A DNA stretch of 23,574 nucleotides, taken from the IMG/VR virus record IMGVR_UViG_648276708_000003; one strand, 5' to 3'. Numbering within the stretch: position 1 is the stretch's first letter; each line of letters begins with the position of its first letter. This document shows, in pieces, positions 1-23,574 of this stretch. Position numbers and translations under genes: made by a program. The stretch comes from a virus. The notes under the pieces are model-generated. The model did not search any database. It was not told where the DNA came from and saw only the letters and a list, made by a program, of their open reading frames with translations.

Positions 1-2
1 GC

Positions 3-1142
3 GTCTTTGACCAGATTGACAAAGACCGCCGCAAATCACGGCGCATTGCGCGGCGTACGCTTAACCCGCTGACCCTGAAGAACAAGGCGCTGGACGACAT
101 CATTGCCCTGGGCAAAAAGAAGTCCGGCACGTTCTTCACGAAAGAGGATCTGAAAGGGTTCGAAGCAAATCGCGCCGGCGCCCGCCAGCAGTTCAATTCA
201 TCGCAGGCCGGTATCACGTATGCGCAACTGGTGGCCGGTAGTCAGCAGATCGATATTAAGCGCGCCAATAACCGGGTAGACGACGGATCCGGCATTAAGC
301 GCGCCACGCCCACCACGCTTAAACACAACGTCCTGACCGTCAGCGTGGAGGCGTCCGCCGCCTCGATCGATAAGCATCACCGCGTGAAATTCCGCTTTGA
401 AGAGTGGGATCAGCTGATGGAGGAAATAACCGATGCCAAAGACAGCGCAGCCAAAATTGCCAAGCGACTATGCGCTGGCCGCGTCTCTTTTGATTGCGAT
501 TGCGGCCGTCACCAGTACTGGTATCGCTACATCGCCACGGCGGGCAATTTCGCCCTTGCCCCGCCAAAAGAGTACGCCTACCCCAAAGAGAAAAACCCGA
601 ACCTGAAAGGCGTTGCCTGTAAGCACGTTATTCACGCTTTCACCCGCCTGCAATCCGCCTCATGGCAGGTGCGTATCGGCCAGGCACTGCATAAAAGCGC
701 CGGTAACAACGCCTATGGCGACGATCCGCGCAAAACCACTGAGCACTTCACTGACGCCGACAAAGCGAAGTTCAACCGCAACCGCAGTTCGCAGACGAAC
801 GTCGCCGCCGTCAAGCGAGAGCATGAGAAGTATCAGAAGCGCATGGGCGCGCTGGCGAAGCGGCTGGACAACGACGACGGGCGGATCGACAAACTGCGCG
901 GCCAGCTGACCCGTGCCAAAAAGCTGACCGCAGCGCAGCGCACCCGCGCCGCGAAGAAGCAGGCGGAGCTGGCGGGTGAAAAGGCAAAAAACGCCCTTCT
1001 GCGTCAGCAGCTGGCGGACCAGGCGAAGATCCAGCGCCAGACGTTCATTGATGCCCTGGTGCTGAGCGGCACGCCCCGCGCCGAGGCCGAAAAAATGTTT
1101 ATTGAATATGCAAAAAACCAGACAAGAGCAGGTAATCAGTAA
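3..1142 (+). CDS. P1 gp25-like morphogenesis protein with SWIM-type Zn finger (5'-truncated)
   Basis: The frame is open from base 3, so the GTG at 231 is internal. Motif FDCDC...ACKH, basic coiled-coil C-terminus, and TAATG overlap with the next gene. Position matches the P1 25-7-24-6-5 order. Confidence 0.7.
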   Translation, partial: VFDQIDKDRRKSRRIARRTLNPLTLKNKALDDIIALGKKKSGTFFTKEDLKGFEANRAGARQQFNSSQAGITYAQLVAGSQQIDIKRANNRVDDGSGIKRATPTTLKHNVLTVSVEASAASIDKHHRVKFRFEEWDQLMEEITDAKDSAAKIAKRLCAGRVSFDCDCGRHQYWYRYIATAGNFALAPPKEYAYPKEKNPNLKGVACKHVIHAFTRLQSASWQVRIGQALHKSAGNNAYGDDPRKTTEHFTDADKAKFNRNRSSQTNVAAVKREHEKYQKRMGALAKRLDNDDGRIDKLRGQLTRAKKLTAAQRTRAAKKQAELAGEKAKNALLRQQLADQAKIQRQTFIDALVLSGTPRAEAEKMFIEYAKNQTRAGNQ

Positions 1143-1927
1143 TGGGACGGTACGACGAATTTCTGGCCGACAATCCACCGACGATTAACGAGGCCACCAG
1201 CAGTGAAACTGAGCAACCCGCTACCGCCGTCGATACGCCGGATAGCAGCAACGCTGTTATCGATCTCGACGCCGCCACGCCGACCGCCGCCACGTCACCC
1301 GATGGTGATACCTCTGGCGGTACTGATGACGCTGACAGCGGCAGCAGTGAGGATTATGACCCGCTAAGCGCCCCGCTTCCGGATGCCCTTGCCGCACGCG
1401 AACAGAGCACGGCGCTGAAGCCACGCTACAAAGGCCATACCCCATTTAACAACATGGTCCGCCGTGACTGGATTAAAGCGATTGAGAGCGACTACAGCGC
1501 GTTTCAGGCGCTGCTGTATCTGCCGGACATGCGCGACGTCGGGGAAGTGGACGATGAAACCGGCTTTGAACAGCCGTCGTTTACCGAGCTCAACAACAAC
1601 CAGCGGAACCTGAGCTATGAAGACGCTGATCCGGTCATTGTCACGGTGCTGGATTGCCCGGACGAGCGCGAGAGTTTCCAGGTGCTCGATGCCGACGGCG
1701 AACAGGACGGATTAACCGACGACGTGCTGATCCTGCGCATCGCCGCCGAGGGCGTGCCGGTTGGCTCAATTCTTGAGTGGAATGAAGAGATGGCCAGCGG
1801 CACCCTGGCGCGCCGGTGGTGGTACGTTCACCGGATTTATGGCTTCGGCACGCAGAATGTCGGATCGCTTTACTACTGCATCCCTGCCCGCAATTTTGAC
1901 ACCACCAGCAATGGACGTATCGAATGA
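1142..1927 (+). CDS. P1 gp7-like head-tail connector/neck protein
   Basis: 261 aa with an acidic low-complexity N-terminus and a beta-rich C-terminal half. Coupled to both neighbours. Function assigned by synteny. Confidence 0.6.
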   Translation: MGRYDEFLADNPPTINEATSSETEQPATAVDTPDSSNAVIDLDAATPTAATSPDGDTSGGTDDADSGSSEDYDPLSAPLPDALAAREQSTALKPRYKGHTPFNNMVRRDWIKAIESDYSAFQALLYLPDMRDVGEVDDETGFEQPSFTELNNNQRNLSYEDADPVIVTVLDCPDERESFQVLDADGEQDGLTDDVLILRIAAEGVPVGSILEWNEEMASGTLARRWWYVHRIYGFGTQNVGSLYYCIPARNFDTTSNGRIE

Positions 1928-2694
1928 ATCAGCTGCTTTCCCGTACCCGTGAATGGGTGACTACACGCACCGGCAAAGTGGAGAGTACCGGCTTCACCGC
2001 CGCTGATGCCGCCGTAGCGAAGGCGCTGAATGACGTGTTTAGCAGCGCCGTAATGACCGCCCCGCGCCAGCATGAGCTGCGCTATAGCGCCTTCCTGGCG
2101 CGGAAGCCGGAAGACCGTGTATTCGTCGGCAAGTTTGATGACGTCATGGATTTTCTGCGCGCCGTACGCCAGGCGGGCGCCGGACGCCGCAGCATGAAGG
2201 CGTCGGACATGCCGGACCTGAACCGCGACGCCCTGCCGCTGATCAACCTGTCTCGCGGGTTTGATATCACCTATGACAACAACGACCAGGAGATTGATCG
2301 CAACCTGGGCCTGATTACCGACCCGTCACAGGGCAATATGCCACTTGCAGAGGTTATAGCGACACAGGCCTCACTCAATTACTCAATCACGCTGATTGCC
2401 AGTGACAAAGATACGCTGTCGCTGATGTGCAACACACTGGCCGCTAACTTCCGCTCCCGGCTCACCACTAACTTCACGGCGCAGGAAAAGCTGGTCAACT
2501 GGCCCGTTGAGATCAACTGCAGCATTCAGGACGCCAAAACCATCATGTTCAGCGATATGTCGCCGCCGTTCACCCAGGATCGGATTTACGCCTGCCAGGC
2601 GTCGCTGATTGTCATGGTGGATGTGCTGACCGCGCATGAAGTTGATGCCCGGAGCGTACGGTATGACACCCAGCTGGCACCAGGGGGTAACTGA
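1924..2694 (+). CDS. P1 gp24-like tail terminator/completion protein
   Basis: 256 aa, ATGA overlap. DALPLINLSR and LNYSITLIA segments resemble tail-completion proteins. Synteny supports the call. Confidence 0.6.
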   Translation: MNQLLSRTREWVTTRTGKVESTGFTAADAAVAKALNDVFSSAVMTAPRQHELRYSAFLARKPEDRVFVGKFDDVMDFLRAVRQAGAGRRSMKASDMPDLNRDALPLINLSRGFDITYDNNDQEIDRNLGLITDPSQGNMPLAEVIATQASLNYSITLIASDKDTLSLMCNTLAANFRSRLTTNFTAQEKLVNWPVEINCSIQDAKTIMFSDMSPPFTQDRIYACQASLIVMVDVLTAHEVDARSVRYDTQLAPGGN

Positions 2695-3683
2695 TGGCTG
2701 ATCAGCAAAACAAGCCCATGCAGTACTTCCTGCAATCGGTCCTGCTTAATGGCGTGGAAATGCCGCGCAGCTGGATAACGTCTGTGATTTACATCGAGAA
2801 GACGTCGCTGACTTCGCCGCTGCTGGTGCTGGAGACGCACGACCCAGCCGGAAAGCTGGTGGACGAAATGGGCGCCCGGTATGGCGCTGAGCTGGTGGCA
2901 GAGCTGGGCGACCCGACCGGGCAGCGCGGCGCGTATACAGAGACGTTTTTCGTTACGTCCGCGCCCGCCAGCGGTGACGTGGTGCGGATCATCGCCGTGT
3001 CAGCGGATCTCAAGCGTCTCAAAACCCCATCCGCCCGCGTGCGGCTGTATGCCGACCGCCAGCCAGGTGACGTCATGGCCGAGTTCGCGGGCAAAATGAC
3101 GATTGAGGCTGACGCCTTCCGCAAAGCGATGACCTATCACCTCAATATGGGCGAGAAGCCGTCCGGCGTGCTGCGCCAGATAGCGGAAGATCACGGCGCG
3201 CTGGTGTGGTGCGCCCGCGGGAAATTCTGCATGAAGGACATGGCAAAGCTGATCGGCACAAAAGCGGCATTTGTCTATGAGGCCAATAATCCGCAGGCCG
3301 AATACACGATTAGCAAGCTGAGCAACATCAACCAGGATGCCGCCGCCACCAGCAGCCGGGACTATCAGTATGTCGGCTACTCCATGACAGAGGGCTACGT
3401 GGCCGTGGGCGATAAGACGAAGCCGGTCAAATACATTTCTGACGCCGATGTGGCAACGCTGACCAACATGGCACGGGTGATCGTCCCTAAGCTGGATATT
3501 GAGGTCAGCGGCAACGCAGACGTCACCGCTGGCATGATTATCGGCGTGCAGATCCATCGCTATGACGCGGAAAACCAGGTAGACGAAACGTTACCGAAAA
3601 ACTTTATCGCCGTTGCGGTCATTCACCATGAGGATCGGATTGGCTACACCACGCGCATGATTTTAGGAGTACCCAATCAGTGA
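2694..3683 (+). CDS. Baseplate hub protein (P1 gp6-like, gpD/gp27 superfamily)
   Basis: 329 aa, TGATG overlap, directly upstream of the spike gene. C-terminal 'IEVSGNADVTAG...IAVAVIHH' pattern is typical of hub proteins. Confidence 0.7.
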   Translation: MADQQNKPMQYFLQSVLLNGVEMPRSWITSVIYIEKTSLTSPLLVLETHDPAGKLVDEMGARYGAELVAELGDPTGQRGAYTETFFVTSAPASGDVVRIIAVSADLKRLKTPSARVRLYADRQPGDVMAEFAGKMTIEADAFRKAMTYHLNMGEKPSGVLRQIAEDHGALVWCARGKFCMKDMAKLIGTKAAFVYEANNPQAEYTISKLSNINQDAAATSSRDYQYVGYSMTEGYVAVGDKTKPVKYISDADVATLTNMARVIVPKLDIEVSGNADVTAGMIIGVQIHRYDAENQVDETLPKNFIAVAVIHHEDRIGYTTRMILGVPNQ

Positions 3684-4288
3684 GTAAGCAGCGCGCCATA
3701 ATCACGGCCACAAAAGACCCGCAGGGACACATGCGGGCGCAGATCCGCCTCACTCCGCAGTGGGCGGACGTGGATGCAGATACCCTGCCCTGGGCGGAAT
3801 ATCAGCTTCCGATCGGCAACACGTTTGTACCCTGCATCGTGGGCGATCAGGTATGGGTGGAGTTTCCCTACAAGGACGGCAGCGGAAAGCCGGATACCCG
3901 GCGCCCGCTGATCACCGGCGCGGCGCAATCTGCACCGGGCGGCGTGCCAAGTGTCGCGCCTGAAGCCTCCGGACAGGGAGGCGGGTATGAGCCACCCGCT
4001 GTGGACGGTGCGCCAGCGCGCCCCTCCCTGAATCCGACCACAGATTTTGTGTCGCACCGCAACAACCTGCTTGAGATCCGGTCTGCTGGTGGCGGGTATG
4101 AAATTGCAAATACTGCCAGCGGTTCGCGTGTCGGGATGAACGAAGGCGGGGATATTTACCTGCTGGGGCCGGGGAACCTAGTGATCGACGTCGGCGGCAA
4201 CCTGACTATCAAGGCTGGCGGGAAAATCGTGTTCCAGTCTGACGGACAATTCAGCGCAACCGCGCCTCAATTCGAGTTCAGTCAGTAA
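3680..4288 (+). CDS. Baseplate central spike (gp5/gpV family, OB-fold plus short beta-helix)
   Basis: LPWAE...P.VGDQVWVEF...D.RRP.I.G is the gp5/gpV OB-fold signature. Gly-rich beta-repeat C-terminus. GTGA overlap. Confidence 0.88.
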   Translation: MSKQRAIITATKDPQGHMRAQIRLTPQWADVDADTLPWAEYQLPIGNTFVPCIVGDQVWVEFPYKDGSGKPDTRRPLITGAAQSAPGGVPSVAPEASGQGGGYEPPAVDGAPARPSLNPTTDFVSHRNNLLEIRSAGGGYEIANTASGSRVGMNEGGDIYLLGPGNLVIDVGGNLTIKAGGKIVFQSDGQFSATAPQFEFSQ

Positions 4289-4301
4289 GGGTTATCTTAA
4301 A

Positions 4302-4319
4302 TCTAAAATATTATTTAGA
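4302..4319. promoter_or_regulatory. Inverted repeat TCTAAA-N6-TTTAGA in the AT-rich promoter region of the rdgC operon (candidate operator)
   Basis: Sequence tctaaa atatta tttaga in a very AT-rich 64-bp intergenic gap. Confidence 0.35.
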
Positions 4320-4352
4320 ATGTATTAACGATATAAGTTGAGACATTCCTGA

Positions 4353-5261
4353 ATGAAATCACCCTTCTTTAAAAACGTCATGGCCTACAGCCTGAACCGG
4401 GATATTCCGCTCGATGCGGATCAGCTGGAGCAGCAATTGCAGGCGATGACGTTTTCCCCCTGTGCTGCGCAGGACATGGCTAAATCAGGCTGGATCAATG
4501 TCACGTCAGACGGCCTTCTGCTGGCCGAGAACGGTCAGTACCTGCTGTGCTGCCAGCATGAAACCAAGATTATGCCAGTGGCAACGCTCAACGATTACGT
4601 CGCCGAGAAAGTGGAGACAATTGAGCGTGAACAGGCGCGTAAGGTGCGCCGCAGTGAAAGAGTCAGCCTGAGAGACGAGGCGCTGTGTGTGCTTCTGCCG
4701 CGTGCTTTCTCACGTCGCTCTGAGTCCTACATCTGGATCGATAGCGTGAACAGCCGTATCTACGTTGACGCGGCCAGCGCTAAATCTGCTGAAGATATGC
4801 TGGCGCTGCTGCGCAAAACTATCGGCTCCCTGCCGGTTATTCCGATGATGACTGCTGATCCCATTGAGCTGACGCTGACTGAATGGCTGCGCGACGCAGA
4901 ACTGCCCGCCGGTTTTGCGCTGGGCGATGAGGCCGAACTGGCGGCAATACTTGAAGACGGCGGCAAAATCCGCTGCAAAAAACAGGACTTACTGAGCGAC
5001 GAGGTGCGCACGCATATCGAGGCCGGAAAACTGGTCACGCAGCTTAGCCTGGACTGGCAGGAGCGCATTTTCTGCCGCGTCTCCGATGACCTGAGCATTA
5101 AGGGCATTAAGTACGCTGACATGCTCACCCAGCAGAATGATGATATCGACCGCGAGGATCAGCGCGCGCGCATGCTGGCCGATTTCATGCTTTTTACGTC
5201 CGAGTTTTCCGGCTTCTTTTCCGCGCTGGTGGATGCGCTGGGCGGCGAGGCAAAGCGATGA
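4353..5261 (+). CDS. rdgC: Recombination-associated protein RdgC (P1 hrdC-like)
   Basis: 302 aa with RdgC hallmarks FFKN..Y, F.PC...D....GW, LLPRAFSR, LLRKTIGSLPV.P, HIEAGKLVT.L.L.W and ADF.L...E...LGGE. Confidence 0.95.
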   Translation: MKSPFFKNVMAYSLNRDIPLDADQLEQQLQAMTFSPCAAQDMAKSGWINVTSDGLLLAENGQYLLCCQHETKIMPVATLNDYVAEKVETIEREQARKVRRSERVSLRDEALCVLLPRAFSRRSESYIWIDSVNSRIYVDAASAKSAEDMLALLRKTIGSLPVIPMMTADPIELTLTEWLRDAELPAGFALGDEAELAAILEDGGKIRCKKQDLLSDEVRTHIEAGKLVTQLSLDWQERIFCRVSDDLSIKGIKYADMLTQQNDDIDREDQRARMLADFMLFTSEFSGFFSALVDALGGEAKR

Positions 5262-6085
5262 CTGCTGACGCTGTGGCGCATTATCACGGCACACCGATTT
5301 GGGGCTGTGCTGGTGAGATCCATCAATTGGCTGTAGCTGGTGCTGGAGCGTTTGTCTCATTCGCACGGATGGACCAGCTGAAGGCCAGTTTTGAGCATGC
5401 TGACTCAATCAGCTTTGATAACGGCGCGTTTTCGGCATGGAAAAGTGGCCTGAATATCCAGTGGAATACGTTTTATCGCCGTGTAGAAACATTCTACGCC
5501 AATCCCAAGCTGAAGTTTTTCGTTATTCCTGACGTGATTGAAGGTGGTGAGGCGGATAACGATCAGCTGATTGCTGAAATGCCGCCGCATCTGCGCGATA
5601 AAGCGGTTCCAGTCTGGCACCTGCATGAAAGCATAGAACGGCTGGTGGAGCTCTGTAACGAGTGGCCTCGCGTCTGTTTCGGATCCTCCGGGCAGTACGC
5701 TGTAATCCGCACAAAGCTATGGCATGCGCGGATGAAAGAAGCGTTTGAGGCAATCTACGTTAAGCGCCAGTTTTCAACCAAGATTCACGGCCTGCGCATG
5801 CTGGATGGGCGCGTGCTGGGTAACTATCCGCTTCATACAGCGGACAGCACCAATCTGGCCTGTAACATTCCTAAGACGCGGGAGAAATACCCTGATATCA
5901 CCACGTCCATCGAGACGGCTGACTACTGTCGTGGCCTATCTGAGCAGGATACTAAGCGCCTGGTACTGATAGGCCGTTGTTCCATTCTCAAAGCAGCGAT
6001 TGAAAAGGTTACTCCGCCGTCTATCGACGAGTGGATCAACACCCATTTTTCCAGCGAATACACAGAAGCCGAGGCATTTGCATGA
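5258..6085 (+). CDS. TGT/DpdA-like TIM-barrel protein (putative base-exchange transglycosylase)
   Basis: Ordered motifs FDNGAFSAW, PDVI.G, PVWH, CFGSSG, KIHGLRM and TADSTN parallel the TGT-superfamily DSG(G/A)F ... H.(L/F)G ... (S/F)xDS core. ATGA overlaps on both ends. Confidence 0.6.
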   Translation: MTADAVAHYHGTPIWGCAGEIHQLAVAGAGAFVSFARMDQLKASFEHADSISFDNGAFSAWKSGLNIQWNTFYRRVETFYANPKLKFFVIPDVIEGGEADNDQLIAEMPPHLRDKAVPVWHLHESIERLVELCNEWPRVCFGSSGQYAVIRTKLWHARMKEAFEAIYVKRQFSTKIHGLRMLDGRVLGNYPLHTADSTNLACNIPKTREKYPDITTSIETADYCRGLSEQDTKRLVLIGRCSILKAAIEKVTPPSIDEWINTHFSSEYTEAEAFA

Positions 6086-8508
6086 TTACTTACGGCTCCG
6101 TTTGCTCCGGCATTGAAGCGGCCAGCGTGGCGTGGGAAGGGCTGGGATGGAAAGCGGCATGGTTCGCGGAGATTGAAAAGTTCCCCGCGGCCGTGCTGGC
6201 GCACCGCTTTCCGGCTGTCCCTAACCTGGGCGATATGACCACAATTGCCGCTGGCGTCCGCGCTGGCTCTATCCCTGCCCCAGCTGTGATGGTTGGCGGC
6301 ACCCCGTGCCAGGCGTTCTCTATCGCCGGACTCCGTAAAAGCCTCGACGACCCACGCGGTCAACTCACCCTTGCCTATGTAGATTTAGCGAATGCCATTG
6401 ACGAAAAAAGAGTATCAACCGGCGAACAACCAGCCGTCCACCTGTGGGAAAACGTGCCGGGAAGCCTCAGCACCGATGACAACGCCTTTGGATACTTCCT
6501 TGCCGGAATGGCTGGCGAAGATGAAGCGTTTGAACCAGGCCCAAGACCTGAGCACGGGAAAAACGGCCCCGGCTGGCGATGGAAAAAAAGCGACGGCAAG
6601 CATGTGGCGAAGTGGCCAAAGTCTGGTTGTGTTATTGGACGACAGCGCAAACTCGCCTGGCGACTGCTCGATGCCCAATACTTCGGAGTGGCCCAACGCC
6701 GCCGCCGTGTGTTCGTTGTCGCAAGTGCTCGAAACGACGTTGATCCCGCAGAAATACTTCTTGAGTTCGACGGCGTGCGCCGGGATTCTCCGCCGCGCAG
6801 AGAAACGGGGCAGGCAGTTGCCCCACTTACTGCTAACGGCTCTGGAGTCGGTGGCCCGGACTTCTCCCACGCTGCAGCCGGTCACTTAATTTCTGCGTTT
6901 GGCGGCGGCAACTGCTCAGGATCGCTTAGCGTGGCCGCGTGCCTGACGGCCAAAGGCCAGCGAAACGATTTTGACGTCGAGACATTTGCCGTGCAAAGCG
7001 CCACGGGCGAGGTTAGCCACACTTTGACGGCAGAAGGTCACGACGCCTCCGAAGATGGCACCGGGCGAGGCACGCCGACCGTTGCTTATGGCTTCCAGAC
7101 ACGCATAGCGCGTAACGGCCGCGGCGACATGGCGGACGTTTGCCACGCGCTTAGCGCTGAATCCGGGGAAACGGGCAAAGGTGACGCTGCACCGTGTGTT
7201 GCCAGGTGTGTTGAGCATGCTGCTTTTGCTGAAAATACCCGTGGGGAGATCCGGTTGTTCAATGGCGACGGGCAGATCACCGGCGCGCTGTCAGCTGGTG
7301 GCGGGAAACCCGGCCAGGGATACCCCTCTGTCGTCAGCCAGTGCGAAGTCCGGCGCCTGACGCCTAAAGAATGTGAGCGCCTGCAGGGCTTCCCTGACGG
7401 CTGGACCCTGATCCCGGAAAAGAAGCGCAACGTTCTTGCCGCTGATGAACTGGCCTATCTCCGCCTGATGCACCCCGACATGCCGGAGGAAGAGGCGCAC
7501 CGGCTGGCGGCTGATGGTCCTCGCTACAAAGCGATCGGGAACTCCATGCCCGTGCCGGTTATGCGCTGGATTGGGGATCGGATTGCTAATCAGATCATGC
7601 TGGTGGCGGGTGAAATCGAGCCTCAGCCAGCAGCCCTCCCCGCTTCGCCAGCGGCAAAGAAAAAGCGTGCGCCGGCGCGCAGGATTGCGGACGACAAATA
7701 CCCCCGCTCATTCCTGAAGTGGGCGGGTGGCAAACACTCTGTACTGGATGAAATCAGGGCGATGCTTTCTACCGGCGATCGTCTCATTGAGCCATTCGTC
7801 GGCAGCGGCACGGTCTTTATCAACGCAGGCTTTAAGCGCAACCTGTTGGGCGATGTTAACCCGGATCTGATTAACCTCTTCAACCAGCTGCAGGGCAATC
7901 CTGATGCCGTAATTAAGGCGGCTTACCAGCTGGAGCGAGGCTGTCTGTCTAATGAGGCGTATCTCGCTATCCGTGATGAGTTCAACGGGCGCAAGGCTCA
8001 CGCTGTACGCCACGCAGCGCTTTTCCTGGCGCTAATGCGAACCAGCTTTAACGGGCTATGCCGGTATAACCAGAAAGGCCTGTTTAATGTGGGCTGGAAT
8101 AAGAAGGGTGAGGCGAATTACTTCCCTATGGATGAACTGACGCACTTCACCGGCATGCAGAAAGAAATGACGTTCATGTGTGCCGGGTTTGAGGATGTGA
8201 TCGCGCAGGCGGGTCAAGGAGACGTGATTTTCTGTGACCCCCCGTATGAGCCTCTGCCGGACGAAGCCGGGTTTACAGCATACAGTGGCACCTCATTCAC
8301 CTTTGCGGATCAGGTGCGGCTGGTGGAGTGTCTGGTGGCGGCGCGGGACCGTGGCGCAAAGGTGGTAATCACAAACAGCAGCGCTCCTGCCATTCTGTAC
8401 CTGTATATCAACAATGGCTTCAGAATCACCCCGCTGGCCACACGCCGATCCGTATCCTGCAAAAGTGAAACGCGCAAAACGGTCAACGATATAATTGCCG
8501 CTCTCTGA
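6082..8508 (+). CDS. dmt: Bifunctional DNA methyltransferase: N-terminal C5-cytosine MTase fused to C-terminal Dam-family N6-adenine MTase (P1 Dmt-like)
   Basis: C5 motifs SVCSGIEA, GGTPCQAFS, WENVPG, QRRRRVF, RRLTP.ECERLQGFPD and YKAIGNS. Dam motifs LKWAGGK, EPFVGSG, FNGLCRYN and DPPY. Start moved to the ATG at 6082 (GAGG RBS, ATGA overlap), giving 808 aa. Confidence 0.93.
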   Translation: MITYGSVCSGIEAASVAWEGLGWKAAWFAEIEKFPAAVLAHRFPAVPNLGDMTTIAAGVRAGSIPAPAVMVGGTPCQAFSIAGLRKSLDDPRGQLTLAYVDLANAIDEKRVSTGEQPAVHLWENVPGSLSTDDNAFGYFLAGMAGEDEAFEPGPRPEHGKNGPGWRWKKSDGKHVAKWPKSGCVIGRQRKLAWRLLDAQYFGVAQRRRRVFVVASARNDVDPAEILLEFDGVRRDSPPRRETGQAVAPLTANGSGVGGPDFSHAAAGHLISAFGGGNCSGSLSVAACLTAKGQRNDFDVETFAVQSATGEVSHTLTAEGHDASEDGTGRGTPTVAYGFQTRIARNGRGDMADVCHALSAESGETGKGDAAPCVARCVEHAAFAENTRGEIRLFNGDGQITGALSAGGGKPGQGYPSVVSQCEVRRLTPKECERLQGFPDGWTLIPEKKRNVLAADELAYLRLMHPDMPEEEAHRLAADGPRYKAIGNSMPVPVMRWIGDRIANQIMLVAGEIEPQPAALPASPAAKKKRAPARRIADDKYPRSFLKWAGGKHSVLDEIRAMLSTGDRLIEPFVGSGTVFINAGFKRNLLGDVNPDLINLFNQLQGNPDAVIKAAYQLERGCLSNEAYLAIRDEFNGRKAHAVRHAALFLALMRTSFNGLCRYNQKGLFNVGWNKKGEANYFPMDELTHFTGMQKEMTFMCAGFEDVIAQAGQGDVIFCDPPYEPLPDEAGFTAYSGTSFTFADQVRLVECLVAARDRGAKVVITNSSAPAILYLYINNGFRITPLATRRSVSCKSETRKTVNDIIAAL
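6392..6889 (+). CDS. Overlapping +1-frame ORF inside the C5-MTase domain, resembling the alternative-frame beta polypeptide of M.EcoHK31I
   Basis: 165-codon open frame containing NTSEWPN...CSLSQVLET...KYFLS...GILRRAEKRGRQLP. Start codon is uncertain. Confidence 0.5.
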   Translation: MPLTKKEYQPANNQPSTCGKTCREASAPMTTPLDTSLPEWLAKMKRLNQAQDLSTGKTAPAGDGKKATASMWRSGQSLVVLLDDSANSPGDCSMPNTSEWPNAAAVCSLSQVLETTLIPQKYFLSSTACAGILRRAEKRGRQLPHLLLTALESVARTSPTLQPVT

Positions 8509-8516
8509 AACGAACG

Positions 8517-8542
8517 AAACCCGCTTTATGCGGGTTTTTTTT
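8517..8542 (+). terminator. Rho-independent terminator after dmt
   Basis: AAACCCGC-tttat-GCGGGTTT followed by a T run. Confidence 0.88.
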
Positions 8543-8629
8543 CTTTACTGGACTATCAGCAATGTACGTATTTTTGATGCCAACTTTTAATAGAGCACCA
8601 CTGATGACCAATGGAACGGTCTGCTACTG

Positions 8630-8657
8630 TTTACAGTCAGTAATCAGCGAGTATTAT
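8630..8657 (+). promoter_or_regulatory. Sigma70-like promoter for the DUF4225-like gene
   Basis: -35 TTTACA (8630-8635), 16-bp spacer, -10 TATTAT (8652-8657), upstream of a GGAG RBS. Confidence 0.5.
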
Positions 8658-8685
8658 TGATGATGTAATGTACAGGGAGATAAAA

Positions 8686-9498
8686 ATGGACGCAGCCTTG
8701 CTTGAAATGATGGGCTCAGGTGGAAGGAATAAAGCCTGGGCTGAAACAATGGTCAATCTTGAAGCCAGAAAGCTGATTAATATAGCTAACAGGCTGTCAG
8801 CCTTACATCTTAACGATGGGCTTACCCGGATGCAGTTTGTCCAGGAAATAAAATCGGTTGTTGATAAGCAGTTTGCCGCCGCCCGACAAGCAAAATCTGA
8901 TAAAGAATGTCTGGAATGCGTTAAACAGCTTAGATCTGAAACAGAAAACCTTGAAGAGCAAGGAAGATTACTGCTCACAAAGGCAGCACAACTCTATGCC
9001 AAAGTGGAGTTTGTTCGCGAAAACAACAAAATTGTGGGTTACATGATTTCCGCTGTTCATGTCGCGCTTTCAGGTTTTGCTGTTGTTGGCGGTGCTTTGA
9101 TGATCGCGTCAATGACACCTCTTGGCGTACTGGCTGGTGCCGTTCTCGTTGTTGACGGGCTTAATGGCCTGTCCAAAGAACTTATTACCAACCTGTCTGA
9201 CGTACAAACAGAAGGCATGTTTGCCGATGGTGCAATGCAGGCTGCAAAATTCATGGGATTTAAACCAGAGTCAGGACTGGCTTTCTACAATACGGTAACG
9301 CTCACGGCCAGTGTTTATAGCGTTTGGGGGCTAGCGAGAAAGCCTGGCGCATGGCGGCTTTTCAGATGGATGCCCCGTGATTACTTCCGTAAGATCGACA
9401 CCATGAGCCGTCCAAAGCTGACCATGAAAATAATCGGCTGGGGTGTTTCGGCTAAGGTGACATTCGATTTACTCAGCATAAGTAACCAATCAAGCTAA
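8686..9498 (+). CDS. DUF4225-like protein, putative membrane-disrupting toxin
   Basis: Helical N-terminal half, then a Gly-rich hydrophobic hairpin (VVGGALMIASMTPLGVLAGAVLVVDGLN), GM..DG...A.FMGF and a C-terminal RLFRW...D(Y/F).R. Family recognised from memory. Start at the ATG at 8686 by GGAG RBS, giving 270 aa. Confidence 0.72.
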   Translation: MDAALLEMMGSGGRNKAWAETMVNLEARKLINIANRLSALHLNDGLTRMQFVQEIKSVVDKQFAAARQAKSDKECLECVKQLRSETENLEEQGRLLLTKAAQLYAKVEFVRENNKIVGYMISAVHVALSGFAVVGGALMIASMTPLGVLAGAVLVVDGLNGLSKELITNLSDVQTEGMFADGAMQAAKFMGFKPESGLAFYNTVTLTASVYSVWGLARKPGAWRLFRWMPRDYFRKIDTMSRPKLTMKIIGWGVSAKVTFDLLSISNQSS

Positions 9499-9810
9499 GC
9501 CTTTTTTCGACCGCCAGTAGCGCCATGATTTCCAGGCCAGCACTGGCGGTTGAATAAACGTCACAATGACTACACCGAGCAGCAGAGATAAGCCTCCACC
9601 TAAAATGTATGGCTTAGTCGAGAAACAGAGAAGAAATACAAATACTAGTGTGCAGGATGAAACGATCCATAACAGGACTCTAAATCTGTTTTTTAAATCC
9701 ACTACTGCTTCGTCCAGCGTTCCACCATAGCTTTCAATGTTATTTTTAATTTTTTTCAAATCAGCATCAGTAAAACCGGACTTCAATAACTCTGATTCAT
9801 TAACTGTCAT
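9490..9810 (-). CDS. Small two-TM membrane protein, putative immunity protein
   Basis: 106 aa with a soluble N-terminus and two hydrophobic helices ending in a W/K/R-rich tail. Convergent with the toxin-like gene and overlapping it by 9 bp. Confidence 0.65.
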   Translation of the reverse strand: MTVNESELLKSGFTDADLKKIKNNIESYGGTLDEAVVDLKNRFRVLLWIVSSCTLVFVFLLCFSTKPYILGGGLSLLLGVVIVTFIQPPVLAWKSWRYWRSKKGLA

Positions 9811-9947
9811 GGTGCTATACCTTTCATCCTTAAAACGTTAAGTCATTCTAACGCAATTATATACGTGCATGACTCCCATACATCAACTTCCTTTGGCACT
9901 ATAATGGACTTCCGAACCATGTAAATGTGTCAAGAAACCGCCAAATC

Positions 9948-10355
9948 TTAGGTTAGCTTCATCCCGGTATCCCAGTAGGCTGGTAGTGATTCTGCCGGGA
10001 TGCCGCGAGGCGTATTCAGCAGCAACAGCGCCTGATCCATCGTGATACGGTTACAGGCATATTCACGGAAAATATAGCCGATAAGGCCTGCCGCCTTCGC
10101 TTCTCTGGCCCTGATATTGTAGGCGGTCTGACACTCAGCACTGAGGCGGCTGGTCTCTTTGAAATAGTATTCCCGCGCTCTCGCATAATCGTCTGTGCAG
10201 GCCACCAGCACGTTTTCTGTGATCACTTCATAGCGGCCCTGGCAATCTTCGCCGCAGTCCAGCAGCCGCACGCCGGTTCTTTCTGACGATGCCAGTACGG
10301 TTTTCTGAATAGGCAGGCCAGTATCGGGGATCATTCGTCCGTAAACGTCATTCAT
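9948..10355 (-). CDS. Hypothetical protein
   Basis: 135 aa ORF with an AAGGAA RBS, filling the gap. No family recognised. Confidence 0.7.
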   Translation of the reverse strand: MNDVYGRMIPDTGLPIQKTVLASSERTGVRLLDCGEDCQGRYEVITENVLVACTDDYARAREYYFKETSRLSAECQTAYNIRAREAKAAGLIGYIFREYACNRITMDQALLLLNTPRGIPAESLPAYWDTGMKLT

Positions 10356-10494
10356 TTCGCATTCCTTTTTTCAGTAAATGGTGGCGCAACCTGCCGCAGA
10401 GCCAGACTATACGGGAAAAGTGTCGAAAACTTAAAGTGATTTTTATGAAAAATTTATACTTTAAATTCTTTTTTCAGCTATGGCCGCTCATCAC

Positions 10495-10519
10495 CCCAAA
10501 ATTACAAACCCCCTATTCT
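10495..10519 (+). promoter_or_regulatory. Candidate phage late promoter (copy 1)
   Basis: AAATTACAAACC-ccc-TATTCT. Same core and spacing as the sequence upstream of the capsid gene. Confidence 0.5.
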
Positions 10520-10549
10520 CCCCGCTCCATTTACCACAACGGATGAATT

Positions 10550-11128
10550 ATGAGTAACCGTAAAGCCTCGCACTTTGAGCTTTTCCATAACCTGAATATG
10601 GCAATGCGCGAAGATCCGCAGTTTTCCTATGAATATGACTATTCACGAGAAACGCGGACGCTGATGGAAACGCCCTACTGGCGTCTCACCCCGTCACAGC
10701 GCACCACGCGCAACACGATGATTGAGCAGACGATGGCAAACGCCACGGCGGAAGATACCCGCGTGCGCATGATGGCCATGCGTCCGGAGCATCGCTATCT
10801 GCTGATCCCAAATTACATCTGCTTGGCGACAACTGAGTTCTACATGGAGGTTCAAGGCTCACTGTCTGATGAGCCGGAGACCGCCGATCTGATGCCGGTC
10901 ATGTGGTCCGCGATCTACGCGCTCAACCTGGGGCGCGGTATGTCTACTGACGTCTGGAGCGAAATGTCACCTGCAGACCAGCTGGCGCAGACCAAATGGG
11001 TTCAGAAGGTACTGAGTACCGTCAAGCTGTCGCGCTACATCACCGATGCAAGTCGCGCTGTCTGGCTGGGCCTGTTCGTGACCTTCAACGATATCCCGGA
11101 TGATTTCTACGAGCTGATGGAGTCGTAA
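10550..11128 (+). CDS. Hypothetical phage protein
   Basis: 192 aa with phage-like codon usage, GGA RBS and TAATG coupling to the next ORF. Confidence 0.75.
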   Translation: MSNRKASHFELFHNLNMAMREDPQFSYEYDYSRETRTLMETPYWRLTPSQRTTRNTMIEQTMANATAEDTRVRMMAMRPEHRYLLIPNYICLATTEFYMEVQGSLSDEPETADLMPVMWSAIYALNLGRGMSTDVWSEMSPADQLAQTKWVQKVLSTVKLSRYITDASRAVWLGLFVTFNDIPDDFYELMES

Positions 11129-11325
11129 TGATCGCGGCCGAAAAGCCGATCCGCAAAGGTTCTCGCGTGCGTCTGCGTGGGAATCTGTTTGAGGGGGCGA
11201 TATGCGTGGTTGACCGGGTGGACTGGCTGGAGGATGGACAGCGCTATGTGCTGAAGCATCCCCATTACACCTGCCCGCTTAACTACCGTCGCTGGGATCT
11301 GGAGCTGATACCTGATGACCAGTAA
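11128..11325 (+). CDS. Small hypothetical protein, possibly SH3/KOW-like beta barrel
   Basis: 65 aa with IRKGSRVRL...G..CVV..V pattern. TAATG overlap. Confidence 0.6.
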   Translation: MIAAEKPIRKGSRVRLRGNLFEGAICVVDRVDWLEDGQRYVLKHPHYTCPLNYRRWDLELIPDDQ

Positions 11326-11352
11326 AACGCGCTCTGGCGCCGGGGGCAGCTG

Positions 11353-11637
11353 ATGCCTGCTGCCGGTACGCTGGACTCCGTTTGTTCCGGACACGGTGCC
11401 TTCCCTTCACGTCAGACCGCTGAGGCTGACGCGGGGCTAACCATCAACGGCAAGGCCGTGCTGGTGGACGGCAAACTGTTTAAGGATCACACGGACGGGA
11501 AAAGCACTCACAACGGCAAGGCGGTATCTGGCCGTCCGTGGTTCACCATTAACGGCAAAGGCATTGTGTGCGTTGACGATCAGGTTTCATGCGGATCGAC
11601 AGTCGCAACAGGCGATGCCGGATTCCAGGTGAACTGA
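11353..11637 (+). CDS. PAAR-family spike tip protein (P1 UpfC-like)
   Basis: 94 aa with CSGHG.FP, two TINGK repeats, H...H and SCG...TG metal-binding pattern as in T4 gp5.4/PAAR proteins. Confidence 0.88.
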   Translation: MPAAGTLDSVCSGHGAFPSRQTAEADAGLTINGKAVLVDGKLFKDHTDGKSTHNGKAVSGRPWFTINGKGIVCVDDQVSCGSTVATGDAGFQVN

Positions 11638-11654
11638 TTGCCCTTTTTCATGCA

Positions 11655-11673
11655 CGCAGCCGTCATGGCTGCG
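11655..11673 (+). other. Intergenic hairpin upstream of the i-spanin RBS
   Basis: CGCAGCC-gtcat-GGCTGCG with no U-tract. Confidence 0.4.
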
Positions 11674-11690
11674 CTTACACAGGAATAACC

Positions 11691-12215
11691 ATGTTCAGTG
11701 AAATCACCTTCACCGGCTGGCTTAAACGCGCTGTCGCCGTGGCGCTATGCGCGGCTCTGCTGCTGCTGGGCCATAAGGGCTACGTGACCGTTACGGACCA
11801 CCTGGCGCACGTTGCGGAGCTGGAATCAGCTAACGATACGCTTACCACCAACAACAAAAGGCTCACCGGCAATAACAGCACGCTGAAAACCGCACTTTCC
11901 GATCAACAGGCGCAGACGGCCACGCTGCAGCGGACCCTGGCTGAGCGGGAAAAAGACCGGCAGGAATACGCGCAGAAACAGGCGGCGCTGGAGCAGGAAT
12001 TAGTGAAAATTAAAGAGGATAGTCAGAATGAAATTGATGAGATCAACCGTGCGATATTGCTTGCTGGTGTTAATCATACTGCTTTGCCTGCCAGCGTTAT
12101 TCGCATGCTCCGGGACAAAGCCCGTGCCATTAACACCCGAAGTCGTGACGGTTACAAAGCTGGTGGAGCTACCGCCTCAAAAAGCGCAGACCTACCAGCC
12201 GTGCCAGGTGGATGA
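11691..12215 (+). CDS. Inner-membrane spanin (Rz-like)
   Basis: Start at the ATG at 11691 (AGGA RBS), giving 174 aa. Single N-terminal TM helix, then a long coiled coil and LP..V.R.L. Overlapped by a lipoprotein gene. Confidence 0.8.
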   Translation: MFSEITFTGWLKRAVAVALCAALLLLGHKGYVTVTDHLAHVAELESANDTLTTNNKRLTGNNSTLKTALSDQQAQTATLQRTLAEREKDRQEYAQKQAALEQELVKIKEDSQNEIDEINRAILLAGVNHTALPASVIRMLRDKARAINTRSRDGYKAGGATASKSADLPAVPGG

Positions 12216-12330
12216 GAACATACCTGGATTCACTGACCAGTTACCCGCTTATGTGGCGCGAATACTGACATTAGTGGATGAATGCAACCGGCGAAACGAC
12301 CTGATTTCCGATCATAATCAGAAGCTATAA
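12028..12330 (+). CDS. Outer-membrane lipoprotein spanin (Rz1-like)
   Basis: Lies in the +1 frame, starting inside the i-spanin. Signal peptide with lipobox LFA-C, Pro-rich mature part, and PC and CN cysteines. Confidence 0.8.
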   Translation: MKLMRSTVRYCLLVLIILLCLPALFACSGTKPVPLTPEVVTVTKLVELPPQKAQTYQPCQVDENIPGFTDQLPAYVARILTLVDECNRRNDLISDHNQKL

Positions 12331-12356
12331 AAAAACCGCCCATCAGGGCGGTTTTT
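12331..12356. terminator. Bidirectional Rho-independent terminator
   Basis: AAAAACCGCCC-atca-GGGCGGTTTTT between convergent genes. Confidence 0.88.
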
Positions 12357-12358
12357 CT

Positions 12359-12781
12359 TTATGCCTCAGCGATGGCTTCGCCCTGATTTTCTACCATGTA
12401 GCCCGCAGCCACTTCCGGCCCGCCAATCTCCAGCATAATTTTACGCATGCCCGCTGCCAGGGAACCGTCACCCTGGTTAACCAGAAATTCACGCGCCGCG
12501 AGTGGCATGTAAATGGACGCTGTTACCGGGTTGTGCATCTGCTGCGTATTGCCTGCCCTGCGCCAGCGTGCCATGCCACGGATAGCGTCGTCCTCTAACG
12601 TCGGGCATGCCTCCATGATGATTTCAGCGCCGTACATGATGACGATCTGCTTAGCCAGTGAACGTGGCTCTTTTTCGCTGAGCAGATAGTCCAGATGGTG
12701 ACGGGCGTCGCGCTGGCTTCCGGTTGCTAAGGTGTGCGATTTAGTGCCGTTACCGTACTGAAAATAGAGCTTATAAGACAT
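12359..12781 (-). CDS. Hypothetical protein with possible C-terminal ribbon-helix-helix-like DNA-binding module
   Basis: 140 aa ending exactly at the bidirectional terminator. VTASIYMP (strand), LAAREFL (helix), GDGS and LAAGMRKIM (helix) fit an RHH-like layout. Confidence 0.6.
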   Translation of the reverse strand: MSYKLYFQYGNGTKSHTLATGSQRDARHHLDYLLSEKEPRSLAKQIVIMYGAEIIMEACPTLEDDAIRGMARWRRAGNTQQMHNPVTASIYMPLAAREFLVNQGDGSLAAGMRKIMLEIGGPEVAAGYMVENQGEAIAEA

Positions 12782-12842
12782 GAGGATTACCAGTGGTCAA
12801 TTACATGGCGGAAAGGTACATCAAAAAATAAATATTTTCCTT

Positions 12843-12856
12843 AGATTTTAAAATCT
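12843..12856. promoter_or_regulatory. Perfect 14-bp palindrome AGATTTTAAAATCT in a divergent promoter region
   Basis: Directly visible in the sequence. Function is inferred only. Confidence 0.4.
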
Positions 12857-12874
12857 TTTCTTGCCACCCTCACA

Positions 12875-12899
12875 CCGCAAAGTACAAACCGCATAAATT
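12875..12899 (+). promoter_or_regulatory. Candidate phage late promoter (copy 2) for the capsid/tail operon
   Basis: AAAGTACAAACC-gca-TAAATT with no recognisable -35 box. Confidence 0.5.
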
Positions 12900-12950
12900 T
12901 GCCTCGTCAAAAATTCCCTCGCAGCCGCGCCCTGAAAAAAGGGCTGAATT

Positions 12951-14696
12951 GTGAGCAAAGATATTACCCCTGCACGTATGCGTGAGCAGGACATCATGAC
13001 CCGTGCTTCGCGTGTCATGGCTTTTACCGTTGATGCACAGCGCAATGCTTCTGGCGCGATGATTACCGATCGCGTCGAAATGTCACGGAACATTGGCGCT
13101 GCAGCAGGCCAGGATCCGATGTTTGAAGGCGTTAACCCGGAGTTCTGCCGCATTGTCGGCACTGCCTGGGCGTCGAGCATGATCGAGTACAAAGAGCGTC
13201 ACGGACACTATCCACCAGCTGATCAGCTGGCGAACGCCAGCCGTGCGCTGGAAAACCTGATGGTTGAATCAGCGGCTGAAAAGCACGAAGGCAACGGCAA
13301 GGCGATGTTTGAATCTGTCGCGGCTGACATGCGCACTTCTGACGGTGTAATGCGCCAGGCGCAGTTTGCCGCTCTGATCCTGCCTGCTGTACTGGGCGCG
13401 GCCACCAGCGACGCATGTACCTTTGTCCCGTGTGAGCGCGATGAAGCGAAGATTTACGAGCTCCTGAACGTCGCCGGTACAAAGTTCGGCAGCTTTGACC
13501 AGGGCGATGAAATGCACATGCAGTCTGCTGCTGTGTACTCGCAGATGAAGCGCCTGTATCCGTTCCCTGCTGCGATGCAGCCGGACGGCACCAAGAAAAC
13601 CTTCACCTTCTCCATGAAGACCGTGGAAGGCGCTGATATGCCGATTCGCGCTGGCCGCGCCAAGCTGCTGATCAACCGTCGTCCGGGCAAAGTCGATGAC
13701 GGCGACGGCAACCTGTATTTCTCTGATAAAGACGTCAAAGGCAATGCTTTTGCGGCCACCTGTAAGGTCGATTACGACAAAGGCAGCATCGCTGTGACCT
13801 TTACCGATGCACCGGCTAAGGGTACTGAGCTGGCGGCACAGGTTGAGATCAACGTCGAGAAGGCACCAGGCCTGATCCCGGTTATCAACCAGTCCATGCG
13901 TGAGTTCACCGTTAAGCCATCGCAGTTCGTGATCGCGTCTGAACACACCGTTATGGCCGCATCTGATTTGAGCCGTGAATTTGGCATCAATCTGTCGTCT
14001 ACCCAGTTTACCGCTATGCGTAACTGGCTGAGCCATGAGCAGGACATGATGCGTCTGCGCACGATGGCATTCCATAACGTCTATAACCGTGAATTTGACG
14101 TGGCACTGCCGGAAGGCCAGACCTACGAATCGTGGGTAGGCCTGATGAAGCACGCGATCACCCAGCTGAGCACTGACATGGTGAACCGTACCCGTAAGGC
14201 CGGTATCCGTGGCGGCTTCGCTGGTGGTGAGGCGGCGAACTTCCTGAAGAGCCTGCCTGCTAACGTCTTCCAGGCTGATCCTAACTTTGTGCAGTCACCG
14301 TACATCCAGCGTATCGGCACCCTGTTCGGCATTTATCAGATCTTCGAAGTCCCTACCGCTATCTGCGATCAGTTCGTGGTAGACGGCGTGGCGCTGGCTA
14401 AAGAGGACATTCTTTTCTACGGCCGCGGTGATTCTATCGGTGACGCTGGTCTGATCGCGGGTGACGCGGTTCCGGCCATTCCGTATGTCCACGAAACCAA
14501 CCCGTCGCTGGTCAACCGCACCACGCTTTGGGGCTCTTCACTTAACGAGCTGCACCCGCGCAATGGTGAAAACTACTTCGCCAAGCTGACCCTGACCAAC
14601 ACCAAAGTCGGCGCTTACAACATGCTGACCGGTAAGCAGATCGAAGGCGAAACCGCTCCTGAAGCAGCTGCCACCGGCACCGGCACCGGCAGCTAA
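12951..14696 (+). CDS. Major capsid protein precursor (P1 gp23-like)
   Basis: 581 aa with strongly biased codons. An N-terminal propeptide ends at AMFE121|S122, matching the known P1 gp23 E120|S121 processing site. First gene of the structural operon. Confidence 0.85.
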   Translation: MSKDITPARMREQDIMTRASRVMAFTVDAQRNASGAMITDRVEMSRNIGAAAGQDPMFEGVNPEFCRIVGTAWASSMIEYKERHGHYPPADQLANASRALENLMVESAAEKHEGNGKAMFESVAADMRTSDGVMRQAQFAALILPAVLGAATSDACTFVPCERDEAKIYELLNVAGTKFGSFDQGDEMHMQSAAVYSQMKRLYPFPAAMQPDGTKKTFTFSMKTVEGADMPIRAGRAKLLINRRPGKVDDGDGNLYFSDKDVKGNAFAATCKVDYDKGSIAVTFTDAPAKGTELAAQVEINVEKAPGLIPVINQSMREFTVKPSQFVIASEHTVMAASDLSREFGINLSSTQFTAMRNWLSHEQDMMRLRTMAFHNVYNREFDVALPEGQTYESWVGLMKHAITQLSTDMVNRTRKAGIRGGFAGGEAANFLKSLPANVFQADPNFVQSPYIQRIGTLFGIYQIFEVPTAICDQFVVDGVALAKEDILFYGRGDSIGDAGLIAGDAVPAIPYVHETNPSLVNRTTLWGSSLNELHPRNGENYFAKLTLTNTKVGAYNMLTGKQIEGETAPEAAATGTGTGS

Positions 14697-14697
14697 T

Positions 14698-14724
14698 CCC
14701 CCTTAACGCCCCCGTTAAGGGGGC
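14698..14724 (+). other. Intergenic stem-loop with two alternative pairings
   Basis: Either CCCCCTTAACG-cccc-CGTTAAGGGGG or GCCCCC-gttaa-GGGGGC. Confidence 0.65.
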
Positions 14725-14742
14725 ATTTCATGGACATTTCAC

Positions 14743-16320
14743 ATGAATAAGATTCGTTTTTCTGTGGGCCAGGCGTCCGGCATTGCGGTGCAGGAAGTCA
14801 ACGCTGATGCGACGACTTCCGTTGCATCTGGCGGCGCGTCCGTCTTTGCCGGTCTGGTTATTGCCCGCCGAGGCAAAATCGGCGCTGTTCTGCGCGTCAC
14901 GGCTGATAACTATCAAGCGGTGCTGGGCGAAGCCATTCACCCGCGCAGCGGTGCGGCATTTGAGCCGCTGCGCCACGTAGCGACTGCCGTTAACGGCGGT
15001 GATGGTTATGTGGTACGTGTGGCGGCGCCGGGTATGAAGATCCCTGCCCTATCCCTGATGGCTGATACCACCATGCAGGAGCTGAGCGTGGTGGCCAGCA
15101 ACTTTGCGCCGTCTTCCGATCCGGTTCTGGCGGCTGGCGCTGCAGCGATGATCTACATCGAAGATGGCGACGCCTCAGCAAATCGCACTCTGAGCATGGA
15201 AGCCGACAAAACGGCACCGGGCTTCTACATCCTGACGCTGAAGGAAGTTGACGCGGCTGGCGGTGAGTCAGTGCTGGAATCCCACCAGATTTCTTTCAAC
15301 ACCAATGCCACCAGCGACATGGGTTCGCCTGCCTTCCTGCCGACCGCGCTGGAAAATGGCTCTACCCGCCTTCGCGCTATCGTATCGGACGACGTTGAAA
15401 CGCTGATGCAGCCTATCACTGAAGGCTTCGACGATATGCAGTTTAGCGGCGGCATTGATGGCGATCTGTCTGCTATTGCCACGGCTGACTACACCAAAGC
15501 CCTGACGGTTCTGCGTAAATCCATGTTCTCCTGGACGGCTGTACTGTCGCTGGGCTGCTATGACCCGACCGTGATCGCGGCGCTGGTCAAGCTGGCTGAA
15601 GACACCCGTACCGACATGTTCTACGACGTGCATGGTGCGCAGCTGTCTGCAGCGGCGATGGCGGAGGCGCTGGGCCACGGCCTCGGCGGTTCACATCAGC
15701 CAGCACGCTACTACTGGCCGTACACCGCACGCGACGCATTCACCGGCACCAACGTTAACTGGGGGATCTCCTGTGATGCGTTTGTGGCGAAAGCCAAAGG
15801 CGTGGCGCTGGTCTCCGACGTCGGTGGCTGGCATTACTCACCTGCTGGCGTGTCACGCGCAATCATCAACCGTCAGAACATCAAGCCTATCCCGAATCTG
15901 GACGAGATCGACCGCGAAGCCTTTGTGACTGCGCGCATCAACCCGGTAAGCCTCGATAAAGCCGGGAACATGTATATCGACGACTCCCTGACTACGTTCG
16001 CCAAAAACAACTACCTGCGCCTGCAGCACATCAGTTCGCTGATGAACGCGATCGCACGCGGTTTTTATGACGTGGCAGAAGCGCTGAAGCATGAGCCGGA
16101 CGGTATCACCTTCAAAGGCCTGACTGATGGCTTAACCGATCTGCTGGAGCGCTTCGTAGCCGCTGAGGCACTGGTTAAACCGCGTGATGTCATGCAAGGC
16201 ACTGAGCCGTTTGTAGTCTCCGTGGTGCAAAAAGATATCGACCTGTGGGAAGCCTCCTGGTCTGTCTGCCCTACCGGATCTTCACGCCGCATCGTCGGCA
16301 AGCCAACGCTGTTCCGTTAA
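14743..16320 (+). CDS. Contractile tail sheath protein (P1 gp22-like)
   Basis: 525 aa with sheath motifs FSGGIDG, YYWPY, W.SPAG..R, INPV, and a C-terminal E..D...T...V.P..S.R.I. Confidence 0.9.
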   Translation: MNKIRFSVGQASGIAVQEVNADATTSVASGGASVFAGLVIARRGKIGAVLRVTADNYQAVLGEAIHPRSGAAFEPLRHVATAVNGGDGYVVRVAAPGMKIPALSLMADTTMQELSVVASNFAPSSDPVLAAGAAAMIYIEDGDASANRTLSMEADKTAPGFYILTLKEVDAAGGESVLESHQISFNTNATSDMGSPAFLPTALENGSTRLRAIVSDDVETLMQPITEGFDDMQFSGGIDGDLSAIATADYTKALTVLRKSMFSWTAVLSLGCYDPTVIAALVKLAEDTRTDMFYDVHGAQLSAAAMAEALGHGLGGSHQPARYYWPYTARDAFTGTNVNWGISCDAFVAKAKGVALVSDVGGWHYSPAGVSRAIINRQNIKPIPNLDEIDREAFVTARINPVSLDKAGNMYIDDSLTTFAKNNYLRLQHISSLMNAIARGFYDVAEALKHEPDGITFKGLTDGLTDLLERFVAAEALVKPRDVMQGTEPFVVSVVQKDIDLWEASWSVCPTGSSRRIVGKPTLFR

Positions 16321-16331
16321 CAGAGGAAATT

Positions 16332-17042
16332 ATGAACAACATTTTTAATCACAGAACGCATGGCCTGCTGGGTGCTGCATTCGAGAAACCTGCTGCAGCT
16401 GAAGAGCCAGCCATTAAAGATTCAATGCTGGAAAGCGCGGGCTTAGGCAACGCCGCATCTGCGCGCAATGTGGCGATGTTTGAGGCTGTGGAGCGTCGCG
16501 CTGGCGAAGACGCCCGCTCCGTAGCCGCTTCCCTGCTGGCGGGCTGGGTGGCCGATGGCGAAGCCGATTCTGACAGCTTTGAAGCGCTGGCGCTGGTGCT
16601 GGCCGGTCTGGATTCGCTGTCTGACGACGACGATCTGGATGACGAGCAGGTAGACGCATTCAACGACGCGCTGGGCCAGCTGGCAAACGCCGCTGTAGCC
16701 CTGGGCGCGGACCAGGATGACGTCACCAGCATGATCGACGACGACGATGACAGCGCCGCTGAGAGCGTTTTCGAGGCGCTTTCCGGCCTGGCTGACGACG
16801 ATGAAGCGATCGCAGATTACACCGTGGCTGGCGGTGAAGGCGGTGAAGCGATGCTTGAGTCGGCCACCTTTAAAGCTGTGCGTGACGGCCAGGTGACGCT
16901 GATCCGCAAGCGTCCGAAGAAGCGCCGCATGACGTCGCTCCAGAAGCAGGCGCTGAAAAAAGCCCGCACGAAGGCGCACAGCTCGATGGCAAATGCGCAC
17001 CGTAAAAAGTCGATGAAACTGCGTAAGAAGCGCGGCCTTTAA
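16332..17042 (+). CDS. P1 gp21-like protein; putative prohead core/scaffold-type protein
   Basis: Start at the ATG at 16332 (GAGGA RBS), giving 236 aa. Very acidic body, very basic C-terminal 60 aa, and repeated M(L/F)E(S/A) motifs. Confidence 0.65.
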   Translation: MNNIFNHRTHGLLGAAFEKPAAAEEPAIKDSMLESAGLGNAASARNVAMFEAVERRAGEDARSVAASLLAGWVADGEADSDSFEALALVLAGLDSLSDDDDLDDEQVDAFNDALGQLANAAVALGADQDDVTSMIDDDDDSAAESVFEALSGLADDDEAIADYTVAGGEGGEAMLESATFKAVRDGQVTLIRKRPKKRRMTSLQKQALKKARTKAHSSMANAHRKKSMKLRKKRGL

Positions 17043-17048
17043 GGGATA

Positions 17049-17070
17049 GCCGCCGGGTAAGACCGGCGGC
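17049..17070 (+). other. GC-rich intergenic hairpin (mRNA stabiliser or weak terminator)
   Basis: GCCGCCGG-gtaaga-CCGGCGGC with no U-tract. Confidence 0.55.
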
Positions 17071-17085
17071 ATTGAGGATAGCGCG

Positions 17086-17676
17086 ATGATCTGCGGTGCA
17101 ATCATGCCAGATGGGGTCAGCCCCTTCCTGAAAGTCTATATCACGTCAGAAACGGCGATGGTTGTGGGCTACATCGGGGAAGGCTCTACAGCCAGCATTG
17201 AATCCATGTGGGAATCCCCGTTCGCCAATGACTCGCTGGGCGGCGTCGCCGGTGCGGTGAGTGCTGCTGGCGGCAAGCTGGCGGGCGGTGTGCAGGCGGT
17301 AAGCGGCAGTACATCAAAGTCGGATTTCAACTCCCTGCTTATCTGGGAAGGCCAGCAGCCGCCTGAGTTCAGCATCGTTGTAGACCTGATGGCCACGATG
17401 AACGCGAAGGTGGAAGTGATGGACGCAATCATGACGCTGCAGCAGATGGCCTCCCCTGAACTGAACGCTGCGCTGCCGGGTGGCCGCCGTCCTCTCCCCG
17501 TGATCATGGACGTTGGCCGTCGCCTGAAGCTGATGGACGTGGTGATCCGAAGCGTCGGCTACCAGCTGGACGCACCCCGCACTGCCGAAGGGCATTACAC
17601 CCACAACACCGTCACGCTCCAGTGCTCCGGCCTGAGCGTGCAGAACCAGTCTGACATTCCATATATGTTTATCTGA
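17086..17676 (+). CDS. Baseplate tube-initiator-type protein (P1 PmgG-like)
   Basis: 196 aa with WESPF, IWEG..PPEF and P.PV..DVGR...L.DVVI.SV patterns like gp48-type tube-fold proteins. Synteny supports the call. Confidence 0.6.
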   Translation: MICGAIMPDGVSPFLKVYITSETAMVVGYIGEGSTASIESMWESPFANDSLGGVAGAVSAAGGKLAGGVQAVSGSTSKSDFNSLLIWEGQQPPEFSIVVDLMATMNAKVEVMDAIMTLQQMASPELNAALPGGRRPLPVIMDVGRRLKLMDVVIRSVGYQLDAPRTAEGHYTHNTVTLQCSGLSVQNQSDIPYMFI

Positions 17677-17686
17677 GGAACAAATT

Positions 17687-18178
17687 ATGTCCGGATTTTC
17701 CAACACGAAAGCCGATACCGCCTTTCTGAAAAAGCGCTTTAACCAGAACCTTGCCGCGGGCGAAAAACTTATCGGCTCTGAGTACTGGATGACCGTTAAA
17801 GGCTACCCGAACCTGTCGATCCTGATCCGTACCACGCAGCTGCCGGAAATGGCCCGCGAGGACGTGGAAGACGTGGCACCGGGTGGCATGAAGTTTAACC
17901 AGCATGGCACCCTGAAAAACTCTGGTGAGTTCCAGATGACCTGCGTTGAAACCATCAAAGGTGACGTGTTTGCAGCGGTGCGCCAGATGGTGCTCAACAA
18001 AGAATACGTTGATATCACCTTTGCTGCAGCAGCAGAGTCGAACGGCGGCGACAGCGCTGGCCTGACACGCAGTTACCTGCACTGCAAGGTGTACTCAGAT
18101 GCCGTCGATTTTGGCTCTGAAGACACCACAGCTGCCGTGAAGCTGCCGCTGCGCGTTGTTTACAACTGGGCTGAATAA
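17687..18178 (+). CDS. Major tail tube protein (P1 BplB-like)
   Basis: 163 aa Hcp/gp19-like pattern (QLPE..RE.VE...GG......G ...ET..G). Strong RBS and biased codons. Confidence 0.7.
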   Translation: MSGFSNTKADTAFLKKRFNQNLAAGEKLIGSEYWMTVKGYPNLSILIRTTQLPEMAREDVEDVAPGGMKFNQHGTLKNSGEFQMTCVETIKGDVFAAVRQMVLNKEYVDITFAAAAESNGGDSAGLTRSYLHCKVYSDAVDFGSEDTTAAVKLPLRVVYNWAE

Positions 18179-18180
18179 TC

Positions 18181-18732
18181 ATGACGCCGGTCGAACTGCT
18201 TGAAGCCGTGAAAGCGCGCTTCACGACGCTGCTGGTGGATGAAGAGGCGTTATTAACCAGCCTTCTCCGCCAGGCTCTCGGCGTCTATCAGGATCGGGCC
18301 GGTGTACCAGGCCGTAAACGCATTGAGAAACTGGGGGGCGCAAGCCTCCCTTTTCCGTCTGATTACCTGTCACTGGTAAACGTGAACGATTTCAATGGCG
18401 CGCTGGTGTATGCCGATCCCTACGATTCAACCATTGAGCTTGAGCTGACTGGCCGCGAGAAATGGCCGTTTACCCTGCTCTACTTCCGCAATATCCGTGA
18501 CTGCGATTACGAAGAGACACAGCTACCGGCAGACATTATCGGGCTGCTCGAAGACTACCTGGAAGTGCTGATCGCCATTCCAAATGTCGAGCGCCTGCGC
18601 CGCTTACACATCGCCGGTAAGTTCGACGCATCGTTTCTGCCAGATGAGGCAACGCTCCACCAGCGTAAAACCGATCTGGAAATGCAGATCTCCGCCAGTC
18701 GGGCAATTATCCCCGCAATGAGCACCTGGTAA
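18181..18732 (+). CDS. Head-tail adaptor (P1 PmgC-like)
   Basis: 183 aa helix-beta-helix layout typical of adaptors. Assigned by synteny with the P1 pmgC-tub-pmgB-sit order. Confidence 0.55.
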   Translation: MTPVELLEAVKARFTTLLVDEEALLTSLLRQALGVYQDRAGVPGRKRIEKLGGASLPFPSDYLSLVNVNDFNGALVYADPYDSTIELELTGREKWPFTLLYFRNIRDCDYEETQLPADIIGLLEDYLEVLIAIPNVERLRRLHIAGKFDASFLPDEATLHQRKTDLEMQISASRAIIPAMSTW

Positions 18733-18741
18733 GGGGGCGCT

Positions 18742-19464
18742 ATGAGCTTTTTTAACGGTCTGGCCGGGAACATCAAAGGCTTTGCCGCCAGCACGGCAAA
18801 ACAGGCTGGAAGCAACCTGATCTCTAACATCCTGTCCCGTGCCTCCGCCACCATGAGCGGCGGCGCCGGCGCATCGTATGCCGGTCTGCCGCCTGAGCTG
18901 GCCAACGCGAAAACCATCCTCGAATTGGCTATGCGCATCCGGTACGCGCAGGGCTGGCAGTGGAACATCGAGATAGACGGCTTCTCCCGCGTGGACATGT
19001 ACGTGAAAGATATCACCTACAGCACGGGCAACGTTGAGACCGAAAGCAAACTGATCGGCGGTAACGAGTTCGTGAAGCCCACTCACATCACGGCGGGCTC
19101 TGTCTCGATGACCGTTCGTGATAACGAGGATGGCGAAATTCTGCAGAAGTTTAAGGAGCGCCGTGCGCGGATCCATAACGGAGACGGCACCTTTAATCTG
19201 CCGCCAGCCTACCTGCTCAACATCCGGATCTACCGTGTCTCACAGGACGGCCGCACCTCGCTTGAAGAGGAAATGAAAGGCTTTATCACCACGATCGGCG
19301 AGATCTCCCGCGCCCGCGATGCCGTGGGCGAGTTTGCCACCATTCCGGTGACATTTGTGAAGTACACCAGCGCCGGAAGTCTCGCAAACGGACTGCTGAA
19401 AGGAGTAACAGGGGGAATTACAAACCAGGTTCAATCATCCGCATCAAACCTCATTAAATTCTGA
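18742..19464 (+). CDS. Tube-like baseplate protein (P1 Tub-like)
   Basis: 240 aa tube-fold core (YVKDITYS...GSVSMTVRDNEDG...IPVTF.KY) with Ala/Gly-rich flanks. Confidence 0.6.
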   Translation: MSFFNGLAGNIKGFAASTAKQAGSNLISNILSRASATMSGGAGASYAGLPPELANAKTILELAMRIRYAQGWQWNIEIDGFSRVDMYVKDITYSTGNVETESKLIGGNEFVKPTHITAGSVSMTVRDNEDGEILQKFKERRARIHNGDGTFNLPPAYLLNIRIYRVSQDGRTSLEEEMKGFITTIGEISRARDAVGEFATIPVTFVKYTSAGSLANGLLKGVTGGITNQVQSSASNLIKF

Positions 19465-19475
19465 AGGACAACACT

Positions 19476-20294
19476 GTGATCATCCCTCCACTGCCGCTGG
19501 CGTCGCGCCCTGCCACTGAAATCATCTTCCGACAGCCGGTGATCAAAGACGCCCTGAAATATTGCTCTCCCGACGTGTTGGGTGATGAACGGCGCGTTAC
19601 GGAATACCTGAATGCCCTGCAGGAAGGTCCGATTAATGACAGCCGCGACTGGACCGCACAGGAGCGACGCACAGCGCTGTGGTGGATCATGATTAACAGC
19701 CGCGCTGACAACCTTGAGGCGTTTCACTATAGCTGTGAGCACTGTCAGGAACTGCACACCTACGACTTTGATCTGAGTGAACTGGCGGAGACCGTTGAGC
19801 TGCTAACCATCGAGCCCGTTGAGCGCGTGAATGTCCCTGTAAACGGCGTACCTACTGATTGGACGCTCAAGCCTTTGACCGGGCGCGGGCAGGAAATGCT
19901 GGAGCGCATGCGCGCCGGTCTGCCGGATGCTGACGCGCCGGATTATGAAACCGCCATTATGCGCATGCGTATTGCAGAGTTCGCACTTTGCACCGAGCTG
20001 GATGACGATCCAGCTGATTTTGAAGAGGCCGCAAATCGCCGCTTCGACATTCTGGAAGGCATGGTTCCCGATCTCGAGTTCGCGCCGCTGGTGGCTCATA
20101 TCCAGCTGATGCAGCGCAACCTGCGCCACGGCTTGCTGATGCAAATCACACAAGGTGAAGTCCGGCTTCTGCTCCCGCCCGTCGCTTGCGAAAAGGAGGA
20201 TAAGCAGATGAATACCACTCAACTGTTTATCCCATTTCGCTCTGGATTTTTTGTTCCACGATTTTCACCTCAATGGATGGCTAACCATCATTGA
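19476..20294 (+). CDS. Tail/baseplate-hub assembly chaperone (P1 PmgB-like, T4 gp26-like)
   Basis: 272 aa, GTG start with AAGGA RBS, CEHC Zn knuckle, located immediately before the tape measure gene. Confidence 0.65.
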   Translation: MIIPPLPLASRPATEIIFRQPVIKDALKYCSPDVLGDERRVTEYLNALQEGPINDSRDWTAQERRTALWWIMINSRADNLEAFHYSCEHCQELHTYDFDLSELAETVELLTIEPVERVNVPVNGVPTDWTLKPLTGRGQEMLERMRAGLPDADAPDYETAIMRMRIAEFALCTELDDDPADFEEAANRRFDILEGMVPDLEFAPLVAHIQLMQRNLRHGLLMQITQGEVRLLLPPVACEKEDKQMNTTQLFIPFRSGFFVPRFSPQWMANHH

Positions 20295-20418
20295 CAACCT
20301 GACGCTGACCGCACGCCAGCCAGTCGGTGACGTTGACGCACTGCCGTTATGGCGCGCCATTCAGATGAATAACACGCTCACAGAGCAAATGAGAAAGACT
20401 AACAGCAGGTCGGAATGA
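20251..20418 (+). CDS. Unannotated +1-frame extension of the tail chaperone (gpGT/gp51-like part)
   Basis: Frame open 20212-20418, encoding LFHDFHLNGWLTIIDNLTLTARQPVGDVDALPLWRAIQMNNTLTEQMRKTNSRSE*. Its TGA overlaps the tape-measure ATG (ATGA). Confidence 0.6.
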   Translation: MFHDFHLNGWLTIIDNLTLTARQPVGDVDALPLWRAIQMNNTLTEQMRKTNSRSE

Positions 20419-23400
20419 TGAAGCAGCAGGATCAGGCCCGCATCATTGATGCAATTCAGAAAGCCAGCGAAGCAGAGTTAAAACAGTTAACCCTGATTCG
20501 CAATGCGCTCACAGGTACGAGACAGCCATCCTCCGCCGACAGAAATAATGCCGCGTCAGGGATGACTGTTACGCGATCGCTGACACGTCGTAGCGCCGGT
20601 CAAAATGATGTACAGCCGGAAAATAGTGAGAACACCAGAAAGCTACCCCACTCTGGCAAAGAACCAAATAGGCATAAAAAGAGCCTTATTAAGGACCAAA
20701 ATAGGACGGAACAATCCAATTCAGTTCGTTTAACTGAATGGGGTAATAATAAAAGCACTAAAAAGGCCTTTGATAAGGCACAAAAAGAATCTGTTGGGGC
20801 CAATTTAGTTCCTGTAGGAGGCTATGGGCTTAAAAAGAACCCTGATAAAGCACTAAAACGGAATATTGAGGCCGAAAAGGTATCTTTAAACGGCACCAAA
20901 AAGGTGAGCGCTGGCGGGCGTGATTCAAATGGGCGCTTTACAGCACGGAGTGATTCTGCGGCTGCATCAGCAGCAACACAGGAAAAAAATGCGCGGCGCG
21001 CTGAGCAAAAACAGCAGCAGGGATTTTTCCGCTCCCTAAGTAGCATGCTGGAATCTGCCACCGAAACGAACAGCGATGGTATGTCTTCCGGCGCAGACAT
21101 TGCTGGAACGGCTGCTGGTGGTCCGCTATGGATGATGGGTAAAGGCATGTACGACATTTCCGCCGAAGTCGGAAAGAACGTCGTGACGCTGAAAAACTTC
21201 ATGCAGGGTAAAACCGAAGGCAACGCTGCGCTGAAAATTGAGCCTCCGTTGACACATCCGCCAGTGACAACCGAAGCCAGAACGCCACCAGCGATCGGCA
21301 AGCCAAAATCGGCTGATGGCTTTAAATCCGCTCAACAGGCAAAAGCCATTCAGGTAACGCAGGAACAGACCAAAGTGATCGCCGCCAATGACGATCGCAT
21401 TGTGGATGCCCTGGACGATGTGCGGGAGGAAGTTAAGAAGCTGTCGCATGCGTCGGGGAAAGTAGCTGGCGGGTTCATGGATTCGCTGATCCCCGGCAGG
21501 CGTAAACGCCGCGGCCGTAAACGCGGTGCGCTCTCAACTGCTGCTGATGTTGCTGACGTAGCCGGTGATCTGCTGCCGGACGGCAAAGGCAAGCCCGATG
21601 CCTCTAAACCCAAGCCTAAGCCGAAAAAGAAAAGCCTGCTGTCGAAAGCGCTGAGCGTTCTTAAAGGGGGCAAAAAAGCGGCAACGATTGGTGGCGTAGC
21701 AGCAACGACGGCTGCAGCCGGTGCAACGATAGCCGCAGGCAGCATGGCGGGCAGTGAAACGACTAAAGCAGGTGAAAAAGCCACACAGGCTGCAGCAGAG
21801 AAAACCGCTGCAAAAGGTGGGATAAAAGTCGCTGAAAAAACCACGGAAGCCGCAGCGGAGAAGACCGCAGAAAAAGGCGGGCTGAAAGTGGCCGGTAAAC
21901 TCGCCGGTAAAACGGCTCTTAAAGCGATTCCGCTGGTCGGAACCGTGCTCGGCGCTGGCATGGACGCATACGAAGGCTACAACGACACAGCGGGGCAGCA
22001 GAGGGCCTTTGGCCTTAAAGAAGGCGCTACCGTCAGCGGCAGACATAAGGGCGAGTACACCGCAGCAAATGTGCTGAACATGGGCGGGCTGGTATCCGGC
22101 GCGTCCGGGCTACTGGCGTCCGGAGCGTCAGCATTGGGTATGGACGGCGTGGCGAAGTCACTGACCTTTGACACCAGTGACATTGCGAAGGGGCTGGATT
22201 CGGGGCTGAGCAAAGTAGGCGACTTGTTCAGCGCCTTCTCAACCAGCGCATCAGGCGTCTATGACAAGCTGACCGGCACCAGCGCGGAGCAGACGAAGGC
22301 GATCACCGATGGCACCACGAAAACCGTCACGGCTATAAATCGTCTCGGTACACAGCTGCAGGGTGGCGAGTGGGGCGAGGACGGCGTAGGTACGCAGGGC
22401 AAAAACGCCGCTGATTATGCCGACGTGGCGCAAAACAGCATCGGCGCAGATCTCAATGTGGGCGGCGCAAATGCGAAGATTCGATCCTTCCGCAACAACA
22501 ACTTTGGCAACCTGAATTATGTGGGACAGGAGGGCGCAAGCCTGGAGGCCAAAAACAGTAAAGGTGAAGCCCGGTTCGCTAAGTTCAACACGCCAGAAGA
22601 AGGATTCAGGGCGCTGGCGAATCAGCTGACAAGTTATTCAGAAGGCACCTCTAAAGCAGCTGGTTACAAGAAGCTGAATACCGTGCAGGACATCATCAAG
22701 CTGTACGCGCCGGAGAGTGAAAACAACACGTCACAGTACGTGGACTCACTCTCGAAAAAGCTGGGCGTGCGTGGCGATCAGCAGCTGGACCTCAAAGATC
22801 CTAAAGTCATGACGCAGATGATGCGTGGCATTGCCACCATCGAAGGCGGCAACCCGCAGGTCACGAACGACTTCATGATGAACGCCATCGGCCACAATGA
22901 AAATGGCAAGTGGGTCGGCGGGAAATTCAGTGACGAAACCCTTAAGTCGGTGAATGAAGCGCGTGCGAAGCAGGGCCAGGCACCCATTGCGGTGGACTCA
23001 CTCTATTCTGCTGGCGACAAAGTGAAGCTGACGGCTGGCGCAGGGGCCGCCGCCGCCGCACCGGCTGCTATTCCCGCACCCGTGCCAGCGCCTGCAGCAT
23101 CGCCAGCAGTGGCCCCGGCAGCGCCCACGGCCTCGCAGGTTGCTGCAGCAAAAGAAGCCGGTAAGGATAAGCCGGCTAACGGCGCGGCGGACAAGATCAA
23201 ACACGCTGGAGCAGGCGCATGGGGGCAGGTCAAAGCCCTGAATGAGTGGGCTGACGGGAAAGTGCAGGGCGCAACTGAATCCCTGGGCGTGGCCGGTATG
23301 TCCCGCAAACGCCCTACCAGCGGCCTGTCCCTGCCTGGTGGTGAATCTCTTCCCGCGGGCCTCCAGCTGGCCGCGCTGGCGCCCGATCAGATTGCCAGCC

Positions 23401-23574
23401 GCTCACGTCCCGCTGCTGTATCTCACGTCTCGACCGGCAGCGTGCGAGCCCGTCCAGGCTCTGCAACCTCTGATGCACCGATTACTGTGGCCAGCACCCG
23501 GACACCCGCCGCCGCACCGGAGTCCAGCGGCCTGTTTGATCGCATGCTGGGCGGTGCAAGGGACGGAGTGAACG
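20415..23574 (+). CDS. Tape measure protein with lysozyme-like muralytic domain (P1 Sit-like), 3'-truncated
   Basis: The ORF track misses it, consistent with no in-window stop, and the segments I translated share one frame. Ala/Gly/Lys-rich, with an RDSNGRF motif and an RNNNFGNL...TPEEG...YAP.SENNT..Y domain at about 22485-22890. Confidence 0.85.
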   Translation, partial: MMKQQDQARIIDAIQKASEAELKQLTLIRNALTGTRQPSSADRNNAASGMTVTRSLTRRSAGQNDVQPENSENTRKLPHSGKEPNRHKKSLIKDQNRTEQSNSVRLTEWGNNKSTKKAFDKAQKESVGANLVPVGGYGLKKNPDKALKRNIEAEKVSLNGTKKVSAGGRDSNGRFTARSDSAAASAATQEKNARRAEQKQQQGFFRSLSSMLESATETNSDGMSSGADIAGTAAGGPLWMMGKGMYDISAEVGKNVVTLKNFMQGKTEGNAALKIEPPLTHPPVTTEARTPPAIGKPKSADGFKSAQQAKAIQVTQEQTKVIAANDDRIVDALDDVREEVKKLSHASGKVAGGFMDSLIPGRRKRRGRKRGALSTAADVADVAGDLLPDGKGKPDASKPKPKPKKKSLLSKALSVLKGGKKAATIGGVAATTAAAGATIAAGSMAGSETTKAGEKATQAAAEKTAAKGGIKVAEKTTEAAAEKTAEKGGLKVAGKLAGKTALKAIPLVGTVLGAGMDAYEGYNDTAGQQRAFGLKEGATVSGRHKGEYTAANVLNMGGLVSGASGLLASGASALGMDGVAKSLTFDTSDIAKGLDSGLSKVGDLFSAFSTSASGVYDKLTGTSAEQTKAITDGTTKTVTAINRLGTQLQGGEWGEDGVGTQGKNAADYADVAQNSIGADLNVGGANAKIRSFRNNNFGNLNYVGQEGASLEAKNSKGEARFAKFNTPEEGFRALANQLTSYSEGTSKAAGYKKLNTVQDIIKLYAPESENNTSQYVDSLSKKLGVRGDQQLDLKDPKVMTQMMRGIATIEGGNPQVTNDFMMNAIGHNENGKWVGGKFSDETLKSVNEARAKQGQAPIAVDSLYSAGDKVKLTAGAGAAAAAPAAIPAPVPAPAASPAVAPAAPTASQVAAAKEAGKDKPANGAADKIKHAGAGAWGQVKALNEWADGKVQGATESLGVAGMSRKRPTSGLSLPGGESLPAGLQLAALAPDQIASRSRPAAVSHVSTGSVRARPGSATSDAPITVASTRTPAAAPESSGLFDRMLGGARDGVN
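21768..21899 (+). repeat. Degenerate 60-bp (20-aa) tandem repeat within the tape measure
   Basis: AGEKATQ-AAAEKTAAKGGIKV-AEKTTE-AAAEKTAEKGGLKV-AGK. Confidence 0.7.

Follow-up and report, generated by a model that had tools for sequence, protein, structure and literature searches.

The DpdA1 proteins of Escherichia phage CAjan and Enterobacteria phage 9g are validated preQ0 DNA transglycosylases. CAjan carries its own FolE, QueD, QueE, and QueC together with a transporter, and about 30% of its G is modified (PMC6884629). In the bacterial Dpd system, the in vivo end product is dADG; the DpdA of this system is a 413-residue protein with a large Zn-containing insertion, the DpdB ATPase is needed, and DpdC makes the amide (PMC10164549). 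Closer to the gene examined here are the singleton 'DpdA-only' proteins of group 3, encoded by 76 phages (e.g., Salmonella phage 7-11), which would rely on host preQ0 (Hutinet et al. 2019, PMC6884629). The same subfamily has also been described as the MED16 cluster, 'DpdA/TGT_1' (PMC8306585). Levels of dADG were reported at 354 per 10^6 nt in the DNA of Pantoea phage vB_PagS_MED16 (MED16; PMC8306585) and at 50 per 10^6 nt in that of 7-11 (PMC6884629), corresponding to 0.02-0.13% of G (PMC8306585; PMC6884629), with both observations being correlative and at trace level. MED16 DNA is still cut by most restriction enzymes (PMC8306585).

The DNA described here is a P1-like phage-plasmid of Pantoea, of which a stretch of 23,574 nt (the window) was analyzed. 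[quoted passage not shown] MED16 shares two further features, a Pantoea agglomerans host and a Dam methylase near dpdA. The settings differ, however: dpdA is carried by a lytic siphovirus in the case of MED16 and by ~30-kb phages in those of SW9 and SEN1, whereas here it resides on a P1-like phage-plasmid between hrdC and dmt and is coupled to both. The passages of PMC6884629 on group 3 do not mention P1-like phage-plasmids, and a full-text literature search for 'phage-plasmid' and 'DpdA' returned nothing beyond passing co-mention of both terms. The family is known but its context is new, with the novelty residing in the place of the gene in this operon and in the fact that otherwise nearly identical plasmids either have it or cleanly lack it.

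The hrdC-dpdA-dmt operon and its dpdA-less counterparts

The operon was found to consist of three genes on the plus strand. The first (4353-5261; 302 aa) is an rdgC/hrdC homologue that matched Pfam RdgC (3e-101) and PHROG 724 (5e-113) and whose product was 51% identical to P1 HrdC. The second, dpdA (5258-6085; 275 aa), is predicted to encode a 'DpdA-only' 7-deazaguanine DNA transglycosylase of the TGT superfamily. The third, dmt (6082-8508; 808 aa counted from ATG), is a homologue of P1 Dmt and encodes a Dcm-Dam fusion DNA methyltransferase, with PCQ and ENV motifs in its N-terminal C5-cytosine half and DPPY in its C-terminal D12 N6-adenine half (PF00145, C-5 cytosine methylase, 6e-34; PF02086, D12 N6-adenine methylase, 2e-48; PHROG 116, 6e-199). 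At both gene junctions an ATGA was present, in which each stop overlaps the next start. The operon is closed by an intrinsic terminator (8516-8538, plus strand), a GC-rich hairpin with a 9-bp stem followed by a T run, which was the sole strong plus-strand terminator downstream of dmt. The original prediction had proposed three genes with ATGA overlaps between them and a single terminator at the end, and the ORF coordinates, junction sequences, and terminator scan all agree with it. Upstream of the operon, an inverted repeat, TCTAAA-6 nt-TTTAGA (4302-4319, plus strand), was located within an AT-rich spacer, 34 nt 5′ of the rdgC start, and occurred once in the window compared with no match in 100 shuffles. 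This repeat may serve the operon as an operator or a promoter element. A sigma-70 scan of the spacer 5′ of rdgC did not find a good promoter. As the repeat occurs just once in the window, its being a repeated late-promoter element was not supported.

The P1 and D6 operons were found to share the gene order, the 4-nt overlap coupling, and the Dcm-Dam type of Dmt with the operon described here, differing in that dpdA lies between hrdC and dmt only in the latter. The statement in the original prediction that hrdC and dmt are adjacent in P1 was borne out: the P1 genes share a 4-nt overlap, and those of D6 are likewise adjacent, with no gene between them in either. The left junction of the dpdA cassette (5245-5270, plus strand) consists of CGAGGCA (Shine-Dalgarno GAGG), 5 nt, and ATGA, and the right junction (6069-6094, plus strand) displays the same layout. 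The two junctions match at 17 of 25 positions, and the cassette is therefore bounded by an imperfect direct repeat. In dpdA-less plasmids, the left-junction sequence leads straight into dmt. The gene was missing exactly from ATGA to ATGA in a plasmid that is 98-99.8% identical in the flanks, as it is in P1 and D6; G001-type plasmids (those of a host-like Pantoea genome) and three Pantoea plasmids in PLSDB were found to lack it. P1 can do without hrdC and dmt (PMC10695390), and a near-identical plasmid lacks dpdA; any benefit of dpdA would therefore be conditional. Where present, dpdA is under strong purifying selection in several diverged P1-like plasmids: among five diverged copies, dN/dS was 0.04-0.05 (~0.05) with synonymous divergence up to saturation, and the intact frame, the start/stop coupling, and all key and invariant residues were preserved.

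The neighborhoods of dpdA relatives were also examined. DNA methylase genes were the immediate neighbors of dpdA in three unrelated phage backbones: a P2-like dam-dpdA-gpA order in 19 of the 80 best IMG/VR loci (with a 4-nt overlap in one of them, L052), a Dcm gene upstream of the dpdA relative in another locus (L097), and the dpdA-dmt pair described here. One relative was a predicted Dam-DpdA fusion protein. These arrangements speak for DNA as the substrate. Replication genes were repeatedly found to adjoin dpdA relatives as well.

Family membership, predicted fold, and conserved residues of DpdA

The 275-aa protein matched PHROG 887 at 2e-89, compared with 8e-96 for the validated CAjan DpdA, and a profile of 55 relatives aligned with CAjan DpdA by hhalign at a probability of 98.8% (E-value 5.6e-17, 173 columns). 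By tblastn, identity was 57% to MED16 DpdA, 66% to SW9/SEN1, and 38% to phage 7-11, spanning more than 90% of the length for the MED16, SW9, and SEN1 proteins. Several other searches with this protein were negative, including Pfam, NCBIfam, and PADLOC as well as phmmer against PDB chains; hmmsearch of PDB with the family profile yielded nothing beyond GCN4 coiled-coil noise. PF01702 (Pfam TGT) detected neither the 275-aa protein nor CAjan DpdA. The family profile was not significantly related by hhalign to one bacterial TGT (2.4%) or to an alignment of TGTs from 30 genomes (0.3%), and a relationship to TGT proper is therefore supported by structure, by the bridging position of CAjan DpdA, and by the HHpred result published for MED16.

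The AF2 model of the protein (pLDDT 92.3, pTM 0.88) was a barrel of eight beta/alpha units, with all conserved polar residues at or just past the C-termini of strands. With Foldseek against PDB, barrels of TGT, TrpA, and MTHFR could not be told apart (E-value about 1e-4 for all), so an exhaustive structural search was required. Among 48,161 chains, the top four matches were arcTGT (Z 15.8), Cap10 (14.6), bacterial TGT (14.3), and DpdA 7ui4 (14.2), aligned over 230-247 residues at an rmsd of 3.9-5.1; the margin is small, since class II aldolases, which are unrelated TIM barrels, scored Z 13.7. Viral structure neighbors included phage 'queuine tRNA-ribosyltransferases' and, among them, nt-1 DpdA2. 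Thus, the model is an eight-stranded barrel whose four best solved-structure matches all belong to the TGT superfamily, and this result, together with PHROG 887 and the hhalign alignment to CAjan DpdA, upholds the TGT/DpdA-like assignment of the middle gene. The protein is clearly a member of the phage DpdA family, of the 'DpdA-only' type.

The residues D54 (FDNGAFS), D92, PVWH (H121), GSSG, H177 (IHGLRM), and D196 (TADSTN) were all found at the positions where the original prediction had placed them. In the alignment of 55 relatives, D54, A57, D92, H121, H177, P191, D196, and S197 were invariant, while N55 (in 53 of the 55), G142, L179, and R180 were conserved in at least 90%. When aligned with CAjan DpdA by hhalign, D54, H121, G142, H177, and D196 paired with D, H, G, H, and D, respectively; D54 corresponded to the Asp of CAjan LDSGAFS, D196 to that of CDSS, and H121 to the His of 'CFHF'. 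A conserved His is typical of DpdA/DpdA1 and missing from DpdA2 (PMC6884629). The catalytic pair was expected to comprise an acid/base in the DxG motif after strand 3 and a nucleophilic Asp on strand 8, and D54 is predicted from the sequence to be the general acid/base and D196 the nucleophile. The base-recognizing Asp was sought after strand 4 (D156 of TGT, D130 of bacterial DpdA). In this region D92 paired with a Ser of CAjan DpdA, and the CAjan Asp fell on position 95, occupied by E95 in this protein and by an acidic residue (D or E) in 41 of the 55 relatives; hence, the base-recognizing Asp is not securely assigned.

Compared with CAjan DpdA, the homologous barrel and the DxGAFS, H, GG/GS, H, and D-S elements align; however, identity is ~17% and the DSG of CAjan is DNG here. 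The bacterial DpdA of Salmonella Montevideo (PDB 7ui4) has the same TGT-type barrel (230 residues aligned) and an Asp/Asp double-displacement mechanism is proposed for both, but its Zn insertion and the DpdB and DpdC partners are all missing here. Neither a CxC nor a CxxC motif was found in the 275-aa protein, and no Cys was conserved among the relatives. The lack of a CxCxxC Zn domain, noted in the original prediction, is thus correct but does not set the protein apart from other phage DpdAs, as the validated CAjan DpdA is also without it. The missing Zn motif, the helical tail ending at residue 275, and the missing PF01702 match together exclude TGT proper and bacterial DpdA. By the Zn and PF01702 criteria CAjan DpdA would be rejected as well, so the identity as a phage DpdA is unaffected. 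The DNG and HGLRM variants were subfamily-specific in the 55-relative alignment, and a search of IMG/VR with the pattern [LIF]DN[GS]A[FY][ST]xW yielded at least 574 confirmed relatives. The subfamily is thus large, with at least 574 viral contigs and at least 560 clusters at 50% identity. The distinct DNG subfamily that had been proposed is therefore real; however, it is not new, being the group 3/MED16 cluster already described.

Precursor supply, proposed activity, and alternative readings

No preQ0 pathway genes were found in the window, and the complete record of a relative phage (G002, 92.5 kb) had no match to FolE, QueD, QueC, QueF, radical-SAM, Pfam TGT, or Vut. FolE, QueD, QueC, QueF, TGT, and YhhQ were all encoded by G001, the Pantoea genome that was used as a stand-in for the host from outside the assembly of the window. 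These findings are in line with the earlier suggestion that, with no folE, queD, queE, or queC in the window, precursor would be drawn from the host; in this respect the phage-plasmid differs from CAjan. Among the relatives, a natural QueD-DpdA fusion (P0212) and one locus with QueC and QueE next door were detected, which ties the family to this pathway.

On balance, we favor the reading that the gene encodes a stand-alone phage DpdA, which probably puts host-made 7-deazaguanine into DNA. The chemistry, DNA substrate, product, and timing suggested here are drawn by analogy to TGT and DpdA. Transcription and translation of dpdA would be coupled with those of rdgC/hrdC and the Dcm-Dam methylase gene. 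In the reaction, D196 would attack C1′ of the target deoxyguanosine in double-stranded DNA, guanine would be expelled, and a covalent enzyme-DNA intermediate would be formed; this intermediate would then be resolved by a 7-deazaguanine base, with D54 as general acid/base. The incoming base may be preQ0 from the host FolE-QueD-QueE-QueC pathway or the amide form, ADG. With all three genes in one coupled operon, m5C and m6A would be joined on the phage-plasmid DNA by a 7-deazaguanine mark that is sparse and probably sequence-specific. If the two tested relatives are a guide, this mark would be dADG at roughly 0.02-0.1% of guanines, or tens of sites per 90-kb genome, a low density that would resemble an orphan 'modification enzyme' and not bulk base replacement. 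Counting against this proposal, dADG requires a nitrile-to-amide step, for which we know of no phage enzyme. The protection from restriction that the original prediction attached to DpdA is unproven for the DNG subfamily, given the 0.02-0.13% of G modified in tested relatives and the cutting of MED16 DNA, and any such effect here would be conjectural.

Other readings of the gene were considered. That it is a DNA enzyme with another outcome, such as guanine excision, 7-deazaguanine removal, or a mimic of the host Dpd mark that mainly serves to pass Dpd-type systems and not classical restriction enzymes, is unlikely. In its favor, the bacterial Dpd system likewise marks DNA with the dADG found in 7-11 and MED16 (PMC10164549), sites as sparse as these are reminiscent of restriction-modification, DNG and HGLRM are variants peculiar to the subfamily, and the gain or loss of dpdA between near-identical plasmids is as expected of an arms-race gene; defense glycosylases are documented whose attack on 7-deazaguanine DNA selects for loss of dpdA (bioRxiv 10.1101/2025.10.29.685425). 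However, a DpdC-like amide-forming enzyme was not identified, and all tested DpdAs insert bases while none only removes them (PMC10516641). Action on RNA, in which an active transglycosylase would modify a host or phage-relevant tRNA and adjust translation in the lytic phase, in the manner of a minimal TGT, could be argued from the tRNA enzymes among the best structure matches (arcTGT, Z 15.8; bacterial TGT, Z 14.3) and from the very low dADG levels in the DNA of tested relatives (0.02-0.13% of G), which might mean that DNA is modified off target. We consider this improbable, as the 275-aa protein has no Zn subdomain or C-terminal tRNA-binding parts, its closest sequence relatives of known activity are DNA enzymes, relatives repeatedly adjoin DNA methylase and replication genes, and a TGT is already encoded by the host-like genome.

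The high rank of Cap10 (9ntn; Z 14.6, best Foldseek TM 0.57), likewise a compact TGT-fold protein (PMC11996544), raises the prospect that the gene product binds or processes a protein bearing 7-deazaguanine and exchanges no bases in nucleic acid; this is very improbable, since no QueC-like Cap9 (PF06508) match was found in the complete G002, the ORFs and annotations examined around the gene (its neighbors being rdgC and dmt) included neither Cap9 nor a nucleotidyltransferase partner, PADLOC gave no match, the sequence profile points to DpdA, and the catalytic Asp pair is invariant. Finally, dpdA is dispensable in nature, as its absence from P1, D6, the G001-type plasmids, and three Pantoea plasmids in PLSDB attests, and might be viewed as a decaying or functionless passenger; this notion is scarcely tenable, being contradicted by the low dN/dS, the intact frame, and the retained coupling and residues in the five diverged copies.

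Beyond the favored reading of a stand-alone DpdA, one may speculate, as a rather unlikely extension, that in Pantoea P1-like phage-plasmids DpdA is an orphan, site-specific third modification enzyme that is co-translated with the Dcm-Dam methylase and writes its mark together with m5C and m6A, and that its presence or absence represents a live arms-race polymorphism. If so, the Dam/Dcm coupling in unrelated backbones would point to an interplay of marks, through overlapping target motifs or joint defense evasion, and the ATGA-to-ATGA polymorphism would be driven by defenses attacking 7-deazaguanine DNA. The locus is a natural experiment, in which plasmids with flanks 98-99.8% identical differ by exactly dpdA, and such a dpdA+/dpdA− pair could reveal the product and motif of a lone DpdA, any gain against restriction, and any cost against modification-dependent defenses. 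The repeated coupling to DNA methylases is in turn a lead on why trace-level marks persist. Otherwise, the outcome is the correct annotation of a known family. Members of the DpdA-only subfamily carry the label 'hypothetical' in public records.

Identity of the middle gene of the hrdC-dpdA-dmt operon

In gene content, the window is late/structural DNA of a P1-like myovirus, with genes for a tail sheath, for proteins of the tail and baseplate, and for a Sit-like transglycosylase; its group consists of Pantoea phage-plasmids that are ~90 kb and non-mobilizable. A three-gene unit on the + strand (4353-8508) encodes an RdgC/HrdC protein (Pfam RdgC, 3e-101), a 275-aa protein (5258-6085), and an 808-aa Dcm-Dam fusion (dmt; PF00145 plus PF02086). 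Both gene junctions are overlapping stop/start codons (ATGA), and the operon ends in a GC-rich hairpin (9-bp stem) followed by a T run (8516-8538, + strand). This layout of three ATGA-overlapped genes and one terminator was borne out in every detail of the original prediction, and the residue numbers it gave for the motifs of the middle protein were correct when examined in an alignment of 55 relatives. An inverted repeat, TCTAAA-6 nt-TTTAGA, located in the AT-rich spacer before rdgC (4302-4319) is unique in the window (0 expected by chance) and could serve the operon as a regulator-binding site.

The middle protein had no match in Pfam, NCBIfam, PADLOC, or PDB sequence searches but matched PHROG 887 'queuine tRNA-ribosyltransferase' at 2e-89. 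CAjan DpdA, a phage enzyme whose knockout is reported to cause the loss of dPreQ0 from phage DNA (PMC6884629), also matched PHROG 887 (8e-96). When the profile of the 55 relatives was compared with CAjan DpdA, an hhalign probability of 98.8% was obtained (E 5.6e-17); we regard this comparison as the decisive sequence test for the predicted DpdA identity of the middle gene. In this alignment, D54 was paired with the Asp of CAjan LDSGAFS, D196 with the Asp of CDSS, H121 with the DpdA histidine, G142 with the GG motif, and H177 with a His of CAjan DpdA. CAjan DpdA itself has no Pfam match and no CxCxxC motif; thus, the same two absences in the window protein are normal for phage DpdAs. The missing CxCxxC Zn domain, pointed out in the original prediction, is a real difference from tRNA TGTs but does not set the protein apart from phage DpdAs, as CAjan DpdA is also without it.

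The AlphaFold model of the window DpdA (pLDDT 92.3, pTM 0.88) has eight strand-helix units, with the invariant polar residues all at or just past the strand C-termini, where a TIM barrel has its catalytic face. When the model was compared exhaustively with 48,161 solved chains, the top four places went to TGT-superfamily proteins: (i) archaeosine TGT (1iq8, Z 15.8); (ii) Cap10 (9ntn, Z 14.6); (iii) bacterial TGT (3unt, Z 14.3); and (iv) the DNA preQ0 insertase DpdA (7ui4, Z 14.2). Unrelated barrels appeared from Z 13.7 downward, such that the modeled fold supports the DpdA assignment but is insufficient alone. Predicted viral structure neighbors were phage 'queuine tRNA-ribosyltransferases', including nt-1 DpdA2.

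The DpdA-only subfamily and its precursor supply

By tblastn, the window DpdA was 66% identical to proteins of Salmonella phages SW9 and SEN1, 57% to Pantoea phage MED16 gp38, 41% to HK106, and 38% to Salmonella phage 7-11. These relatives correspond to the 'DpdA-only' group 3 of Hutinet et al. 2019, described there as 76 phages that carry DpdA without preQ0 genes and form their own gamma-proteobacterial cluster (PMC6884629); in the study of MED16 the same phages make up the cluster 'DpdA/TGT_1' (PMC8306585). The subfamily was found to comprise 560 clusters at 50% identity and to occur on at least 574 IMG/VR contigs. N55 of the DNG signature was present in 53 of the 55 relatives, while CAjan has DSG; hence, DNG is a subfamily hallmark as proposed, although the subfamily itself was already published. 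Phage DNA of 7-11 is reported to contain dADG at 50 per 10^6 nt, ~0.02% of G (PMC6884629), and that of MED16 at 354 per 10^6 nt, ~0.13% of G, with most restriction enzymes still cutting MED16 DNA (PMC8306585). Published work already covers the family, its lack of preQ0 genes, and the trace amounts of its products.

No preQ0 pathway genes were detected within the window. In addition, G002, a complete 92.5-kb relative virus record with a DpdA 97% identical to that of the window, had no match to FolE, QueD, QueC, QueF, radical-SAM, Pfam TGT, or the YhhQ/Vut family. FolE, QueD, QueC, QueF, TGT, and YhhQ were all present in G001, the nearest bacterial genome and a stand-in for the host of the window. 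The earlier suggestion that the base precursor is drawn from the host is sound. Independent ties of the subfamily to the preQ0 pathway come from a relative in which QueD and DpdA are naturally fused (P0212) and from a relative locus in which QueC and QueE adjoin dpdA. P0212 appears to be a genuine pathway fusion.

Methylase neighbors and the proposed activity

A Dam gene was found directly upstream of dpdA in 19 of the best 80 IMG/VR loci; the gene order there is P2-like, dam-dpdA-gpA, and locus L052 shows a 4-nt overlap. The 19 loci are akin to one another and thus reflect one or a few events. Elsewhere, a Dcm-like gene was directly upstream of dpdA (locus L097), a D12 methylase was two genes downstream on another contig, and a truncated Dam methylase was predicted to be fused to DpdA (P0121). 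This recurrent adjacency argues for DNA, and not tRNA or protein, as the DpdA substrate. A fusion of DpdA to a phage GPD baseplate domain was also predicted (P0125); in both P0121 and P0125, the fusion may have arisen by deletion or misassembly in a P2-like prophage.

Extrapolating from the homologous TGT and bacterial DpdA (PMC10164549), we propose that D196 would serve as nucleophile and D54 as general acid/base in a double-displacement swap of guanine for a 7-deazaguanine base supplied by the host, and that the base edge would be recognized by H121 together with D92 (or D/E95). We infer all steps of this chemistry. Between them, the genes of the operon would mark DNA with m5C, m6A, and, sparsely, a 7-deazaguanine base; judged from relatives, the last is likely to be dADG, present at some tens of positions in each genome.

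Other readings were weighed against this DNA base exchange. A tRNA-directed transglycosylase was considered, but the methylase adjacency points to a DNA substrate. A Cap10-like protein binder would be in keeping with the second-best structural match; this reading fails, since G002 lacks any match to Cap9 (QueC-like) and the ORFs and annotations examined around the gene include no CD-NTase partner. A dead gene is contradicted by a dN/dS of 0.04-0.05 and the retention of all key residues. The protein may instead be a DNA enzyme with another purpose, such as mimicry of the host Dpd mark, though this is less probable.

Retention and loss of dpdA in P1-like plasmids

In P1, as originally stated, and in D6, hrdC adjoins dmt with no gene between, and the 4-nt overlap is the same in P1. 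Three PLSDB Pantoea plasmids likewise have hrdC and dmt adjacent without dpdA. The three-gene form was found in the window, two other Pantoea plasmids and an identical record filed as Acinetobacter, G002, and a more distant P1-like contig (DpdA 79% identical). Divergence of dpdA keeps pace with the flanking genes across the P1-like copies, with example nucleotide identities to the window (rdgC/dpdA) of 92.9/92.1%, 80.9/82.2%, and 72.8/74.4%. Together with the dN/dS, this indicates that dpdA is an old, selected resident of the plasmid lineage and not a recent passenger. In a plasmid of G001, the sequences flanking this site match the window at 97.5-99.8% identity, yet dpdA is missing exactly from ATGA to ATGA. 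Both cassette junctions consist of CGAGGCA, 5 nt, and ATGA (17/25 positions identical), with CGAGGCA being the Shine-Dalgarno sequence of the downstream gene. The cassette could be lost or gained by small deletion between the junction repeats or by allele exchange via the flanks; either way, coupling would be undisturbed. Defense glycosylases that destroy 7-deazaguanine-modified phage DNA are reported to select for dpdA loss (bioRxiv 10.1101/2025.10.29.685425), and we conjecture that such a cost lies behind the presence/absence polymorphism. We consider four points new: carriage by a P1-like phage-plasmid, precise insertion between hrdC and dmt within their operon, evidence that the gene was kept for long and recently lost cleanly, and recurrent coupling to methylase genes. 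In a full-text literature search for 'phage-plasmid' with 'DpdA', co-occurrence was limited to a single paper, with one mention of each term.

Lone DpdAs are not confined to one type of phage-plasmid: the 91.6-kb E. coli plasmid NZ_CP069886.1, a phage-plasmid of another kind, encodes a DpdA relative of reduced length, 46% identical across residues 8-204, whose gene lies in the early region with ead/Ea22-like and DUF968 genes around it. PLSDB entries CP009882.1 (Pantoea sp. PSNIH1) and CP060164.1 (labeled Acinetobacter venetianus) both matched the 4.2-kb query along its full length with the same figures (81.9% nucleotide and 88.2% protein identity), which suggests contamination or mislabeling of a Pantoea-type P1-like plasmid filed as Acinetobacter.

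Just 3′ of the dmt terminator, a low-GC (45-49%) variable island (8600-11200; compare L001 10193-13305 and L002 6510-9273 of relative loci) carries a DUF4225 gene and small ORFs in the window and some relatives, or, in another relative, a P-loop NTPase gene in the corresponding place, followed in relatives by a PAAR-domain gene. It looks like an accessory or defense-gene hotspot of these phage-plasmids. Another accessory gene on the backbone, for a 'lipid II-degrading bacteriocin', lies beside the maturation-control gene in L001 (1-148; NZ_CP134736.1).
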